From the NCBI GenBank assembly GCA_937989585.1, contig CALKRW010000006.1, positions 2,864 through 66,863 on the forward strand: 64,000 bases of DNA. The letters run 5' to 3'. A program made the translations under genes and the position numbers. Source of the stretch: an uncultured Porphyromonadaceae bacterium. GTDB taxonomy: Bacteria; Bacteroidota; Bacteroidia; Bacteroidales; Muribaculaceae. Positions 1-64,000 of this stretch are shown piece after piece; within the stretch, counting starts at the first letter, position 1, and every line of letters begins with the position of its first letter. The notes beneath the pieces were generated by a model. It did no database searches and was not told where the DNA came from. It saw nothing but the letters and a program-made list of their open reading frames with translations.

Positions 1-1
1 C

Positions 2-172
2 CTCGGCGACAAACCCTTCTTCCGCGACTTCTTCGAGAAACTCATCGGACGCGGCGACATCCGCGGAATGATCGAGCAGGGCCGCTCCGCCGACGAAATC
101 AAGGCCACATGGGCCGGCGACGTCGAGCGCTTCAAGGCCCAGCGCCGTCCCTACCTTCTCTACGCCGAATAA
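2..172 (+). CDS. 3' end of an unidentified gene (56 codons plus stop)
   Basis: Frame is open from the window edge (...LGDKPFFRDFFEKL...RRPYLLYAE) to TAA at 170-172. Codon style matches the neighbours. No family recognised. Confidence 0.4.
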   Translation, partial: LGDKPFFRDFFEKLIGRGDIRGMIEQGRSADEIKATWAGDVERFKAQRRPYLLYAE

Positions 173-205
173 TCCCACCATCATAACACACTCCTCATCC
201 AAGAC

Positions 206-1699
206 ATGACACCTACAATCGTAATCATCACCATCGTCGTATACTTCTGCATACTGATGGCCATAAGTTGGTTTGCCTCGCGGGGCAGCGACAACTCCAC
301 ATTCTTCAACGGCAACCGCCAGGCGCCCTGGGGCCTCGTGGCATTCGCCATGATCGGCGCCACCATCTCGGGCGTGACCTTCATCTCCGTTCCCGGCATG
401 GTCGTGGCCAAGGGCTACAGTTATCTGCAGATGGTGCTCGGCTTCATCGTCGGCTACTTCGTGATAGCCTGCGTGCTCGTCCCGCTGTTCTACAGGCGCA
501 ACCTCATCTCCATCTACGGCTACCTTGAGGAGCGCTTCGGCAAGTCGACCTACAGGACCGGCGCGTGGTTCTTCTTCGTCTCCAAGATTCTTGGCGCTGC
601 GGTCCGCTTCTTCGTGGTGTGCGCCGTGCTCCAGATGATGGTCTTCGGACCGCTCGGCATACCCTTCGAGTTCAACGTCATCGTCACCATCGCCCTGATC
701 TGGCTCTACACCGTGCAGGGCGGCGTCAAGACTCTGATATGGACCGACACGCTGAAGAGTTTCTGCCTGATAATGTCCGTCGTGCTGTGCATCTATTTCA
801 TCGCCACCAACCTCGGCTTCTCGGCCGGCGAGATGGTCTCGGCCATCGGCAGCCACGCCTCGTCGCGCATGTTCTTCTTCGACAACCCGATGGAGGGCAC
901 ATACTTCTGGAAGCAGTTCCTTGCCGGTGTATTCATGGCCATAGCCACCAACGGCCTCGACCAGGACATGATGCAGCGCAACCTTGCCTGCAAGGACTCG
1001 CGCCAGAGCCAGAAGAACATGATTGTCAGCGGCATCGTCCAGTTCTTTGTCATCGCCCTCTTCCTCCTGCTCGGCACGCTGCTCGTGATTTTCTGCGACA
1101 GCAAGGGTGTGGCGCTTCCCGAGAAGAGCGACGAACTGTTCTCCACTGTGGTCAACCACGAGTCGATGCCCGTCATCGTCGGCGTGCTTTTCGTTGTCGG
1201 CCTCATCGCCGCCGCCTACTCGGCAGCCGGTTCGGCGCTGACCTCGCTCACCACCTCGTTCACCGTTGACGTCCTCGGCGCCCACAAGAAACAGGACGAG
1301 AAGCGACTCACCCGCACCCGCAAGGGCGTCCACGTCGCCATGTCCGTCGTCATGGGCCTCATCATCATTTTCTTCTACTATCTCAGCGAGGAGGATGCCA
1401 TCTCGGCGGTCTACACCCTGGCCTCCTATACCTACGGTCCAATCCTCGGCCTCTTCGTGTTCGGCCTGTTCGGACGCCGTCCGGTGCGCGACCGCATGGT
1501 TCCCGTTGTCTGCGTACTCGCTCCGTGCCTTTCGTGGGTCACACAGTGGGCGCTGAAGACCTGGCTCGGCTACACCACATCGTTCGAACTCCTGCTGATA
1601 AACGCCGCCTTCACCATCGTCGGCCTCCTGCTGCTCTCCAGGCCCGCAATCAAGGCTCCCGAAGACACCCCGCTCGACGTGAAGGACGCTACGCTCTGA
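206..1699 (+). CDS. sodium:solute symporter (SSS) family transporter
   Basis: 497-aa polytopic membrane protein. The N-terminal region (FFNGNRQAPWGLVAFAMIGATISGVTFISVPG) is typical of the SSS family. Confidence 0.8.
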   Translation: MTPTIVIITIVVYFCILMAISWFASRGSDNSTFFNGNRQAPWGLVAFAMIGATISGVTFISVPGMVVAKGYSYLQMVLGFIVGYFVIACVLVPLFYRRNLISIYGYLEERFGKSTYRTGAWFFFVSKILGAAVRFFVVCAVLQMMVFGPLGIPFEFNVIVTIALIWLYTVQGGVKTLIWTDTLKSFCLIMSVVLCIYFIATNLGFSAGEMVSAIGSHASSRMFFFDNPMEGTYFWKQFLAGVFMAIATNGLDQDMMQRNLACKDSRQSQKNMIVSGIVQFFVIALFLLLGTLLVIFCDSKGVALPEKSDELFSTVVNHESMPVIVGVLFVVGLIAAAYSAAGSALTSLTTSFTVDVLGAHKKQDEKRLTRTRKGVHVAMSVVMGLIIIFFYYLSEEDAISAVYTLASYTYGPILGLFVFGLFGRRPVRDRMVPVVCVLAPCLSWVTQWALKTWLGYTTSFELLLINAAFTIVGLLLLSRPAIKAPEDTPLDVKDATL

Positions 1700-1730
1700 T
1701 TCCTGTCCACCTCTTTCCCCGTCTAAACCT

Positions 1731-2723
1731 ATGTCCCAGACCCTACTGAACCGCTACATCTGGATTCTTGACACCATCAAGCGTCACGGACGTATAACCC
1801 GCGCGGCCCTCGACGACCTGTGGGCGCGCTCTCCGCTGAGTGACGGCGAGACCATGTCGCGCCGCACGTTCTACAACTACCGCCAGGCCATTCAGGACCT
1901 GTTCAACATAAACATCGAGTGCGACGCGGCCACTTACGAGTACTACATCGCCGACGAGGACAAGCACAACCGCTCGGTGACCGACTGGCTGCTCAACTCC
2001 GCCGCCGTCAGCGACGTGCTCCAGAACTCCCGCGAGGTGTCCGGACGCATCTTCCTCGAGGACATTCCCTCGTCGCGCGAGCATCTCGCCACTGTCATCG
2101 ACGCCATCAAGGCTTCGAAGATCATCACCTTCGACTACAACAACTTCACGCGCTCGCGTCCCGCCACAGGCTTGCGTTTCGAGCCGTATGTGCTGAAACT
2201 CTTCCGCCAGCGCTGGTACGTCGTGGGCATGAACGTCAAGGAGTCGCGCCTCAAGACCTACGCCCTCGACCGCATGAGCCGCGTGGCCATAGAGTCCGCG
2301 TCGTTCGCGCTGCCCGACGGCTTCGATCCCGACGCGTACTTCCGCGACTCGTTCGGCATCGTTGTCACCCGCCAGGCTCCGCGTCGCATAGTGCTTCGCG
2401 CCGAGCCGCTCCAGTCGAAATACCTCCGCGCCTTGCCCCTCCACGCCTCGCAGCGCGAGACCGTACACGACACCTACTCGCTCTTCACCTACCGCATGCG
2501 CGTCACCGAGGACCTGTGCGACGAACTGATGTCGTTTGGCCCGCGTGTCACCGTAATCTCGCCTCCCGAACTGCGCGCGATGATGATCGATCGCCTCAAG
2601 CGCGCCCTCGAGGGCTACACCACCGACCCGGCCCCAGTCTCCCGACCGGCCCTTACCGGCCTGGCGGCGGTGACAGACGCCGCGCTTGTGACCCGCCAGG
2701 GCAAGAACGAGTCCAAAAAATGA
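1731..2723 (+). CDS. WYL-domain transcriptional regulator (N-terminal HTH plus WYL)
   Basis: The N-terminus (RYIWILDTIKRHGRITRAAL) is wHTH-like. The central segment FEPYVLKLFRQRWYVVG is the WYL signature. Confidence 0.75.
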   Translation: MSQTLLNRYIWILDTIKRHGRITRAALDDLWARSPLSDGETMSRRTFYNYRQAIQDLFNINIECDAATYEYYIADEDKHNRSVTDWLLNSAAVSDVLQNSREVSGRIFLEDIPSSREHLATVIDAIKASKIITFDYNNFTRSRPATGLRFEPYVLKLFRQRWYVVGMNVKESRLKTYALDRMSRVAIESASFALPDGFDPDAYFRDSFGIVVTRQAPRRIVLRAEPLQSKYLRALPLHASQRETVHDTYSLFTYRMRVTEDLCDELMSFGPRVTVISPPELRAMMIDRLKRALEGYTTDPAPVSRPALTGLAAVTDAALVTRQGKNESKK

Positions 2724-2786
2724 TCTCACGTGACACTGTTTTTAAAGATTCCGGGACAAAAAAGCCCGAAAACAACAAATTTTTCT

Positions 2787-2794
2787 TAAATTTG
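2787..2794 (+). promoter_or_regulatory. Bacteroidota -7 promoter box (TAAATTTG)
   Basis: Exact match to TAnnTTTG about 40 nt upstream of the POT transporter ATG. Confidence 0.55.
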
Positions 2795-2836
2795 GCCTCA
2801 TAAAGAATAAACCATAAACTCCACAAACCACAAATT

Positions 2837-4396
2837 ATGTTCAAGAACCAACCTAAAGGACTGATTCCCGCGGCGTTGAGTAACATGGGCGAGCGTTTTG
2901 GCTACTATATCATGAATGCCGTGCTCGTGCTGTTCCTCTGCTCGAAGTTCGGTCTGAAAGAGGAGACATCGACCCTCATCTATTCGTGCTTCTATGCAGG
3001 CATCTACATTCTGTCGCTTGTCGGCGGTATCATCGCCGACCGTACGCAGAACTACAAAGGCACCATCATCCGCGGCCTTATAATCATGACTTTGGGTTAC
3101 GCCCTGCTCGCCATTCCCATTCTTGCCACTTCAGGCAACACCACATGGCTGCTGACCTTCACATGTGTCGCCCTTTTCCTCATCGCCTTCGGCAACGGCC
3201 TGTTCAAGGGCAACCTCCAGGCCATCGTCGGCCAGTTGTACGACAACCCCAAATACGAGGCTCAGCGTGACTCAGGCTTCCAGATTTTCTACGTCTTCAT
3301 CAACATTGGCGGTCTTATCGCTCCCTTCGTCGCACCTATGCTCCGCTCGTGGTGGCTTGACGTGAACGGCATGGTCTATAATGCCGACTTCCCCGCTATG
3401 TGCCATCAGTTCCTCAGCGTAACAGGTACGGATGCCACCATCACCGCCGACCAGTTCTACGCCTTGGCCACCAAGGTAGGCGCCACCTCTGCCGCCGGCC
3501 TTCAGGAGTTCGCGACAAAGTACCTCGAGGTATTCAACACCGGCATCCACTACTCGTTCATCGCCTCCGTAGGCGCCATGCTCCTTTCGCTGGTAATCTT
3601 CATCTATTCCAAGAAGGGTCTGCCTTCGCCCGCCAAGCGCGAGGCTGTCAAGTCCGTCCAGTACACTGCCGCCGAGAAGGCCGCAATGGCAAAGGAAATC
3701 AAACAGCGCATGTACGCACTCTTCGCCGTGCTCGGCATCGCGGTATTCTTCTGGTTCTCGTTCCACCAGAACGGCACATCTATGTCGCTCTTCGCACGCG
3801 ACTTCGTCGACACTTCGGCTGTCGCTCCCGAGATATGGCAGGCTGTCAATCCCTTCTTCGTGATTGTTCTCACGCCCGTCATCATGATGATTTTCGGCGC
3901 TCTCTCGTCCAAAGGCAAGGAAATCTCCACGCCTAAGAAAATCGCTATCGGTATGGGTATCGCCGGTCTTGGCTATCTCTTCCTTACCATCTACTCCGTC
4001 TATATGGACTATCCTTCGGGCACCGAGTTCCGCGATGCCATCAAGGCAGGTGTCAGTGTCATCAAGTCCGGCTGGTGGGTTCTGATTGTCTACTACTTCT
4101 TCATGACGGTCGCCGAACTCTTCATCTCGCCCCTCGGCCTGTCCTTCGTCTCGAAGGTCGCTCCCAAGCACCTGCAGGGTCTCTGCCAGGGTCTGTGGCT
4201 CGGCGCCACTGCCGTCGGCAACCTTCTGCTCTGGATTGGTCCCTGGATCTACAACAACTACCCCATATGGGTAGCCTGGGTAGTATTCCTTGTAGTCTGC
4301 TTCATCTCGATGGGCGTCATGCTCGGCATGCTCAAGTGGCTCGAGCGTGTCACAACCGACAAGCCCGTCCCCGCTGACGCTCAGGAATCTCTCTGA
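2837..4396 (+). CDS. proton-dependent oligopeptide transporter (POT/PTR2 family, DtpT-like)
   Basis: 519 aa. Carries the PTR2 signature GERFGYYIMNAVLVLFL and has MFS-like polytopic topology. Confidence 0.85.
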   Translation: MFKNQPKGLIPAALSNMGERFGYYIMNAVLVLFLCSKFGLKEETSTLIYSCFYAGIYILSLVGGIIADRTQNYKGTIIRGLIIMTLGYALLAIPILATSGNTTWLLTFTCVALFLIAFGNGLFKGNLQAIVGQLYDNPKYEAQRDSGFQIFYVFINIGGLIAPFVAPMLRSWWLDVNGMVYNADFPAMCHQFLSVTGTDATITADQFYALATKVGATSAAGLQEFATKYLEVFNTGIHYSFIASVGAMLLSLVIFIYSKKGLPSPAKREAVKSVQYTAAEKAAMAKEIKQRMYALFAVLGIAVFFWFSFHQNGTSMSLFARDFVDTSAVAPEIWQAVNPFFVIVLTPVIMMIFGALSSKGKEISTPKKIAIGMGIAGLGYLFLTIYSVYMDYPSGTEFRDAIKAGVSVIKSGWWVLIVYYFFMTVAELFISPLGLSFVSKVAPKHLQGLCQGLWLGATAVGNLLLWIGPWIYNNYPIWVAWVVFLVVCFISMGVMLGMLKWLERVTTDKPVPADAQESL

Positions 4397-4416
4397 GACA
4401 GTTGAACGAAAGATAT

Positions 4417-4471
4417 AAAATTAAGAATTAAGGATAATCCGTCACGGAGACATTCTTAATTCTTAATTTTT
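4417..4471 (+). terminator. intrinsic terminator after the POT gene
   Basis: 12-bp AT-rich stem (ttaagaattaag 4421-4432 pairs with cttaattcttaa 4455-4466), followed by a T-run. Confidence 0.6.
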
Positions 4472-4507
4472 AAAATACATTGATTATAACCGAAACAGAA
4501 CACTGAT

Positions 4508-5647
4508 ATGCTCCGCATAGCGTTTGATGCCAAAAGGGCGCTGAACAATGTCACCGGGCTCGGCAATTATTCCCGCCTCGTGATCGAGGCCATCGCCGGG
4601 TCGGGCATTGATGCCGAACTCCTGCTGATGACCGCGCCCGGCGCCACTCTCGAAAGGGTGTGGAAACTCCTCGCCATGCCTAATGTCCGCCTAGAGGAAG
4701 GCACGGGCTTCGCCGCCCGCCACATGCAGTGGCTATGGCGCTCGCGGAGCATGGTCGGCGATCTGCGCCGCCTGCGCCCTGACATATATCACGGCCTGTC
4801 GAACGAACTGCCGCTCGACATAGAGAAGTCGGGAATTCCTTCGGTCGTGACCATCCACGACCTGATATGGCGCCGTTTCCAATCGGACTACACCGCCATC
4901 GACCGGCGTCTCTACGATATGAAATACGGCCGCTCGGCACGCGCCGCCACCCGTGTCATCGCCATCTCCGAGTGTACTAAGCGTGACATAATCTCCGACT
5001 TCGGCGTCGACCCCGACAGAATCGATGTGATATACCAGGGCTGTGACAGCCAGTTCGCTTCCGCGTCGGTCGAGGAAATCGCCCGTGTCCGCTCTCGTTA
5101 CGGCATCGGCGACAATCCTTATATCATCGCCGTCGGCACAGTCCAGGGCCGCAAGAACCAGTTGCTCGCCGTCAAGGGCCTGCGCGCGCTCCCTCAGGAC
5201 GTGCGACTGGTGATTGTCGGACGCCGCACGGCCTATGCCCGCGACATCGACGCCTACGTCTCGGCGCATCCCGGTCTTGCCGAGCGCATACTGTGGCTCG
5301 AGGGAATACCTTTCGCCGATCTGCCCGCGCTCTATTCCGGAGCGCTGTTCTCCACCTACACCTCGTTCTACGAGGGTTTCGGCATTCCGCTTGTCGAGTC
5401 GCTGCGCTGCGGCGTCCCGGTTATCGCGGCCACGGGCTCCTGTCTCGAGGAGGCGGGTGGTCCGGGAGCGCTCTATGTCGACCCGCACGATGCCGACGCA
5501 TGGGCTGACGCCGCCCAAATGCTGACGGAGGACAAGGCATTGCGCGGAAGAATGGTGCGCGAGGGGCAGGCTCACTGCGAGGCTTTCGACAACGCCTCGT
5601 TCGCCGACAATTTCATCAGAACTTACCGCAAGGCATTGACGTTATAA
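4508..5647 (+). CDS. glycosyltransferase family 1 (GT4-type)
   Basis: The C-terminal motif EGFGIPLVESLRCGVPVIA (E..G....E...G.PV) is typical of GT1/GT4 retaining transferases. Confidence 0.85.
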   Translation: MLRIAFDAKRALNNVTGLGNYSRLVIEAIAGSGIDAELLLMTAPGATLERVWKLLAMPNVRLEEGTGFAARHMQWLWRSRSMVGDLRRLRPDIYHGLSNELPLDIEKSGIPSVVTIHDLIWRRFQSDYTAIDRRLYDMKYGRSARAATRVIAISECTKRDIISDFGVDPDRIDVIYQGCDSQFASASVEEIARVRSRYGIGDNPYIIAVGTVQGRKNQLLAVKGLRALPQDVRLVIVGRRTAYARDIDAYVSAHPGLAERILWLEGIPFADLPALYSGALFSTYTSFYEGFGIPLVESLRCGVPVIAATGSCLEEAGGPGALYVDPHDADAWADAAQMLTEDKALRGRMVREGQAHCEAFDNASFADNFIRTYRKALTL

Positions 5648-5677
5648 GACTAACCCCGATAAGATAAAACACGGAAA

Positions 5678-6739
5678 ATGGAAGGAAAAAGCATACTTAT
5701 AGTTGGCGCAGGCGGCTTCATCGGCGGCTTCATCGCACGCCGTGCCCTCGAACTTGGCTACGAGACATGGGCCGGAATCCGCGAGACCACCTCGCGGCGC
5801 TGGCTCGACGACCCGAGACTGAGATTCGCGGTCTTCGACTACGACAACCCCGACGCACTCCGCGAGCAGGTGGCGCGTTATGCCGCCGAGGTCCCCGGCG
5901 GATGCTGGACTCACATAATCTGGAATCTCGGCGCCACGAAAGCCGTCAACTACCGCGACTTCGACCGCGTGAACTTCGGATACGTCCGCACGTTCGTCAA
6001 TGCCATGGCGGAACTGAATCTGCGCCCCGAGCGTTTCCTCTACATGAGTTCGCTATCGGCCCTCGGTCCCGGCGACGAGCGCAACTACACCCCTCTCGAC
6101 GAGCACACCATAGCCATGCCGAACACCGCCTACGGCCTGTCGAAAATCAAGGCCGAGACCTTTCTCGAGACCCAGGCGTGGCTGCCGTGGATCATTTTCC
6201 GTCCGACCGGCGTCTACGGTCCCCACGAGAAGGACTACCTGATGATGATAAAGTCCATCGACTCCCACTTCGACTTCGGCGTCGGCTACCGCAAGCAGAT
6301 GCTCACCTTCATCTATGTCGACGATCTGGTCGAGGCGATGTTCCGGGCGCTGAATGCCTCGGATGTCGTGGTACATAAGAAATACATCATCTCCGAGCCG
6401 CGCGCCTACACCCAGTCCGAGTTCAGCGACATGGTTACCGGACTGTTGGGCAACCGTTTCGTCATTCCCGTGCGCCTGCCCCTGTGGACCGCTAAGATAG
6501 CTTCGGCTGTCGCCGAGAAATTCGCCGCCGCACGCGGAAAGTCATCGACGCTCAACCGCGACAAGTACAAGATTATGCGTCAGCGCAACTGGTCGTGCGA
6601 CATCACTCCCGCCCAACGCGACTTCGGCTTCAATCCCGAGCACAGCCTCCTCGACGGACTGCGCGCCACCGTGGCCGCATATCGCGCCGATCAGGCCCGC
6701 GCCCGCCTCGACAAGGCCAACCGCCTCGGCATAAGATAA
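5678..6739 (+). CDS. NAD-dependent epimerase/dehydratase (SDR family)
   Basis: Rossmann motif ILIVGAGGFIGGFI and catalytic YGLSK (YxxxK). Confidence 0.85.
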   Translation: MEGKSILIVGAGGFIGGFIARRALELGYETWAGIRETTSRRWLDDPRLRFAVFDYDNPDALREQVARYAAEVPGGCWTHIIWNLGATKAVNYRDFDRVNFGYVRTFVNAMAELNLRPERFLYMSSLSALGPGDERNYTPLDEHTIAMPNTAYGLSKIKAETFLETQAWLPWIIFRPTGVYGPHEKDYLMMIKSIDSHFDFGVGYRKQMLTFIYVDDLVEAMFRALNASDVVVHKKYIISEPRAYTQSEFSDMVTGLLGNRFVIPVRLPLWTAKIASAVAEKFAAARGKSSTLNRDKYKIMRQRNWSCDITPAQRDFGFNPEHSLLDGLRATVAAYRADQARARLDKANRLGIR

Positions 6740-6804
6740 CGGGACCTCGGCCTGCCTGTACTGAGAGGCAGAGCAAACAGTGACATAACAGAAAAAGAAA
6801 AGAT

Positions 6805-7077
6805 ATGAGTTACGCGCTAATCGCTGCCATAATCGTCAGCATCCTGCCCATAGGCTTTTTCCCGCAGATGCTCGAGGCGCTTCCCCCCGACGCCTCGGGA
6901 CAACTCCTCCTGCTTGTCAAACTCTATCCCGTGGCCGTGCTCGGCTACGCCCTGTGCGCGTTCCTCTGCGGACGTCAGCGCACATTGCTCGCGTGGATAC
7001 TCGTCGTTCTGTCACTGCTGACCTCGGCGGCGCTTGTCGTTCCGCTCTTCCTCGGCCTGCCTCCCTACGCGGCCTGA
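6805..7077 (+). CDS. small hydrophobic membrane protein (about 3 TM), function unknown
   Basis: 90-aa ORF made almost entirely of hydrophobic helices, in the same orientation as the upstream genes. No family recognised. Confidence 0.4.
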   Translation: MSYALIAAIIVSILPIGFFPQMLEALPPDASGQLLLLVKLYPVAVLGYALCAFLCGRQRTLLAWILVVLSLLTSAALVVPLFLGLPPYAA

Positions 7078-7124
7078 TTACCCCCTTAGCGCGGAAGGAA
7101 ACTCGTAAAAAATAGTTTGTACAG

Positions 7125-7149
7125 AATCGACCGAGAGGTCGATTTTTTT
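7125..7149 (+). terminator. intrinsic terminator
   Basis: aatcgacc-gaga-ggtcgatt forms an 8-bp stem with a GAGA loop, followed by a run of seven T. Confidence 0.75.
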
Positions 7150-7151
7150 AC

Positions 7152-7159
7152 TAATTTTG
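7152..7159 (+). promoter_or_regulatory. Bacteroidota -7 promoter box (TAATTTTG)
   Basis: Exact TAnnTTTG match 22 nt upstream of the ATG at 7181. This argues against the TTG start at 7157 given in the ORF track. Confidence 0.6.
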
Positions 7160-7180
7160 CGGGCCAAAAAGATTGTTTTT

Positions 7181-8335
7181 ATGAAAAAATCGTTGCTTTC
7201 GCTCGCTTTCGGCACATTCGCGCTGGGCATCGTCGAGTTCGGTATGATGGGAATCCTTAACGACATCGCCTCGGCCCTCGAAATAAGTGTCGTCAAGGCG
7301 GGTCATCTTATTTCCGCTTATTCGGCGGGTGTCGCCGTTGGCGCACCCATGTTGCTTTTCCTGCGCCGCATTCCACTCAGGCGGCTTATGATTCTGCTCG
7401 CGGCGGTGATTGCCATCGGCAACGCCATGGTCGCCGTGTCTCCCAACTTCGAGTGCATGCTTGTGGCCCGTTTCATCTCGGGCCTTCCTCACGGGGCCTT
7501 CTTCGGCGCGGGCGCCATTGTGTGCTCGCGGCTCGCCGACCCCGGCAAGGGAGCCTCGGCTGTCGCTGTCCTCGTCGGGGGCATGACAGTCGCCAACCTT
7601 GTCGGCGTCCCGGTCTTCACCTTCATCTGCAACACCATCTCGTGGCGCATTCCCTTCGGACTTGTCGCGATGATAGGTGTCGCCACGGTGATTGCCATAC
7701 GCTTATGGGTTCCCGCGCTGCCGTCACTGCCCGACACCGGACTCAAGGGCCAGTTCCGTTTCCTCTCGCATCCCCAGCCCTGGCTGATTTATGCCGGAGT
7801 GTTCTTCGGACAGGCTAGTGTCTACTGCTGGCTCAGTTACATCTCGCCCATCATGACCGAGGTGGCAGGCTTCCCCGAGAACTCGATGACATGGATTATG
7901 GTGCTTGTCGGCTTCGGCATGGTTGCCGGCAACTATATCGCCGGACGCTTTTCCGACCGTCACTCGCCCTCGCTTGTGACAGCAATCATAGCCGCTCTCA
8001 TCATCGTGCTGATGCCCCTGGCCTATTTCTTTGCGGCCTCGCGTCCTGCCGAACTGCTGTTCGCCTTCCTTGCTCCGGCGCTGCTGTTCGGTCTCGGTGG
8101 TCCGCTGCAGTATCTCATCGTGCGTTATGCGCGAGGCGGCGAGATGCTTGGCGGCGCCGGCATACAGATATCCTTCAACGTGTCGAATGCCCTGGCAGCC
8201 GCGATGGGCGGCGCCGTCATAAACATGGGCTACGGCCTCGCCTCACCCGCCCTTGCCGGCGTACCCTGCGCAATCATCGGTGCCCTCGCCCTCTTCCGCC
8301 TCCACGCCATCGAGCGACGCACCCCCTCCGCCTGA
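7181..8335 (+). CDS. MFS transporter (AraJ-like efflux permease)
   Basis: About 12 predicted TM helices with MFS-type loop composition. Start moved to the ATG at 7181 (MKKSLLSLAFG). Confidence 0.75.
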   Translation: MKKSLLSLAFGTFALGIVEFGMMGILNDIASALEISVVKAGHLISAYSAGVAVGAPMLLFLRRIPLRRLMILLAAVIAIGNAMVAVSPNFECMLVARFISGLPHGAFFGAGAIVCSRLADPGKGASAVAVLVGGMTVANLVGVPVFTFICNTISWRIPFGLVAMIGVATVIAIRLWVPALPSLPDTGLKGQFRFLSHPQPWLIYAGVFFGQASVYCWLSYISPIMTEVAGFPENSMTWIMVLVGFGMVAGNYIAGRFSDRHSPSLVTAIIAALIIVLMPLAYFFAASRPAELLFAFLAPALLFGLGGPLQYLIVRYARGGEMLGGAGIQISFNVSNALAAAMGGAVINMGYGLASPALAGVPCAIIGALALFRLHAIERRTPSA

Positions 8336-8632
8336 CCGTCCACTCCTTCCCAAATTTCCAGCCTCTCTCTTCCAACCGGTTTTCTCCAACCACTCTCAAG
8401 ACCATATGTTGAACTTTGAGGAGGGTATGGGCGAATTGACCGAGCCCTATCGAGATTCAGGCAAAGGGATTTCCAAAACGGGAAGTCCTTTTGAGGGAGT
8501 GCTTTACCCGATGATTTCAAACTGTGGCTAAGCCGCCATCCCGGACTTACCATAGAAGAGGCCCTTCACCGCTATCGCGAAGGACAAAAAGCCAAACGCC
8601 GCCGACAAGGTCCCAAACTACATTAAACCCAA

Positions 8633-8675
8633 CGCCACCGAGAATCCTCATTTCTCGGTGGCGCTCTTTTATTTT
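8633..8675 (+). terminator. intrinsic terminator at the left edge of the AT-rich islet
   Basis: 12-bp perfect stem (cgccaccgagaa pairs with ttctcggtggcg), followed by ctcttttatttt. Confidence 0.65.
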
Positions 8676-8716
8676 GATAGCCTGTCGCAATTTTTATCCA
8701 CGGATTGGAACCTTTA

Positions 8717-9493
8717 TCATTCTTTGTCTGGAGCAGGAGCGGCAAAAGCCTCTTCTACAATGCCGACGATGGATGCCACAGGATGAATTGAGAATCGTAT
8801 TGTATTCTCATCAGTATGAAAAGTCGTTGAAATCAGAACCTGACGGTTGTTTTCCTTAGGAAAATCACAATTAATATATTCTCCTTTATATCTCTCCAGC
8901 CTATATTCAAAGAAGTCCTTTTTCAATAATTCATCTGAATCATATGAATTATTGGCTTTAGCTTCCTCTCGGAGATCTTCGAATTGCTGGGACGTCAGAA
9001 TCGTATTTATGATTTTCTCTAAATCATCATCTATCATACAGATTTTCCAACCTCTGCGTAATTTATATTGCGGCTGATTTCCAATGGCATCACGATGCAA
9101 TACAAAAAGAGCAGGAAGTTGCTTGATCTTGGATAGTGTGAATCCTTTGGGCACAAAAATCAAATCCTTATCGTGGATACCACAGAATTGCATTGAGTTG
9201 CCATCGACCACGAATTTATAAAAATCCTCCGGATTAAGAATTTTGCCTGTCTTAGAACGAAATTCATTATAATCCACTGATGGAGCAGCCAATACCATAG
9301 GAGCGGAAGGATGATGGGATGAACCTGCGCATACAGTATTATAGGTCTCCGTCAACATCGCATCACGCTTTTTGCGCCTGTTGTTCGACGCACATACCAC
9401 GGTGATTATAAACATGGCGAGAAAGATTATTATAAGGACACATCCTATAATAATCATTACTTCTGAAAACTGTGTGGACGAAGATTCCATCAT
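8717..9493 (-). CDS. membrane-anchored S24 (LexA/UmuD-like) peptidase-domain protein without a DNA-binding domain
   Basis: Single N-terminal TM helix followed by RRKKRD. An Ala-Gly dipeptide (VCAGSS) lies 44 residues before FVVDGNSMQ, the GxSM nucleophile motif. YKLRRG supplies a candidate Lys 44 residues after the Ser. Start assigned to the ATG overlapping the upstream stop (ATGA). Confidence 0.7.
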   Translation of the reverse strand: MMESSSTQFSEVMIIIGCVLIIIFLAMFIITVVCASNNRRKKRDAMLTETYNTVCAGSSHHPSAPMVLAAPSVDYNEFRSKTGKILNPEDFYKFVVDGNSMQFCGIHDKDLIFVPKGFTLSKIKQLPALFVLHRDAIGNQPQYKLRRGWKICMIDDDLEKIINTILTSQQFEDLREEAKANNSYDSDELLKKDFFEYRLERYKGEYINCDFPKENNRQVLISTTFHTDENTIRFSIHPVASIVGIVEEAFAAPAPDKE

Positions 9494-9933
9494 ATATGAG
9501 AGCTGTATGTCAGACCTTTGCTTTTGAAGAAACAAAGATTCAGATTATTAGACATAAACGCCATAACTGCTTTTGAAGCAATCATGGAGCAGATCATCGC
9601 ACCTAAGGCGAGGATTTGATTATACTGTATAAACAACCATCCGAAGAAAGTGGCTGATATTAAGGTAAGGAAAACTGCCGATATAAAAATGAGGACATTA
9701 GAACCGAATTGCTTGTCGGCTTGATGAACACTCAAATCCATATAGTAGATAATCGTCTCCAAAAGGAATATGAAGTAAACAGTCCATCCTCCTATTACAA
9801 GCTGTGTTTGCCATGCACTTATTTTGGGCATAAAGCCAAAGATACCCATTGACAAGCCAATTGCCCATACCAATGTATTGAGAATGGGAATCAGGATATG
9901 ATGAATTTTAGAGTCGTCAAGTGCCATAGCCAT
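9490..9933 (-). CDS. 4-TM membrane protein, function unknown (upstream partner of the S24 protein)
   Basis: 147 aa with four clear hydrophobic helices. Its TGA stop overlaps the downstream ATG. A TATCTTTG promoter box lies 25 nt upstream. Confidence 0.6.
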   Translation of the reverse strand: MAMALDDSKIHHILIPILNTLVWAIGLSMGIFGFMPKISAWQTQLVIGGWTVYFIFLLETIIYYMDLSVHQADKQFGSNVLIFISAVFLTLISATFFGWLFIQYNQILALGAMICSMIASKAVMAFMSNNLNLCFFKSKGLTYSSHI

Positions 9934-9958
9934 TTATAAGAATGGAGTTTTTAGTTTG

Positions 9959-9966
9959 CAAAGATA
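9959..9966 (-). promoter_or_regulatory. Bacteroidota -7 promoter box (TATCTTTG on the minus strand)
   Basis: Plus-strand caaagata is the reverse complement of TATCTTTG. It lies directly upstream of the 4-TM/S24 pair. Confidence 0.6.
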
Positions 9967-10221
9967 CTGGTTCTCGGCGAGATGACAAAAGAAATGTTGA
10001 AAAAAGTGCTGATGTAGAGGGTGAAAGAGGTGTAACTCCGATGCAATCGTGCTCATTATTCAAGTGTGCAACAACGATATTCACTTACGTCACACGGCCA
10101 AATCGCATGCTTTTGCAATCATTTGGCACCGTCATGGATGATAGAAGTCGGATTAGTTTGGTTCGGGCTTTAGATATGCCCGACTAAACCTAAACCAATA
10201 TAGAGGGCTGGGCAAAAGAAA

Positions 10222-10249
10222 AGCTGTTACGATTTGTTTCGTAACTGCT
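10222..10249 (-). terminator. second intrinsic terminator downstream of nifJ
   Basis: gttacga/tcgtaac stem extended by agc/gct. In minus sense it is followed by tttcttttg. Confidence 0.6.
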
Positions 10250-10285
10250 TGATTTATTAGGGTGGTCCCGCTTGGACTTGAAACA

Positions 10286-10314
10286 GCGAGCCCCGCCGGT
10301 GAGGCGGGGCTCGC
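10286..10314 (-). terminator. GC-rich hairpin immediately downstream of nifJ
   Basis: 12-bp perfect stem (gcgagccccgcc pairs with ggcggggctcgc) with a 5-nt loop. The T-run is weak. Confidence 0.55.
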
Positions 10315-10340
10315 GCTATCTTATATTATAAGGTGTGGGA

Positions 10341-13300
10341 TCAGGCGTTCTCGTTGGCCTGCTCGAGGGGTTTGATCAGAGGATCGGCGCCCCACTGCTG
10401 CTGGCTCAGACGGAGGTAGTTGTTGTAGCGCCACTGTGCGTTGGCCTTTGCGGCGGCGAACATTTCCTCGGCTTCCTGGGGGAAGGACTTGAGCATGGAG
10501 GCGTAGCGTACCTCGCCTTTGAGGAAGTCCTCGAACTTGTCCCAGTCGGGAGTCTTCGAGTCTAGCGAGAAGGGGTTCTTGCCTTCTTCCTCGAGAGCGG
10601 GGTTGTAGCGCCAGAGGTGCCAGTAGCCGCATGCGACTGCCTTGGCTTCCTCGGCCTGGCTCTTGCCCATGCCTGACTTGAGGCCGTGGTTGATACAGGG
10701 TGCGTAGGCGATTATCAGCGAGGGACCGTCGTAAGCCTCAGCCTCGCGGAGGGCCTTGAGGGTCTGTGCGTTGTCGGCGCCCATGGCGATCTGTGCGCAG
10801 TAGACGTAGCCGTAGGTAGAGGCGATGAGGCCGAGGTCTTTCTTACGGATGCGCTTGCCTGCGGCGGCGAACTTGGCGATGGCGCCGATGGGGGTAGCCT
10901 TCGAGGCCTGGCCGCCGGTGTTCGAGTAAACCTCGGTGTCGACGACAAGGACGTTGACGTTCTTGCCCGAAGCGAGCACGTGGTCGAGACCGCCGAAGCC
11001 TATGTCGTAGGCGGCGCCGTCACCGGCGATGATCCACTGCGAGCGGGCGGCGATGAAGCCCTTGAGTTCGAGCAGGGCCTTGCAGTTGTCGCAGCCGCAT
11101 GCCTGGCAGAGGGGAACGAGTTTGTCGGCGACCTCGCGTGTTACGGCGGGGTTCATCTTGTTGTCGAGCCACTGCTGGGCGAGGGCCTTGATTTCGTCGG
11201 AGCACTGTGCGCAGCCGAGCATGCTGGTCATGACGGCGGCGACGCGGTCGCGAATCTTGTCGGTGGCGATCTTCATGCCGAGGCCGAATTCGGCGAAGTC
11301 CTCGAACAGTGAGTTGGCCCATGCGGGACCGTTGCCCTTGGCGTTGGTGGTGTAGGGAGTCGAGGGAACCGAACCCGAGTAGATCGACGAGCAGCCTGTT
11401 GCGTTCGCAACCATTTCGTGGTCGCCGAAGAGTTGCGAGATGAGTTTGACGTATGGAGTCTCGCCGCAGCCGGAGCAAGCGCCGGAGAACTCGAAGAGGG
11501 GAGTCGCGAACTGGCTGTTCTTGGGCATGGCCTTGATGTCGACGAGGTCCTGCTTCGAGGTGACATTCTTGACGCAGTAGTCCCATTCCTTCTGGACGGG
11601 GAGCTGGCTTTCGAGGGGCTTCATGGCGAGAGCCTTCACGCCCTTCTTGCCGGGGCAGACGTCAACGCAGTTGCCGCAGCCGAGGCAGTCGAGTACGTCG
11701 ACGGCCTGGAGGAAGCGCATGCCGGTGAATGTCTTGCCGATGGCGGGGATTGTGGCGTCTTCCGCGAAGGGAGCGGCCTGCATTTCCTTTGCGTCGAGGA
11801 CGAAGGGACGGATGGCGGCGTGGGGGCAGACGAAGGCGCACTTGTTGCACTGGATACAGTTGGCTTCATCCCATTCGGGAACGAAGGCAGCCACGCCGCG
11901 TTTCTCGTATGCCGCTGTACCCTGTTCCCAGGTGCCGTCGGGGTTGGCTGTGAAGGCGCTGACCTTCAGCAGGTCGCCGTTCTGGGCGTTGATGGGACGG
12001 ACAACGTCGTTGATGAATGCGGGATCGTTGTTGTCGGCGCACTCGTCGTCGGGGAGGCTGGCCCATGCGGGGTCGATCTCGAGTTTGTGGTACTCGTTGC
12101 CGCGGTCGACTGCTGCATAGTTCTTGTCGACTACGTCCTGACCCTTCTTGCCGTAGGACTTGACGATGAATTTCTTCATCTGCTCTACGGCCAGGTCGAC
12201 GGGGATGACCTCGGTGATGCGGAAGAATGCCGACTGGAGGATGGTGTTGGTGCGGTTGCCAAGGCCGATCTCGACAGCGATGCGGGTTGCGTCGATGTAG
12301 TAGACGGTGATGTTGTGCTGGGCGAAGTAGCGCTTGACGTTGTTGGGGAGGTTCTTGGCGAGCTCGTCGCCGCTCCATATGGTGTTGAGCAGGAATGTGC
12401 CGCCGTCACGCAGACCGCGTGTCACGTCGTACATGTGGAGGTAGGCCTGTACGTGGCATGCCACGAAGTTGGGGGTGTTCACCAGATAGGTCGAGCGGAT
12501 GGGCTTGTCGCCGAAGCGCAGGTGCGAGCAGGTGAAGCCGCCTGATTTCTTCGAGTCGTATGCGAAGTATGCCTGGCAGTATTTGTTGGTGTTGTCGCCG
12601 ATGATCTTTACCGAGTTCTTGTTGGCGCCAACAGTGCCGTCGGCGCCGAGGCCGTAGAACTTGGCCTCGAAGGTCGAGGGATCGCCGAGGGCTACCTCAG
12701 CCTTCTCGGGCAGCGAGGTGAATGTGACGTCGTCGACGATGCCGACGGTGAAGCGGTCCTTGGGCTGGGGCAGGGCGAGGTTCTCGAATACTGCGAGCAC
12801 CATTGCGGGAGTGGTGTCCTTCGAGGCCAGGCCGTAGCGTCCGCTGACAATCTCGGGAGCGTCGGCGACGCCGTAGAAGCATTCCTTGACGTCGAGGGCG
12901 AGGGGCTCGCCGTTGGCGCCGGGCTCCTTGGTGCGGTCGAGCACTGCGATGCGCTTTGCGGTCTTGGGGACTGCGGCGAGGAAGTGCTTGGCCGAGAAGG
13001 GACGGTAGAGGTGAACTGCAACCATACCTACTTTCTCGCCCTTGGCTACGAGCGAGTCGATGGCTTCCTGGGCGGCCTGGGTTACGGAACCCATGGCGAT
13101 GATGACGCGCTCGGCGTCGGGTGCGCCGTAGTAGTTGAAGAGGTGGTATTCGCGGCCTGTGATCTTCGAGATCTCGGCCATGTAGTTCTCGACGATTTCG
13201 GGAACGGCCTCATAGTGCTTGTTGCATGCCTCGCGGTGCTGGAAGAAAACGTCGCCGTTCTCGGCCATGCCGCGTGCAACGGGAGCGTCGGGGGTGAGGG

Positions 13301-13925
13301 CGCGCTTGCGGAAGTCGGCGAGGGCCTTGCGGTCGAGCAGCGGCTCGAGGTCCTCGGCGTCGATCTGCTCGATTTTCTGTATCTCGTGCGAGGTGCGGAA
13401 GCCGTCGAAGAAGTTGACGAAGGGAACCGACGACTTGATGGTGGCGAGGTGTGCAACACCGGCCAGGTCCATGACCTCCTGTACCGAACCTTCGGCGAGC
13501 ATGGCGAAGCCGGTCTGGCGGCAGGCCATCACGTCCTGGTGGTCACCGAAGATCGACAGAGCGTGGCTGGCGAGTGTACGGGCCGAAACATGGAAGACTG
13601 TGGGAAGAAGTTCGCCTGCGATCTTGTACATGTTGGGAATCATAAGCAGAAGGCCCTGCGATGCGGTGTAGGTGGTGGTCAGGGCGCCTGCCTGGAGCGA
13701 GCCGTGCACGGCACCTGCGGCACCGCCTTCCGACTGCATCTCCTGGACGAGGACTGTTTCGCCGAAAATGTTCTTGCGGCCGGCTGCTGCCCATTCGTCG
13801 ACATACTCCGCCATAGTCGACGACGGGGTGATAGGATAGATGGCGGCAACCTCCGAGAACATGTAACTGACATGGGCGGCGGCCTGGTTGCCGTCGCAAG
13901 TCAAGAATTTTTTCTCTTTACTCAT
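10341..13925 (-). CDS. nifJ: pyruvate:ferredoxin (flavodoxin) oxidoreductase
   Basis: 1194 aa. Two 4Fe-4S motifs (CIQCNKCAFVCP, CLGCGNCVDVCP) and a TPP-binding region (GDGAAYDIGFGGLDHV), in the fused PFOR architecture. Confidence 0.97.
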   Translation of the reverse strand: MSKEKKFLTCDGNQAAAHVSYMFSEVAAIYPITPSSTMAEYVDEWAAAGRKNIFGETVLVQEMQSEGGAAGAVHGSLQAGALTTTYTASQGLLLMIPNMYKIAGELLPTVFHVSARTLASHALSIFGDHQDVMACRQTGFAMLAEGSVQEVMDLAGVAHLATIKSSVPFVNFFDGFRTSHEIQKIEQIDAEDLEPLLDRKALADFRKRALTPDAPVARGMAENGDVFFQHREACNKHYEAVPEIVENYMAEISKITGREYHLFNYYGAPDAERVIIAMGSVTQAAQEAIDSLVAKGEKVGMVAVHLYRPFSAKHFLAAVPKTAKRIAVLDRTKEPGANGEPLALDVKECFYGVADAPEIVSGRYGLASKDTTPAMVLAVFENLALPQPKDRFTVGIVDDVTFTSLPEKAEVALGDPSTFEAKFYGLGADGTVGANKNSVKIIGDNTNKYCQAYFAYDSKKSGGFTCSHLRFGDKPIRSTYLVNTPNFVACHVQAYLHMYDVTRGLRDGGTFLLNTIWSGDELAKNLPNNVKRYFAQHNITVYYIDATRIAVEIGLGNRTNTILQSAFFRITEVIPVDLAVEQMKKFIVKSYGKKGQDVVDKNYAAVDRGNEYHKLEIDPAWASLPDDECADNNDPAFINDVVRPINAQNGDLLKVSAFTANPDGTWEQGTAAYEKRGVAAFVPEWDEANCIQCNKCAFVCPHAAIRPFVLDAKEMQAAPFAEDATIPAIGKTFTGMRFLQAVDVLDCLGCGNCVDVCPGKKGVKALAMKPLESQLPVQKEWDYCVKNVTSKQDLVDIKAMPKNSQFATPLFEFSGACSGCGETPYVKLISQLFGDHEMVANATGCSSIYSGSVPSTPYTTNAKGNGPAWANSLFEDFAEFGLGMKIATDKIRDRVAAVMTSMLGCAQCSDEIKALAQQWLDNKMNPAVTREVADKLVPLCQACGCDNCKALLELKGFIAARSQWIIAGDGAAYDIGFGGLDHVLASGKNVNVLVVDTEVYSNTGGQASKATPIGAIAKFAAAGKRIRKKDLGLIASTYGYVYCAQIAMGADNAQTLKALREAEAYDGPSLIIAYAPCINHGLKSGMGKSQAEEAKAVACGYWHLWRYNPALEEEGKNPFSLDSKTPDWDKFEDFLKGEVRYASMLKSFPQEAEEMFAAAKANAQWRYNNYLRLSQQQWGADPLIKPLEQANENA

Positions 13926-14002
13926 AATAGAACGTTTGAGTTAGTGTTAACCTGTTTATAATAGTTATTATGCTTTGCAAAAAGGTGAGTGAAAACTCGG
14001 TG

Positions 14003-14010
14003 CAAAATTA
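14003..14010 (-). promoter_or_regulatory. Bacteroidota -7 promoter box (TAATTTTG on the minus strand) for nifJ
   Basis: Plus-strand caaaatta, about 78 nt upstream of the nifJ ATG. Confidence 0.5.
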
Positions 14011-14127
14011 CGAAAAAAATCGCAACTCTCGTTCTTGCGCGGCATTATTTCGTGCCAATAATGCGATTTATATTGCTCGCGCGCGTATTTATCGCTCCCG
14101 AAACTTGTTAATCCCGCAGGAAAAGGT

Positions 14128-14135
14128 TAATTTTG
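14128..14135 (+). promoter_or_regulatory. Bacteroidota -7 promoter box (TAATTTTG) for the kinase gene
   Basis: Exact TAnnTTTG match about 45 nt upstream of the ATG at 14181. Confidence 0.55.
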
Positions 14136-14180
14136 CGACTGGTAAAAACCTGTAAAACCTTAAAAAAGAATCCTGCGTTT

Positions 14181-15794
14181 ATGGCACATGAACTCAATGT
14201 CGGCCATGTCCTTGACACCGGCAAGAACAAATATACCGTCCGCTCGGTGCTCGGCTCGGGCGGCTTCGGCATCACATATTCTGCCACATTCTCGACCCAG
14301 ATTGGCAATCTGCCCGTCCAGGTTGTGGTGGCAATCAAGGAACACTTTCTGAAAAGCGACTGCGACCGCGACGACTCGCAGGCCATCACCTACTCGCAGC
14401 CTGTTGCCGAGCGCGTGAACAGTTCGCTGCGCACCTTCGTCTCCGAGGCCAGGCGCCTGCAGAAGATCTCGGGCGGACACCCCAACATCGTGCATGTCAG
14501 CGAGGTGTTCTCGGCGAACAACACCGCCTACTACGTCATGGAGTATCTCGAGGGGCGTTCGCTCGGCGACTACGTGAAGGAACACGGTGCGCTCTCGTGA
14601 GACGAGACCCTCGGGCTGCTGCTCCCGGTGATTGACGCCGTGGCCTATCTGCACCGCAACCGCATAACCCACCTCGACATAAAGCCCGCGAACATCATGC
14701 TCGCTCAGGAGAACGGCACCTACCGCCCCGTTCTCATCGACTTCGGGCTGTCCAAGCACTACAACGAGGACGGCTCGGCAACATCGACCATCGGCACCCA
14801 GGGCTTCTCCGAGGGCTTCGCCCCTGTCGAGCAGTATGTCGGCATCCGTGAGTTCTCGCCGGCCAGCGACGTCTACTCTCTCGGCGCCACCATGCTCTAC
14901 TGCCTGACCGGCAAGATTCCGCCAAAGGCGCTCGACCTCGACGAGCAGGCGCTCGACAGCCTTATCCCCGCGTCGGTTCCCGCCGCAGGCCGCAAGGTGC
15001 TCAAGGAGGCGCTCGCCATGCGCACGGTCGACCGCCTGCCCGATGCCGGCGCGTTGCTCAATGCCCTGAAGAAAAACGATGACACCGTAGTGATAGACAA
15101 CGGCAACGGCGGAAACAACGGCAACGGCGGAAATACAGGCAATAATGGCAATAATGGAGGAAATAAAAATGGCGGCAATAACGGAGATGGCAGTGTAAGC
15201 GATAACGGCAGCAATGGTCATGAAGGTGACAGACCGGCCTCGAAGAACTGGCTGAAGATTCTGCTTATCGTTATCGGTGTGCTCGCCGTCGGCGCGTGCG
15301 TCTGGTTCTTCGTCTCGAACAAGAGCAGCAACAGTTACGAGGACGAGGATGAAGCGGAGGAATACACCGGCCCTTCGGCTACGGAACTGGACAGCCTGTG
15401 TTTTGATGCCGCGACAATGATAAATGTATGTTCCGCAGGCGAGACAGACAGGGCGATTCTAAAGGGCCTCGATGTCTTCAAGTCCACATGCGTCTATATG
15501 CTTGACGTTGAGGAAAGCAGTGAGTTGCGTACTGCTGCCGCCAAACTCGTCGGAGCCATCTCGACCTACCTTTATGGCGAATTTGTCTCGGAATCGACAA
15601 GGGAGGTATGCACCAGTATCCTGAATGAAATCTCAGAACTTCCCGGTGGACGGAAGCTTCTGGACAAAATTGACGAGGAGGCCCGTGGCTACATCGGTGC
15701 CTCTGAGGTGGCGGTACCTGCCGAGGCGGTTGTTGTTGACAGCACGGTGGCGTACGACGATTACGCTGCCGTCGACAGCGTCGCCTACTATTGA
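14181..15794 (+). pseudogene. membrane-anchored Hanks-type Ser/Thr protein kinase interrupted by an in-frame TGA at 14598-14600
   Basis: Kinase motifs lie on both sides of the stop: G-loop GSGGFGITYS and VAIKE upstream, HLDIKPANIM and DFGLS downstream. ORFs 14133-14600 and 14628-15794 are in the same frame (offset 495 nt). An Asn/Gly linker, one TM helix and a C-terminal extracytoplasmic domain follow. Confidence 0.8.
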
Positions 15795-15845
15795 TGCCGC
15801 TCTCCGGCCATCCGGGCAGAAAATCCTTCGCACAGACCGAAAAAA

Positions 15846-15877
15846 TTTGGTGGTGTAATGGATTTTACGTACCTTTG
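15846..15877 (+). promoter_or_regulatory. Bacteroidota promoter (-33 TTTG at 15846-15849, -7 TACCTTTG at 15870-15877)
   Basis: Both elements are present with a 20-nt spacer, upstream of yceD-rpmF-fabH. Confidence 0.65.
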
Positions 15878-15930
15878 CGCAGTTTTTTCACCCTCGGGCT
15901 CTCGCGGGTCCGGTTTTCTCCTTTGTGTCT

Positions 15931-16539
15931 ATGGGAAAATTCACAGCCTTCAATGTTCCCCTGAAGTCGCTTACCGAAGGTACCCACACTTTCAGGTATC
16001 ACCTTGACAAGGAATTCTTTGTCAACATGGAGAGCACTGACATTCATGACGCTGATGTCAATGTCGTGCTGACGGTCAATGTGGTGCGCGACCTCTATGT
16101 TATGGACTTCAAGTTCAGCGGAACGGTGACCGTCCTGTGCGACCGTTGCCTCGACGACCTGATTTTCCCCATCGAGACCTCCTACGACATCAACGTCAGG
16201 TATGGCGACGAATACAAGGACGAGTCAGACACCCTGCTCGAGATACCCCGGACCGACAACGACCTCAATGTCTCGTACATGATCTACGACTCGGTGTCGC
16301 TTGCTATACCAATCAAGCATGTACACCCCGCAGGCAAGTGCAACCGGCAGATGAGCGCGGTGCTCCACAAGCATTCCGCCACTCTGGCCGACCCTCTGGA
16401 ACAGGAACTGCTCGACTCCGTCGACGAGATCGACTCCGACTCCGGCGCAGCCACCGATCCCCGCTGGGATGTCCTCAAGTCTCTGGCCGGTAAGGCAGGC
16501 GGGGACAGCGATTCCGCCGAGGACAACGAAAACGACTGA
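15931..16539 (+). CDS. YceD/DUF177 family protein
   Basis: Conserved position immediately upstream of rpmF. Carries a CDRCLDDL motif and an acidic C-terminus. The ATG at 15931 is preferred over the GTG at 15925. Confidence 0.8.
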   Translation: MGKFTAFNVPLKSLTEGTHTFRYHLDKEFFVNMESTDIHDADVNVVLTVNVVRDLYVMDFKFSGTVTVLCDRCLDDLIFPIETSYDINVRYGDEYKDESDTLLEIPRTDNDLNVSYMIYDSVSLAIPIKHVHPAGKCNRQMSAVLHKHSATLADPLEQELLDSVDEIDSDSGAATDPRWDVLKSLAGKAGGDSDSAEDNEND

Positions 16540-16579
16540 CAGACCGATTATAAACAAAAATCAGATAATATAAAGAACA

Positions 16580-16765
16580 ATGGCACATCCTAAACGCAAA
16601 CAATCGAAAACCCGCACAGCAAAACGTCGTACACACGACAAGGCTGTAGCCCCCACTCTGGCCCTCTGCCCCAACTGCGGCGCTTGGCATGTTTACCACA
16701 CCGTATGCGGCGAATGTGGCTACTACCGTGGCCATCAGGCTATCGTCAAAGACGAGCAGCTCTGA
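16580..16765 (+). CDS. rpmF: 50S ribosomal protein L32
   Basis: MAHPKRKQSKTRTAKRRTHDK... with a CxxC...CxxC zinc ribbon. Confidence 0.95.
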   Translation: MAHPKRKQSKTRTAKRRTHDKAVAPTLALCPNCGAWHVYHTVCGECGYYRGHQAIVKDEQL

Positions 16766-16917
16766 TAACATCAGGATGTAACCCGGGGCTTCCGTGCCCC
16801 GGTTGCACCGCCAAACGTCGCCGGTCGTCCGACATCAGGCAAAGCCTGCCTCGGACGTGCGGTGACCCTTTGTAACTCATTGTCATCAACAAAACGTCCC
16901 CTATCACTTTAATAAAT

Positions 16918-17904
16918 ATGATCAACGCCCGAATCTCAGGAATCGCATCCTACGTTCCCGACGACATACTCGACAATGAAATGCTGTCGCACATGGTCGA
17001 CACCAACGATGAATGGATCACCACGCGCGTCGGCATCAAACAGCGCCGCATCCTCAAGAAAGACAACACAGGCTCATCATATCTCGGAATCAAGGCCGTA
17101 AACCGGCTCCTCGAATCCACAGGCCTTGCCCTCGACGAACTCGACCTGATGATCTGCGCTACATCGAACCCTGACTACCGTTTCCCCTCGACAGCGTCGA
17201 TCATACACCACGGCGTCGGATTCACTTCCGGCTATGCCTACGACATACAGGCCGCCTGCGCCGGTTTCATCGTCGCTCTTCAGGACGCCGCATCATATGT
17301 CCGCGCCGGTGTCTACAAGAACGTCATCGTGGTATGCACCGAGAAGATGTCCTCGATGATCAACTACAAGGACCGCCAGACCTGTCCCCTGTTCGGCGAC
17401 GGCGCCGCAGCAGTCCTCGTCCAGCCCACCGACGAAGAAGGTGTCGGTGTTCGCGATGCCGTGCTCCACGTCGACGGCTCGGGTCTCGACTATCTGGTAA
17501 TGCGCGGTGGCGGCTCGGTTCATCCCTTCGATGAAAACACCATCGCCAACGGCTGGAACTACCTCTATCAGGACGGACGCCACGTCTACAAGCACGCCGT
17601 CACCGACATGCTCACGTCGTCGCTCGACGTCATGAAGCGCAACAAGCTCACCGGTGACGACATCAAGTATCTGGTTCCCCACCAGGCCAACCTCCGCATC
17701 ATCGAGGCTGTCGCCGACAAGGCCGGCATACCGATGGACAAGGTGCTTGTCAACATACAGCACACCGGCAACACATCGGCCGCATCGATTCCCATCTGCC
17801 TTGACGAGAACAAGGACAAACTCCACAAAGGAGACAAGATTATCCTCACCGCCTTCGGCGCAGGATTCACATGGGGCGCCATGTATCTTGTCTGGGACAT
17901 GTAA
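16918..17904 (+). CDS. fabH: 3-oxoacyl-ACP synthase III
   Basis: Active-site motifs ACAGF (Cys), HQAN (His) and GNTSAASIP (Asn). Confidence 0.93.
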   Translation: MINARISGIASYVPDDILDNEMLSHMVDTNDEWITTRVGIKQRRILKKDNTGSSYLGIKAVNRLLESTGLALDELDLMICATSNPDYRFPSTASIIHHGVGFTSGYAYDIQAACAGFIVALQDAASYVRAGVYKNVIVVCTEKMSSMINYKDRQTCPLFGDGAAAVLVQPTDEEGVGVRDAVLHVDGSGLDYLVMRGGGSVHPFDENTIANGWNYLYQDGRHVYKHAVTDMLTSSLDVMKRNKLTGDDIKYLVPHQANLRIIEAVADKAGIPMDKVLVNIQHTGNTSAASIPICLDENKDKLHKGDKIILTAFGAGFTWGAMYLVWDM

Positions 17905-17943
17905 TTTCTGAAAAATTCTCAAAAAAACCATAACTTTCACCCT

Positions 17944-17978
17944 CGGATAGCATCTTTTCAGGTGCTATCCGTGTTTTT
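17944..17978 (+). terminator. intrinsic terminator after fabH
   Basis: cggatagca pairs with tgctatccg (9-bp stem), followed by tgttttt. Confidence 0.7.
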
Positions 17979-18047
17979 AAAATATAGACCAGTCCATCAG
18001 AGGCCGGTATTAAATCTTTCCGATAATAAATTTAAAGACATAACAGC

Positions 18048-18935
18048 ATGGAACAACACAAGGCAGGCTTTGTCAACATCGTTGGCAACCCGAACGTAGG
18101 CAAATCGACGCTCATGAACGACCTGGTCGGCGAGCGTGTGTCAATCATAACCTCCAAGGCCCAGACAACGCGCCACCGCATAATGGGCATAGTTAACACC
18201 TCGGAATATCAGATTGTATTCTCCGACACCCCTGGCGTGCTCGACCCGAAATACAAACTCCAGGAATCGATGCTCGCCTTCTCGCGCGAGGCGCTGACCG
18301 ACGCAGACATCCTGCTCTACATCACCGATGTCGTCGAGGACCCCGAGAAGAACGCTGACTTCCTCGCCTCCGTGGCCAAGGAGACCATACCTGTGCTGCT
18401 GGTAATCAACAAGATCGACCTCGTCAAGAGCCAGCAGGAACTCGAGGCGCTTGTCGACCGCTGGAACAAGATTCTGCCCAACGCCGAAATCTTCCCCACC
18501 TCGGCCAAGGAACACTTCAACGTCGCCAACCTGCTGGCCCGCATAGTCGAACTCTTGCCCGAACACGCTCCCTACTTCGGCAAGGACGCCCTTACCGACA
18601 AGCCCGCCCGCTTCTTCGTCACTGAAATCATACGCGAGAAAATCCTCACCAACTACGAGAAGGAAATCCCGTACTCGGTCGAGGTCATCGTCGAGAAGTT
18701 CGAGGAAAAAGAGACGGCGATCCACATCATGGCCGTGATATATGTCGAGCGCGACTCCCAGAAGGGCATCATCATAGGCCACGGCGGCTCGATGCTGAAA
18801 CGCGTGGGAACCGAGGCCCGCAAGGACATCGCCACATTCTTCGGCAAGAACGTATATCTCGAACTCTTCGTCAAGGTCGAGCCAAACTGGCGCAACCGCG
18901 AGAACAAACTCCGCCAGTTCGGCTACATCGAATAA
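18048..18935 (+). CDS. era: GTPase Era
   Basis: G1 GNPNVGKST, G3 DTPG, G4 NKID, and a C-terminal KH domain (GIIIGHGGSMLK). Confidence 0.95.
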   Translation: MEQHKAGFVNIVGNPNVGKSTLMNDLVGERVSIITSKAQTTRHRIMGIVNTSEYQIVFSDTPGVLDPKYKLQESMLAFSREALTDADILLYITDVVEDPEKNADFLASVAKETIPVLLVINKIDLVKSQQELEALVDRWNKILPNAEIFPTSAKEHFNVANLLARIVELLPEHAPYFGKDALTDKPARFFVTEIIREKILTNYEKEIPYSVEVIVEKFEEKETAIHIMAVIYVERDSQKGIIIGHGGSMLKRVGTEARKDIATFFGKNVYLELFVKVEPNWRNRENKLRQFGYIE

Positions 18936-18999
18936 CGGGCGCCTTCAGTCCGGAAAAACTTCCGGACCGCATCGCCGCCTCTATGTCGCGGAAATATCG

Positions 19000-19007
19000 T
19001 ATCTTTG
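19000..19007 (+). promoter_or_regulatory. Bacteroidota -7 promoter box (TATCTTTG) upstream of der
   Basis: Exact TAnnTTTG match 63 nt upstream of the der ATG. Confidence 0.5.
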
Positions 19008-19069
19008 CAGACGGATAGCGCGCAAGCCTCCTCCCTCTTACTAACCAACAAACACTAACTGACATAACC

Positions 19070-20386
19070 ATGGGCCAACTCGTAGCCATAGTCGGACGTC
19101 CCAACGTCGGCAAATCAACCCTCTTCAACCGCCTCACCCAGACTCGGACCGCAATCGTCGACCCCACCGCCGGAACAACCCGCGACCGCCAGTACGGCAA
19201 GGTCTTCTGGAACGGCAGGGAATTCTCGATCGTCGACACCGGAGGCTGGGTAGTCGGCAGCGAGGACATCTTCGAGGGCGAGATCAACAAGCAGGTCCAT
19301 CTCGCCATCGAGCAGGCCGACGTCATACTCTTTGTGGTCGACACCATGAACGGCGTCACCGACCTCGACGACCATGTGGCCGAGATACTGCGCAAGTCCA
19401 AGAAGCCCGTCCTTCTGGTCGCCAACAAGGTGGACAGCAACACGTGGATATATAACGTGGCGGAATTCTATTCCCTAGGGCTCGGCGACCCGTATCCCGT
19501 CTCCGGCATCAACGGTTCGGGTACAGGCGACCTTCTCGACGAGATAGTCAAGGACCTTCCCGTCGAGGATGACGACACGGAGCAACTCGACGACATTCCA
19601 AAGTTCGCAATCGTCGGCCGTCCCAATGCGGGCAAGTCATCGCTCATCAACGCCTTCATCGGCGAGGACCGCCACATCGTCACCGACATCGCGGGCACGA
19701 CACGCGACTCCATCTACACGCGCTACAACAAGTTCGGCTTCGACTTCTACCTCGTCGACACAGCCGGCATCCGCAAGAAGAACAAGGTCAACGAGGACAT
19801 CGAGTACTACTCGGTAATCCGCTCGATACGCGCCATCGAGGCCGCCGACGTCTGCATACTCATGATTGACGCCACACGCGGCATCGAGGCCCAGGACGTC
19901 AGCATCTTCTCGCTTATCCAGCGCAACAAGAAAGGGCTCGTCGTAGTTGTAAACAAATGGGACATCGCCGAGGACAAGAGCCAGCAGGCCATCAAGCATT
20001 TCGAGGATGCCATACGACGCCGCTTCGCTCCATTCGATGACTTTCCCATAATCTTCGGCTCGGCGCTGACAAAGCAGCGCATCTTCAAGGTCCTCGAGAC
20101 CGCGAAGGACGTCTACGAGAACCGTCGCCGCGTCATTCCGACATCGCAACTCAACAACTACCTGCTCGAGGTCATCGGCGCCTATCCTCCACCCTCGAAC
20201 AAGGGCAAGTACATCAAGATAAAATACGTAACCATGCTCAAGGGCGCGCAGATACCCACCTTCATCTTCTTCTGCAACCTGCCCCAGTGGGTCAAGGAAC
20301 CCTACCGCCGCTACCTCGAGAACAAAATCCGTGAAAAGTGGAACTTCACCGGCACCCCCATCGCCATCTACATGCGCGAGAAATAA
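19070..20386 (+). CDS. der: ribosome-associated GTPase Der/EngA
   Basis: Two tandem GTPase domains ([12 protein letters not shown] and [12 protein letters not shown]) plus a KH-like C-terminus. Confidence 0.95.
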
Positions 20387-20416
20387 CCCCACACCCTATA
20401 ACAGCCCAATACAATA

Positions 20417-20446
20417 AAAGGAGATGCGTTTGCACCTCCTTTTTGT
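20417..20446 (+). terminator. intrinsic terminator after der
   Basis: aggag...tgc / gca...ctcct stem, followed by tttttgtttt. Confidence 0.6.
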
Positions 20447-20505
20447 TTTATAAAGTATAAAGGCAATAACTGTATCTAAAATGCATTTATTCAAAATAAT
20501 TTGTA

Positions 20506-20513
20506 TATCTTTG
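20506..20513 (+). promoter_or_regulatory. Bacteroidota -7 promoter box (TATCTTTG)
   Basis: Exact TAnnTTTG match about 85 nt upstream of the long hairpin and 400 nt upstream of the next CDS. No convincing -33 element. Confidence 0.4.
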
Positions 20514-20597
20514 CATGTATAGACCGCAAAACTCCAACATTGGAAGATGGCGGGACATAAGACATAGTGAATAGCGTTTATCCGCGCTGATTCTTGA

Positions 20598-20793
20598 CTG
20601 CTTGAGATTCTCGCAAAATTTCTATCGATAGTCAGGGACAAAGCAACGGTAGATGTCCACTGATATGTAATTGTTTTGCATTCGACAAGTTATTCCGTGA
20701 GGAATAGAGTCGGTGTATTAATTACATATACAGGCGTAGGGCTTCTTCGTTGCCGTCCGACTATCGATGGGCAATGCGAGAAGCCTCAAGCAG
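20598..20793 (+). other. 196-nt extended imperfect hairpin (candidate structured RNA or MITE-like palindromic element)
   Basis: Complementary blocks found by hand: 20598-20615 with 20775-20793 (9+8 bp), 20624-20633 with 20759-20768 (10 bp), ggac and gcaacg blocks, 20663-20672 with 20720-20729 (10 bp), cgac with gtcg, and tattcc with ggaata. The tip is closed by GTGA (20697-20700), a GNRA tetraloop only on the plus strand. Confidence 0.6.
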
Positions 20794-20913
20794 TGGGACG
20801 GTAACAGATATAGATTCCTACGCCTTTTACACTCTTTTATTTTGCTGTTGCAAACTTAGAGTTTTTCTTTTATCTACATTTATCATTATCCAATAATCTT
20901 TTAATCTTACAAC

Positions 20914-22362
20914 ATGAAAAAAATCCTATCTTTTGTCACCGCTATCTTGCTCACTGGACAGAGTCTTTCTGCTCTTACAGTAACCCGTTTCGTGAGTCCT
21001 ACAGGGACAGGGGACGGCATGACTGAACAAAATCCGACTTCCGATCTTGGCTCGGTGCTTGCTATCGGAGCGAAAGTTGATCTATTAGAATTAAAAGTGG
21101 CACCAGGCTTTTATTCCCTGAATTTACCAGATACTGGAGAGGGTGTTGCATTTAGTAATATAGTGCTTGACGGTACATGGCATAAAGAAGGCTCGTCCGA
21201 CAAGGTGCGCATTAATTATCCAGGTATTGAGTTTATTAATAGCCAGATAACTAATGTGAGTTTTTCGGGAAGTGTTAGTGTAAAGGGGGGAGCCCTTGTA
21301 AATTGTGACGCCGACAGAATAATGACATTAGACCTCAATGGTGGAAACGGAATGTTAAAGAAATGCAATGCCAAAGGATTTCAAATTACTAACTGGGCTC
21401 ACCGGTCCAACACAGAAGCCCAACTCATATCATGTAATACTACGGGAAATGGTGGTTATGGTCTGTCGGGTAAAAACATAGGAACGTTAGCAGTGATAGA
21501 TTGCAACTTTAATAACAATGCAGAAGGAGGTGTGAATATTGACGGATGTAAAAGAGCAAGATTTGAAAATTGTCAGTTTAACTACAATTCCGGCGATGGG
21601 GCATTGCGGTTTGTAGAATTTGATAATTCAGGCATTGTATATTTTGATAAATGTACATTTCTTTACAATAAAGTTACTTCAAATCATTGCTACAACATAT
21701 ATGTTTATAGCAATGCTTCTTTCCGGGATTGTCTTTTCGTTGGAAATACAGAGAAAGATTACGACCGTAAGGGAATAGTCCATCTCGTCAGGCCTGATTT
21801 TAATGTGGTTAATTGTACATTTATTGACAATAAAGGAGCGCTTGAACTTGAAAGTTTTTATCCATCAAGATATCAGATTTCCAACTGTGCCTTCTGGAAC
21901 AATGGACCAACTAATGTTTATACAGATGCCAGGGAAGATGTACCTTTGGAAAGATGTGCCATGGACCATGGTACAGGAGTGTCTGAACTTGATGCACAGA
22001 AAGGCATAATCAGGTTAACTGCAGAAAACAAGGGCTTTGAATTTACCGGAACAGAAGTTGTACTTCAACCAAATTCAATTCTTGTCAACAATGGAGAAAA
22101 TCGAAGTGTATTAGATAAGGATATTTTTTATCACCCTCGTAATGCTTTTGGAGGGACTGACATTGGATGTGTAGAATATGTGACCGGCGAAGGCTTATGG
22201 AAACCAGACTCAATGACAGTAAGTACCTATGATTGCAATTATTATCTTGCAAAGGCAACCGTAGGGTCTAATGACTACTATTGTCTCTTCCCGGAATACC
22301 GCAAAGAAAGTGGTGATTACAATATCCAGAGTTATTTCACAGACTTTATTTATCTCGATTAG
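20914..22362 (+). CDS. secreted right-handed parallel beta-helix repeat protein
   Basis: Signal peptide MKKILSFVTAILLTGQSLSA. Repeated Asn/Gly/Cys-rich turns (CNFNNNAEGGVNIDGC, CQFNYNSGDGALRF) are typical of PbH1 repeats. Lies in an AT-rich islet. Confidence 0.65.
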   Translation: MKKILSFVTAILLTGQSLSALTVTRFVSPTGTGDGMTEQNPTSDLGSVLAIGAKVDLLELKVAPGFYSLNLPDTGEGVAFSNIVLDGTWHKEGSSDKVRINYPGIEFINSQITNVSFSGSVSVKGGALVNCDADRIMTLDLNGGNGMLKKCNAKGFQITNWAHRSNTEAQLISCNTTGNGGYGLSGKNIGTLAVIDCNFNNNAEGGVNIDGCKRARFENCQFNYNSGDGALRFVEFDNSGIVYFDKCTFLYNKVTSNHCYNIYVYSNASFRDCLFVGNTEKDYDRKGIVHLVRPDFNVVNCTFIDNKGALELESFYPSRYQISNCAFWNNGPTNVYTDAREDVPLERCAMDHGTGVSELDAQKGIIRLTAENKGFEFTGTEVVLQPNSILVNNGENRSVLDKDIFYHPRNAFGGTDIGCVEYVTGEGLWKPDSMTVSTYDCNYYLAKATVGSNDYYCLFPEYRKESGDYNIQSYFTDFIYLD

Positions 22363-22662
22363 ATGCCGGTCAAGCCCAAGACTCACTTTAAAAACATTAT
22401 GATTGAGAGGCATACAGGCACCAACGGAGGTTATTTGGTTGATGTCCTTGCGTACCTTCCCGAGCGTGGAGACGGCCCCTGGGTTACTTTGACGGCCGAA
22501 GGTTACAGTTCGATTAAGGAACGACCTGTTGTAAAAGTTGTAGATGGGGATATTAAGTTCATAAAGCAACAGAAAGTAACGCCTAAGAAGAGTACGAAGA
22601 AAGTTGGCAAAACTGGATCTAAACCCTTGCCATCTCGTCGCAAACGTTCAGCCGGCAGATAA
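22363..22662 (+). CDS. small protein with a Lys/Arg-rich tail, function unknown
   Basis: The ATG directly abuts the TAG stop of the beta-helix gene. 99 aa ending KKSTKKVGKTGSKPLPSRRKRSAGR. No family recognised. Confidence 0.45.
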   Translation: MPVKPKTHFKNIMIERHTGTNGGYLVDVLAYLPERGDGPWVTLTAEGYSSIKERPVVKVVDGDIKFIKQQKVTPKKSTKKVGKTGSKPLPSRRKRSAGR

Positions 22663-22696
22663 TATTCAATCCAAAACAGATAGCATTTGAACTTTA

Positions 22697-22740
22697 AGGA
22701 GGATGTATCACATATAACGATGTGATACATCCTCCTTTTT
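22697..22740. terminator. strong terminator hairpin between convergent genes
   Basis: 16-bp perfect stem (aggaggatgtatcaca pairs with tgtgatacatcctcct) with an 8-nt loop, followed by ttttt. Confidence 0.8.
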
Positions 22741-22762
22741 CGATAGTTATGTGGGGAAGGAA

Positions 22763-23038
22763 TTAGTCCTTGAACAGTTCGGAATGGGAACCGAGTCTGA
22801 ACAGCGCAAGCGTATCGTTTTGTTCGTCATACCATATAAGCAAAAAGTCTCCCTCGATATGGCATTCCAAACACCCTGAATAATCTCCTTTCAGAGTATG
22901 CAGACGATATTTTTCGGGTAATGGCATATCATTCCGTAACATATTCAGGACTTGCTGTAGTTCCTTAAGTTTTTTAGGTTGGTTGAGGAATCTCTTTAAG
23001 TCCTTCTTGAATTGTCGCGTATAGCGAAGTTCTTTCAT
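22763..23038 (-). CDS. type II toxin, YafQ/RelE family mRNA interferase
   Basis: 91 aa. HTLKGDYSGCLECHIEGDFLLIWY matches the YafQ/RelE core. There is a 4-nt ATGA overlap with the upstream antitoxin. Confidence 0.85.
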   Translation of the reverse strand: MKELRYTRQFKKDLKRFLNQPKKLKELQQVLNMLRNDMPLPEKYRLHTLKGDYSGCLECHIEGDFLLIWYDEQNDTLALFRLGSHSELFKD

Positions 23039-23286
23039 AAGTCCATGGATTTGAGCATCGCTTCGACGCTCGAGGTGTCAATCGGACCTTCGAGGTTGCC
23101 GGACTTGGCTTCGTTCATGGCTACGATTGTTTCTTCATTTGGTTCATGATATACTGCGTCGAGTAACAGGCCTTCAACATAATTGTTAAGGCTGCGACGG
23201 TCTTTCTGCGCAAGTTCCTTCAGTTTGTCCAAAAGATAGACAGGTAGACGGAACACGTGGGCTTTTTTTTCGAGTGCTATGTCCAT
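23035..23286 (-). CDS. putative antitoxin (RHH-like N-terminus) of the YafQ/RelE pair
   Basis: RLPVYLLDKLKELAQKDRRSLNNYVEGLL resembles a ribbon-helix-helix. The position and overlap are classic for a type II toxin-antitoxin pair. Start set at MDIALEKK, downstream of the promoter box. Confidence 0.65.
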   Translation of the reverse strand: MDIALEKKAHVFRLPVYLLDKLKELAQKDRRSLNNYVEGLLLDAVYHEPNEETIVAMNEAKSGNLEGPIDTSSVEAMLKSMDL

Positions 23287-23305
23287 GATGATATCATTTT
23301 GATTG

Positions 23306-23313
23306 CAAAGATA
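23306..23313 (-). promoter_or_regulatory. Bacteroidota -7 promoter box (TATCTTTG on the minus strand) for the toxin-antitoxin operon
   Basis: Plus-strand caaagata, 20 nt upstream of the ATG at 23286. Confidence 0.55.
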
Positions 23314-23392
23314 AGTCATTTTATAATCACGAACAAATCTTATTCGTAAAATGTTTTTCGAAATTTTATTTTTAGAACAAACAGATAAAAAG

Positions 23393-23425
23393 AAATCCCT
23401 CGAGTTGAAGCACTTCGAGGGATTT
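23393..23425 (-). terminator. intrinsic terminator downstream of the NTP-transferase gene
   Basis: aaatccctcga pairs with tcgagggattt (11-bp stem). In minus sense it is followed by ctttttatc. Confidence 0.7.
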
Positions 23426-23444
23426 ATATTGCGGTATGGATGGC

Positions 23445-24152
23445 TTATTTGTTGAGGAGGAAGGCGCGGGCGGTGGCGATGTCGCCCGCGTGATCGACGT
23501 CGACGATCTTGTCGAAGGCGTCGGCGCGGAGGCGCAGGCCGGCTTCGATGAGTGCGCGCTGGTAGTTGCGCATGCGGCTGACGCCGCGCGACATGCAGTC
23601 CTCGAGAACGGTGACGGCACGGCCTGTCAGTCCGTAGACGCCGCCCGAGATGTATTTCACTCCGGGGAAGGGAGCGTCGCGGAACGCTGTAATCCAGCCA
23701 TCGGCGTCGACATCGATGTAGAGGGGCTTCTCGTCATCGATGAACGAGGTCACGGCCATGTGTCCGTCGGCCTGATCGTCATCGGCGAAGGCGCGTGCGT
23801 AGCGGCGGAACTCGTCTTCGCGGAAGATGGTGTCGACGGTGGTGAGGATGAATTTGTCATCGGGATTCTCGAATATGCGCGAGACCTCGTAGAACGAGTG
23901 CATCGACGAGGGTGTAGACTTGACAACGAGATGCAGGGGTACGGGCAGTTCGAGGGACTCGAGATACTCGCGGACGGCTGTCATCTGCTCGTTGACGATG
24001 ATTGAGATGCGCTCGGCGTCGCAGGAGAGGAATATGTCGATGAGGCGGCGAATCATGGGACGTCCGTCAAGGTCGACCAGGGGCTTGGGAAGGGCCACGC
24101 CTTCCTGCACGAGACGCGAGCCTTCGCCGGCGGCTATTATTGCGTAGTTCAT
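23445..24152 (-). CDS. sugar/alcohol-phosphate nucleotidyltransferase (NTP_transferase fold)
   Basis: N-terminal IIAAGEGSRL...LPKPLV matches the G-x-G-t-R-l...K-p nucleotidyltransferase signature. 235 aa. Confidence 0.8.
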   Translation of the reverse strand: MNYAIIAAGEGSRLVQEGVALPKPLVDLDGRPMIRRLIDIFLSCDAERISIIVNEQMTAVREYLESLELPVPLHLVVKSTPSSMHSFYEVSRIFENPDDKFILTTVDTIFREDEFRRYARAFADDDQADGHMAVTSFIDDEKPLYIDVDADGWITAFRDAPFPGVKYISGGVYGLTGRAVTVLEDCMSRGVSRMRNYQRALIEAGLRLRADAFDKIVDVDHAGDIATARAFLLNK

Positions 24153-24225
24153 TGTTTATTGAGTTTGAAGGGGTGATGAACACAGAACGGCAGGTCCGTC
24201 GGGACTTGCCGTCTGTGTGTGAGGT

Positions 24226-25422
24226 TTAAAGGTCTTCCTCGATGGAGAACTCGTCGTCGATGTCGGAACTGAGGTTGAGTTTGCCGTCGGAGGTGACAAT
24301 GTCTGCGTCGGGGTCGGCGAAGGTCTCGGCCTTTTCGTCGCTTTCGGCCTGGGACTTCTTGGGCGAGGGATGCATGCCGTTGGAGTTCTCGCGGAGCGCA
24401 GCGGCGATTTTCTCGGCGATCTCGTCGGCCAGTTCCGGGTTGTCGCTGAGCATTCGTTTTGCGGCGACTGCGCCCTGGGCGAGTTTGTTGCCGTCGTAGG
24501 AGAACCACGAGCCGGACTTCTTGATGATGTCGTACTCGACGCCGAGATCAAGGATTTCACCGGCGCGGGATATGCCCTGTCCGAACATGATGTCGAACTC
24601 GCACTTGCGGAAGGGGGGTGCGACCTTGTTCTTCACGACCTTGACCACGGCGCGGCGGCCAAGGATGTCGTCGCCGTCCTTGATGGTCGAGCGCGAGCGG
24701 ATGTCGAGGCGCACCGAGGCGTAGAACTTCAGGGCGTTGCCGCCGGTGGTTGTCTCCGAGGGACCGAACATGACGCCGATTTTCTCGCGCAGCTGGTTGA
24801 TGAATATGCAGGTGGTGTTGGTCTTCGCGATGATGGAGGTTAGTTTGCGCATGGCCTGAGACATCAGGCGGGCCTGCAGGCCGACGTTGCGGTCGCCCAT
24901 CTCGCCCTCGATCTCGCCCTTGGGAGTCAGCGCGGCCACCGAGTCGACAACCAGCACGTCGATTGCCGACGAGCGTATGAGTTGTTCGGCGATTTCCAGG
25001 GCCTGCTCGCCGTTGTCGGGCTGGGAGATGAGGAGTTCGTTTATGTCTACGCCGAGCGACTGGGCGTAGAAGCGGTCGAAGGCGTGTTCGGCGTCGATGA
25101 TGGCGCAGACGCCGCCCTGTTTCTGGGCCTCGGCGATGGCGTGGATGGCGAGTGTGGTCTTGCCGGACGATTCGGGACCGTAGATCTCGACGATGCGTCC
25201 GCGGGGATAACCGCCTACGCCGAGCGCATAGTCAAGGCCGATCGAGCCGGAGGGAATGACCTCGACATCCTCGACGCAGTCATCGCCAAGACGCATCACG
25301 GCGCCGCGGCCATAGTCTTTTTCGATTTTGCCGAGTGCGGCGTTCAAGGCTTCGAGCCTGACCTTCTTGGGGTCGGCTGCGGGAGCCGCCTTCTTGGCGG
25401 CGGTCTTTTTGGGTTTTTCCAT
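24226..25422 (-). CDS. recA: recombinase RecA
   Basis: Walker [12 protein letters not shown] and the full RecA core. Start set at MEKPKK (25422) because a TATCTTTG box at 25477-25484 lies inside the longer ORF. Confidence 0.95.
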
Positions 25423-25476
25423 ATTGTATGATTTTTTTATTTGTTTCTTGTTTTGTGGAGTTTTGCTTATGTATTG

Positions 25477-25484
25477 CAAAGATA
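25477..25484 (-). promoter_or_regulatory. Bacteroidota -7 promoter box (TATCTTTG on the minus strand) for recA
   Basis: Plus-strand caaagata, 55 nt upstream of the ATG at 25422. Confidence 0.55.
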
Positions 25485-25658
25485 CGAAATTTCACGGGAA
25501 ATTCGGTTGCACACCTGTGTTAAACTTTATATAAAGAAATTTTATATTTTCGGGGTAGTTCTTTGCAAATTAAAGATTTAAGTGTTTTATGCGAGAAAAC
25601 CTGAAAAATTTTTTTCAAATCTGTCGAACAAACAATCCTGCTTCGGCGCTAAATACAG

Positions 25659-25681
25659 AAAAGCGAAACAAAACGCTTTTT
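25659..25681. terminator. small bidirectional terminator
   Basis: aaaagcg-(8 nt)-cgctttt, with an A-run and a T-run on either side. Confidence 0.45.
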
Positions 25682-25716
25682 CCCATTGCAAGAAATGTGA
25701 TAATGATTGGTTTATT

Positions 25717-25756
25717 ATTAATTATGGAGACTCCGGGAGGCGTCTCCATAATTAAT
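25717..25756. other. 15-bp stem hairpin between the HAD operon and the recA promoter
   Basis: attaattatggagac pairs with gtctccataattaat, with a 10-nt GC-rich loop. Probably an insulating terminator. Confidence 0.5.
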
Positions 25757-25815
25757 TTTAAACGCCTTGTATTTTTTAAGCGATCCCGCGGATTGTTGTC
25801 GCGGGGATTGGCTTA

Positions 25816-26550
25816 TCAACGGACAAGCGCGGCAAGCGAGTCGATCTGTGACGGGTCGGTGGCGGCGTCTTCCGCGGCTGTCCAGCCGCGTCCTTTTATC
25901 CATGCGGTGTGACAGCCGATGGAACGTGCCGGGAGTATGTCCTTGCGAAGCGAGTCGCCGACTACGAGGACTTCTTCGGGCTTCATGCCCAGGGCAACCA
26001 CTCCGAGCATGAATATGCGGGCGTCGGGCTTGCGTACGCCCACGACGGCGCTCTCTATCACGCCCTGGAAGTATCCGCGCAGGCCGAAGTCGCGGAGCAC
26101 CTCGTCGACATTGCCGTAGAAGTTTGACACGAGGACAAGGGGATATTCCGAGGCGAGTTTCGCAATGACGGGAATGGCCTCGGCGATGCACTCTCTGGCG
26201 TAGCCGTAGCAGTACTCGGCAACCTCCAGGGCCTTGGTCTCGATGTCGTCGGGCGAGATTCCGTCGAGATCACACAGTCTCTTGAGTTCGATGCGCATTT
26301 TCTTCTGCAGCAGTGTCAGGAAGTTGTCGCCCGGAAGTATGTGCCTGTGTCGGGCGAGCTCGCGCTCGGCCTCGACATAGCAGTCGCGGAATGTCTCCTC
26401 CGGTACTTCGATTCCGGCCGCGTCCCAGCCTTTGCGTATTATGTGCGCCCAGTGGTCGCCGCGTGTGTCGATGGTGCCTCCGTAGTCGAATATTATGCCG
26501 CGTACCCCGGAGGGTATCGCCTTGAAGTCTTGCTTTTCGTTGTCTGTCAT
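25816..26550 (-). CDS. HAD-superfamily hydrolase
   Basis: Motif I variant IIFDYGGTID and motif IV VVGDSLRKD. 244 aa. Confidence 0.75.
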   Translation of the reverse strand: MTDNEKQDFKAIPSGVRGIIFDYGGTIDTRGDHWAHIIRKGWDAAGIEVPEETFRDCYVEAERELARHRHILPGDNFLTLLQKKMRIELKRLCDLDGISPDDIETKALEVAEYCYGYARECIAEAIPVIAKLASEYPLVLVSNFYGNVDEVLRDFGLRGYFQGVIESAVVGVRKPDARIFMLGVVALGMKPEEVLVVGDSLRKDILPARSIGCHTAWIKGRGWTAAEDAATDPSQIDSLAALVR

Positions 26551-26562
26551 TTTGCTATGTGT

Positions 26563-27504
26563 TCAGTATTTGCCTTCCTTTACTTCTGTCGCGAACTTGC
26601 GGCATATGCGTTCGTGGCGCACTACCATGTAGACCAGCAGCAGGTTGAGGATGACGAGTTCGAATGCGAAGTACAGCCACGGCATGCATGCGAATATAGC
26701 CGTGAACAGGGCGATGGTGCGCCAGTTGAACGAAAGGATGTTGGTGTACTTCATCAGCGGCAGCGAGGCGCGGCGGAAATCGCGGCGGAACGTGTGGGGA
26801 ATCCTGCCGTCGGGCCAGCGTTCGGCAATCGCGCGGCGCAGGCGCTGCATCGAGGGTGTCATCGCCTCCTGGCTGACGGTATAGTTCGTATAGAAGGTCA
26901 GAACGAGTTTCTGCCAGAAGTTCCTGCTCCACGACAGCGCGGCGAGTTTTTTCTTCAGGCCTTCGGCGTTCTCGAGTTCCGAACCCTCCTCTCCTTTCAG
27001 GAAATACAGATGGAACTGGCGGTAGTAGTCGGCCATTGCGGCCTGCTTGGCGTGGCACAGGCCGGTGACCACGGCGATGACCCATATGAGCCACGGGTGG
27101 GCCATGAAGAAGTCCGAGGTATAGTTCTCGCGCAGGCAGATGGCTATGTATATCGAGGCGAACCACAGGTCGCCGGCCATGCCGTCGAGTATGCGGCCTA
27201 TGCGCGAGTACTGTTTGGTCATGCGCGCCAGCTGGCCGTCGGCGCTGTCGAACGAGTTGGCCCATACCAGCAGAGCCATGCCCGCCACGTTTATCCACAT
27301 GTTGTCGAAATAGAAGCACACGCCGGCGGCGATGCCCAGGAATATCGATGCTATGGTGATAGCGTTCGGCTTCACGCCGAGGCGGGCCGCGAGACATGCC
27401 CATGCGTAGCCGATGGGCCGGTAGAACGCCAGGTCGATGTGCTCCTCGGTGTCACTGCTCTTCAGCGTGTCGCGGTATGAGGTCTTTGTTTGGGTTTCAG
27501 TCAT
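26563..27504 (-). CDS. CDP-alcohol phosphatidyltransferase family protein
   Basis: DSADGQLAR...GRILDGMAGD matches D-x2-D-G-x2-A-R...G-x3-D-x3-D. Polytopic membrane protein. Confidence 0.9.
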   Translation of the reverse strand: MTETQTKTSYRDTLKSSDTEEHIDLAFYRPIGYAWACLAARLGVKPNAITIASIFLGIAAGVCFYFDNMWINVAGMALLVWANSFDSADGQLARMTKQYSRIGRILDGMAGDLWFASIYIAICLRENYTSDFFMAHPWLIWVIAVVTGLCHAKQAAMADYYRQFHLYFLKGEEGSELENAEGLKKKLAALSWSRNFWQKLVLTFYTNYTVSQEAMTPSMQRLRRAIAERWPDGRIPHTFRRDFRRASLPLMKYTNILSFNWRTIALFTAIFACMPWLYFAFELVILNLLLVYMVVRHERICRKFATEVKEGKY

Positions 27505-27569
27505 TGTCTTTGCTTGTTCTTGGTGGGTGTCGGGCAGCGGGCCTTGGTGTTCGGCCCGTCGCTTTGCTC

Positions 27570-28430
27570 TCAGCGGTTCTTGACTGCGGCGATGATGGCC
27601 TTGGCGATGTGGGGGCCGGCCTCGTCGCGGCAGGGCGCGAACGATGGCCAGTCGTTGAAGTCGATGATGCGTATGTCCCCCTCGGGCGAGACTATGCAGT
27701 CGCCGCCGTAGATCAGCACATCAAGTTCCTCGGCTGCATGCTGGCATATGGAGCGCAGATAGTCGCGGTCGAAAGGTAGTCCCTTGGCGGCGCCGTTTAT
27801 GGCCTCGTAGCCGTATTTGCTGTGTCCGGCCTCGAATGGATAGAACCAGTAGAAGAAGTCCGATCCGCGTATGCCGTAGAACTTTATGAGGTCGCCTTCG
27901 AGGTGGCGGTTGATTACCGCGCGCTTGATGCCGCGCAGGAAGTATTCCTGAAGCACCTCCTGCGCCTCCTGCGGGTGACGCACGAACGACACGTCCTCCT
28001 TGTGCATGGCGTGGAAGTCGCCGCGCTTTATCCAGCAGTGCTCGTAGCCTCCCTTGACCAGGGCGTCGACCACGCCTTCGTCGGTGTTGACGATGAGGCT
28101 CTCGGGGTAGGGGATGTTCGAGCCGACGAGTATGCGTGTCATACGCTCGCGGGTGCAGTTCTCGATGCCGTAGCCCGAGTTGATCACAAGGCAGCCGTCA
28201 TCCTCCAGTTGCTGGAGACGCTTGATCGAGCGTTGCTCGCGGCACATGTTGACGATGATGCGTTCGTTCACCGCGCCGTTGGCGAGTTGTTCCTCGGAGT
28301 AGATGTTTACCTCGCAGCCGCGCTTGCGCAACTGGTCGGCGGTGATGTTGAAGATGGCGGCGTCGTTGCCGATATGGTTTGGGGAATAGGCGCCGGCGCG
28401 CATTACGCCGGCTATTTTGATTTCGGCCAT
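27570..28430 (-). CDS. ATP-grasp-like protein, function unknown
   Basis: The order and length of the blocks WIKRGDFHAMHKEDV, LEGDLIKFYG and IRIIDFNDWP resemble an ATP-grasp fold. Start set at MAEIK, downstream of the promoter box. Confidence 0.5.
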   Translation of the reverse strand: MAEIKIAGVMRAGAYSPNHIGNDAAIFNITADQLRKRGCEVNIYSEEQLANGAVNERIIVNMCREQRSIKRLQQLEDDGCLVINSGYGIENCTRERMTRILVGSNIPYPESLIVNTDEGVVDALVKGGYEHCWIKRGDFHAMHKEDVSFVRHPQEAQEVLQEYFLRGIKRAVINRHLEGDLIKFYGIRGSDFFYWFYPFEAGHSKYGYEAINGAAKGLPFDRDYLRSICQHAAEELDVLIYGGDCIVSPEGDIRIIDFNDWPSFAPCRDEAGPHIAKAIIAAVKNR

Positions 28431-28487
28431 AATGGGAAATGATTGATTTTTATTCTTGTTGCGCCTGAAAGGCGGGTAACTATTCCG

Positions 28488-28495
28488 CAAAGTTA
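28488..28495 (-). promoter_or_regulatory. Bacteroidota -7 promoter box (TAACTTTG on the minus strand)
   Basis: Plus-strand caaagtta, 58 nt upstream of the ATG at 28430. Confidence 0.55.
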
Positions 28496-28505
28496 CGAAA
28501 AAAAT

Positions 28506-28535
28506 AAAACCACCGGTAGGTCAGCCGGTGGTTTT
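28506..28535 (-). terminator. strong intrinsic terminator
   Basis: aaaaccaccgg pairs with ccggtggtttt (11-bp stem). In minus sense it is followed by ttttattttttt. Confidence 0.75.
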
Positions 28536-28752
28536 TAATACTTGAATGTGCTAAATTTAAGGTTCGAAGGTTACCTGATACTTTTAAGATTTTTGTAAAG
28601 TATAATTCTATTAAAACATAGTTACTATTAACTGGCACAAAGGTAGTGTCTTTTCTGCGGAATTATGTCATCACCGCAGTTAATAAACCTAAAAATTTGT
28701 ATCTGAATATTAATTTAGGTATACGGCCGGTTTTTCCGGCCTGTCATCATGT

Positions 28753-29472
28753 CTATAATCCCCGGATAACGTCAAGTGTCCTCAGGGGAGTCAGTGTCAT
28801 GTCGTGGGCTGCGTAATAGTCGGTCAGCGCGTCGAGTATCGCCGCGCGCGTCGTGTGGTTCAGTCCGATCAGGCGCAGGCGGCTCCATTCGCTGTCTATG
28901 ATTATGCGTGCAAGCCGTGCCTCTCTTCCTGTCAGATAGCGACCTTTGGTCGGTGCCTCGGGGACGAAGCACCCCGTCGCGAAGTCGAACACGCGTCCGT
29001 CTTCGTAGCCGCTGCTGTCTGCTCCGAAGCCGAGAAAGGAGGTAAGGCGCGCGAGAAGATACAGATGGAAGTTGGCGGCGTCGCGTGTCCCGGATCTGTC
29101 GAACTCCACGAGCGACTGCGTGATGAATCTCCAGATGTTCGGGTCGGCGCCACCCTGGAGTGCCTTGGCCAGGACCTCGGCGAGGAAGAACGCGATGGTG
29201 GCCTTCATGCCGTTGGTGTGGATGCTGCCGAAGGCGACGAGCGGCCTTAGGTCGCGGGCATGGTGGACATCGCGTCCCGGCCGCATGTCGGCGACGCACT
29301 CGAACAGCGCGAGCGGCTGGGTCAAGGCCCGACGACGGCGGCTCTCGCCGCCGGATGACGAAGGCATCAGCAGCGAAACCATGCCGTGCTCACCGCTCCA
29401 TGCGGTGAGTATCGAGTTGCGGTCGTTGTATTTCACTGTGCGCAGTGCTATGGCCTGTATTGTTGTCTGCAT
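28753..29472 (-). CDS. recO: DNA repair protein RecO
   Basis: 239 aa. The N-terminal OB-fold region (AIALRTVKYNDRNSILTAW...GMVSL) is typical of Bacteroidota RecO. Confidence 0.8.
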   Translation of the reverse strand: MQTTIQAIALRTVKYNDRNSILTAWSGEHGMVSLLMPSSSGGESRRRRALTQPLALFECVADMRPGRDVHHARDLRPLVAFGSIHTNGMKATIAFFLAEVLAKALQGGADPNIWRFITQSLVEFDRSGTRDAANFHLYLLARLTSFLGFGADSSGYEDGRVFDFATGCFVPEAPTKGRYLTGREARLARIIIDSEWSRLRLIGLNHTTRAAILDALTDYYAAHDMTLTPLRTLDVIRGL

Positions 29473-30008
29473 GATTCTGAACCACGGTATTTTAATATTA
29501 CTCCCTCCAGTTCGAGCAGGGCGCGCTTCGTGTCGAGGCCGCCGCCGTAGCCGGTCAGCGAGCCGCCGCTACCTATCACGCGGTGGCATGGCGCGAAAAT
29601 CGAGAGGGAGTTCGCTCCGTTGGCGTTTGCCACGGCGCGTACCGCCGAAGGCATGCCGATCCGCCGTGCCATCTCGCCGTACGAGATGGTTTGGCCATAG
29701 GCGATCTTCAGCAGTTCCGCCCAAACCTTTTTCTGGAATTCCGTGCCGGCAAACAGCAGCGGCACACTGAATTCCTTGCGCTTGCCGGCAAAATACTCAT
29801 CCAGTTGACTCACCGCAAGTTCGGTCACATCCGTCGTGCCTTCCTCAAATTCTGCCTTAAGTGTCCTTCTCAGCCGTTCATCCACATGGCCGCGATGTTT
29901 CTCAGTCAGCCAGTCGCACATGCACAGCCGGTCGCCGAAAGCCCCCAGCAGTATTGTCCCGCAAGGAGCCTCGTAACGCTTTGTCCGGATAACACCTTCC
30001 CTATTCAT
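29448..30008 (-). CDS. ogt: methylated-DNA--protein-cysteine methyltransferase
   Basis: Active site PCHRVIGSGG and HTH region ISYGEMARRIG. The start is uncertain (30008 preferred to 30056). Confidence 0.88.
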   Translation of the reverse strand: MNREGVIRTKRYEAPCGTILLGAFGDRLCMCDWLTEKHRGHVDERLRRTLKAEFEEGTTDVTELAVSQLDEYFAGKRKEFSVPLLFAGTEFQKKVWAELLKIAYGQTISYGEMARRIGMPSAVRAVANANGANSLSIFAPCHRVIGSGGSLTGYGGGLDTKRALLELEGVILKYRGSESCRQQYRP

Positions 30009-30079
30009 ACCTGCAAATATACTCACTTTTCCCAAAATAGCCATCCCCCATCCCACCGTTACCCGCTTTTGGTGACCTT

Positions 30080-30574
30080 TCAGTCGGCGTAGACGGGTGG
30101 GATGCCGCTGTTGTCGGCGTGCATGTTGGCTTCCCAGAAGCGGATGGCGTCGCTCACCCAGCCTTCGGCGACGGTGCCTGTGCCGATTCCGAAGCCATGG
30201 CCTAATCCTTTATACACATGGAACTCGGTCGGAATACCCATTGCCGAAAGTCGCTGAAGACGGTTCTGCATGGTCTGCCATGAGGCGATGCCGTCGTTCG
30301 AGCCGACACAGTTGTATGTCGGAGGATCGAACTCCGATACGAACGAATAGCCTGTGTACTCTATCGCGCGCGCAAGATCATTATATGGATCGTCCGGACG
30401 GCAAATCAGCGCGAAAGCCGTATATCCTGCCCTGCACAGTTCCAGCGAATGTGGAAAACTGTCGTGCATGGCGCCCACGTATGCCAATCCGCCGCCAGTG
30501 TTATGATCATTGCGATATAGGTTTTTATTGTCATTGTTTTTCTTTTTGCGGTTTTGAAAATCACGATGCGAAAT
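30080..30574 (-). pseudogene. degraded alpha/beta-hydrolase (esterase) remnant
   Basis: Retains TGGGLAYVG (oxyanion-hole-like), VGSNDGI and GLGHGFG (Asp and His regions) but has no GxSxG nucleophile segment. The open frame has no ATG, and only about 29 codons precede the GGG motif. Confidence 0.55.
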
Positions 30575-30664
30575 TACTAAGGCTGCCCCGATTAGGGTTT
30601 ACGCAAATATCGGATAGTTTTTCAAAAAAATCGCAAAAAATTTGGCTATGTGAAAAATAAGGCC

Positions 30665-30672
30665 TAACTTTG
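30665..30672 (+). promoter_or_regulatory. Bacteroidota -7 promoter box (TAACTTTG) for tRNA-Glu
   Basis: Exact TAnnTTTG match 66 nt upstream of the tRNA 5' end. Confidence 0.5.
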
Positions 30673-30737
30673 CACTCGCTTGTGAGGACTGCATTTATCC
30701 TTTTGCATGTTAACGTGCAGTCGCATAGCATAGAGGC

Positions 30738-30809
30738 GGCCCATTCGTCTATCGGTTAGGACGCAAGATTTTCATTCTTGAAAGAGCAGTTCGATTCTGC
30801 TATGGGCTA
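30738..30809 (+). tRNA. tRNA-Glu (anticodon UUC)
   Basis: Folded by hand. Acceptor stem ggcccat/atgggct, D stem gtct/ggac with a GG loop, anticodon stem caaga/tcttg, loop ttTTCat, T arm agcag-ttcgatt-ctgct, discriminator A. CCA is not encoded. Confidence 0.9.
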
Positions 30810-30818
30810 CACAAAAAA

Positions 30819-30845
30819 GCCGTTCGATTTCGAACGGCTTTTTTG
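30819..30845 (+). terminator. intrinsic terminator after tRNA-Glu
   Basis: gccgttcg-attt-cgaacggc (8-bp stem), followed by tttttt. Confidence 0.8.
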
Positions 30846-30888
30846 TATCCTGACTTGCCGGGCGTCCCGGCGACACGGGACCGTCGGC

Positions 30889-32298
30889 TCACTGACCGAC
30901 GGCCTCGAGGATGCGTGCCGGTATCTGTATGTTGTTGTTCACGGGGCTGAATGCCTCCGCTCCGGCACCGATGGCGAACACCGGAACGGGATTGCCCGTG
31001 TGGCTGCCTGTCGTGAAGCCGAAGCCTACGGCGTCGTTGACAAGACGGAACACGTCGACTGCGAACGATGAGAACGACTTGTACAGCGTCTTCTCGTCCT
31101 TGGAGTTGCGCTCCAGGAATGTGCGGTCGAATGCCTCGTGGAGATTCTTCTCGCTTTCATCGCTCACGGGAATCGCCGTGAACAGTCCGAGATTGTCCGA
31201 AAGATATTCCTTCATGTCCTCCCATGTGTAGTAGCGGCGCGAGCGCAGTATCGAGTGGCAGTAGTCCGAGAAAGCCTCCTTGCTTACGCGCTGGCGGTCG
31301 ATAAGGTTGAGGTTGGCTGCATATTTCAGGGTGGTGTTGCCAAGGGCCATGCCGCCGGTGTCGTGGTCGGCGGTTACTACTATCAGGGTGTTGTCGGGGT
31401 GTTTACGGTAGAATTCGAGGGCTACTTTTATAGCCTGGTCGAAGTTGATTACTTCCTTGACTGCCGCTCCGCCGTCATTGCCGTGGAGGGCGTGGTCTAT
31501 GCTGCTGCCCTCGACCATCATGAAGAAGTGCTCGGGAGTCTCGCGCTCGAGTTTAGTCAGGCAGGCGCGGGTCATCTCGGGCAGCGTCAGGGCCCCCCTG
31601 ATTGAGTCAATGGTGTAGCCGATGTTGTTGTTGACATCGCCGGGCGACAGCAGCATTACGCGACCGGGCAGCATTGCCGCCGAGTCGGGCGAGTGGGTTA
31701 TGCTCACCTTGTTCTTGGCAAGCAGGGTGTGGATGTCGTTTGCCTTGCCGTCCTTGTCCTTGGTGCCGCGAAGGTTTGCGCCACCGATAAACTCGTAGCC
31801 GCAGTTGGCGGCATCGCGGTCAATCTCGTAGAACATCGAACGCGACGGGACGTGCGTGTAGAACGCACCGGGTGTCGCGTCGTCGGGCGAGGCCGACGTG
31901 ACGATGCCCACGCCCCAGCCTCTTGACTGGAGCATTTTGGCAATCGAAAGTACGGCTGTCGAGTCGGGGGTGACGCCGAGCATTCCGTTGTTGGTCTTGT
32001 GCATTGTCGACAGCGCGGTACCGGCCGCCGCCGAGTCAGTGATGGGCGACGAGGCGCTGAATGTCATGGCCCAGGACGCTACCGGGAAAGTGGTCATGGC
32101 CAGGGTGTCGCGGTCGTTGCGCACCAGACGCATATAGTTGCGGGCCGCCATAACGGGACCCATGCCCATGCCGTCGCCGATGAAGTAGAACACGTAGTCG
32201 GCTTTCGGAGCCTCCTGTGCTGCGGCCTTGGGAGCGGCGAGGGACGGCATTGCCGTCATCGAGGCGGCGATAAGCGAGAGGATGAGTTTGTTTTTCAT
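30889..32298 (-). CDS. alkaline phosphatase (PhoA family), secreted
   Basis: Signal peptide, metal/nucleophile motifs FIGDGMGMG and DSAAAGTA, and C-terminal HTG. Confidence 0.9.
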   Translation of the reverse strand: MKNKLILSLIAASMTAMPSLAAPKAAAQEAPKADYVFYFIGDGMGMGPVMAARNYMRLVRNDRDTLAMTTFPVASWAMTFSASSPITDSAAAGTALSTMHKTNNGMLGVTPDSTAVLSIAKMLQSRGWGVGIVTSASPDDATPGAFYTHVPSRSMFYEIDRDAANCGYEFIGGANLRGTKDKDGKANDIHTLLAKNKVSITHSPDSAAMLPGRVMLLSPGDVNNNIGYTIDSIRGALTLPEMTRACLTKLERETPEHFFMMVEGSSIDHALHGNDGGAAVKEVINFDQAIKVALEFYRKHPDNTLIVVTADHDTGGMALGNTTLKYAANLNLIDRQRVSKEAFSDYCHSILRSRRYYTWEDMKEYLSDNLGLFTAIPVSDESEKNLHEAFDRTFLERNSKDEKTLYKSFSSFAVDVFRLVNDAVGFGFTTGSHTGNPVPVFAIGAGAEAFSPVNNNIQIPARILEAVGQ

Positions 32299-32313
32299 GT
32301 CGTTATGTGTAGT

Positions 32314-34401
32314 TTATATTTTTATCGAGGAAAGTATGGGGTCGATTATGTGGCGGTCGTTACTCAGGCGCGGCACCTTGCGCTGTCCGCCGAGTTTGCC
32401 GGTCGAGGCGAGCCAGGCGTCGAATGTACCGCGCGGCGCGTCGGTCACGCTCAGCCTGTCAAGGAAGATGCCGCCCGAGCGCTTGGCCTGATAGTCGGAA
32501 TTCTCGGCCTGAAGCGCCTTGTCGAGCGCCTCGGCGAAGACCTCGGGCCGGGATGGCGGTGTCGACCATTCTATCAGCCACTGGTGACGTCCGCGGTGTC
32601 CGCCGTCGGCGAACACCGGTGCGACGGTATAGTTCTCGGCCATGCAGCCGCACTCGCGGCAGGCCTTTGCGAGGGCGCGGTCGGTGTTGTGCACCATCAC
32701 CTCCTCGCCGAACGCGTTGATGTAGTGTTTCGTGCGGCCCGCTATGGCTATGCGCAGCGGGTCTTTCGAGACTATGCGCACGGTGTCGCCTATGCGGTAA
32801 CGCCACAGGCCGTTGGCCGCGGTGATTATCAGCGCGTATGTCCGGCCTTCCTCCACCTGCCATGCGGCGAGAGTAGGGGAGTCGGGTTCGTCGGCGCTGT
32901 CCAGCGGGGCGAACTCATAGAACACTCCGGCATCGAGCAGAAGCAGCATCGACCCCGGCTCGCGCAGGTCCTGGACGGCGAAGAAACCCTCCGAGGCATT
33001 GTAGGTCTCGCGGTAGTGCATCCGTGCCGGATCGCAGAGCATGGCGTACTGCTCGCGGTACGGTTCCATCGAGATGCCTCCGTGGAAGAACACCTCGAGG
33101 TTCGGCCACACGTCGTGAATGTTTGATGCGCCGGCGGCCTTGATTACTTCCTTTATCACGGTCATGAACCACGACGGCACGCCCGAGATGTTGGTGATGT
33201 TCTGTCTTATCGAGGCGTTAACGAGGGCCGGAACCTTCTGGGTCCAGTCCTCCATCAGGGCGATTTCCTTCGACGGGACGCGGACAAGGTTGACCATCGG
33301 GTTGATGGCCTCGATGAGGTTGGCGGACAGGTCGCCGACACGAACGCCTTTGGGAACTTCGAGTTCGGTGGCGAAACTGCCGCCGAGAATGAAGCCCTTG
33401 CCGGCGAACATCCTCGACTCAGGATAGAGGCTTAGATAATGTGCCACGGCGTCCGTCGCTCCGGGATAGTGGTTCAGCCGCAGCGAGTCCTCCGTCACGG
33501 GTATGAATTTCGAGTGTCCGTCCGAGGTCCCAGATGACTGCGCGAAGCGTCTGCAGCGTCCCGGCCACAGCACGTCGCGCTCGCCTTCGACCATGCGCAT
33601 CACCCACCGGCGCATGTCCGGATAGTCTCTCGTCGGCATTGTCGCCGCGAAGGTCTCGAACGAATCGGTGGGCTTCAGTCCTGACTCCATTCCGAACGAG
33701 GTTTTCGCGCCGCGTGTGGTGAGGTATCCAAGAACCTTGCGCTGGGCGGCCTCGATGCCCGGGCCGGTCCACGTGCGCGCGGCCTTCACACGCCGCTTGA
33801 ATATCTGTCGTGCTATGGGTGTCAGGTTCAGCATGGTATCGTGTTTTGTGTGTGGTGTGGACAGGCGTATTATCTGCCGAGAGGCGGGCGACAGTATGTC
33901 CATGATTTCTGATGCGGTCAGTCCGCGGCGCTCGCACAGGGTGTCCGCAAGGCTGCGTGCCACCGTGACAACTGTGCTGTGGGTGAAAATGCGTTCGAGG
34001 AAGCGGAAAGTCTTGTCGTAGACATGCTCGGCCTCGTCGTTCTCCAGATTGCAGCGGTCGCGGCCCTCGTTCGAGACGAAATCGCGCAGGACGGCCATTG
34101 CCGCATTGTCAAGCCTGCGGCCTCTGCCGACATACGAGCGGCACATGGCGTTGCCGAGCACCATCGCTGTCGAGAGTTCATATTGCTTCAGCAATTGGTT
34201 CCACACCGACTTGGCCGAAAGCGAGGGATTGCCCTCGAAACCGAAATCCGGGGTCAGGGTCAGGCCTTGTCCCACAGGGAGGTCGACGGAGACCGAAGCG
34301 AGGTATTGTTCTCCGTCACATGCGTACAGCGCGATGGCCATGCCGGCAAGACCGGTGGCCCTGTCCTTCTCGCCGCTATATTTCAGAGTATCTTTATCCA
34401 C
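32314..34401 (-). CDS. GH3 (auxin-responsive-promoter-like, acyl-adenylate-forming) family protein with a 189-codon in-frame N-terminal extension
   Basis: Residues 190-695 (from MLNLTPIARQIF, ATG at 33834) carry the GH3 pattern FAQSSGTSDGHSKFIPVT. Codons 1-189 are continuous with them, with no stop. The GTG at 34401 is preceded by a TAATTTTG box. Confidence 0.75.
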   Translation of the reverse strand: MDKDTLKYSGEKDRATGLAGMAIALYACDGEQYLASVSVDLPVGQGLTLTPDFGFEGNPSLSAKSVWNQLLKQYELSTAMVLGNAMCRSYVGRGRRLDNAAMAVLRDFVSNEGRDRCNLENDEAEHVYDKTFRFLERIFTHSTVVTVARSLADTLCERRGLTASEIMDILSPASRQIIRLSTPHTKHDTMLNLTPIARQIFKRRVKAARTWTGPGIEAAQRKVLGYLTTRGAKTSFGMESGLKPTDSFETFAATMPTRDYPDMRRWVMRMVEGERDVLWPGRCRRFAQSSGTSDGHSKFIPVTEDSLRLNHYPGATDAVAHYLSLYPESRMFAGKGFILGGSFATELEVPKGVRVGDLSANLIEAINPMVNLVRVPSKEIALMEDWTQKVPALVNASIRQNITNISGVPSWFMTVIKEVIKAAGASNIHDVWPNLEVFFHGGISMEPYREQYAMLCDPARMHYRETYNASEGFFAVQDLREPGSMLLLLDAGVFYEFAPLDSADEPDSPTLAAWQVEEGRTYALIITAANGLWRYRIGDTVRIVSKDPLRIAIAGRTKHYINAFGEEVMVHNTDRALAKACRECGCMAENYTVAPVFADGGHRGRHQWLIEWSTPPSRPEVFAEALDKALQAENSDYQAKRSGGIFLDRLSVTDAPRGTFDAWLASTGKLGGQRKVPRLSNDRHIIDPILSSIKI

Positions 34402-34427
34402 GTTTGCGTTAATCTTTGTTTAGCATA

Positions 34428-34435
34428 CAAAATTA
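34428..34435 (-). promoter_or_regulatory. Bacteroidota -7 promoter box (TAATTTTG on the minus strand)
   Basis: Plus-strand caaaatta, 27 nt upstream of the GTG at 34401. It therefore lies upstream of the N-terminal extension, not of the internal Met. Confidence 0.5.
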
Positions 34436-34633
34436 GACAAAATCACCCACCTGTGCAAAAAAACACATCGCCCCGCCCCCTTGTCCGGTATCATTAAGCG
34501 CTATCGTGGAAAAATCACTGTTTCATTTACGTTTATCCGCTGTCTGTTTACACATGCTTGATGTCCCGGCACGGATGGCGTTACTTTGCATCACCTTTCA
34601 ATGATGAAGGGCCAAAACTAAAAACCGTAAGAT

Positions 34634-34948
34634 ATGAAAAAGATTCTTTTTGCTGTAGCACTCATCACAGCGTTCGCAGGCACCACAGTTTTCGCACAGA
34701 CTCCCGAAGAACCACAGGCACAGGCGGCAGCCACCGTCGAAGTCGCCTTCCAGGTAATGAATGCTGACGAACTTCCCCAGACCGTCAGGGACGCGCTCGC
34801 CGCAAAGTTCGAGGGCAAGACCGTCACTGCTGCCTATGTCAGAGAGGCTGACGGTGTCAGGACCTTCAAGGTGACCCTCGCGGATGCCGAAGGCAATGCC
34901 TCGGACGTCCTCTTCAACGAGAAAGGCGAAGTCCTCCCTGCCGAGTAA
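34634..34948 (+). CDS. small secreted protein (PepSY-like fold suspected)
   Basis: Signal peptide MKKILFAVALITAFAGTTVFA. 104 aa ending in a beta-rich repeat (VTAAYVREADGVRTFKVTLADAEGN). Confidence 0.55.
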   Translation: MKKILFAVALITAFAGTTVFAQTPEEPQAQAAATVEVAFQVMNADELPQTVRDALAAKFEGKTVTAAYVREADGVRTFKVTLADAEGNASDVLFNEKGEVLPAE

Positions 34949-35005
34949 TCCTCCCCCGTCGAGTAATTTCATGACATAGTGCTTTCCTCTCTTCTCCCCC
35001 CCAAG

Positions 35006-35047
35006 GACCGGACCTGAACGATAATCGTTTTGGCCCGGTTTCTTTTT
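35006..35047 (+). terminator. intrinsic terminator
   Basis: Nested stems (accgg.cc...aacga-taa-tcgtt...gg.ccggt), followed by tttcttttt. Confidence 0.65.
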
Positions 35048-35064
35048 GCCGGGACACCGGGCCG

Positions 35065-35757
35065 CTAAGACATCAGGCTGGAGACAGCGGAGGCGTACTG
35101 TCTGCCTACGGGCAGCGTCGAGCCGTTGCTGAGCACGACGCCCTGTTTGCTGAAACTCTTTATTTTCGACCTTGACACGATGAACGAACGGTGGATGCGC
35201 AGGAACTGCTCCTCCGGAAGCAGTGCCTGTACATTCTTCAGCAGTATGCGCGATATGATGCAGTCGCCCGACACCCTGAAAATCTTCGAATATCCTTCCA
35301 CAGCCTCGACATAGAGTATGTCGTCTATCGGAATGCTGATGTTGTTGTAGTCCTGCTTGACGGTGATGCACTGCGATGTGGTCTGCAACTGTCCGCGTCC
35401 GATGCGGCGCAATGCCTTCGAGAAGGCGATCTGGAAGCGGCTGTACGAGAACGGCTTGTGAAGGTAGTCCACGGCGTCGAGGTCGAATCCCTCGAGGGCG
35501 TAGCGCAGGTACGCTGTCGTGAATATGAAACAGGTGTTCTCCGGCAGTCTGGACGCTATCTGCAGGCCGTTGATTCCGTCCATCTCGATGTCAAGAAATA
35601 CTATGTCTGTCCCTCCCTGCAGGACGGCTTCAAGACCGGCCTCGGAGTCGGAGAATTTCTTCAGGTCGATGTTTCCCGTGCGCTGACAGAATTTCTCTAT
35701 TACCTCCAGGGCCAGCGGCTCGTCGTCGATGGCCACGCACCTTATCCTATCATTCAT
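35065..35757 (-). CDS. LytTR-family response regulator
   Basis: Receiver domain (CVAIDDEPLALE...DIVFLDIEM) and a C-terminal LytTR DNA-binding domain (FLRIHRSFIVS). Confidence 0.92.
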   Translation of the reverse strand: MNDRIRCVAIDDEPLALEVIEKFCQRTGNIDLKKFSDSEAGLEAVLQGGTDIVFLDIEMDGINGLQIASRLPENTCFIFTTAYLRYALEGFDLDAVDYLHKPFSYSRFQIAFSKALRRIGRGQLQTTSQCITVKQDYNNISIPIDDILYVEAVEGYSKIFRVSGDCIISRILLKNVQALLPEEQFLRIHRSFIVSRSKIKSFSKQGVVLSNGSTLPVGRQYASAVSSLMS

Positions 35758-36787
35758 GTTTGTTCAGGTTTATATTCAGTTTGACATTGAACGCTCCGTT
35801 CTCCTCCGTGATGTCGAGTGAATAGTCGTCGGGATACAGCGCCGAGAGCCTGCTCCGGCAATTGTCCAGTCCGACGGGCATGTCCTTGCGGAACTCGTCG
35901 GAGTGTTTCACTATCATATTACGGGTCTCGAAAACCAGCACGCCATCGCTCAGGCGGAGTCTTATCACAATATCGCAGTCGCGGCTTGATGACGCGCCGT
36001 ACTTGAAAGCGTTCTCCACGAAGGTCAGGAAAATCATGGGCGGAATCCTCTCGGAGTCGTTGTCGACCGAGAACTCCCTTGTCACGCGTGTATGGTCGTT
36101 CAGGCGTATGAGTTGCAGGTCTATGTAGTTGTTGATGTAGTTGATCTCGTCGTCTATCGTCACCCAGTCGCTGTTGGCGGTCATATAGGTGTATTTCAGC
36201 AGTTCGGTGAATTTGATGAACGCGTCCTCGGCTTTCTGCGAGGTGCCGATTATCAGGCTGTACAGCGAGTTCAGGGTGTTGAACAGGAAATGCGGATTTA
36301 TCTGGGCCTTGTAAAGGGCCAGTTCCGCCTTGTCGCGCTGGTTCTCGACGATGTTCTGCAGCAGGAGCCGGTGGTACAGTTCCTTTATGAAGGCCACGGT
36401 CAGCGAGTAGCAGATCACTACCGAGAACATGAACCACACGGATATTGTCATGTTGTAGTTGCGGACACGCGTCTGGTACTCGCTCATCGAGGGAATGACA
36501 AAATCTATCTCCGGCAGCGGGTACAGTGTCAGCAGATAGGTAGCCAGAATCAGCAGAAACGCGATTATGCCTATGCGGTAATACGATTTTGTGAGTATCA
36601 GTTTCGGCAAATTCAATACCTTTGTGACGAAATAGCATCCGTAAAGATATGCAATCGCAAGACAGGTGAACAGTGGCGACACCGTCCACCAGTAGTGCGC
36701 GGGCCCCAAAAGCGTCAGCAGGGGCATGATGACGACGCAGAAGAAGAGATCGAAAATTAGGTTCGTTTTGTGCTCTAATGATTTCAT
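35750..36787 (-). CDS. LytS/YehU-type sensor histidine kinase
   Basis: Multi-TM N-terminus, His-kinase box AQINPHFLFNTLNSL, and a C-terminal HATPase. Overlaps the regulator gene by 8 nt. Confidence 0.9.
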   Translation of the reverse strand: MKSLEHKTNLIFDLFFCVVIMPLLTLLGPAHYWWTVSPLFTCLAIAYLYGCYFVTKVLNLPKLILTKSYYRIGIIAFLLILATYLLTLYPLPEIDFVIPSMSEYQTRVRNYNMTISVWFMFSVVICYSLTVAFIKELYHRLLLQNIVENQRDKAELALYKAQINPHFLFNTLNSLYSLIIGTSQKAEDAFIKFTELLKYTYMTANSDWVTIDDEINYINNYIDLQLIRLNDHTRVTREFSVDNDSERIPPMIFLTFVENAFKYGASSSRDCDIVIRLRLSDGVLVFETRNMIVKHSDEFRKDMPVGLDNCRSRLSALYPDDYSLDITEENGAFNVKLNINLNKHE

Positions 36788-36927
36788 GGTGCAAAATTAC
36801 CCATTCTTTCCGCCTCCGGCAAATATTGAACCTCCTCTTCATTTACACTTTTCCGCCGTCTGTTTGCACTTCCTGTGCGCGCACCCGAATCCTTGCGAAT
36901 TTTGCATCAGAATCAATCACAGGAAAA

Positions 36928-37791
36928 ATGAAAACAATACACCTTATCACAACCGTGGCCATCGCCACCATGCTGTTCTCTTGCAACGGGAACAAAGAAA
37001 AGGACCAGCAGACTCTGGAGAACATCTCCAAACAGGAACTCGCAACAGCCCTTAACGAGCGCGACCAGTTGCTCTCGCTCGTTAAGGAGGTTTCGGCCGG
37101 TCTTAACGAAATCAAGACTCTTGAGAACATAATGGCCGTTTCGGCCGGTCAGTTGGCCGAGAATCCCGGACAGCGGACACAGATTCTCGCCGACATCGCA
37201 AGCCTCAAAGAGAAAATCCGGCAGCGCAAGGCGCAGTTGAGCGATCTGGAGCGTAAACTCCACGAATCGACCATCAACAACAAGGAACTTCAGGAGACAA
37301 TCGACGCCCTCAAGGCACAGATCGACTCGCAGATGGAAGAGATCGAGTCGCTAAGACAGCAACTGACAGCCGCCAACGAACACATCGGCGCCCTGAACAG
37401 CGAGGTCGATTCGCTCAACACCACAGTCAGCACCGTCACCGGCGAGCGCAATGCCGCCCAGGAGGCATCTGTGAAACTCGAGAACGAACTCAACACCTGC
37501 TTCTATGTGATAGCCCCGAAGTCGGAACTCAAGAAACACAACATCATCGAGTCCGGATTCCTCCGCAAGACCAAACTGATGAAAGGCGACTTCGACAAAG
37601 GCTTCTTCGTCATCAGCGACAAGAGGATACTCACCACCCTGCCCCTGAACACTAAAAAGGCAAAAATCCTCACCAACCATCCCCAGGCCTCCTATGAACT
37701 CGTCGACGAGGCCGGTCAGAAAGTAATCCGCATCAAGAACCCCGACCAGTTCTGGAGCCTCACCAACTACCTCGTCATCCAAAAAGACTGA
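36928..37791 (+). CDS. coiled-coil lipoprotein, function unknown
   Basis: Lipobox MLFSC at the ATG at 36928. A long heptad-like region (LKEKIRQRKAQLSDLERKL...QIDSQMEEIESLRQQL) precedes a conserved globular C-terminus. Confidence 0.7.
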   Translation: MKTIHLITTVAIATMLFSCNGNKEKDQQTLENISKQELATALNERDQLLSLVKEVSAGLNEIKTLENIMAVSAGQLAENPGQRTQILADIASLKEKIRQRKAQLSDLERKLHESTINNKELQETIDALKAQIDSQMEEIESLRQQLTAANEHIGALNSEVDSLNTTVSTVTGERNAAQEASVKLENELNTCFYVIAPKSELKKHNIIESGFLRKTKLMKGDFDKGFFVISDKRILTTLPLNTKKAKILTNHPQASYELVDEAGQKVIRIKNPDQFWSLTNYLVIQKD

Positions 37792-37969
37792 GCCCCTCAA
37801 AAGAAACCGCTCTCTTCAAAAGAGATTTTTCTCCTAAAAAACTCATTCCATCAGAAAATTGTTTGGCCAAACCTTTATCCATAGATAATTTCCCATTGTT
37901 AAAACACCCTCTGTTTTTACGATAAAACCACCGGGATCCAAAGCCAAATAATCATATTCAAAAGCGTAC

Positions 37970-38010
37970 GCGGCTGTGACGTCCCCCAACGCCACAGCCG
38001 CCTTTATTTT
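37970..38010 (+). terminator. intrinsic terminator
   Basis: gcggctgtg pairs with cacagccgc (9-bp stem), followed by ctttattttgtttt. Confidence 0.7.
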
Positions 38011-38101
38011 GTTTTCGCACTAAATTGCTAAACTTTGTAAATTTTGACAATCTATTCAGCCGGGTGAGGGTGGTCGGGATTTTGGGTGCTTAACTTTGTG
38101 C

Positions 38102-38250
38102 TGTGATTAAGATAAACAAAAGTTGTGATTAAGAAGATAATAGATTAATGAAGGAATAATGTGATAAAGACAAATATTAAAGATGTAATGAAGAAGATAA
38201 AGTTGTGATAAAGTTAGATTGATTAGTGAAAAGGTGATTTGATGGATAGG
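38102..38250 (+). repeat. degenerate direct-repeat array, almost free of C on the plus strand
   Basis: TGTGAT[TA]AAG occurs at 38102, 38124, 38160 and 38204. AAGAAGATAA occurs at 38131 and 38191, and TAATGAAG occurs twice. There are only two C residues (38117, 38171) in 149 nt. Stops occur in all frames. Confidence 0.75.
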
Positions 38251-38284
38251 GTCGGTGAGTGGTCGGCTTTGGCCATTAAAAAGT

Positions 38285-38311
38285 TCAGGACAGCCGTTTG
38301 GGCAGTCCTGA
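38285..38311 (-). terminator. intrinsic terminator downstream of the PorZ-like gene
   Basis: tcaggac/gtcctga stem plus gcc/ggc. In minus sense it is followed by aactttttaa. Confidence 0.65.
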
Positions 38312-38433
38312 GGAAGAGTACATTGAAATTATGGGTTATTTTCAGTTGTGACTGATTGATGCTAATTGGTTTGCAGTCAGACGGAAAAGGCTTTGCCTAA
38401 GTCGCTGGCGGGAGTCCTGGTGTCAGCCTTGTC

Positions 38434-40893
38434 TCAGTTGATGACGAGGATTTTGGTGACGGCGCCGGAGGCGCTGCCGTTGGCGTTCTGGGAGGCGAAG
38501 ACGAAGTAGACGCCCGAGCGGACGCGCTCACCGGCACTGTTGCAGCCGTCCCATACGAACATGCCGCCGTTCGAGCGGCCCTGTGCGAAGACATTCCCTG
38601 CGGCATCGGCGATTTTCACCAGCGAGTTCTCCATCAGGCCTGTGACGGTGACAGGTCCCGTGTAGTCCGGACGCACGGGATTGGGATAGGCGTAGACGTC
38701 ATCGTAACTGGCCGCCGCGGGCGAACTTGTCGATGAATACGACACGAGGCCCGTAGCCATGCCGAAGTAGACGAGGTTAGAGTTCGGGTCGCAGAGTATC
38801 GAGTAAACCGAATTGGAGGGCAGAGGAGAGTTCTCCTTGTCGAAGTGCTCGATAATCCTGTCGCCGTCCTCGCTTACCAGGTAGACGCCCGACGATTCGG
38901 TGGCTATCCACTTGCGGTTGCTGCTGTCGACGGCTATGTCGTTGATCTGCTCCGAATCGAGCAGGTAGTCGGCGTAGTTGGTGCCGTCGTTGCGCGGAAC
39001 CTTCAGGCGGCGTATGCGCATGTTCGGGTCGGTGGCCTGCAGGGGATTGGTTATCTCGTACAGACCGGCCGAGGTTCCGAACCACACGCGGCCGCGCTCG
39101 TCCTCGACCGCGCAGTAGTGGTACATGGGCTTGTACGAGTTGCCGTCCTGGTCGATCATGTTGCTGAGGGCGTAGGCCACATCGTCGGCGGTGTTCGTGT
39201 ATGTGCCCTTGGTGTCGTATGCTACGGCGGGGACTTCGTAACTGCCGTTGAATGTGAACATCATGCGCGACCTGCGGCAGATGAGCGAGCCCTGGTCCTT
39301 CCAGCCCGCGCCTGCCGGGGCCTCGAGCGTGGTGTGCTTCGACATCTGCCAGTCATCGCGGGTCACCTTGCTCAGGTCGCCCTTGAGTTTGGCCTTGGGC
39401 AATACCATGTACGAACTGTAGCGCGGGAAGTTGGTGTTGACCGACGCGCCGCACCACAGGTTGCCCTCCGGGTCGAAGTTTACGTCCCAACTCATCGGGA
39501 AGTAGCGGTTGTTCTCTGTCGCTGCAGAGGTATAGAAGTCAGGGTAAAGGCTGTTCTTGTAGTTGAATTTGGCGACCTCGACGCCGTTCTCGACCACGTA
39601 CAGGCCCTCGATGGTCGCGGCTATGTAGTAGCGGTCGGGATTCTCGGGATCGACCGCTATGCGGCCCGAGCCGCCGTACAGGCGTTTGTTGTGGTTGAGG
39701 TTCTGCAGATAGGGAATGAGCGGGTTGTCGCCGCTTGCATCGTAGATGGAGACATCGTGGAACTCTCCGTTCTCCAGATAGTTGGTGTACGGTGTCTTGG
39801 CATATACGTCACCGCCGCCGATGCTCTTGATGTTGGTGTCGCCTATGTCCGAAAGATAGATGCGCTTGCAGTCGGGCGACAGGCGCATGTAGGCCACCTC
39901 GCGGACGTTCGAGCCGTTGACCGAGGCCTTGTCCTGAAGCACCGTGACGGGCGAGGTCGTGAGATTGTAGTTGCCGAGTCCCTCGGCATCGAGCACCCAT
40001 GCGGATGCCGGGCTCGACTCAAAGGCTATGGTCTTGTTGCGGAAATCCTCGGGCAGCGCGGTCTCGCTGACAGTCTTGCCGTCCTCGTCGAGTATGATTA
40101 TTTTGTCGGCCGTAATCACCTGAAGGGTGCCGTCGGCAAGTGTGACGGGATTCACCACGGGCTTGATGGATGTCACCTCGACCGTTTTGTCGTATGTCGA
40201 CCAGTCGACCTTGATTATGACCACATTGCCGCTGTTGAGATAGTACAGGTTGTTGCCCACGCTGCCAAAGAGCGTACCCCAGCAGTCGCCCCAGTCGGTG
40301 AACTTGTCGAGCGAATTGTGGCGGTCGCCGACGGGGCTGCGGTAGAGTCTGTGTGTGTCGGCGTCGGGGAAGAGCACTATGTGGTCGTTGGCCACGGCGA
40401 TGTTCTGTATGCTGCGGTTGTATACGCCCGATTCGGCTACCTGGTGTTTCTTCTCGTCGAAGACCACCATGCCGAACGCGGTCGCGCAGTAGATGCGTTC
40501 CTTGTGGAAGGCAACGTCGTTGACGGTTTTCGAGGTCGATAGCGAGGCATCCTTGATGTCGGGCATGTTGACCACACGGCCGTTGTCGTATACCAGGTCG
40601 ACGTTGCCGTTGTCGTAGGCCACGAACAGATACTCGTCGTCGGGATTGTAGAATGCCTTGTCGATGTTGATGTCCGACAGTTTGTTCTGGGCGGTGTAGA
40701 TGTACGTCTCGTTGCCCTCCTTGTCGTAGGAGAAGAGGCGACCCGCCGAAACGTAGTAGACCTTCGACTTGCCGTCGGCGAGTGCCGTGGCGTTCCCGTC
40801 GAACAGCGGGTAGATGGTCCACTCGCCCACGGCCTGTGCCGTGGCGGCGAGGCTTGCTGTGGCGGCGAGCAGAAGTAAGGCTTTTCTTATCAT
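38434..40893 (-). CDS. T9SS-sorted double beta-propeller protein (PorZ-like)
   Basis: Signal peptide, Reg_prop-like repeats throughout, and a C-terminal T9SS sorting domain (VKIADAAGNV...WDGCNSAGERVRSGVYFVFA...KILVIN). Confidence 0.6.
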   Translation of the reverse strand: MIRKALLLLAATASLAATAQAVGEWTIYPLFDGNATALADGKSKVYYVSAGRLFSYDKEGNETYIYTAQNKLSDINIDKAFYNPDDEYLFVAYDNGNVDLVYDNGRVVNMPDIKDASLSTSKTVNDVAFHKERIYCATAFGMVVFDEKKHQVAESGVYNRSIQNIAVANDHIVLFPDADTHRLYRSPVGDRHNSLDKFTDWGDCWGTLFGSVGNNLYYLNSGNVVIIKVDWSTYDKTVEVTSIKPVVNPVTLADGTLQVITADKIIILDEDGKTVSETALPEDFRNKTIAFESSPASAWVLDAEGLGNYNLTTSPVTVLQDKASVNGSNVREVAYMRLSPDCKRIYLSDIGDTNIKSIGGGDVYAKTPYTNYLENGEFHDVSIYDASGDNPLIPYLQNLNHNKRLYGGSGRIAVDPENPDRYYIAATIEGLYVVENGVEVAKFNYKNSLYPDFYTSAATENNRYFPMSWDVNFDPEGNLWCGASVNTNFPRYSSYMVLPKAKLKGDLSKVTRDDWQMSKHTTLEAPAGAGWKDQGSLICRRSRMMFTFNGSYEVPAVAYDTKGTYTNTADDVAYALSNMIDQDGNSYKPMYHYCAVEDERGRVWFGTSAGLYEITNPLQATDPNMRIRRLKVPRNDGTNYADYLLDSEQINDIAVDSSNRKWIATESSGVYLVSEDGDRIIEHFDKENSPLPSNSVYSILCDPNSNLVYFGMATGLVSYSSTSSPAAASYDDVYAYPNPVRPDYTGPVTVTGLMENSLVKIADAAGNVFAQGRSNGGMFVWDGCNSAGERVRSGVYFVFASQNANGSASGAVTKILVIN

Positions 40894-40953
40894 TGGTTGT
40901 GGTATATGTGCGTGATGGTTTGGTTTATGTTCGTCCGGAGTGTGGGCCGGATG

Positions 40954-41550
40954 TCAGGCGTCCCCGTTGCAGAGGGCGTCGATGAATGCGCGGCAGGCGC
41001 GGGAGCGGTGGCTGATGGCGTTCTTTTCTTCGGCCGGTGCCTCGGCGAATGTCTTGTCCCAGCCCTCGGGCATGAACACGGGGTCGTAGCCGAAACCGCC
41101 CTGTCCGCGTGGAGCGCCGATGATGCGGCCCTCGACGCGGCCCTCGAAGAGGCGGGGCTCGCCGCCGTGCGGGATGTAGGCGATGACTGTGCGGAAACGT
41201 GCAGTGCGATTGTCTTCGGCGACTCCTTCGAGACGTTCGAGCAGCAGGCGCATGTTGGCCTGCGAGTCGTGGCCCGCTCCGGGTGCGTAGCGTGCGGAGC
41301 GCACGCCGGGCTCGCCGCCCAGGGCATCTACCTCGAGGCCCGTGTCGTCGGCTATGCAGTCGACCCCGTAACGGTCTGCGACCCAACGCGCTTTGGCGAG
41401 AGCGTTGCCCTCGAGCGTGGGTTCGTCTTCGGGAATGTCATCGTGGCAGTCTATGTCGTTGAGTGACAGCAGTTCGAGACGCCCCGCCGAAATGGCGCGG
41501 AGTTCCTCGAGTTTGTGGGCGTTGTTGGTGGCGAATACCAGTCGTTTCAT
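40954..41550 (-). CDS. rdgB: non-canonical purine NTP pyrophosphatase (RdgB/HAM1)
   Basis: [11 protein letters not shown] and GFGYDPVF motifs. 198 aa. Confidence 0.92.
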
Positions 41551-41652
41551 TGGCAGATATTTATACAGGTATCTAACGCGATAAAAGGTGTTTTATTGTC
41601 CTGCCCCGGTGCTTTCGTGTCCCGGACGCCCCGATGGCGTTCACGATGGTGT

Positions 41653-42231
41653 TCAGAAGCGTGCGGAGATGTACTGGCGGGGAAGTCCGTGACGCGCCAC
41701 GCATACCGCCGTGTCGCGTTCCGAGTCGATGATGAGCCCGCGGAAGCCAGAGCGCACGAAACGCTCCTCGAAGATTCGGCGCATCGACTTGTCGCGCAGG
41801 TTGGTGAATACGGTATAGACGCCTTTTCCCCCGGGCAGTGACTTGGTGTCGGCCGGCACCATAAGGTCTTGGACCGAAAGGCCTTCCGTGCTGTCGACGA
41901 TTATGAATTCGCTGTCAGTACACACTGTGTCGGCAATCTGGGCGCGGGGTACGGTGCCGGCAATGAGCCTGCGCCACGACGGAGCATTTTCCGCACCGGA
42001 TATCAGCGCCACCGAGCGGGGGTTGCGGTCGGCCAGCAGTCGCAGGACGGTGGCCGCCCCCCGGCTGCGCCTGTCCCCGGCGAAAAGCGCGCGTGCCCAT
42101 GCCTCGCCATAGTAGCAGGCGTCGCTCCTGGGGCGCAGTACCTCGCTGACAAGCCGGTAGGCAAGCGGTGAGTGAACCCCGAATCCGCGGCCATGCCTCC
42201 AGTTCTTGTACCAACGGGCGAGACCTTTCAT
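41653..42231 (-). CDS. hypothetical protein
   Basis: 192-aa ORF in the same orientation as the yfhO-like gene upstream of it in the minus-strand direction and rdgB downstream of it. No motif recognised. Confidence 0.45.
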   Translation of the reverse strand: MKGLARWYKNWRHGRGFGVHSPLAYRLVSEVLRPRSDACYYGEAWARALFAGDRRSRGAATVLRLLADRNPRSVALISGAENAPSWRRLIAGTVPRAQIADTVCTDSEFIIVDSTEGLSVQDLMVPADTKSLPGGKGVYTVFTNLRDKSMRRIFEERFVRSGFRGLIIDSERDTAVCVARHGLPRQYISARF

Positions 42232-42254
42232 TCCGTGACGTTATTGGCCGGATC

Positions 42255-44885
42255 TCAGGCTTTCTTGTCCTCGGCGGGGTTAGGCTCGCACTTCGTGTCT
42301 TCGTGGCGGATGACGTAGAAGAACAGCGCGAGGAGCACTGTCAGGTAAATCAGCGTCACGCATGTGTAGGCGATTGTGGTGGAGACGTGGATTGACTTCG
42401 GGTCGAATGTCATCGTGATTTCATGGCTTCCGGCGGGAACACGCATGGCGCGGAGAATGTAGTTTACGCGGGCCAGCGGAACCTCCTTGCCGTCGACGGT
42501 GGCGTGCCATCCCCACGGGAAGTAGACCTCGGAGAATACTGCCAGACCGCCCTTCGCGGTGGTGACCTTGTACTTCAGTTGATTGGGCGAATATTTGGTC
42601 ATCACGATCTTGTCGCCGGGCACGAGCGAGGGCTGCTGCGAGCCGAGAATCTCGGCGAAGCGGCGGTCGGCGACGGTGACCTCGGCGGGAGCGAAGGTCT
42701 CGCTGCTGACGGCGGCCATCTCGGCGTCGGCGTTCGGGACGTAGACCAGCGAGTCGGCCAGCCATGCCGGACCCATCTCGGTGCCTCGGCGCTGATAGGT
42801 TAGGAACGACTGTCCCTGCTCGTCCTGGGCGACGCCGATCTCGTATCGGGTGTTGAGCATGTCGAGGACAGCGGGGCTGTAGATGGCCTGACGCTCGATC
42901 ATGTCGTTGTAGCGGTTGAGTTTGGCGGCGTGGTAGCCTCCTACCATGTGGTGGTGGGCCGAACGCTCGGGGCTTGTGAACGCGGAGTAGTCGATGACGC
43001 GGTAATAGTCCTTGTCCTGCATAATCTCCTTGTCTATCCGGTCAGGCTCGAGGGGATCGTCGAAGTCGGCCATCGAGGTGACGAACGAGTCCTCGGCGAC
43101 ATAGCGCTTGTCGACGGTGTAGAGGTCGAAGACCACGATGGCCCCGATGCCGAGCGCGCCCATGGCCTTCGTTATCATCTCCTTGGCGGCCAGCACGGTG
43201 AGTATGCCGCCGGCGATGAGTATCAGCAGCGAGCGTATGCCGTCCTGCGATATCATGTCGAGACGGATTGCCTTGACGTTCTCGATAGTTGTCCTGAGCA
43301 TTTCCTGCATCTGAGGGTCGGCGCCCTGGGTCATTGCGTCCTGGAACATCTTCTGCTCGTGCGACGACAGCGGTTCGCCGTAGAACGAGGGCCACAGCCA
43401 TGCCACGAGGCAGAGCACGACGGGGAAGCCGAACGAGGCGATCAGGTCCTTGCGGTAGCGCTGCAGCGCGTCGGGCGTCGTGAAGAGTTTCTGCAGGCCG
43501 AGCATAGCCAGTAGCGGCACGCACATCGCGGCGATTACCAGTGTGGTCTCGGCGGCGCGGAACTTGTTGTACATCGGGAAGTGGTATATCATCCAGTCGG
43601 TCAGCGCCGGGAAGTGGTTGCCCATGGCAAGGAGCGCCGAGAACACTGTGAGGACGAGAAGCGCCCATTTCTCGGGACCCTTGACGATGAAGCATCCCAG
43701 GAGGAAGAGCGCGCAGATCAGCGCGCCGAAGTAGAACGGGCCGTTGGTGCCCGACGAGTCGGTCTTGCCGCCGAAGTACTGCGGCATCTGGACAAGCAGC
43801 TGGAACGGGTCGTTGTCAATCATCGACTGTTCGGCGCCCGGAGCCTGCGAAAGAGTCTGTGCCACCATGCGTCCGCCGGTGAGACGGCCTGATGCTCCGC
43901 CCTTGATGTTGGGGACGAGTAGGGTCATGGTCTCGGAGGGAGTGTTCGACCATCCTCCGATTTCCGACTTGGGCAGGCCTCCGGTGGGCTTCTCCGGCTC
44001 AATCGGCTGGCCGAACTCGTCGGTCTGCGGATTCTGGGCCTCGAGGGGAGTGAGTTCCGAGGCCGAGCGCTTGGTCTCCTTCGAGTATTCGTAGGTGTTG
44101 TAGAGGCTCGGCGCGTTGGCTCCGATGGCCAGGGCGCCGGCGACAAGGCATGCTCCCGAGGCTACGAGCCAGCGGCGCATGTGCTTGTGGCGGATGGCGT
44201 CGATAAGCCATGCGATGACAAGGGCGACGACGATGAACGCCGAGTAGTAGGTTATCTGCGGGTGGTTGGCGTTGAGTTGCAGCATGGCGAACAGGGCCAG
44301 CAGCGCGGCTCCCGACAGCGGACGCCCGCGGTAGGCCAGGGCGATGGCGCCAATCATCGGCGGCATGTAGGTCAGTGCCAGGAATTTCCAGATGTGGCCT
44401 GCGCCGATGATGATGACGAAGTACGATGACAGACCCCACGCCAGGGCGCCGATCAGTGCGTACCACCAGCGCATCTTCCAGCAGTAGCACATGATGAGGA
44501 AGCCGAACATCATCATGAACAGCAGGTTGGACGGAGTCGGCAGACCGAGGCCGTAGACATCGTTCAGCCAGTCGAACAGCGAGTTCGACTCATAACTCGG
44601 CGAAATCTGGAAGGTGGGCATGCCGCCGAACAGCGAGTTGGTCCACAGGGCCTTCTCGCCGGTCTCGGCCTCGTAGGCCTGGGCCTCGGCGCCGTTGGCC
44701 GCGCCCTGCACCTGGTCCTGCTGCGACAGCGTGTCGCCGGCGAAATTATTGGGGAAGAAAAACGCCAGTGACACCAGGGCCATCACGGCCATCGATACAA
44801 AGAATCCCCAAACCTGGGGCTTTTTTATCCAGTGCACGAAGGCATCCTTGCTGAAATTCTTCTTAATGTTATCGACAGAAGACAT
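42255..44885 (-). CDS. YfhO-family membrane protein (putative glycosyltransferase)
   Basis: 876 aa. The N-terminal half is polytopic and the C-terminal domain is large and extracytoplasmic, the typical YfhO architecture. Confidence 0.75.
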   Translation of the reverse strand: MSSVDNIKKNFSKDAFVHWIKKPQVWGFFVSMAVMALVSLAFFFPNNFAGDTLSQQDQVQGAANGAEAQAYEAETGEKALWTNSLFGGMPTFQISPSYESNSLFDWLNDVYGLGLPTPSNLLFMMMFGFLIMCYCWKMRWWYALIGALAWGLSSYFVIIIGAGHIWKFLALTYMPPMIGAIALAYRGRPLSGAALLALFAMLQLNANHPQITYYSAFIVVALVIAWLIDAIRHKHMRRWLVASGACLVAGALAIGANAPSLYNTYEYSKETKRSASELTPLEAQNPQTDEFGQPIEPEKPTGGLPKSEIGGWSNTPSETMTLLVPNIKGGASGRLTGGRMVAQTLSQAPGAEQSMIDNDPFQLLVQMPQYFGGKTDSSGTNGPFYFGALICALFLLGCFIVKGPEKWALLVLTVFSALLAMGNHFPALTDWMIYHFPMYNKFRAAETTLVIAAMCVPLLAMLGLQKLFTTPDALQRYRKDLIASFGFPVVLCLVAWLWPSFYGEPLSSHEQKMFQDAMTQGADPQMQEMLRTTIENVKAIRLDMISQDGIRSLLILIAGGILTVLAAKEMITKAMGALGIGAIVVFDLYTVDKRYVAEDSFVTSMADFDDPLEPDRIDKEIMQDKDYYRVIDYSAFTSPERSAHHHMVGGYHAAKLNRYNDMIERQAIYSPAVLDMLNTRYEIGVAQDEQGQSFLTYQRRGTEMGPAWLADSLVYVPNADAEMAAVSSETFAPAEVTVADRRFAEILGSQQPSLVPGDKIVMTKYSPNQLKYKVTTAKGGLAVFSEVYFPWGWHATVDGKEVPLARVNYILRAMRVPAGSHEITMTFDPKSIHVSTTIAYTCVTLIYLTVLLALFFYVIRHEDTKCEPNPAEDKKA

Positions 44886-44910
44886 ATAAGTAACTTAGTT
44901 GGTGAGGTAA

Positions 44911-44918
44911 CAAATTTA
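44911..44918 (-). promoter_or_regulatory. Bacteroidota -7 promoter box (TAAATTTG on the minus strand)
   Basis: Plus-strand caaattta, 26 nt upstream of the ATG at 44885. Confidence 0.55.
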
Positions 44919-45047
44919 TTACACATTGAAGCCGTCGGTCAAAAACTCAGTCAATCGAGTCCCGTAACGGCTTGTGCAGAAGTAAAAAACACAAAGACAT
45001 CATGGCGCCGACTAAAGACAACGCCACAATATCGTGCAAAAATAATA

Positions 45048-45086
45048 ATAAAATCCCGAACGCCAATAAATAAAATCCCGAACGCC
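45048..45086. repeat. two exact 17-nt direct repeats (ATAAAATCCCGAACGCC) with a 22-nt period
   Basis: Copies at 45048-45064 and 45070-45086, in an intergenic region. Confidence 0.8.
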
Positions 45087-45149
45087 GAAATTTTTCAAAA
45101 AAAGCGGCGCGCCGGTCGTGTAGTCTCGCTTTTTGTTCGAGAGGTGGTA

Positions 45150-45214
45150 TTTAGGTCTTAGGTCAGAGAGACAAGGGGCGAGGTTGTTTTAGGTGTTAGG
45201 TCAGAATGACGAAG
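45150..45214. repeat. two 26-nt direct repeats, each containing tandem TTAGGT[CG] units
   Basis: tttaggtcttaggtcagagagacaag (45150-45175) and tttaggtgttaggtcagaatgacgaag (45188-45214) match at 22 of 26 positions. Confidence 0.75.
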
Positions 45215-45441
45215 TAAGTCAAAAGGTCGGGGGATGTATTGTATATGCAGTGGACGCGATGTGCTTTTTATAAAATTTATTAAAAGTTTAAGGAATTTTA
45301 CATTTTTATTTGCATTTGTCAGTCAAAAGCCATAAATTTAGGGACGATTTATATTCTGCCAACAAGGTTAATGTCTTTATGGAATGACAGTGCATTCCGC
45401 TGGATAGGTAGAATGTATAGGACAAACAAATTGTAGTCAAA

Positions 45442-45978
45442 ATGAGAAAGTTAGTTTATATATTGATTTTTATTATCGGTAGTGTGTCGATAGGCTGCAA
45501 TAGTATTGGGAAAGGAAATAAAGTTACTGCAAATGATTCGATTGAGTTTTACTACGATGTTCTTTTTTATTTGAGAAAGTCACCGGATACAACTGACTTT
45601 CAATATCTATTTATCAAACGAGGACTAAGAACTTACGAATTATACAATGAGCATTCAGGTTCTGAAATAGGTTCTTAGGTGCGAAAAGGCGATACTTTGT
45701 ACATGACACCTGAGTTATCAATGTACCATCCTGATTCTGTCAAACCCAGCATTGTCAAATTATCAGGTTCATTAACCCCGGATTCCATGAACATACAAAA
45801 GAAATTCCTGGTGAAAAACCTGGGGATACAACTGAAAGATGTTACGCCTTGCAATGTCAAAGATATTAATCCATCATACAAAAATTATATATCTGACGAA
45901 TATTTTATGGTTGGATCAGATTTGCCCAAGGGTTATTTAAAAAAATTGGCAAAGCAACAAAAAAGGTCCGGAAAATAG
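45442..45978 (+). pseudogene. lipoprotein paralog interrupted by an in-frame TAG (45676-45678)
   Basis: ORFs 45442-45678 and 45679-45978 are in one frame. The joined product aligns end to end with the 46019-46576 protein: GSEIGS*VRKGDTLYMTP against GSETGTYEQKGDTLYMTP. The TAG sits where the paralog has Tyr. Confidence 0.7.
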
Positions 45979-46018
45979 GATAAAACAGTCATAATTAGAT
46001 AACTAGATAATATTACAC

Positions 46019-46576
46019 ATGAAGAAGTTAATTTATATTGTCATTCTAATTACCGGCATAATTTCAATCCCCGGCAACTGTATAGCAAAAGGAAATAAAG
46101 AATCAGCTGACGACTACAATATTTTTTCGGATAGCCAGGTCCTTTTATATCAGAGAGAAACAGCAGAGATGGCCTGGTATATATATCTAATATTCAAACC
46201 CTTACAAAAATCTTATGATTTGTATGATTTAATTTTAGGATCTGAGACAGGCACATATGAGCAAAAGGGAGATACATTATACATGACACCTTTATTGGGT
46301 TTTGGCCGTTCTCATGCCAATAATAAATTTGCCATCAAAAAATTGCCAGATACGTTAACGTTGGATCCGGATAATAATTTGAATATACAAAAGACATTCT
46401 TAATTAAGAATAATGGAGTCCAATTGATAGACTTAACAACTTATCACACTGTAGATATAAATCTTGTTCCCAAATCTTTCATATCTTATGATAAATATTT
46501 CATGATAGGATCGGAATTCCCGGAAAAATATTTGAAATATGCTAAAAAACAATTGAAGAATAAAACTGATAAGTAA
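46019..46576 (+). CDS. small lipoprotein, function unknown (intact paralog)
   Basis: Signal peptide plus Cys (IISIPGNC). 185 aa. Shares KGDTLYMTP, NIQK.FL.KN and YFM.GS..P..YLK blocks with the upstream gene. Confidence 0.65.
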   Translation: MKKLIYIVILITGIISIPGNCIAKGNKESADDYNIFSDSQVLLYQRETAEMAWYIYLIFKPLQKSYDLYDLILGSETGTYEQKGDTLYMTPLLGFGRSHANNKFAIKKLPDTLTLDPDNNLNIQKTFLIKNNGVQLIDLTTYHTVDINLVPKSFISYDKYFMIGSEFPEKYLKYAKKQLKNKTDK

Positions 46577-46612
46577 CGATTGGAGTGAATCGACGCTCCA
46601 TTTAGCACTATA

Positions 46613-46651
46613 AAAACTAAGTCGAGACTGCTGCAGCCTCGACTTAGTTTT
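46613..46651. terminator. bidirectional terminator between convergent genes
   Basis: aaaactaagtcgag pairs with ctcgacttagtttt (14-bp stem) with an 11-nt loop. Confidence 0.8.
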
Positions 46652-46685
46652 GTTGCGAATGGGTGATTCGGTATTGGACCGGATG

Positions 46686-46979
46686 TTATTTTGTTGCCAG
46701 TTCTATGCCTTTGGCTACGGAGGCGGACATCATGTCCTCAACGGCCTTTTTGAATTCGGGGTTGTCCAGAAGGGCTTTCTCTTCTTCCTCGGAGAGGCCC
46801 AGGTCATCGCTTTTCTTCTCCATTTCATCTGTGATCTTCTCGATGTCTTCCATAGACTCGGCGTCCTTGATCTGCTCTGTGGCTTCCTTGACGAGATCGA
46901 TGGCCTTTTCTTCCTTGCTTGTGCAAGACACTACCAGCATACCGAGGCCGATGGCCATTACAAGAAATAGTTTTTTCAT
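46686..46979 (-). CDS. small acidic lipoprotein, function unknown
   Basis: Lipobox LVVSC from the ATG at 46979 (MKKLFLVMAIGLGMLVVSC). 97 aa, rich in Glu and Lys. Confidence 0.6.
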   Translation of the reverse strand: MKKLFLVMAIGLGMLVVSCTSKEEKAIDLVKEATEQIKDAESMEDIEKITDEMEKKSDDLGLSEEEEKALLDNPEFKKAVEDMMSASVAKGIELATK

Positions 46980-47194
46980 AATCGTGGATTTTTTGGGATT
47001 TGTAAAATTGTAATTTAGAAATAAGGATGGACAAAGATAGGCCATAAAAACGGATTGTCCAAATTCCGTAGGTAAATTCACGGAAATCCGGAGGGGAATT
47101 CGCGGGCGGTTTTATCGTGGCTCCAAAGTGGCGTAATTCTGATGATACGGCGGAATTTGCATTGAAATTTTTATGTTAAAAAGGTATCGAATTG

Positions 47195-47226
47195 TTTGGT
47201 AGATAGAAAATTAATTGCTAATTTTG
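47195..47226 (+). promoter_or_regulatory. Bacteroidota promoter of the str operon (-33 TTTG at 47195-47198, -7 TAATTTTG at 47219-47226)
   Basis: Both elements are present with a 20-nt spacer, about 145 nt upstream of rpsL. Confidence 0.7.
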
Positions 47227-47372
47227 TGGTCGAATTAAGGGCATCCCGCCCGATATTCCTGCCTAATGGCCGACGGGTCAATAGGTTAGGGGTGTCGACG
47301 GGGTGTGCAAAGTGTGAATCAACAAGTTTAGAATTAGAAATAACAAACAAAAGTCAAACCAACACAACTAAG

Positions 47373-47762
47373 ATGCCTACTATTCAGCAATTAGTAAGAA
47401 AAGGACGTGTTGCTCTGGTCGACAAATCGAAGTCGCCCGCACTCGACTCCTGCCCCCAGCGCCGCGGCGTGTGTGTGCGTGTCTACACCACCACCCCCAA
47501 GAAACCTAACTCCGCCATCCGTAAGGTCGCACGTGTGCGCCTGACCAACGGCAAGGAAGTCAACGCCTATATCCCCGGCGAGGGTCACAACCTGCAGGAG
47601 CACTCGATCGTACTCGTTCGCGGCGGCCGTGTCAAGGACCTTCCCGGCGTACGTTACCACATCGTACGCGGCACTCTCGATACATCGGGTGTCAAGGACC
47701 GCACTCAGCGTCGCTCGAAATACGGAGCCAAACGTCCCAAGGCCGGTGCAGCCAAGAAGTAA
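47373..47762 (+). CDS. rpsL: 30S ribosomal protein S12
   Basis: [12 protein letters not shown]...PKKPNSA.RKV. Start moved from the ORF-track TTG to the ATG at 47373. Confidence 0.98.
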
Positions 47763-48042
47763 TCATGTCAGGGAATGACGAGCCGCGCTACACATTATAT
47801 ATAATATACAGGCGCGGCGGGAGTCATACCGGAAGCATGGTGAATTGTAATACTAAACGCACCGCGAGATTAAATCACTCAAACAATTTAACTCGTTTTT
47901 GAAACACTTGTTCGCAGCAACAAAGGTTGAGTAAGCGCAAAACCTAAGGGCCGGAGGGTCCGAAAAACCAATCAACACGGCGCTGAAGACAAAGAAGCAA
48001 GCAACCAAGCAATCAAAAACACATCGAAACACAAAACCACAA

Positions 48043-48519
48043 ATGAGAAAGGCAAAGCCTAAGAAACGGGTCATCCTGCCCGATCCCGTTTTCGCTGACA
48101 CCCGTGTGTCGAAATTCGTCAACCACCTCATGTATGACGGCAAGAAGAACACTTCGTACACCATCTTCTACAATGCCCTCGAGATCGTCAAGAACAAACT
48201 CCCCAACGAGGAGATGACCGCTCTCGAAATCTGGAAAAAGGCACTTGAGAACGTCACACCTCAGGTAGAAGTCAAGTCGCGTCGCGTCGGTGGCGCAACC
48301 TTCCAGGTCCCCACCGAGATCCGTCCCGACCGCAAAGAATCAATCTCCATGAAAAATCTTATCCTCTATGCACGCAAGCGCGGCGGCAAGACCATGGCCG
48401 ACAAGCTCGCTGCTGAAATCGTCGACGCCTTCAATGACCAGGGTGGCGCATTCAAGCGCAAAGAGGACATGCACAAGATGGCCGAAGCCAACCGCGCATT
48501 CGCTCACTTCCGTTTCTGA
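48043..48519 (+). CDS. rpsG: 30S ribosomal protein S7
   Basis: MRKAKPKKR...[16 protein letters not shown]. Confidence 0.98.
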
Positions 48520-48567
48520 TTTTTCCAACCGCAAGATTAGATTCTTACACATAACGCATAACCAACA

Positions 48568-50694
<2,127 letters not shown>

Positions 50695-50741
50695 CGCTTC
50701 ACGGCACCAACATTCATCGAAAAAAAGAAAAAACAAATATC

Positions 50742-51047
50742 ATGAGCCAGAAAATCCGTATCAAACTCAAATCTTACGATCACAACCTCGTGGACAAATC
50801 CGCCGAGAAAATCGTAAAGACGGTCAAGGCAACCGGCGCCGTGATCTCGGGTCCCATACCCCTGCCCACCCACAAGCGCATCTTCACCGTCAACCGCTCG
50901 ACCTTCGTCAACAAGAAATCGCGCGAGCAATTCCAACTCTCGTCGTTCAAACGCCTGATCGACATCTACAACTCGACCGCCAAGACAGTCGACGCGCTGA
51001 TGAAACTCGAACTCCCCTCGGGCGTCGAAGTCGAAATCAAGGTCTGA
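50742..51047 (+). CDS. rpsJ: 30S ribosomal protein S10
   Basis: [20 protein letters not shown]... from the ATG at 50742. Confidence 0.98.
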
Positions 51048-51163
51048 CAGACGGCAAGAATACCACACGGGTCACGCGGTTCCGTCCGCATGCCGGGCGG
51101 AACCGCCGCGGACCCCACACCAAAGCAATCCAACCAAACAACAAACCATAAACAAACAAAGAA

Positions 51164-51781
51164 ATGCCAGGATTATTAGGAAAAAAAATCGGAATGACAT
51201 CCGTTTTCAGTGCCGAGGGAAAGAACATTCCATGCACTGTTATCGAAGTAGGTCCTTGCGTGGTTACCCAGGTCAAAACCGTGGAGAAGGACGGCTACAG
51301 CGCCCTTCAGTTAGGTTTCGGCGATGAGAAGGAGAAACATCTGACCCAGCCCGAGATCGGCCACTTCAAGAAAGCCGGCGTAGCCCCCAAGAGATACTTG
51401 GCCGAGTTCAAAGGATTCGAAGACACTTACAAGGCAGGCGACACCATCACGGCTGACTTCTTCACCGAGAGCGACTTCGTGGACGTCGTAGGCGTCAGCA
51501 AGGGCAAAGGCTTCCAGGGCGTAGTGAAACGCCACGGCTTCGGCGGCGTAGGCCAGACCACACACGGCCAGCACAACCGTCTCCGCGCCCCCGGTTCGGT
51601 AGGCGCCTGCTCGTATCCCGCAAAAGTGTTCAAGGGCATGCGCATGGCAGGCCAGATGGGCAACAAACAGGTAACCATCCAGAACCTTCAGGTCATCAAG
51701 GTCATCCCCGAACACAATCTCATCATGCTCAAGGGCTCGATTCCCGGAAGCAAAGGTTCAATCATTTCAATCGAGAAATAA
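51164..51781 (+). CDS. rplC: 50S ribosomal protein L3
   Basis: [15 protein letters not shown]...[13 protein letters not shown]. Confidence 0.98.
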
Positions 51782-51782
51782 C

Positions 51783-52403
51783 ATGGAACTCGCAATATAC
51801 AATCAAGAAGGACAAGACACCGGCCGCAAGGCAACGCTGAGCGACGCCGTCTTCGCTGTCGAGCCCAACGAGCACGCCCTCTACCTCGACGTCAAGCAGT
51901 ACCTGGCCAACCAGCGTCAGGGCACACACAAATCAAAAGAACGTTCCGAAGTGTCCGGCTCAACCCGCAAGCTGCACAAGCAGAAAGGCGGCGGCGGCGC
52001 ACGTATCGGCGACATCAACTCGCCCGTACTCGTAGGCGGCGGCCGTGTTTTCGGTCCCCGTCCCCGCGACTACCGCTTCAAACTGAACAAAAAACTCAAG
52101 CAGCTCGCGCGCCGCTCGGCACTCTCGCTGAAGGCCGCCGAGGGCCAGATCATCGTTGTCGACAAGATCGAGCTCGCCCAGGCCAAGACCAAGGAATTCG
52201 TCAAGGTGACACGCAACCTCAATGTCGCCGACAAGAAGGTCCTCATGGTTTTCCCCGAGAAGAACGAGAGCGTGTACTTGTCGTCGCGCAACGTGCCCAA
52301 CGCCCTGAGCGTTAACGCCGCCGACCTCAACACCTACACCATCCTCAACAACGAGGCCATCGTACTGACCGAAGGCTCGCTCGAAGTAATCAATAATCTC
52401 TAA
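51783..52403 (+). CDS. rplD: 50S ribosomal protein L4
   Basis: Position in the S10 operon, plus [16 protein letters not shown]. Confidence 0.97.
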
Positions 52404-52423
52404 ACCGAAGGAGGAAACAGACT

Positions 52424-52714
52424 ATGGACATAATGATCAAACCCATCATTACCGAAAAGGCCACCCGCCTTACCGAAAGGCTTAACCTTTACACATTCCG
52501 TGTTTCGCCCGAGGCCAACAAATACCAAATCAAAGATCTTGTCGAGAAGACCTACGGCGTCAAGGTCGTCCGCGTGAACACCTGCGTGGTCCGCTCGAAG
52601 AACAAATCGCGCTGGACCAAATCGGGACTCCTCCGCGGCAAGACCGCCCAGTGGAAGAAAGCGATCGTCGCCCTCGACAAAGACCAGACCATTGACTTTT
52701 TCAGCAACATCTAA
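52424..52714 (+). CDS. rplW: 50S ribosomal protein L23
   Basis: Position, plus IIKPIITEKAT and WKKAIV. Confidence 0.97.
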   Translation: MDIMIKPIITEKATRLTERLNLYTFRVSPEANKYQIKDLVEKTYGVKVVRVNTCVVRSKNKSRWTKSGLLRGKTAQWKKAIVALDKDQTIDFFSNI

Positions 52715-52721
52715 ATAAAAA

Positions 52722-53549
<828 letters not shown>

Positions 53550-53573
53550 TCTGATAAAACACTAAACAGCAAT

Positions 53574-53843
53574 ATGAGTCGCTCACTTAAAAAAGGCCCC
53601 TTCATCAGCGTCAAACTCGAGAAGAAAGTCGCTGACATGGACGCTTCAGGCAAAAAATCAGTAATCAAGACCTGGAGCCGCGCTTCGATGATCGCCCCCG
53701 AATTCGTAGGCCACACCTTCGCAGTCCACAACGGCAACAAGTTCATTCCCGTCTACGTGACCGAGAACATGGTAGGCCACAAACTCGGCGAGTTTGCCCC
53801 CACCCGCACATTCCGCGGTCACTCCGGCAACAAGAAGAAATAA
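53574..53843 (+). CDS. rpsS: 30S ribosomal protein S19
   Basis: [10 protein letters not shown]...[15 protein letters not shown]. Confidence 0.98.
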
Positions 53844-53892
53844 GCCTCGGGCCCATTAAATTCAATTAACGAACAAAACATTCAAAAATAAA

Positions 53893-54306
53893 ATGGGTGT
53901 AAGAAAAAGATTAGCAGCCGACAAGAAGAAGAAAGCTGCCAAAAGCATCGCTTTTGCCAAACTCACCAACGTCCCCTCTTCGCCGCGCAAAATGCGTCTT
54001 GTCGCCGACATGGTCCGCGGCAAGGAAGTGTTCCGCGCCCTGGGCATCCTGAAATTCTCCAACAAGGAGGCAGCCGCCCGTCTCGAGAAACTTCTCCGCT
54101 CGGCAGTCGCCAACTGGGAAGCCAAGAATGACACCAAGGCCGAGTCCGGCCAAATCTACATCTCGACAATCTACGTCAATCCCGCACCTATGCTGAAACG
54201 TCTGCGCCCCGCACCCCAGGGCCGCGGTTACCGCATCCGCAAGCGCGCCAACCACGTGACCGTAATCGTCGACACTATCGATAACCAGCAAAATCACGAA
54301 GCATAA
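53893..54306 (+). CDS. rplV: 50S ribosomal protein L22
   Basis: Position, plus [14 protein letters not shown]. Confidence 0.97.
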
Positions 54307-54308
54307 AC

Positions 54309-55046
54309 ATGGGACAGAAAGTAAATCCTATTTCAAACCGTCTCGGCGTCATCCGCGGCTGGGACTCAAACTGGTACGGCGGTAAAAACTACGGCGACAC
54401 TATACTCGAGGACGCCAAACTCCGTCAATACCTCAACGTACGCCTGGCCAAGAGCAGCGTATCGCGCATCGTGATCGAGCGTACACTGAAACTCATCACC
54501 ATCACCGTCTGCACCTCGCGTCCCGGCCTGATCATCGGCAAGGGCGGCTCCGAAGTCGAGAAACTGAAGGAGGAACTCAAGAAGATCACCGACAAGGACG
54601 TGCAGATCAATATCTTCGAGGTCAAGCGTCCCGAGCTCGACGCTGAGATCGTCGCCTCGCAGATAGCCCGTCAGATCGAGGGCAAGATCGCATACCGCCG
54701 TGCCGTCAAGATGGCAGTCGCCGCAACAATGCGCGCCGGCGCCGAAGGCATCAAGGTACAGGTGTCGGGCCGTCTCAACGGCGCCGAAATGGCCCGCAGC
54801 GAGATGTTCAAGGAAGGCCGCACACCCCTGCACACCCTCCGCGCCGACATCGACTACGCACTGGTCGAGGCCCACACCAAGGTCGGCGTCGTAGGCGTAA
54901 AGGTATGGATCATGCGCGGCGAAGTCTACGGCAAACGCGACCTCGCCCCCAACTTCACTCAATCTGCCAAGGAATCGCGCCCCTCGCGCAACGACTCACC
55001 CCGTCGCGGAGGCTTCCGTCGCGGTGCCGGCAAAAACAACCGCTGA
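54309..55046 (+). CDS. rpsC: 30S ribosomal protein S3
   Basis: [13 protein letters not shown]...KH domain...[10 protein letters not shown]. Confidence 0.98.
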
Positions 55047-55101
55047 TCTCAGCACACGAGAACAAACTGAAGCATCAGCCTAACCATTTAAATGACTTAA
55101 A

Positions 55102-55533
55102 ATGTTACAACCCAAGAAAACCAAATTCCGTCGCCAGCAAAAAGGCCGCATGAAAGGCCTCGCCCAGCGCGGCAACCAGCTCGCCTTCGGCTCTTTTGGC
55201 ATAAAGACCCTCGAGTCAAAATGGATCACCGGCCGTCAGATTGAGGCTGCCCGTATCGCCGTAACGCGCTACATGCAGCGTCAGGGCCAGGTCTGGATCC
55301 GCATCTTCCCGGACAAACCCATCACCAAGAAGCCTGCCGAAGTACGTATGGGTAAAGGTAAAGGCTCGCCCGAAGGCTTCGTGGCACCCGTAACTCCCGG
55401 ACGCATCATCATCGAGCTCGAGGGCGTGTCGTACGACATCGCCAAGGAGGCACTCCGCCTCGCAGCCCAGAAACTTCCCGTGACCACAAAATTTGTCGTT
55501 AGCAGAGACTATGACCCCACTCAAAACGTCTAA
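55102..55533 (+). CDS. rplP: 50S ribosomal protein L16
   Basis: [16 protein letters not shown]...[10 protein letters not shown]. Confidence 0.98.
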
Positions 55534-55539
55534 GCCATC

Positions 55540-55737
55540 ATGAAGAAAGAAGAAATCAAAGAACTCCCCACCGCTGACCTCGAGGAGCGCCTCGCTCAGA
55601 TGGAAAAAGACTACCGTCAGCTCCGCATCAACCACGCAGTAACACCCCTGGACAATCCCGCCAAGATCACTGCCGACCGCCGTGACATCGCCCGCGTGAA
55701 GACCGAACTGCGCGCACGTCAACTCAACAACAAATAA
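55540..55737 (+). CDS. rpmC: 50S ribosomal protein L29
   Basis: Position and size (65 aa). L29 helical hairpin pattern. Confidence 0.95.
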   Translation: MKKEEIKELPTADLEERLAQMEKDYRQLRINHAVTPLDNPAKITADRRDIARVKTELRARQLNNK

Positions 55738-55752
55738 TCCCCGCTCACAACA

Positions 55753-56013
55753 ATGGAAGAAAAAAGAAACCTGCGAAAAGAACGTGTGGGAGTAGTTTCA
55801 AGCAACAAAGGCGACAAGACAATCACCGTCACCGTCAAGTGGAAGGAGAAACACCCCATCTACGGCAAATTCGTGAACAAAACAAAGAAATACCACGCCC
55901 ACGACGAGAAGAACGAGTGCTCCGTAGGCGACACCGTACGCCTGATGGAGACCCGTCCCCTGAGCAAAACCAAACGCTGGCGTCTTGTCGAAATAATCGA
56001 AAAAGTTAAATAA
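55753..56013 (+). CDS. rpsQ: 30S ribosomal protein S17
   Basis: [14 protein letters not shown]...YHAHDE...[18 protein letters not shown]. Confidence 0.97.
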
Positions 56014-56015
56014 CA

Positions 56016-56381
56016 ATGATACAGACAGAATCACGCTTAACCGTAGCCGACAACTCGGGCGCCAAAGAGGCACTGTGCATCCACGTGCTCGGAGGCACCG
56101 GCCGCCGCTACGCATCGGTCGGCGACATCATCGTCGTCACCGTGAAGAACGCCATGCCCGGCTCCGACGTCAAGAAAGGCACCGTGTCGAAGGCAGTCGT
56201 AGTCCGCACCAAGAAGGAAATCCGCCGTGCCGACGGCTCGTACATCCGTTTCGACGACAACGCCTGCGTACTTCTCAACAACGCCGGCGAGCTCCGCGGC
56301 ACACGTATCTTCGGCCCGGTAGCCCGCGAGCTCCGCGCCACCAACATGAAAATCGTCTCCCTCGCTCCCGAGGTACTCTGA
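56016..56381 (+). CDS. rplN: 50S ribosomal protein L14
   Basis: [17 protein letters not shown]. Confidence 0.98.
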
Positions 56382-56406
56382 ACCCACCTAAAAACATCCG
56401 ACTACA

Positions 56407-56727
56407 ATGGCAAAAATGTATATCAAAAAAGGTGACACCGTCTACGTCCGCTCGGGCGAAGACCGCGGCAAAACGGGCCGGGTACTCTCAGTCATGCCCG
56501 GCAAGTACCGCGCAATCGTCGAAGGCGTCAATTTCGTCACCAAGGCCACAAAGCCCAGCGCAGCCCACCCGCAGGGCGGCCTCGTAAAGAAAGAAGCTCC
56601 CGTCCACATCTCGAACCTCGCCCTGCTCGACCCCAAGTCCGGCAAGCCCACACGCGTAGGTTTCCACAAGAACGCCGACGGCAAAACAGTTCGTTACGCT
56701 AAAAAATCAGGACAAGATATTAAATAA
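56407..56727 (+). CDS. rplX: 50S ribosomal protein L24
   Basis: [18 protein letters not shown] (KOW motif), plus position. Confidence 0.97.
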
Positions 56728-57278
56728 TGAGCACCACAACACTTCAGAAAGAATACAAAGAGCGCATTGTCCCCGCCCTTGAGAAGCAGTTCAACTATAC
56801 AACTGTGATGCAGGTTCCCCGCCTTGAGAAGATTGTCATCAACCAGGGCCTGGGTGCCGCCACCCAGGACAAAAAACTCATCGACACCGCCATAGCCGAA
56901 ATCACGGCCATCTCGGGCCAGAAAGCCGTACAGACCCTGTCGAAGAAGGACATCTCGAACTTCAAGCTGCGCAAGAAGATGCCTGTCGGCGTACGCGTGA
57001 CCCTGCGTCGCGAGCGCATGTACGAGTTCCTCGAGCGCCTGGTACGCGTGGCCTTGCCCCGTATCCGTGACTTCAAGGGCATCGAGTCGAAACTCGACGG
57101 CCGCGGCAACTACACCCTCGGCATCACCGAGCAGATCATCTTCCCCGAGATCAACATCGACAACATCAACAAGCTCCAGGGCATGAACATCACCTTCGTA
57201 ACCTCGGCCAACACCGACGAAGAAGGCTACGCACTGCTCAAGGAGTTCGGCCTCCCCTTTAAAAACGCTAAAAAATAA
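56727..57278 (+). CDS. rplE: 50S ribosomal protein L5
   Basis: Position, plus [10 protein letters not shown]. The start overlaps the rplX stop by 1 nt. Confidence 0.97.
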
Positions 57279-57287
57279 AAACCCGCA

Positions 57288-57593
57288 ATGGCTAAAGAAT
57301 CAATGAAGGCCCGCGAGGTCAAGCGCGCTAAACTCGTCGCAAAATACGCCCAGCGCAAGGCCGACCTCAAGAAAGCCGCCAAAGAACTCGCCCTCAAGGG
57401 CGAGAGCGCATACGAAATCTACCAGGAACTGCAGAAACTGCCCAAGAACGCCTCGTACATCCGTCTGCACAACCGCTGCAAGATCACCGGCCGTCCCAAG
57501 GGCTACATGCGCCAGTTCGGCCTGTCGCGCATCCAGTTCCGCGAGATGGCATCATCGGGCCTGATCCCCGGTGTGAAGAAGGCATCCTGGTGA
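57288..57593 (+). CDS. rpsN: 30S ribosomal protein S14 (long form)
   Basis: 101 aa ending [21 protein letters not shown]. Confidence 0.97.
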
Positions 57594-57918
57594 CCTGCCG
57601 CCGGCGGCCTCATGGCCGCCACCGGAGCCTCAGGGCCGACGGCCGCGTTCACGCCCATTCCTCTCGGAACCCCGCCGCAGCCCCCGCAGGCACAATAAAC
57701 AGGCACCTGCGCACGTTCTTATCCTCAGGACCCTCTTCCCCCCGGAGCATATCCGGAAAGACATACCCCCGCCGGCCACGTGCCGGCTCGGCCCCCGGGG
57801 CGGCCGCGCGAGCGCGCCGGCTGTTCCTCGACAAGGCCGCGGGACGCCCCGCGTCCCCCCAGTATCCGAGAATTAAATATTGTTGGGCCAACCCAATCAA
57901 TTTAAAACAAAAACAAAA

Positions 57919-58317
57919 ATGACAGATCCCATCGCAGATTATCTCACAAGATTGAGGAACGCCATCAAAGCCAACCACCGCGTGGTTGAGATTCCCGCCT
58001 CAAACTTGAAAAAAGAAATCACCAAGATTCTTTTCGAACAGGGCTACATCCTCAACTACAAGTTCATCGAGGGTGATACCCCCGCCGGCGTCATCAAGAT
58101 CGCCCTCAAGTACGACCCCGTCGACCGTGTCAACGCCATCAAGGACCTCAAGCGCGTGTCGCGTCCGGGTCTCCGCCAGTACACGGGCTACAAGGAAATG
58201 CCCCGCGTGCTCAACGGCCTGGGCATCGCCATCCTCTCGACCTCGAAGGGCGTGATGACCAACAAGAAGGCAGCCGAGGAGAAGATCGGCGGCGAAGTGT
58301 TATGCTACGTATATTAA
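57919..58317 (+). CDS. rpsH: 30S ribosomal protein S8
   Basis: MTDPIADYLTRLRNA from the ATG at 57919. Confidence 0.98.
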   Translation: MTDPIADYLTRLRNAIKANHRVVEIPASNLKKEITKILFEQGYILNYKFIEGDTPAGVIKIALKYDPVDRVNAIKDLKRVSRPGLRQYTGYKEMPRVLNGLGIAILSTSKGVMTNKKAAEEKIGGEVLCYVY

Positions 58318-58344
58318 CAGTCAACCAAGAAAGGAAACACAAAC

Positions 58345-58899
58345 ATGTCACGAATAGGTAAAGCACCCATCGCAATCCCTGCAGGTGTCACCGTCAAGGT
58401 TGATCATGACACCGTCACCGTAAAAGGCCCCAAGGGCGAACTCACCCAGACCATCAACCCCGAGATCAGCGTCAAGGTCGAGGACGGCCACGTCGTCCTG
58501 ACCCGTCCGACCGACGACCGCGAGCACCGCGCCCAGCACGGCCTGTACCGCGCCCTGATCCACAACATGGTCGTAGGCGTTTCCGAAGGCTACCGCAAGG
58601 AAATGGAATTAGTAGGCGTCGGCTACCGCGCCACCGCAACAGGCCAGGTCCTGGAACTGTCGCTCGGTTTCTCGCACGCAATATATATCAAGCTGCCGCC
58701 CGAAGTCAAGGTCGAGGCAAAGAGCGAGCGTAACAAGAACCCCCTGATCATCCTGGAGAGCGACGACAAGCAGCTCCTGGGCCAGGTGTGCGCCAAGATC
58801 CGCTCGCTGCGCAAGCCCGAACCGTACAAGGGCAAGGGCATCAAGTTCGTAGGCGAAGTAATCCGCCGCAAATCAGGCAAGTCCGCCAGCGCGAAATAA
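58345..58899 (+). CDS. rplF: 50S ribosomal protein L6
   Basis: MSRIGKAPIAIPAGV. Confidence 0.98.
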   Translation: MSRIGKAPIAIPAGVTVKVDHDTVTVKGPKGELTQTINPEISVKVEDGHVVLTRPTDDREHRAQHGLYRALIHNMVVGVSEGYRKEMELVGVGYRATATGQVLELSLGFSHAIYIKLPPEVKVEAKSERNKNPLIILESDDKQLLGQVCAKIRSLRKPEPYKGKGIKFVGEVIRRKSGKSASAK

Positions 58900-58922
58900 A
58901 ACCCTCTAAAACGTAAACAACA

Positions 58923-59264
58923 ATGGTAACTAAGATATCACGTCGTAATAAAATCAAAACCCGCATCCGCGGCAAAATCTCAGGAACCGCCGAACGTCCC
59001 CGCATGAGTGTTTTCCGCTCGAACAAGCAGATCTACGTGCAGATTATCGACGACCTGGCAGGCCGCACCCTCGTGTCGGCATCATCGAAGGGCCTGAGCG
59101 AGGGCACCAAGAGCGAGATCGCCGCACAGGTCGGCGCCGCCGTAGCCAAGAAAGCCCTCGAGGCCGGCATCAACACCGTAGTCTTCGACCGTAACGGATA
59201 CCTTTTCCACGGTCGCGTAAAATCACTGGCCGACGCAGCGCGCGAAGGCGGATTAAAATTCTAA
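58923..59264 (+). CDS. rplR: 50S ribosomal protein L18
   Basis: Position, plus [16 protein letters not shown] and [21 protein letters not shown]. Confidence 0.97.
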
Positions 59265-59276
59265 GCATACACAACA

Positions 59277-59795
59277 ATGGCAAAAAGAAATAACAGAGTA
59301 AAATCGACCAACGACATCGAACTCAAGGACCGTCTCGTGGCCATCAACCGCGTCACCAAAGTAACCAAGGGCGGCCGTACATTCACCTTCGCCGCCATCG
59401 TTGTCGTAGGCAACGAGAACGGTATCGTAGGCTGGGGCCTGGGCAAGGCCAACGAGGTCCAGGCCGCGATCGCCAAGGGCGTCGAGGCCGCAAAGAAGAA
59501 CCTCATCAAGGTTCCCGTGCACAACGGCACCATCCCCCACGAGCAGGCAGCCAAGTTCGGCGGCTCGCGCATCATCCTGAAACCCGCCTCGACCGGTACC
59601 GGCGTGAAGGCCGGCGGCGCCATGCGCGCCGTCCTCGAGTCCGTGGGCATCAGCGACGTGCTCGCCAAGTCGAAGGGTTCGTCCAACCCCCACAACCTGG
59701 TTAAGGCAACACTCGCCGCCCTCGACGAAATGCGCTCGCCCGCAATGGTCGCCCAGAACCGCGGCATCTCAGTAGAACAGGTCTTCAAAGGCTGA
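59277..59795 (+). CDS. rpsE: 30S ribosomal protein S5
   Basis: [18 protein letters not shown]...[13 protein letters not shown]. Confidence 0.98.
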
Positions 59796-59835
59796 TCGTA
59801 TAACAAGTCCTTAAAGACATTAAAACTCCGCAAAC

Positions 59836-60015
59836 ATGGCACAGATCAAAATCACCCAGACCAAGAGCCGCATCAACTGCCCGGCAGTGCAGAAACGCAC
59901 TCTCGACGCACTCGGCCTGCACAAAATGAACCATAGCGTAGTCAAGGAAGACACCCCCGCAATCCGCGGCATGGTGACAAAGGTACACCATCTGGTGACC
60001 GTTACCAACCTCTGA
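59836..60015 (+). CDS. rpmD: 50S ribosomal protein L30
   Basis: Hand-translated 59-aa [62 protein letters not shown]. It falls below the ORF-track cutoff and sits in the canonical position between rpsE and rplO. Confidence 0.93.
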
Positions 60016-60135
60016 CACGCACCCCAGCCCCCACAGCCGGCCTAAGGCTCCCCCGCATAGCGGGGCGCCGAGGCCGCCCGCGAGGGAAATCAACAAACCC
60101 TAACAGTCAAATCCGAAAAATAAAAACATACGACA

Positions 60136-60582
60136 ATGGATTTAAGCAACCTCCAACCCGCTCCCGGCTCGGTCAAGCACGGCAAACGCATCGGTCGCGG
60201 TCCCGGCTCCGGCAAGGGCGGAACATCAACCCGCGGACACAAAGGCGCAAAATCCCGTTCGGGCTACTCGCGCAAAATCGGTTTCGAAGGCGGCCAGATG
60301 CCTCTGCAGCGCCGTCTTCCCAAGTTCGGCTTCAAGAACATCAACCGCATAGAATACAAACCCGTTAACCTCGACCTCCTGCAGTCTCTCGCAGAGGCCA
60401 AAAACCTCACTAAAATCGGACTCGACGAACTCCGCGCTGCAGGTTTCATCAACTCCCGCCAGGTCGTCAAAATCCTCGCTGGCGGCACTATCAGCAAGGC
60501 TCTCACCGTTGAGGCCAACGCATTCTCCAAAGCAGCCGCAGCAGCCATCGAGGCAGCCGGCGGCACCACCGTCAAACTCTGA
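60136..60582 (+). CDS. rplO: 50S ribosomal protein L15
   Basis: LSNLQPAPGSVKHGKRIGRGPGSGKGGTSTRGHKG. Confidence 0.98.
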   Translation: MDLSNLQPAPGSVKHGKRIGRGPGSGKGGTSTRGHKGAKSRSGYSRKIGFEGGQMPLQRRLPKFGFKNINRIEYKPVNLDLLQSLAEAKNLTKIGLDELRAAGFINSRQVVKILAGGTISKALTVEANAFSKAAAAAIEAAGGTTVKL

Positions 60583-60590
60583 GTCCGACA

Positions 60591-61943
60591 ATGAAATTTA
60601 TCCAAACACTCAAAAACATCTGGACCATCGAAGAACTGCGCAAGCGTCTTCTGATCACCTTCCTGCTGGTACTGGTCTACCGTCTGGGCTGCTACGTGCT
60701 GCTGCCGGGCATTTCTCCCGAGGCTGTCGACGCCCTGGAGAACTTTACCAACAAGACAGGCATGATGCAGTTGCTTGACATGTTCTCCGGCGGCGCCTTC
60801 TCCCAGGCCTCGATATTCGCGCTGGGCATCATGCCCTACATCACGGCGTCGATTGTCATCCAACTCCTGGGCATGGTCCTGCCGTCGTTCCAGAAAATGC
60901 AGCGCGAAGGCGAGTCCGGCCGTCAGAAACTGAACCAGTACACACGTTACCTGACAGTGCTCATTCTCCTTCTTCAGGCGCCCGCATACCTGTACAACCT
61001 TAACTATCAGTTCTCCGCAGCCCACGGAGGCGCCGTGCTGCAGCTCGGTTTCTGGACCGAGGCCTACCTGACGGTAATCCTCGCCGCAGGCTCGATGTTC
61101 ATCATGTGGCTCGGCGAGCGCATCACCGACCGCGGTATTGGCAACGGTATCTCGTTCATCATCCTCGTGGGCATCATCGCCCGTCTCCCGGGAGCCTTCT
61201 TCTATGAGTTCACCTCGCGCATGCCCGGTGCCAGCGGCACCCAGGGCGGTCTGGTGATGTTCATCGTCGAGGTAGTCCTGCTGTTCGCCGTCACCGTCGG
61301 CGCCGTCCTGCTCGTGCAGGGAACCCGCAAGGTGCCCGTGCAGTACGCCAAGCGCATCGTCGGCAACCGCCAGTACGGAGGCGCTCGCCAGTACATTCCC
61401 CTGAAGGTGAATGCCGCCGGCGTAATGCCCATCATCTTCGCGCAGGCCATCATGTTCATCCCCATCACACTCGTCGGCTTCGGCAGCGAGAACGGCGGAT
61501 CGTTCTTCCAGGCCTTCTCGGACATCAACGGATTCTGGTACAACCTCGTGTTCTTCATCATGATCGTGGCCTTCACGTACTTCTACACCGCCATCACCGT
61601 GCGTCCCACCCAGATGGCCGAGGACATGAAGCGCAACAACGGCTTCATACCCGGTGTCAAGCCCGGCAAGAAGACCGCCGAGTATCTCGACACGATCATG
61701 AGCCGCATCACACTTCCCGGCTCGATATTCCTGGGCATCGTCGCCATCATGCCCGCGTTCGCGCGTCTGTTCGGCATCAGCAGCGGCTTCGCCCAGTTCT
61801 TCGGCGGAACATCCCTGCTGATTATGGTGGGTGTCGTTCTCGACACACTCCAGCAGATCGAGTCGCATCTGATGATGCACCACTACGACGGCCTCATGAA
61901 GGAAGGCAAGATCAAGGGCCGCACCACCGGCGCCGCCTACTGA
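60591..61943 (+). CDS. secY: preprotein translocase subunit SecY
   Basis: 450 aa with 10 TM helices. Carries the GIMPYITASIV motif. Confidence 0.98.
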   Translation: MKFIQTLKNIWTIEELRKRLLITFLLVLVYRLGCYVLLPGISPEAVDALENFTNKTGMMQLLDMFSGGAFSQASIFALGIMPYITASIVIQLLGMVLPSFQKMQREGESGRQKLNQYTRYLTVLILLLQAPAYLYNLNYQFSAAHGGAVLQLGFWTEAYLTVILAAGSMFIMWLGERITDRGIGNGISFIILVGIIARLPGAFFYEFTSRMPGASGTQGGLVMFIVEVVLLFAVTVGAVLLVQGTRKVPVQYAKRIVGNRQYGGARQYIPLKVNAAGVMPIIFAQAIMFIPITLVGFGSENGGSFFQAFSDINGFWYNLVFFIMIVAFTYFYTAITVRPTQMAEDMKRNNGFIPGVKPGKKTAEYLDTIMSRITLPGSIFLGIVAIMPAFARLFGISSGFAQFFGGTSLLIMVGVVLDTLQQIESHLMMHHYDGLMKEGKIKGRTTGAAY

Positions 61944-62141
61944 TACCCGTCTCCGGACAGCAGTAAGCCTGTTCTGACAGGCACCCAATAAGCAAAATCC
62001 CTTTCATAGGCAACTCCCCCCGAAGCCTCACCCGCAGGCTCCGGGGGATAGTGCCGAAAGGACTCTCCTCCAGCCATACGCCCCGTGTCAGTCGGGGTGA
62101 CCCTCAATCCTCTAACCATAATATCAAGTTTTCAAGCGAAA

Positions 62142-62927
62142 ATGATATATATCAAGACACCCGAAGAAATCGAACTCGTGCGCCGCGCCTCCGACCTCAC
62201 CTCGCGTACGCTCGGAGCGATAGCAGCCGCGATTCGACCCGGAGTCACCACTCAGGCACTCGACACCCTGGCGCGTGAGTTTATCCACGACAACGGCGGC
62301 GTTCCCGCCTGCCTCGGCTACGGGGGCTTCCCCGGCGCCATCTGCGCCGAAGTGAACGACATCATCGTACACGGTTTCCCATCGTCGTACGAACTGCGCG
62401 ACGGCGACATCTGCGGAGTCGACCTCGTTGTCGAACTCGACGGATTCATGGGCGACTCGTGCTATACGTTCGCCATCGGCGACGTCGAGGAGAAGACAAT
62501 GGAACTTCTGCGGACCACGCGCCGCAGTCTTGACGTGGGTATCGCCGCCTGTCGTGCGGGACACCGCATAGGCGACATCGCGAACGCCATCCAGACTTAC
62601 TGCGAGCGTCGCGGCTACTCGGTAGTCCGCGAGATGTGCGGCCACGGCATCGGCCGCGACATGCACGAAGACCCTGAAGTTCCCAACTATGGACGCCGCG
62701 GCATCGGCCCCGTCATCCGCAACGGCATGTGCATCTGCATCGAGCCCATGATCAACCTCGGCTCGCGCAACATTCGCATTGACCAGGACGGATGGACATG
62801 CCGCACGAAGGACCACAAGCCTTCGGCCCACTACGAGCACACCGTGGCTATAGTCGACGGCGAGACCGAGGTCCTGACGACCTTCGAGTACATCCGCGAG
62901 GCTCTCGGCGACCGCTTTATAGAATAA
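62142..62927 (+). CDS. map: type I methionine aminopeptidase
   Basis: Metal ligands are present in DLVVELDGFMGDS, CGHGIG, CIEPMI and EHTV. Start set at the ATG at 62142 (MIYIKTPEEIE). Confidence 0.95.
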   Translation: MIYIKTPEEIELVRRASDLTSRTLGAIAAAIRPGVTTQALDTLAREFIHDNGGVPACLGYGGFPGAICAEVNDIIVHGFPSSYELRDGDICGVDLVVELDGFMGDSCYTFAIGDVEEKTMELLRTTRRSLDVGIAACRAGHRIGDIANAIQTYCERRGYSVVREMCGHGIGRDMHEDPEVPNYGRRGIGPVIRNGMCICIEPMINLGSRNIRIDQDGWTCRTKDHKPSAHYEHTVAIVDGETEVLTTFEYIREALGDRFIE

Positions 62928-62949
62928 TCCCAACCCCTAACCCAGATAT

Positions 62950-63168
62950 ATGGCAAAACAAGCAGCAATCGAACAAGACGGCACTATCGTCGAAGCACTC
63001 TCGAACGCGATGTTCCGCGTTGAACTCGAGAACGGTCATCAGATCACGGCCCACATCTCGGGCAAGATGCGCATGCATTACATCAAAATTCTTCCCGGCG
63101 ACAAGGTGCGTGTGGAGATGTCTCCGTATGACCTTTCGAAGGGCCGTATCGCTTTCCGCTACAAGTAA
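62950..63168 (+). CDS. infA: translation initiation factor IF-1
   Basis: [30 protein letters not shown]...[14 protein letters not shown]. Confidence 0.98.
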
Positions 63169-63216
63169 AGCCGAGGCGGAGAAAGCGCAAAAATCTATCT
63201 GACCGCAAGATAGCAT

Positions 63217-63247
63217 TTTGTACTTTCAAAAAAAAGTTGTACCTTCG
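63217..63247 (+). promoter_or_regulatory. near-consensus internal promoter (-33 TTTG at 63217-63220, -7 TACCTTCG at 63240-63247)
   Basis: 19-nt spacer. The -7 box has one mismatch to TAnnTTTG. It lies between infA and rpmJ. Confidence 0.45.
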
Positions 63248-63386
63248 CAGGCTGATTCGTCCCTCGCGGGTCGGAACGGCCTATCCGCGGACCTGCGCCC
63301 GGCCATCCCGGAAGGGTGGGGCGGAAGTTCCGTCATCATCATAGATAACAAACTAAATTACTAAAAGATAAATTGTTAAAAGAAAA

Positions 63387-63503
63387 ATGAAAGTTAGAGC
63401 CTCAATCAAAAAGCGCACAGCAGACGACAAGATCGTGCGTCGTAAAGGCCGCCTTTACGTAATCAACAAAAAGAATCCCAAGCACAAGCAGCGTCAGGGA
63501 TAA
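63387..63503 (+). CDS. rpmJ: 50S ribosomal protein L36
   Basis: Hand-translated 38-aa [41 protein letters not shown]. It falls below the ORF-track cutoff. Confidence 0.93.
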
Positions 63504-63544
63504 CTTTTTAGTTATTTGAAAAATTTATCAATCCAAAAATCAAT

Positions 63545-63925
63545 ATGGCAGTAAGAATCGTGGGAGTTGACCTCCCCCAGAACAAAAGAGGTGAAATCGC
63601 CCTGACATACATCTTTGGTATCGGCCGCTCGAGCGCCAGAACAATCCTCGAGAAAGCCGGTGTGGACGTGAGCAAGAAAGTCCAGGACTGGACTGACTCC
63701 GAGGCCGCCAAAGTTCGTGAAGTCATTGGCAGCGATTACAAAGTCGAAGGTGACCTTCGCAGCGAAATCCAGCTCAACATCAAGCGTCTGATGGATATCG
63801 GATGCTATCGCGGCGTCCGCCACCGCAACGGTCTGCCCGTTCGCGGCCAGTCGACCAAGAACAACGCACGCACCCGCAAGGGCCGCAAGAAAACCGTTGC
63901 AAACAAAAAGAAAGCTACCAAATAA
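63545..63925 (+). CDS. rpsM: 30S ribosomal protein S13
   Basis: [27 protein letters not shown]. Confidence 0.98.
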
Positions 63926-63943
63926 TAAACATAACCAAGAATT

Positions 63944-64000
63944 ATGGCAAAAAAGACAGTCGCAGCAAAGAAGAGAAACGTCAAGGTATCGGCCGAGGGC
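63944..64000 (+). CDS. rpsK: 30S ribosomal protein S11 (5' end, runs off the window)
   Basis: MAKKTVAAKKRNVKVSAEG..., in the canonical position after rpsM. Confidence 0.85.
   Translation, partial: MAKKTVAAKKRNVKVSAEG

Follow-up and report, generated by a model that had tools for sequence, protein, structure and literature searches.

A mobile two-gene cassette of Bacteroidales encodes a predicted four-helix membrane protein together with a membrane-tethered protein of LexA/UmuD-like S24 fold

Introduction

What would a LexA-like self-cleaving domain do at a membrane? The question is raised by two overlapping genes in an AT-rich segment of the window, by which is meant the whole stretch of 64,000 nucleotides that was analysed. 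A sequence-only reading of this segment had proposed that the first gene (A) encodes a protein with four transmembrane (TM) helices, and the second (B) a membrane-tethered module related to LexA and UmuD. The S24 autoproteases LexA, the phage repressors and UmuD are classic DNA-damage switches, and those that are well characterised are, to our knowledge, soluble. With an S24 self-cleaving core that is membrane-bound and tied to a 4-TM partner, the reach of this switch would extend to signalling or effectors at membranes. The genes, their relatives and the predicted structures of the two proteins were analysed computationally.

Results

Organization and mobility of the cassette

The locus comprises the following elements:

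8664–10285, no strand assigned: AT-rich island, flanked on either side by the terminator hairpin of a host gene, delimited by GC content and hairpins
8672–10033, minus strand: conserved mobile two-gene cassette, consisting of the promoter region, gene A, gene B and a 45-nt 3′ tail, delimited by DNA identity to other loci
9986–9989, minus strand: candidate −33 element TTTG, 19 nt 5′ of the −7 box, read from the sequence
9959–9966, minus strand: Bacteroidota-type −7 promoter element TATCTTTG (TAnnTTTG), assigned from the sequence and homologous loci
9490–9933, minus strand: gene A, 147 aa, four TM helices, predicted N-in/C-in, from the ORF, the AF2 model and K+R counts
8717–9493, minus strand: gene B, 258 aa, bitopic in the membrane, with a predicted cytoplasmic S24 (LexA/UmuD-like) domain, from the ORF, the AF2 model, Foldseek and hhalign

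The island has a GC content of 39.3%, against about 60% in its flanks, and is bounded by the terminators of the MFS gene (8633–8663) and of nifJ (10286–10314). Contigs from other samples stop at these island edges, at 8676 and about 10289. The cassette itself (1.36 kb) has 38.7% GC, against 55.4% for the window, and the GC3 values of A (0.43) and B (0.37) are far from those of nifJ (0.83) and the MFS gene (0.75). The compositional contrast that had first drawn attention to the segment was recounted, with 19 of 60 bases being G or C at 9001–9060 against 39 of 60 at 10381–10440; all the other sequence observations of the sequence-only reading were likewise re-derived at their coordinates.

Two groups of loci define the extent of the cassette. 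It is 95% identical in DNA over 1364 nt to loci L032–L035, the context of which is unrelated, and 83.7% identical to the Phocaeicola barnesiae-like loci L028–L031, with a shared 5′ edge at 10033 and an end at 8715. Horizontal mobility of the cassette is established by the 95% identity in unrelated contexts. Around the island, no terminal inverted repeats, direct repeats or target duplication were found, and no recombinase adjoins the cassette within the window. An uninterrupted MFS–nifJ junction, which would represent the empty site, was sought through exact copies of the two flanking proteins and not found; only the same locus or contigs ending at the island edges were returned. An Rfam scan of positions 8300–10400 yielded chance-level matches only, far under the gathering scores.

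The cassette had been claimed to possess its own promoter box, and TATCTTTG is indeed present from 9966 to 9959 on the minus strand, 26 nt 5′ of the ATG of gene A. The window contains 35 matches to TAnnTTTG where 18 are expected, so that a lone copy carries little weight. Of about 24 related loci, however, nearly all have this box 20–35 nt 5′ of their homologue of gene A. The position of the candidate TTTG, 19 nt further 5′, agrees with the −33/−7 spacing of the Bacteroides promoter consensus. The stop/start overlap of A and B was verified as ATGA at 9493–9490. A second ATG of B at 9490 (TGATG) is the start chosen by gene callers, giving a protein of 257 aa that is recorded, unnamed, in an NCBI contig. 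Because of this alternative start, the residue numbers of B given below may be off by one.

Distribution and genetic linkage of A and B

A search among 1.84 billion cluster representatives returned 248 relatives of B at E ≤ 0.001, so that the family amounts to roughly 250 clusters (50% identity), and the two ORFs are therefore regarded as real genes. The pair is found essentially only in Bacteroidales, and two divergent copies can occur within single MAGs. It is present on one of the 2.9 million viral contigs of IMG/VR, and no tblastn match to the pair was obtained in phage and plasmid records.

A and B had been expected to be linked genetically, and they are the sole genes common to 22 of 22 distinct loci. 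A homologue of A lies upstream of every homologue of B, and at the junctions the two genes either overlap by 4, 8, 23 or 37 nt or lie 2 to 23 nt apart. The identity matrices of the two proteins correlate with r = 0.94, a value reached in none of 2000 permutations. There is no conserved third gene at the loci, RHS-type genes being present in only 5 of the 22. In one metagenomic copy B is frameshifted and A intact, which speaks weakly against A being lethal alone and held in check by B; translation of the frameshifted B would still cover its TM helix, AG site and Ser/Lys part.

The idea that the pair resides in defence islands or prophages fits some loci only. In two of them the pair is at the integrase end of a prophage, and in one it is inside a conjugative-transposon region. 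Several loci are near toxin-antitoxin, restriction-modification or RHS genes, the neighbours including HigBA-type toxin-antitoxin genes, YoeB, a Schlafen/AlbA_2 protein and RHS toxin genes, as well as a DNA methylase with DUF6339 and a McrB N-terminal domain. Against this, many loci lie between housekeeping genes without defence neighbours. An accessory or conflict function thus matches the genomic context only loosely. Neither A nor B matches any component model of PADLOC-DB v2 at E ≤ 1.

Architecture of protein B

The elements of B that are discussed below are encoded as follows:

9389–9457, minus strand: TM anchor, residues 13–35, followed by RRKKRD (from residue 39), from hydropathy and the positive-inside count
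9323–9328, minus strand: codons of A56–G57, predicted scissile bond, aligned by hhalign on LexA A84–G85
9194–9196, minus strand: codon of S100, predicted nucleophile in the GNSM motif, aligned by hhalign on LexA S119
9062–9064, minus strand: codon of K144, predicted general base in YKLRR, from conservation and its position 44 residues after the serine
8843–9031, minus strand: acidic helical insertion of about 63 residues (155–217) inside the S24 β-core, from the AF2 model

The AF2 model of B has a pLDDT of 88.4 and begins with a helix covering residues 3–46. Residues 1–46 consist of the TM helix and a basic stretch and match no HTH family in Pfam, so that a membrane anchor stands where the DNA-binding domain of LexA or CI would be, as had been proposed. 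Summed over 22 proteins, there is one K or R before the TM helix and there are 85 after it; this count agrees with the earlier deduction and predicts an N-out/C-in topology with the folded domain in the cytoplasm.

The S24 fold, initially surmised from motifs, was recovered by comparison of the model with known structures. The 19 best PDB matches found by Foldseek are all LexA or UmuD′, the best one, 1jhe_A, having an E-value of 3.8e-3, a probability of 1.00 and a TM-score of 0.60 relative to the target. In the viral structure library, the top matches are only proteins of the S24/S26 clan, including HTH-S24 repressors and some signal peptidases. Profile-profile comparison by hhalign of the B family with LexA/UmuD/CI gave E = 2.6e-5. 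PF00717 (Peptidase_S24) is the sole Pfam family that recurs among 28 homologues of B, matching 22 of them at E ≤ 0.01 with a best E-value of 6.7e-6, and a precomputed match to it is carried by 2 of 33 homologues. The B protein of the window is under the Pfam gathering threshold for PF00717 (18.7 versus 23.3 bits); no match that is significant or reaches a curated threshold was obtained for it in Pfam, NCBIfam, PHROGs or PADLOC, and those to UmuD models are weak (NCBIfam PRK10276, E = 0.049; PHROG 811, E = 0.076). No S24 chain was found in the PDB by sequence, either with the single B protein or with the family profile. The relationship of B to S24 proteins is detected only by fold search and profile-profile comparison.

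The motifs of B were found at the positions given by the sequence-only reading: RRKKRD at residue 39, VCAGSS at 54 (A56–G57), FVVDGNSMQ at 94 (S100) and YKLRRG at 143 (K144). Both spacings, from the alanine of AG to the serine and from serine to lysine, were recounted as 44 residues. The three elements had been presented as a cleavage site, a nucleophile and a base, and they are conserved in the homologues. Among 127 representatives of the B family, each standing for a cluster at 50% identity, A56 is kept in 120, G57 in 123, S100 in 119 and K144 in 122; the S100 position is occupied by cysteine in two further representatives, and R146, beside K144, is kept in 124. Alanine, serine and lysine are absent all at once from three representatives, a joint loss that fits residues acting as one unit. 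The AG pair is at a fixed distance, about 41–43 residues before the GxSM motif. In the AF2 model K144 lies on a β-strand. It is presumed to correspond to LexA K156, as the hhalign alignment ended at residue 122 of B. The predicted scissile bond is only about 10–20 residues past the membrane anchor. Further polar residues are conserved in B, namely S222, T224, S235 and H237, with no obvious counterpart in LexA.

The acidic insertion explains why B exceeds the LexA/UmuD core by about 60 residues in this region. In the AF2 model it is formed by helices 158–166, 169–180, 187–207 and 214–217, located between strands 143–153 and 218–226. It contains 17 D and E against 10 K and R and is conserved across the B family. 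Altogether, an S24 self-cleaving architecture of B is well supported, and cleavage would be expected to occur at A56–G57.

Protein A

The AF2 model of A consists of four helices and is of low confidence (pLDDT 64.6). Summed over 18 homologues, the N-terminus, loop 2 and the C-tail contain 92 K and R, whereas loops 1 and 3 contain 19. This distribution predicts that both termini and loop 2 face the cytoplasm, on the same side as the domain of B. Loop 2 and the C-tail are conserved among homologues, and A contains no conserved Ala-Gly or Cys-Gly. No meaningful match to A was obtained in Pfam or NCBIfam (best E-values of 3.2 and 0.015) and no match at all in PADLOC or PHROGs; Foldseek with the low-confidence model gave generic helical bundles only (E > 2, best E = 2.2). 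No homology to known membrane toxins or holins was found in the family libraries or by this fold search.

Discussion

A proposed membrane module switched by cleavage

The fold and motifs of B are of a known kind, that of S24 proteins, whereas no description was found of their apparent pairing with a 4-TM partner at the membrane; the original impression that no described system has this architecture held in the family libraries and the literature searched. We consider it moderately probable that A and B form a mobile two-component module of the inner membrane of Bacteroidales, in which a tethered S24 autopeptidase and its 4-TM partner are switched by cleavage and serve an accessory role in conflict. 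The operon is horizontally mobile and self-contained, with a promoter of its own, and the upstream gene A is coupled to B in translation. The two proteins would assemble as a membrane complex through their TM helices. Upon a signal, S100 and K144 would cleave A56–G57, so that the S24 domain would be cut off the TM stub and the complex containing A would change state. Either an activity of A and the stub would be unmasked, or a soluble fragment would be set free. The role is most likely defence or exclusion directed against phages or other mobile elements, or that of an addiction-like module.

RecA* as the trigger, and an abortive-infection or exclusion effect of a released toxic A, both put forward in the sequence-only reading, are conjectural; the signal may be RecA* or another cue. 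Docking of B in the groove of the RecA filament is sterically doubtful, because the catalytic domain in the model starts few residues past the membrane helix. The non-canonical LexA regulators known from Bacteroidetes are absent in Bacteroidales (PMC8565304), and RecA*-coupled S24 signalling is consequently undocumented in this order. IrvR of Streptococcus mutans, a RecA-independent LexA-like regulator (PMC7101444), provides a precedent for a trigger other than RecA*. A more specific scheme is a membrane immune or exclusion switch, in which the cut at A56–G57 and the detachment of the S24 domain would be provoked by infection, or by DNA damage perceived via RecA* or some other cue, the co-evolving A then acting as a membrane-permeabilising or exclusion effector. 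This scheme is tentative and, as a whole, rather doubtful. Were it true, it would place an SOS-like sensor in an order without the known LexA regulators and constitute a previously undescribed class. Since the pair is a mobile cassette in the dominant gut Bacteroidales, an order from which the non-canonical LexA regulators of other Bacteroidetes are reported to be missing (PMC8565304), it is a candidate for a new gut mechanism of defence, exclusion or addiction.

Alternative explanations

In a pure addiction module, A would be a membrane-damaging toxin and B a check made unstable by slow constitutive self-cleavage, so that loss of the cassette would kill without any phage or DNA-damage signal. 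In its favour, the cassette is small and mobile, has two genes and a promoter of its own, and stands alone at many unrelated chromosomal sites; A and B are tightly coupled in translation, and HigBA or YoeB genes adjoin some loci. Against it stand the metagenomic copy with frameshifted B and intact A (with the reservation that the TM, AG and Ser/Lys part is still made), the failure of A to match any known membrane toxin or holin, and a gene order and protein sizes that are atypical of type II toxin-antitoxin systems; this explanation is unlikely. It is equally unlikely that B is a protease acting in trans on the tail or loop of A or on some other substrate, or a non-cleaving scaffold with AG as a pseudosubstrate. 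The C-terminal fragments of LexA and CI are able to cleave in trans, loop 2 and the C-tail of A are conserved on the side of the S24 domain, and the residues S222, T224, S235 and H237 are conserved in B without an obvious LexA counterpart. However, the AG pair, kept in 120–123 of the 127 representatives, has a fixed spacing to the serine and is aligned on the scissile bond of LexA, and A offers no conserved Ala-Gly or Cys-Gly to be cut.

Two enzymatic roles of other kinds are far less plausible. The N-terminal TM anchor and the Ser-Lys fold of the same clan would suit a signal-peptidase-like (S26) enzyme processing exported proteins with a periplasmic catalytic domain; signal peptidases are among the matches in the viral library, and YKLRRG recalls YIKR, the box D motif of signal peptidases. 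This role is very improbable, as the positive-inside count of 1 versus 85 puts the domain of B in the cytoplasm by prediction, signal peptidases are absent from the 50 best PDB matches listed, of which the top 19 are LexA or UmuD′, the box E motif GDN...S.DSR is not visible in the sequence, and the LexA-type AG site is conserved. Least probable of all is that B assists a translesion polymerase as an accessory subunit akin to UmuD. Such a role would account for the weak matches to UmuD models (PRK10276, E = 0.049; PHROG 811, E = 0.076), and UmuD too is without a DNA-binding domain. A membrane anchor and an obligate 4-TM partner are ill-suited to a polymerase subunit, and this role was rejected, as no UmuC or Y-family polymerase was present among the 25 commonest Pfam families (117 neighbouring genes) or among the genes listed for the annotated loci.

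Comparison with known systems

The two-gene San Juan system, which was recovered from metagenomes and has an abortive-infection-like phenotype, consists of sjdA with DUF4760 and sjdB with four TM helices (PMC12366544; 10.1101/2025.02.28.640651). Like the A/B pair, it has two genes including a 4-TM component, but the partner gene encodes a DUF4760 protein instead of an S24 domain, and the 4-TM gene is named second instead of coming first. Identity of A/B with San Juan was rejected, as B has no match to DUF4760 at E ≤ 10. The regulator IrvR is a soluble DNA-binding repressor without a membrane anchor or a 4-TM partner, unlike B.

A resemblance in organization is found in RexA/RexB of phage lambda, as an analogy of working only. 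In this exclusion module, which has two genes and is carried by a prophage, RexB is a 4-TM protein of about 145 aa and its partner a cytoplasmic sensor of about 260–280 aa; within the immunity region the module adjoins the gene for the S24 repressor. In A/B the gene order is reversed, and the putative sensor B is membrane-tethered with an S24 fold. No Pfam or PHROG match pointing to homology with RexA or RexB was found for A or B, nor any for B beyond S24. Signal peptidase I (MEROPS S26, clan SF) is an N-terminally anchored Ser-Lys peptidase of the same structural clan as B. It differs from B in that the catalytic domain of B is predicted to be cytoplasmic, that B has its own LexA-type cleavage site and that the best solved-structure matches of B are LexA and UmuD′.

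The closest known proteins are LexA, lambda CI and UmuD (MEROPS S24; PF00717). They have in common with B the fold, as found by Foldseek, the serine nucleophile in GxSM with a downstream lysine, and an Ala-Gly scissile bond about 40 residues ahead of the serine; UmuD also lacks a DNA-binding domain. The two spacings, which run to 35–38 and 37–43 residues in LexA, CI and UmuD, are 44 and 44 in B. The N-terminus is a winged helix-turn-helix in LexA and CI and a short arm in UmuD, whereas in B it is a TM anchor. B is further distinguished by the 63-residue acidic helical insertion inside the β-core and by the obligate gene for a 4-TM partner.

Gene layout, promoter and linkage

The AT-rich cassette encodes a predicted protein with four transmembrane (TM) helices, gene A, and an S24-like protein with a single TM anchor, gene B:

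9966..9959, minus strand: promoter box TATCTTTG, 26 nt before the gene A ATG
9933..9490, minus strand: gene A, open reading frame of 147 amino acids
9493..8717, minus strand: gene B, open reading frame of 258 amino acids

The ATGA stop/start overlap described in the sequence-only reading is present at 9493..9490. Public gene calls choose a second in-frame ATG at 9490 (TGATG), from which gene B encodes 257 residues, as in an 88,979-nt NCBI contig; residue numbers might therefore move by one. The four gene B motifs lie at the residues first proposed, with 44 residues from the predicted scissile Ala-Gly bond (A56-G57) to the predicted nucleophile S100 and 44 more to the predicted general base K144. 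The G/C counts reported for the cassette and for nifJ (19/60 and 39/60) were also correct. The AT-rich island has 39% GC versus about 60% in its flanks, with GC3 values of 0.43 (A) and 0.37 (B) against 0.83 in nifJ and 0.75 in the MFS gene.

A TTTG is found 19 nt upstream of the promoter box. A single TAnnTTTG copy proves little, as the window holds 35 where 18 are expected. Almost all related loci have the box at 20-35 nt before their gene A homologue, which identifies it as the operon's own promoter, as had been claimed. The leader itself, some 90 nt that precede gene A and take in the promoter (9945-10031), shares 73% identity with positions 7197-7290 of the related loci L004/L005. The proteins of that cassette are only about 40% identical to those of the window, so that the non-coding leader is better conserved than the genes; it could be a shared regulatory element or result from promoter swapping.

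A gene A homologue lies directly upstream and on the same strand in every locus with a full-length gene B relative except L020, a short contig in which ORF filtering yielded none. At the junction the two genes either overlap, by 4, 8, 23 or 37 nt, or are separated by 2 to 23 nt, and the upstream proteins match gene A of the window with phmmer E-values from 1e-22 to 2e-5. In an all-against-all gene comparison of 22 distinct loci, A and B were the only families present in 22/22, which bears out the proposed genetic linkage. The pairwise identity matrices of A and B correlate with r = 0.94, a value attained in 0/2000 permutations, indicating that the pair is inherited, and diverges, as a unit.

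Fold and conservation of the gene B product

Direct sequence searches with the gene B protein gave marginal matches to Pfam Peptidase_S24 (E = 0.0015, 18.7 bits, below the 23.3 cutoff), the NCBIfam UmuD model (E = 0.049) and a UmuD-like PHROG (E = 0.076); there was no match in PADLOC and nothing relevant in PDB sequence searches. Among 28 aligned homologues, drawn from 33 clusters at 90% identity, 22 match PF00717 at E ≤ 0.01, and no other Pfam family recurs. K144, R146 and R147 are invariant in this alignment, and A56, G57 and S100 nearly so. An AlphaFold2 model built on the homologue alignment (pLDDT 88.4, pTM 0.79) runs from a long N-terminal helix (3-46) through a strand that ends at C55, the Ala-Gly turn and a β-core to an inserted helical segment of about 60 residues (158-217) and the closing strands. 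The 19 best Foldseek matches in the PDB are all LexA or UmuD' C-terminal domains, led by 1jhe_A (E = 3.8e-3, probability 1.00, TM-score 0.60 relative to the target). The TM helix and the insertion are a plausible reason why these E-values are modest. In a viral structure library the matches were HTH-S24 repressors and signal peptidases, two groups of the same clan. A profile of the gene B family, compared with one built from LexA, UmuD, lambda CI and B. subtilis LexA, matched it with E = 2.6e-5, aligning VCAGSS with VAAGEP (LexA A84-G85) and the GNSM serine with LexA S119. Structure search, profile comparison and PF00717 matches agree with the LexA/UmuD-like fold suggested earlier, and the gene B product is a predicted S24 peptidase by fold and catalytic motifs.

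Exhaustive HMM searching of 1.84 billion cluster representatives retrieved 248 gene B relatives with E ≤ 0.001, of which 150 reach E ≤ 1e-10; almost all have 205-278 residues. The expected conservation of the cleavage site and catalytic residues holds across 127 full-length representatives: Ala56 is retained in 120, Gly57 in 123, Ser100 in 119 (with Cys in 2 more), Lys144 in 122 and Arg146 in 124. Ala, Ser and Lys are lost together in 3/127, as expected if they act as one unit. The representatives lacking them, P0148, P0149 and P0151 (Gly kept in two), look like catalytically dead relatives with the overall architecture retained. S222, T224, S235 and H237 in the closing β-strands (ISTTF, FSIHP) are retained in 120-122/127; LexA is not known to have counterparts of these.

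A hydrophobic N-terminal segment is found in almost all representatives, and the GxSM motif follows the Ala-Gly pair at a distance of about 41-43 residues. Over 22 proteins, one Lys/Arg precedes the TM helix and 85 occur in the 15 residues after it. The S24 domain is thus predicted to be cytoplasmic, the placement originally put forward.

The gene A product

For gene A, no library (Pfam, NCBIfam, PADLOC or PHROGs) gave a match with a meaningful E-value. Its model is a four-helix bundle of low confidence, for which structure search gave no informative neighbour. Over 18 homologues, the N-terminus, loop 2 and C-terminal tail contain 92 Lys/Arg, versus 19 in loops 1 and 3. The predicted topology is accordingly N-in/C-in, with the conserved loop 2 and the tail on the gene B domain's side of the membrane. 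Three charged residues lie in or next to the membrane:

about 9757-9759: codon of E59
about 9736-9738: codon of D66
about 9571-9573: codon of K121

All three are present in 16/18 homologues and all are replaced (N, V, F) in the L004/L009 clade, which suggests an intramembrane charge network.

Mobility and genomic context

The cassette lies between two terminators:

8633-8663: terminator hairpin of the MFS transporter gene, on one side
10286-10314: terminator hairpin of nifJ, on the other side

Window 10033..8672 shares 95% DNA identity with contigs where the pair adjoins acetyltransferase and tautomerase genes, and 10033..8715, with the same 5' edge, matches Phocaeicola barnesiae-type contigs at 83.7% identity. 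Same-species contigs from other samples end at 8676 and about 10289, the edges of the AT-rich island, a pattern to be expected of a cassette that is repeated or polymorphic in those metagenomes. No flanking repeats or recombinase were found at the cassette in the window, and no empty site without it. The conserved cassette is separated from the nifJ terminator by about 250 nt of AT-rich DNA (10034-10285), which contains a hairpin with a 7-bp stem (10226-10245) and has no similarity to the fetched related loci.

A survey of 185,579 species-representative genomes yielded 19 loci, of which 18 belong to Bacteroidales (Muribaculaceae, Prevotella, Odoribacter, Barnesiella, Porphyromonadaceae); the other, L027, comes from a MAG labelled Oscillospiraceae and consists of a C-terminal fragment of 74 residues. 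The MAGs CAZJKZ01 (L012, L022) and CAZCZX01 (L009, L023) have two divergent copies each. The neighbours are heterogeneous, with many housekeeping genes among them. One locus lies inside a conjugative-transposon region, and several adjoin HigBA/YoeB, a methylase with DUF6339 and a McrB N-terminal domain, an AAA_14-DUF4143 or a Schlafen-like ATPase. Large RHS/TcdB-type polymorphic toxin genes occur within a few kb in 5/22 loci (L011, L014, L015, L017, L022). In L022, a gene for an '8xMP' octameric membrane protein directly follows the pair. Two loci are at the integrase end of a prophage: L042, in which small and large terminase genes are followed further on by A, B, an excisionase-like HTH gene and the integrase, and the IMG/VR contig L036, with an integrase fragment after the pair. 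Beyond these, the pair was not found in the phage and plasmid collections.

Proposed mechanism and comparison with known systems

Sequence and model support a membrane-tethered LexA-type autopeptidase whose putative scissile bond lies between anchor and catalytic core. A cut at A56-G57 would free about 200 residues as a soluble fragment, with a TM stub of about 56 residues staying behind beside the 4-TM partner. We infer self-cleavage, contact between the two proteins and a triggering signal. RecA* is a possible trigger, not a favoured one, because the β-core begins a few residues from the membrane helix in the model and because Bacteroidales are without the non-canonical LexA regulators known in other Bacteroidetes (PMC8565304). 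RecA-independent S24 switches have been reported, IrvR being an example (PMC7101444). In L037, the same locus from sample SRR34547890, one extra base in the A4/T4 run at 9043-9046 shifts the gene B frame after about codon 149; gene A is intact and no gene B is called. Gene B may be a natural pseudogene there, or the extra base an assembly error; the copy argues weakly against gene A being lethal alone. Our best guess is a conflict or accessory role, given the mobility, prophage-end placement, multiple copies per genome and variable neighbours of the pair.

The gene B product is not a LexA/CI-type repressor, because it is without a DNA-binding domain, nor a signal peptidase, judged by predicted topology and nearest structures. 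A UmuD-like polymerase subunit is unlikely, as no Y-family polymerase turned up among the 25 commonest Pfam families of 117 scanned neighbouring genes or in the gene lists of annotated loci. Full-text literature searches found no membrane-anchored S24 autoprotease, and 'hypothetical protein' is the sole name given by any source to members of either family. The only two-gene defence system with a 4-TM component found in the literature was San Juan (sjdA and sjdB, PMC12366544); it is not the identical pair, as its partner protein carries DUF4760. The enzyme core of the gene B product is already known; its architecture is new and its 4-TM partner obligatory, and the biology of the pair is open to direct testing.

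Follow-up and report, generated by a model that had tools for sequence, protein, structure and literature searches.

A previously undescribed leader RNA of gut Bacteroidales with two conserved, mutually exclusive folds

To our knowledge, the controls of surface variation described so far in gut Bacteroidales are invertible promoters and the UpxY/UpxZ system. In Firmicutes, LoaP-dependent leaders and EAR RNAs support processive antitermination in operons of the polysaccharide or secondary-metabolite type. The element analysed here, found in a 64-kb window (the whole stretch of DNA that was analysed), resembles these as a structured leader upstream of a predicted terminator and before accessory operons. 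It has no sequence or Rfam relationship to either, and at most of its loci no NusG paralogue is adjacent.

The element shares with trp-type attenuators and riboswitch platforms four successive segments (1 to 4) and mutually exclusive helices of near-equal energies. As in trp-type attenuators, a 3:4 hairpin abuts a U-run, a 2:3 pairing sequesters the 5' half of that hairpin, and the whole is placed downstream of a promoter and ahead of the first gene. In contrast to these attenuators, it has no recognised aptamer and no conserved leader peptide (an ATG-started ORF ends near the small 5' hairpin, hp5, in just 71/111, and the peptides are unrelated). Its putative antiterminator is a rod of ~200 nt in which the stems S1 and S2 (~23 bp) are hypervariable and specific to each locus and the apex is hypervariable too, and its genes are diverse accessory and surface genes rather than a metabolic regulon.

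The CPS leaders of Bacteroides carry opsX, in which a pause hairpin precedes a hairpin of the non-template DNA with the consensus YGCGNAGCR; opsE has the sequence CTGCGAAGCATA, and the ops of RfaH has GCGGTAGC (PMC11685472). Like opsX/UpxY and ops/RfaH, the present element is a promoter-proximal leader before accessory cell-surface loci, with a hairpin and then a conserved block containing GCG, and some copies precede upxY-like genes. However, its main type reads UGCGAAGGC and the copy in L007 UGCCAGAGC, neither of which is YGCGNAGCR or GCGGTAGC, and the block covaries as an RNA helix. Whereas opsX covers ~40 bp, the element covers ~260 nt with two global folds and its own predicted terminator, and whereas ops is locus-specific, one conserved sequence is here common to several families. 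Nor is a cognate NusG paralogue generally the first gene of the operon, a Pfam NusG domain (NusG/UpxY) being present in 4/140 first downstream genes.

Two described RNA families also come close. 6S RNA (Rfam 6S, Bacteroidales-1) has a similar rod shape of ~190 nt with internal loops, but the element has no Rfam match at E = 10, lacks the large central bubble, and is multi-locus, accessory and always placed before a gene. GibS/FopS of Bacteroides form a multicopy conserved ncRNA family with sigma-ABfr promoters and intrinsic terminators, and FopS RNAs are short, consist of a single-stranded seed and a terminator hairpin, and are deposited in Rfam (PMC11697453). The element is likewise a multicopy conserved non-coding RNA of gut Bacteroides; GibS/FopS, in contrast, lack both a rod and alternative folds, and cmscan of the element returned no match. 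Membership of that family was considered and rejected.

The leader unit in the window

An earlier note on this DNA had claimed a 196-nt hairpin at 20598-20793, behind a -7 box at 20506-20513 and with the next CDS some 400 nt on. Folding returned the hairpin with identical stem blocks, as a single long imperfect structure with an MFE of -94.6 kcal/mol (z = -10.9 against 200 dinucleotide shuffles, mean -48.0, sd 4.3, of which 0/200 folded equally well); box and spacing were confirmed, the CDS starting at 20914. The functional unit exceeds the hairpin and extends from the 5' hairpin at 20573 through the U-run at 20825-20828. The rod is thus the core of a unit of ~260 nt (20573-20828), the U-run of which ends ~85 nt before a beta-helix gene. 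Its 3' end and the start site after the promoter box are putative positions, read from the sequence. The features are listed below, Fold I being the state with the rod formed and Fold II that with the rod open.

20506..20513, plus strand: Bacteroidota-type -7 promoter box TATCTTTG (TAnnTTTG), from sequence reading
20573..20588, plus strand: hp5, small 5' hairpin AGCG[UUUAUCCG]CGCU, formed from segment 1 in Fold I
20573..20598, plus strand: segment 1 (X), AGCGUUUAUCCGCGCUGAUUCUUGAC, complementary to segment 2
20598..20793, plus strand: rod hairpin of Fold I (2:3), from folding and family covariation
20604..20622, plus strand: P-L, local left-arm hairpin GAGAUU[CUCGCAA]AAUUUC, possible only with the rod open (Fold II)
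20631..20658, plus strand: segment 2 (X'), GUCAGGGACAAAGCAACGGUAGAUGUCC, left arm, with segment 1 or segment 3 as partner
20659..20732, plus strand: variable apical hairpin with GUGA loop at 20697-20700, in both folds
20733..20758, plus strand: segment 3 (Y), GGCGUAGGGCUUCUUCGUUGCCGUCC, right arm, with segment 2 (rod) or segment 4 (putative terminator) as partner
20769..20787, plus strand: highly conserved block GGGCAAUGCGAGAAGCCUC, its GGGCAA and GCC parts unpaired in both folds
20793..20821, plus strand: D':E, weak hairpin GUGGGA...UCCUAC, which remains when the rod is formed
20795..20824, plus strand: segment 4 (Y'), GGGACGGUAAC...UCCUACGCC, forming the long predicted terminator hairpin with segment 3 in Fold II
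20825..20844, plus strand: U-run UUUU, then ACACUCUUUUAUUUUG, from sequence reading
20914..22662, plus strand: cargo, gene for a secreted beta-helix protein (Pfam Beta_helix, E = 7.9e-11)

The rod is strand-asymmetric, the plus-strand RNA folding at -94.6 and the minus strand at -76.1 kcal/mol, with 8 G-U pairs on the plus strand and 2 on the minus strand. The same plus-strand bias is present in L014 and L022, the only loci recovered by sliding-window folding across loci. No second copy or comparable hairpin occurs elsewhere in the 64-kb window. The GUGA tip is present as claimed, but a GNRA loop is not kept in the family (14/117 predicted apical loops), and so the case for a plus-strand RNA that had been built on this loop fails. 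A structured plus-strand RNA as such is supported by compensatory changes, found in >200 homologues, and by its many G-U pairs, which are A-C mismatches on the opposite strand.

Two features of the window copy depart from its relatives. Segment 4 is followed in the family by GC and a run of 5-7 T, whereas the U-run of the window is shorter and interrupted (UUUUACACUCUUUUAUUUUG). The beta-helix gene is broken by a TAG stop into ORFs of 482 aa and 99 aa; the protein has 582 aa in L006, L008 and L011, and L006 and L008 read AAG in place of the TAG at 22360.

A family of leaders before accessory genes

Relatives were collected by two pattern scans. A 3'-side pattern gave at least 119 loci in species-representative Bacteroidales genomes, and a 5'-side pattern gave at least 120 metagenome contigs. 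Carriers among the matches listed include Prevotella/Segatella, Phocaeicola, Bacteroides, Muribaculaceae, Alistipes, Paraprevotella and Barnesiella, and among individual carriers are Segatella copri, Paraprevotella xylaniphila YIT 11841, Xylanibacter caecicola and Phocaeicola sartorii DSM 21941, the last with two copies, each preceding an upxY-like gene; in ~80 matches listed, 3 genomes occur twice. S1, S2 and the apex differ wholly between copies, the apex measuring 42-134 nt with a hypervariable sequence that still forms a single hairpin in 108/112 members. Conservation of the 3' side in alignment A2 is partly due to the search pattern, a point answered by the 5'-ascertained sample, in which GGGCAATGCGA is intact in 82/98 distinct elements found with solely the 5'-side pattern.

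This leader RNA of gut Bacteroidales is previously undescribed. No named motif had been recognised in it earlier, and cmscan against Rfam 15 with E up to 10 on 20300-21000 gave no match over the element. A gathering-threshold scan of the whole window returned tRNA only, and six consensus-like members searched against Rfam with E up to 1 returned nothing over the element. A literature search by sequence string found no relevant paper, and one by keyword found no description of the element.

Upstream of the 5' hairpin, 97/113 members have a TAnnTTTG box no more than 160 nt away, mostly 60-80 nt before the hairpin (TAGATTTG in L014, TAAATTTG in L030 and L007). On the other side, 181/184 distinct copies listed have the next ORF on their own strand, at a median distance of 61 nt (interquartile range 50-81 nt), and a promoter box stands between element and ORF in 22/181. 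This tight same-strand spacing, together with the few promoter boxes in the gap, argues that the downstream gene depends on read-through. A BspA-type LRR protein follows 30/140 copies; the cargo is otherwise varied and includes capsule loci, beta-helix proteins, abortive-infection genes and further strain-variable genes. The suggestion of a cis-regulatory leader for the beta-helix gene therefore holds as to the leader position and not as to the gene: homologues P0003, P0004, P0005 and P0008 lack the element upstream, and unrelated genes carry it elsewhere. As for a retron, no reverse transcriptase is adjacent in the window island, and none is among the 25 most frequent Pfam families of first downstream genes.

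The window copy sits on the border of a low-GC insertion island, within an intergenic hotspot that is variable; apart from the beta-helix gene, this island carries only a toxin-antitoxin pair. In L007, from the same species, a different island occupies the same site, with its own copy of the element ahead of its own operon. A border position in such a hotspot would suit a palindrome acting at the DNA level, as a MITE or as a recombination or replication site, the RNA fold being a side effect, and so would the truncated copies that abut integrases (L029, L048) and the assembly breaks inside the element in L003 and L004. However, the window holds a single copy, no near-identical dispersed copies were found in it, and the plasmid collection had no match to the window copy or to a consensus-like copy. 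The phage collection had no match to the window copy and, for the consensus-like copy, a single short fragment that covers 30% of the query at 79% identity, from an unannotated record of 4 kb. The island borders, compared with the empty sites L009 and L013, show no target-site duplication. The G-U pairs would be mismatched on the other strand, and Fold II, the putative terminator, the promoter and the fixed orientation before a gene have no DNA-level rationale. The integrase-linked truncations fit an integration target, like tRNA genes, rather than a transposon. A MITE-like insertion, which the earlier note had also entertained, is further contradicted by S1 and S2, in which sequence differs and pairing is kept. 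The DNA-level reading is thus largely refuted already, and we regard it as very improbable.

Covariation of the two competing folds

Fold I is paired in 92.9% of cells, against 34-46% with the partners slid, and its stems S1, S1b, S2, middle and upper are 84-99.6% paired. Double-change cells number 736 against 227 in shuffles (0/500 shuffles reach the observed value), and 27-67 compensatory sequences support every S1/S2 pair, counts which, like all covariation counts given here, are raised by kinship among the sequences. The rod stems are 94-99.5% paired in the metagenome sample. The hairpin hp5 (columns 29-35 / 66-72) is 93.2% paired, with 5/7 pairs changed on both sides (for example GC 93 / AU 11 / GU 8), and 100% of its cells are paired in the metagenome sample.

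Fold II joins the 5' flank to the left arm and the right arm to the 3' flank. It is paired in 91.3% of cells, against 44-47% when slid, and has 172 double-change cells against 75 in shuffles (0/500). Among its helices, pairing reaches 98.9% in F:E, 98.1% in C:D, 93.5% in ext5 (columns 31-39 / 187-196, segment 1 with segment 2) and 83-90% in A:B (columns 73-101 / 164-173); each pair of ext5 and A:B shows 5-15 double changes. Folding the 5' half by itself yields P-L, which needs an open rod, in 74% of members; P-L reaches 91% pairing in the metagenome sample, and its pair 109:126 varies as AU 67 / GC 26 / GU 13.

Covariation also links the two folds, since column 170 G->A is accompanied by column 76 C->U in 15 sequences and by column 417 C->U in 16. 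F GUGAGG goes with E CUCAC in 11/13, against 4/~95 for F GUGGG, and F:E is compensated elsewhere by GCGUAAGG with CCUUGCGC in L062 and by GUAGGG with CCUAC in the window; this compensation is specific to F:E and absent from D':E. D':E has covariation of its own, with UA 71 / CG 14 / UG 16 at pair 455:485 and E CCCGC matched by D' GCGGGA in 17/31, against 5/48 for E CCCAC. A further candidate, A:D', was paired yet without covariation and was rejected. The independent metagenome sample reproduces both folds, with 88-100% pairing against 21-71% when the partners are slid. Fold I and Fold II are both conserved and are mutually exclusive.

Transcription attenuation and its alternatives

The family median energies of the two folds are nearly equal, at -101.3 kcal/mol for Fold I and -95.0 kcal/mol for Fold II. 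The 3:4 hairpin has a family median of about -40.4 to -40.9 kcal/mol; in the window, a single hairpin of -43.1 kcal/mol spans the right arm through E, with its base abutting the U-run. This base is GCGUGGG/CCCACGC, followed by GC and the U-run. With its length, its GC-rich base and a U-run directly behind it, 3:4 is predicted to be an intrinsic terminator. The D':E hairpin reaches only -2.3 kcal/mol in the window and -5.9 kcal/mol as the family median. Folding of the 5' half in isolation gives 1:2 in 83-95% of members, whereas in the full-length thermodynamic ensemble the rod is dominant and Fold II has a probability of ~0.01, so that Fold II must be kinetic or factor-stabilised.

The element shows marks of an attenuator, namely mutually exclusive conserved helices, a GC-rich hairpin with a U-run, and a place between a promoter and a same-strand gene that usually has no promoter box of its own. 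We consider it probable that the leader RNA is bistable and acts as a transcription attenuator, the hairpin being one of its conformers. Transcription of the leader would begin at the promoter at 20506, with the beta-helix gene downstream. In Fold II, 1:2 and 3:4 would flank the variable apical hairpin and transcription would stop before the gene. In Fold I, 2:3 with the locus-specific S1, S1b and S2 would make the 196-nt rod, which would sequester segment 3, leave only the weak D':E before the U-run and let RNA polymerase read into the gene. The rod would then be the antiterminator, or read-through state, and termination would be conditional. The balance between the folds would be set by a factor of the cell, or a ligand, that is itself conserved. 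It might bind the GGGCAA...GCC block, a candidate binding site on account of its unpaired sequence, the hp5 loop UUUAC, another conserved unpaired stretch, or the P-L / P-R loops. An initial attenuator model with reversed roles (rod and D':E as OFF, A:B and C:D as ON) was discarded, since C:D belongs to the long 3:4 hairpin that ends at the U-run. The predicted terminator and the second, competing fold are features absent from the earlier note.

Since D':E covaries too, selection has kept a hairpin before the U-run in the rod state as well, and termination might occur in either state. The element could on that account be a stand-alone, rod-shaped sRNA of ~300 nt with constitutive termination at the U-run and a function in trans, its position before genes being incidental or due to co-mobilisation with cargo. 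It has its own promoter and a terminal hairpin with a U-run, a covarying hairpin (3:4 or D':E) precedes that U-run in either fold, conserved blocks are unpaired in both folds, and the locus-specific S1/S2 could serve as addresses. We nevertheless think this unlikely, given the same-strand, closely spaced next ORF with few intervening promoter boxes, two near-isoenergetic exclusive folds with one strong terminator, which are typical of an expression platform, and the weakness of D':E in the window. An independent sRNA could be a by-product, namely the terminated transcript.

The folds might instead be secondary to recruitment of a specialised NusG paralogue (RfaH- or UpxY-like), with polymerase pausing at UGCGA(A/G)..GCC after the nascent hairpin, loading the factor and ignoring the terminator. 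UGCGAAGGCC, UGCGAGAGCC or UGCGAGAAGCC stands immediately 3' of the hairpin, the cargo consists of accessory surface genes, with a NusG/UpxY gene directly downstream in the few cases counted above, and the opsX of Bacteroides CPS leaders has a comparable hairpin arrangement (PMC11685472). The block, however, misfits YGCGNAGCR, the main type having G and not C at position 8. In L007 the block is UGCCAGAGCC, with a compensating CUGGCA in the left arm, so that RNA pairing and not a GCG motif is conserved; the 43 double changes from CG to UA in S1b agree with this. With most loci also lacking a neighbouring NusG paralogue, we hold this explanation to be quite improbable. NusG recruitment is compatible with the attenuator model.

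The attenuator reading extends, more tentatively, to a new class of riboregulator, a claim that may well hold but which we would not yet press. A bistable rod / twin-hairpin leader, read by a conserved factor or metabolite, would gate the expression of horizontally acquired cassettes for surface proteins, capsule and defence throughout the gut Bacteroidales. S1/S2 would tune each copy, and the element, its sequence being conserved, would be an integration site for phages and integrative elements. If this is true, a single leader RNA in >100 species would add a further general layer of control for accessory genes and would be among the most widespread still-unnamed structured RNAs of the gut microbiome. 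The element offers a directly testable two-state system with clear mutant predictions, and it could tag strain-variable surface-gene cassettes and integration hotspots in metagenomes.

The rod hairpin and its family

Folding of the window confirmed that 20598-20793 forms a single long imperfect hairpin (the rod), with the complementary blocks listed in the earlier note and a GUGA tip at 20697-20700. Its minimum free energy was -94.6 kcal/mol against -48.0 ± 4.3 kcal/mol for shuffled sequences (z = -10.9; 0 of 200 shuffles as good), and no second comparable hairpin was found within the 64-kb window. As had been claimed, the promoter box TATCTTTG occupies 20506-20513, and 20914 is the first position of the next CDS. 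The plus-strand RNA is more stable than its minus-strand counterpart by 18.5 kcal/mol and has 8 G-U pairs versus 2. The suggestion of a functional plus-strand RNA thus holds as regards strand, on grounds other than those first offered, since the argument from a GNRA loop fails: only 14 of 117 predicted apical loops in the family are of this type.

No Rfam match was obtained over the element (the ~260-nt RNA unit at 20573-20828 that contains the rod), even at E = 10, in line with the earlier failure to recognise a named motif. The plasmid collection gave no match, and the phage collection a single short fragment in an unannotated record. The element occurs once in the window. A homologous rod, with 72% nucleotide identity, compensatory changes and conserved flanks, was found in a different genomic context upstream of P0002, the closest beta-helix homologue (69% identical; locus L014). 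A pattern based on the right arm and 3' flank, both conserved, was then used to scan viral contigs and species-representative genomes, yielding 2 viral contigs and at least 119 genomic loci. The genomic matches listed are almost all from Bacteroidales, and carriers among them include Prevotella, Segatella, Hallella, Xylanibacter, Paraprevotella, Alloprevotella, Bacteroides, Phocaeicola, Muribaculaceae, Alistipes and Barnesiella. A second scan with an independent 5'-side pattern gave at least 120 metagenome contigs; among the matches listed from this sample, 82 of the 98 distinct elements retain an intact GGGCAATGCGA, so the 3' conservation does not stem from the choice of the first pattern. 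Apex length ranges from 42 to 134 nt, and in 108 of 112 members this part folds as one hairpin.

Anatomy of the unit, 5' to 3' (alignment A2, 113 distinct family sequences)
Start: promoter box, ~50 non-conserved nt, 5' hairpin hp5 (window 20573-20588), GUUCUUGAC
Left arm: variable S1, CUUCGCA, variable S2, then GUCAAGAAC..GCAACGGUAGAUGCC
Apex: hypervariable apical hairpin
Right arm: GGCGUGGGCUUCUGCGUUGCUCGUUC, S2', GGGCAAUGCGAAGGCCUC, S1'
3' flank: GUGGGACGAGUAAC...UCCCACGC, then U-run

Leader position, cargo and the der site

Among the matches listed, the first ORF 3' of the element lay on the same strand in 181 of 184 distinct elements, at a median distance of 61 nt (interquartile range 50-81). 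A promoter box was present inside this gap in only 22 of 181 cases, while 97 of 113 elements had one on their 5' side, most commonly 60-80 nt before hp5. The element is a leader of the downstream gene. The earlier proposal of a cis-regulatory leader for the beta-helix gene was thus borne out as to the leader, but not as to the beta-helix gene in particular, the cargo being very diverse. BspA-type LRR_5 proteins accounted for 30 of 140 first downstream genes, NusG/UpxY for 4, and DUF6175, Big_2 and putAbiC for 3 each, with BACON, GtrA, acyltransferase, RHS, fimbrillin and EF-Tu-like GTPase domains also represented; by a rough test, ~57% of first products have a signal-peptide-like N-terminus.

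Within the secreted beta-helix family (P0001-P0025, ~580 aa), a caspase-like Peptidase_C14 gene (~680 aa) is repeatedly next downstream (L017-L020, L022-L025, L027 and L028); the window's island is without this partner. On an 85.7-kb IMG/VR contig (L030:648-8125), the leader precedes an EF-Tu-like GTPase of 577 aa with C-terminal repeats (Pfam GTP_EFTU), followed by proteins of 334 aa, 648 aa (Hsp70/actin-like by eye) and 923 aa (P-loop ATPase motifs by eye), together possibly a module for defence or of a mobile element. Truncated copies were seen at L029:8479-8556, L048:4786-5031, L114:1439-1671, L102:874-974 and L051:3968-4090. The L029 copy is a 3' fragment adjoining a 558-aa serine recombinase; those of L048 and L114 are 5'-truncated, cut at ..|UUUCGCAAC, with a tyrosine integrase immediately upstream in L048; and L051 has, besides its full copy, an additional 5' half lying 2.1 kb upstream. 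This suggests that the leader serves integrative elements as an attachment site, in the way that tRNA genes do.

In the window, the rod marks the left edge of a ~3-kb low-GC island (~40% GC vs ~58% around it) that holds the leader, the secreted beta-helix protein, a 99-aa ORF and a YafQ/ParE-type toxin with its antitoxin, whose genes overlap at an ATGA junction and which may stabilise the island.

Genes bounding the island and at its right end (window)
19070-20386: der/engA, left neighbour
22763-23319, minus strand: YafQ/ParE-type toxin (91 aa) and upstream antitoxin (94 aa), right end of island
23445-24152, minus strand: NTP-transferase gene, right neighbour

Comparison of contigs encoding an identical Der protein revealed that the site between der and the NTP-transferase gene (20387-23444) is a strain-variable hotspot in one species, with three states (L006-L013, L001, L002).

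States of the der site
Empty: L009, L013; ~80 bp separating the two genes
Island A: window, L001, L002, L006, L008, L011; 99-99.8% identical to the window's island
Island B: L007, L010, L012; Big_2/RCC1 protein operon on the opposite (minus) strand

L007, the island-B contig checked, has its own diverged leader copy (minus strand, 17292-17030), 89 nt upstream of the Big_2/RCC1 operon. A TAG stop at 22360-22362 splits the window's beta-helix gene into ORFs of 482 and 99 aa; in L006, L008 and L011 the gene is one 582-aa ORF, with AAG (Lys) at this codon in the two read, L006 and L008. The stop is a recent nonsense mutation common to the window, L001 and L002. L005 has a further arrangement, which appears to include an antitoxin remnant. 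A 12-bp hairpin between A- and T-runs at 20416-20443, AAAAGGAGAUGC[GUUU]GCACCUCCUUUU, is the terminator after der; terminator hairpins resembling it were seen again in L005 and in L007, in the latter displaced beyond the far end of island B. Metagenome contigs L003 and L004 start at positions equivalent to 20735 and 20765, inside the rod's right arm; the long inverted repeat probably caused these breaks through its effect on the assembly graph.

Two competing folds

Four segments of the element take part in alternative pairings: 1 (5' flank, 20573-20598), 2 (left arm, 20631-20658), 3 (right arm, 20733-20758) and 4 (3' flank, 20795-20824). Fold I comprises hp5, the rod (2:3) and a short D':E hairpin (20793-20821). 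It was paired in 92.9% of cells, against 34-46% in controls with helix partners slid, and showed double changes in 736 cells, compared with 227 in shuffles (0 of 500 reached that value). Each S1 or S2 pair had 27-67 compensatory sequences, and S1b reads either CUUCGCA/UGCGAAG or UCUCGCA/UGCGAGA, a switch seen in 43 sequences. The D':E hairpin also covaries, GCGGGA accompanying CCCGC in 17 of 31 versus 5 of 48 sequences.

Fold II combines 1:2 (helices ext5 and A:B, enclosing a local left-arm hairpin, P-L) with 3:4 (F:E, UCUG/CAGA and C:D). It was paired in 91.3% of cells versus 44-47% when slid, with double changes in 172 cells, compared with 75 in shuffles (again 0 of 500); F:E was 98.9% and C:D 98.1% paired. 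A G-to-A change at column 170 in segment 2 is matched by C-to-U changes at both of its partners, in 15 sequences at column 76 and in 16 at column 417. E as CUCAC occurs with F as GUGAGG in 11 of 13 sequences versus 4 of ~95, with D' unchanged, and F:E is further compensated in locus L062 (GCGUAAGG with CCUUGCGC) and in the window (GUAGGG with CCUAC). All helices were replicated in the metagenome sample obtained with the 5'-side pattern (88-100% paired vs 21-71% slid). Both folds are thus under selection, and they are mutually exclusive: segments 2 and 3 would each need two partners at once, and S1, S1b and S2 fall within the loops that formation of 1:2 and 3:4 would create.

Predicted folding energies (kcal/mol; family median, window)
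Fold I: -101.3, -102.8
Fold II: -95.0, -93.1
3:4 hairpin: -40.4, -40.4
D':E hairpin: -5.9, -2.3

The rod is dominant at predicted equilibrium. Folding of the 5' half on its own, to mimic a nascent transcript, predicted 1:2 in 83-95% of members. GCGUGGG/CCCACGC forms the foot of the 3:4 hairpin, immediately next to the U-run.

The single copy in the window, the constant orientation, the strand-specific G-U pairs and Fold II all speak against a MITE or DNA palindrome, one of the options first raised. RNase III processing of the rod would be compatible with any RNA reading.

A proposed conditional attenuator

The logic of the element is, as we model it, that of a 1:2 / 2:3 / 3:4 attenuator, in which the 3:4 hairpin would be the terminator, the rod (2:3 with S1 and S2) the antiterminator and 1:2 the anti-antiterminator. 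While RNA polymerase advances, 1:2 and the apex would be the first to form, and the outcome would be set by events during emergence of the right arm. Should the right arm oust segment 1 and zip into the rod, the polymerase would read through; should it wait for segment 4, the terminator would form. Beyond the structures, which are shown here, we infer that termination at the U-run is conditional, that the rod is the read-through state and that a factor acts on the switch. No conserved leader peptide was found among family members, which makes sensing by a ribosome unlikely. Candidate sites of contact are the GGGCAA...GCC block, which is invariant and unpaired, the loop of hp5, and the loops of P-L and P-R, which are complementary.

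A constitutively terminating trans-acting sRNA is possible, because both folds place a selected hairpin before the U-run; it would, however, leave unexplained the near-universal position ahead of a gene without its own promoter box. An ops-like site for a NusG paralogue is attractive in view of the type of cargo and the UGCGAAG block, but this block departs from the ops/opsX consensus used for comparison (PMC11685472), and in L007 it reads UGCCAG with its left-arm partner changed along with it, which points to RNA pairing.

A further rod hairpin, 189 nt long (z = -6.6) and not detectably similar to the element in sequence, occupies L022:1694-1882, 3' of a TATATTTG box. It precedes an operon of seven genes, among them a beta-helix homologue and a caspase-like Peptidase_C14. 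The 3' arm of this rod overlaps a terminator, GGCGUGG/CCCACGCC, followed by a U-run, and the structure could represent either an analogous switch or a very distant relative.

No publication describing the element was found in open-access text. Returning to the attenuator, the class of mechanism is known, while the family and its architecture appear to be new: what would set it apart is a 200-nt rod as antiterminator, with locus-specific stems, a hypervariable apex, a cargo of accessory genes and a presumed effector.
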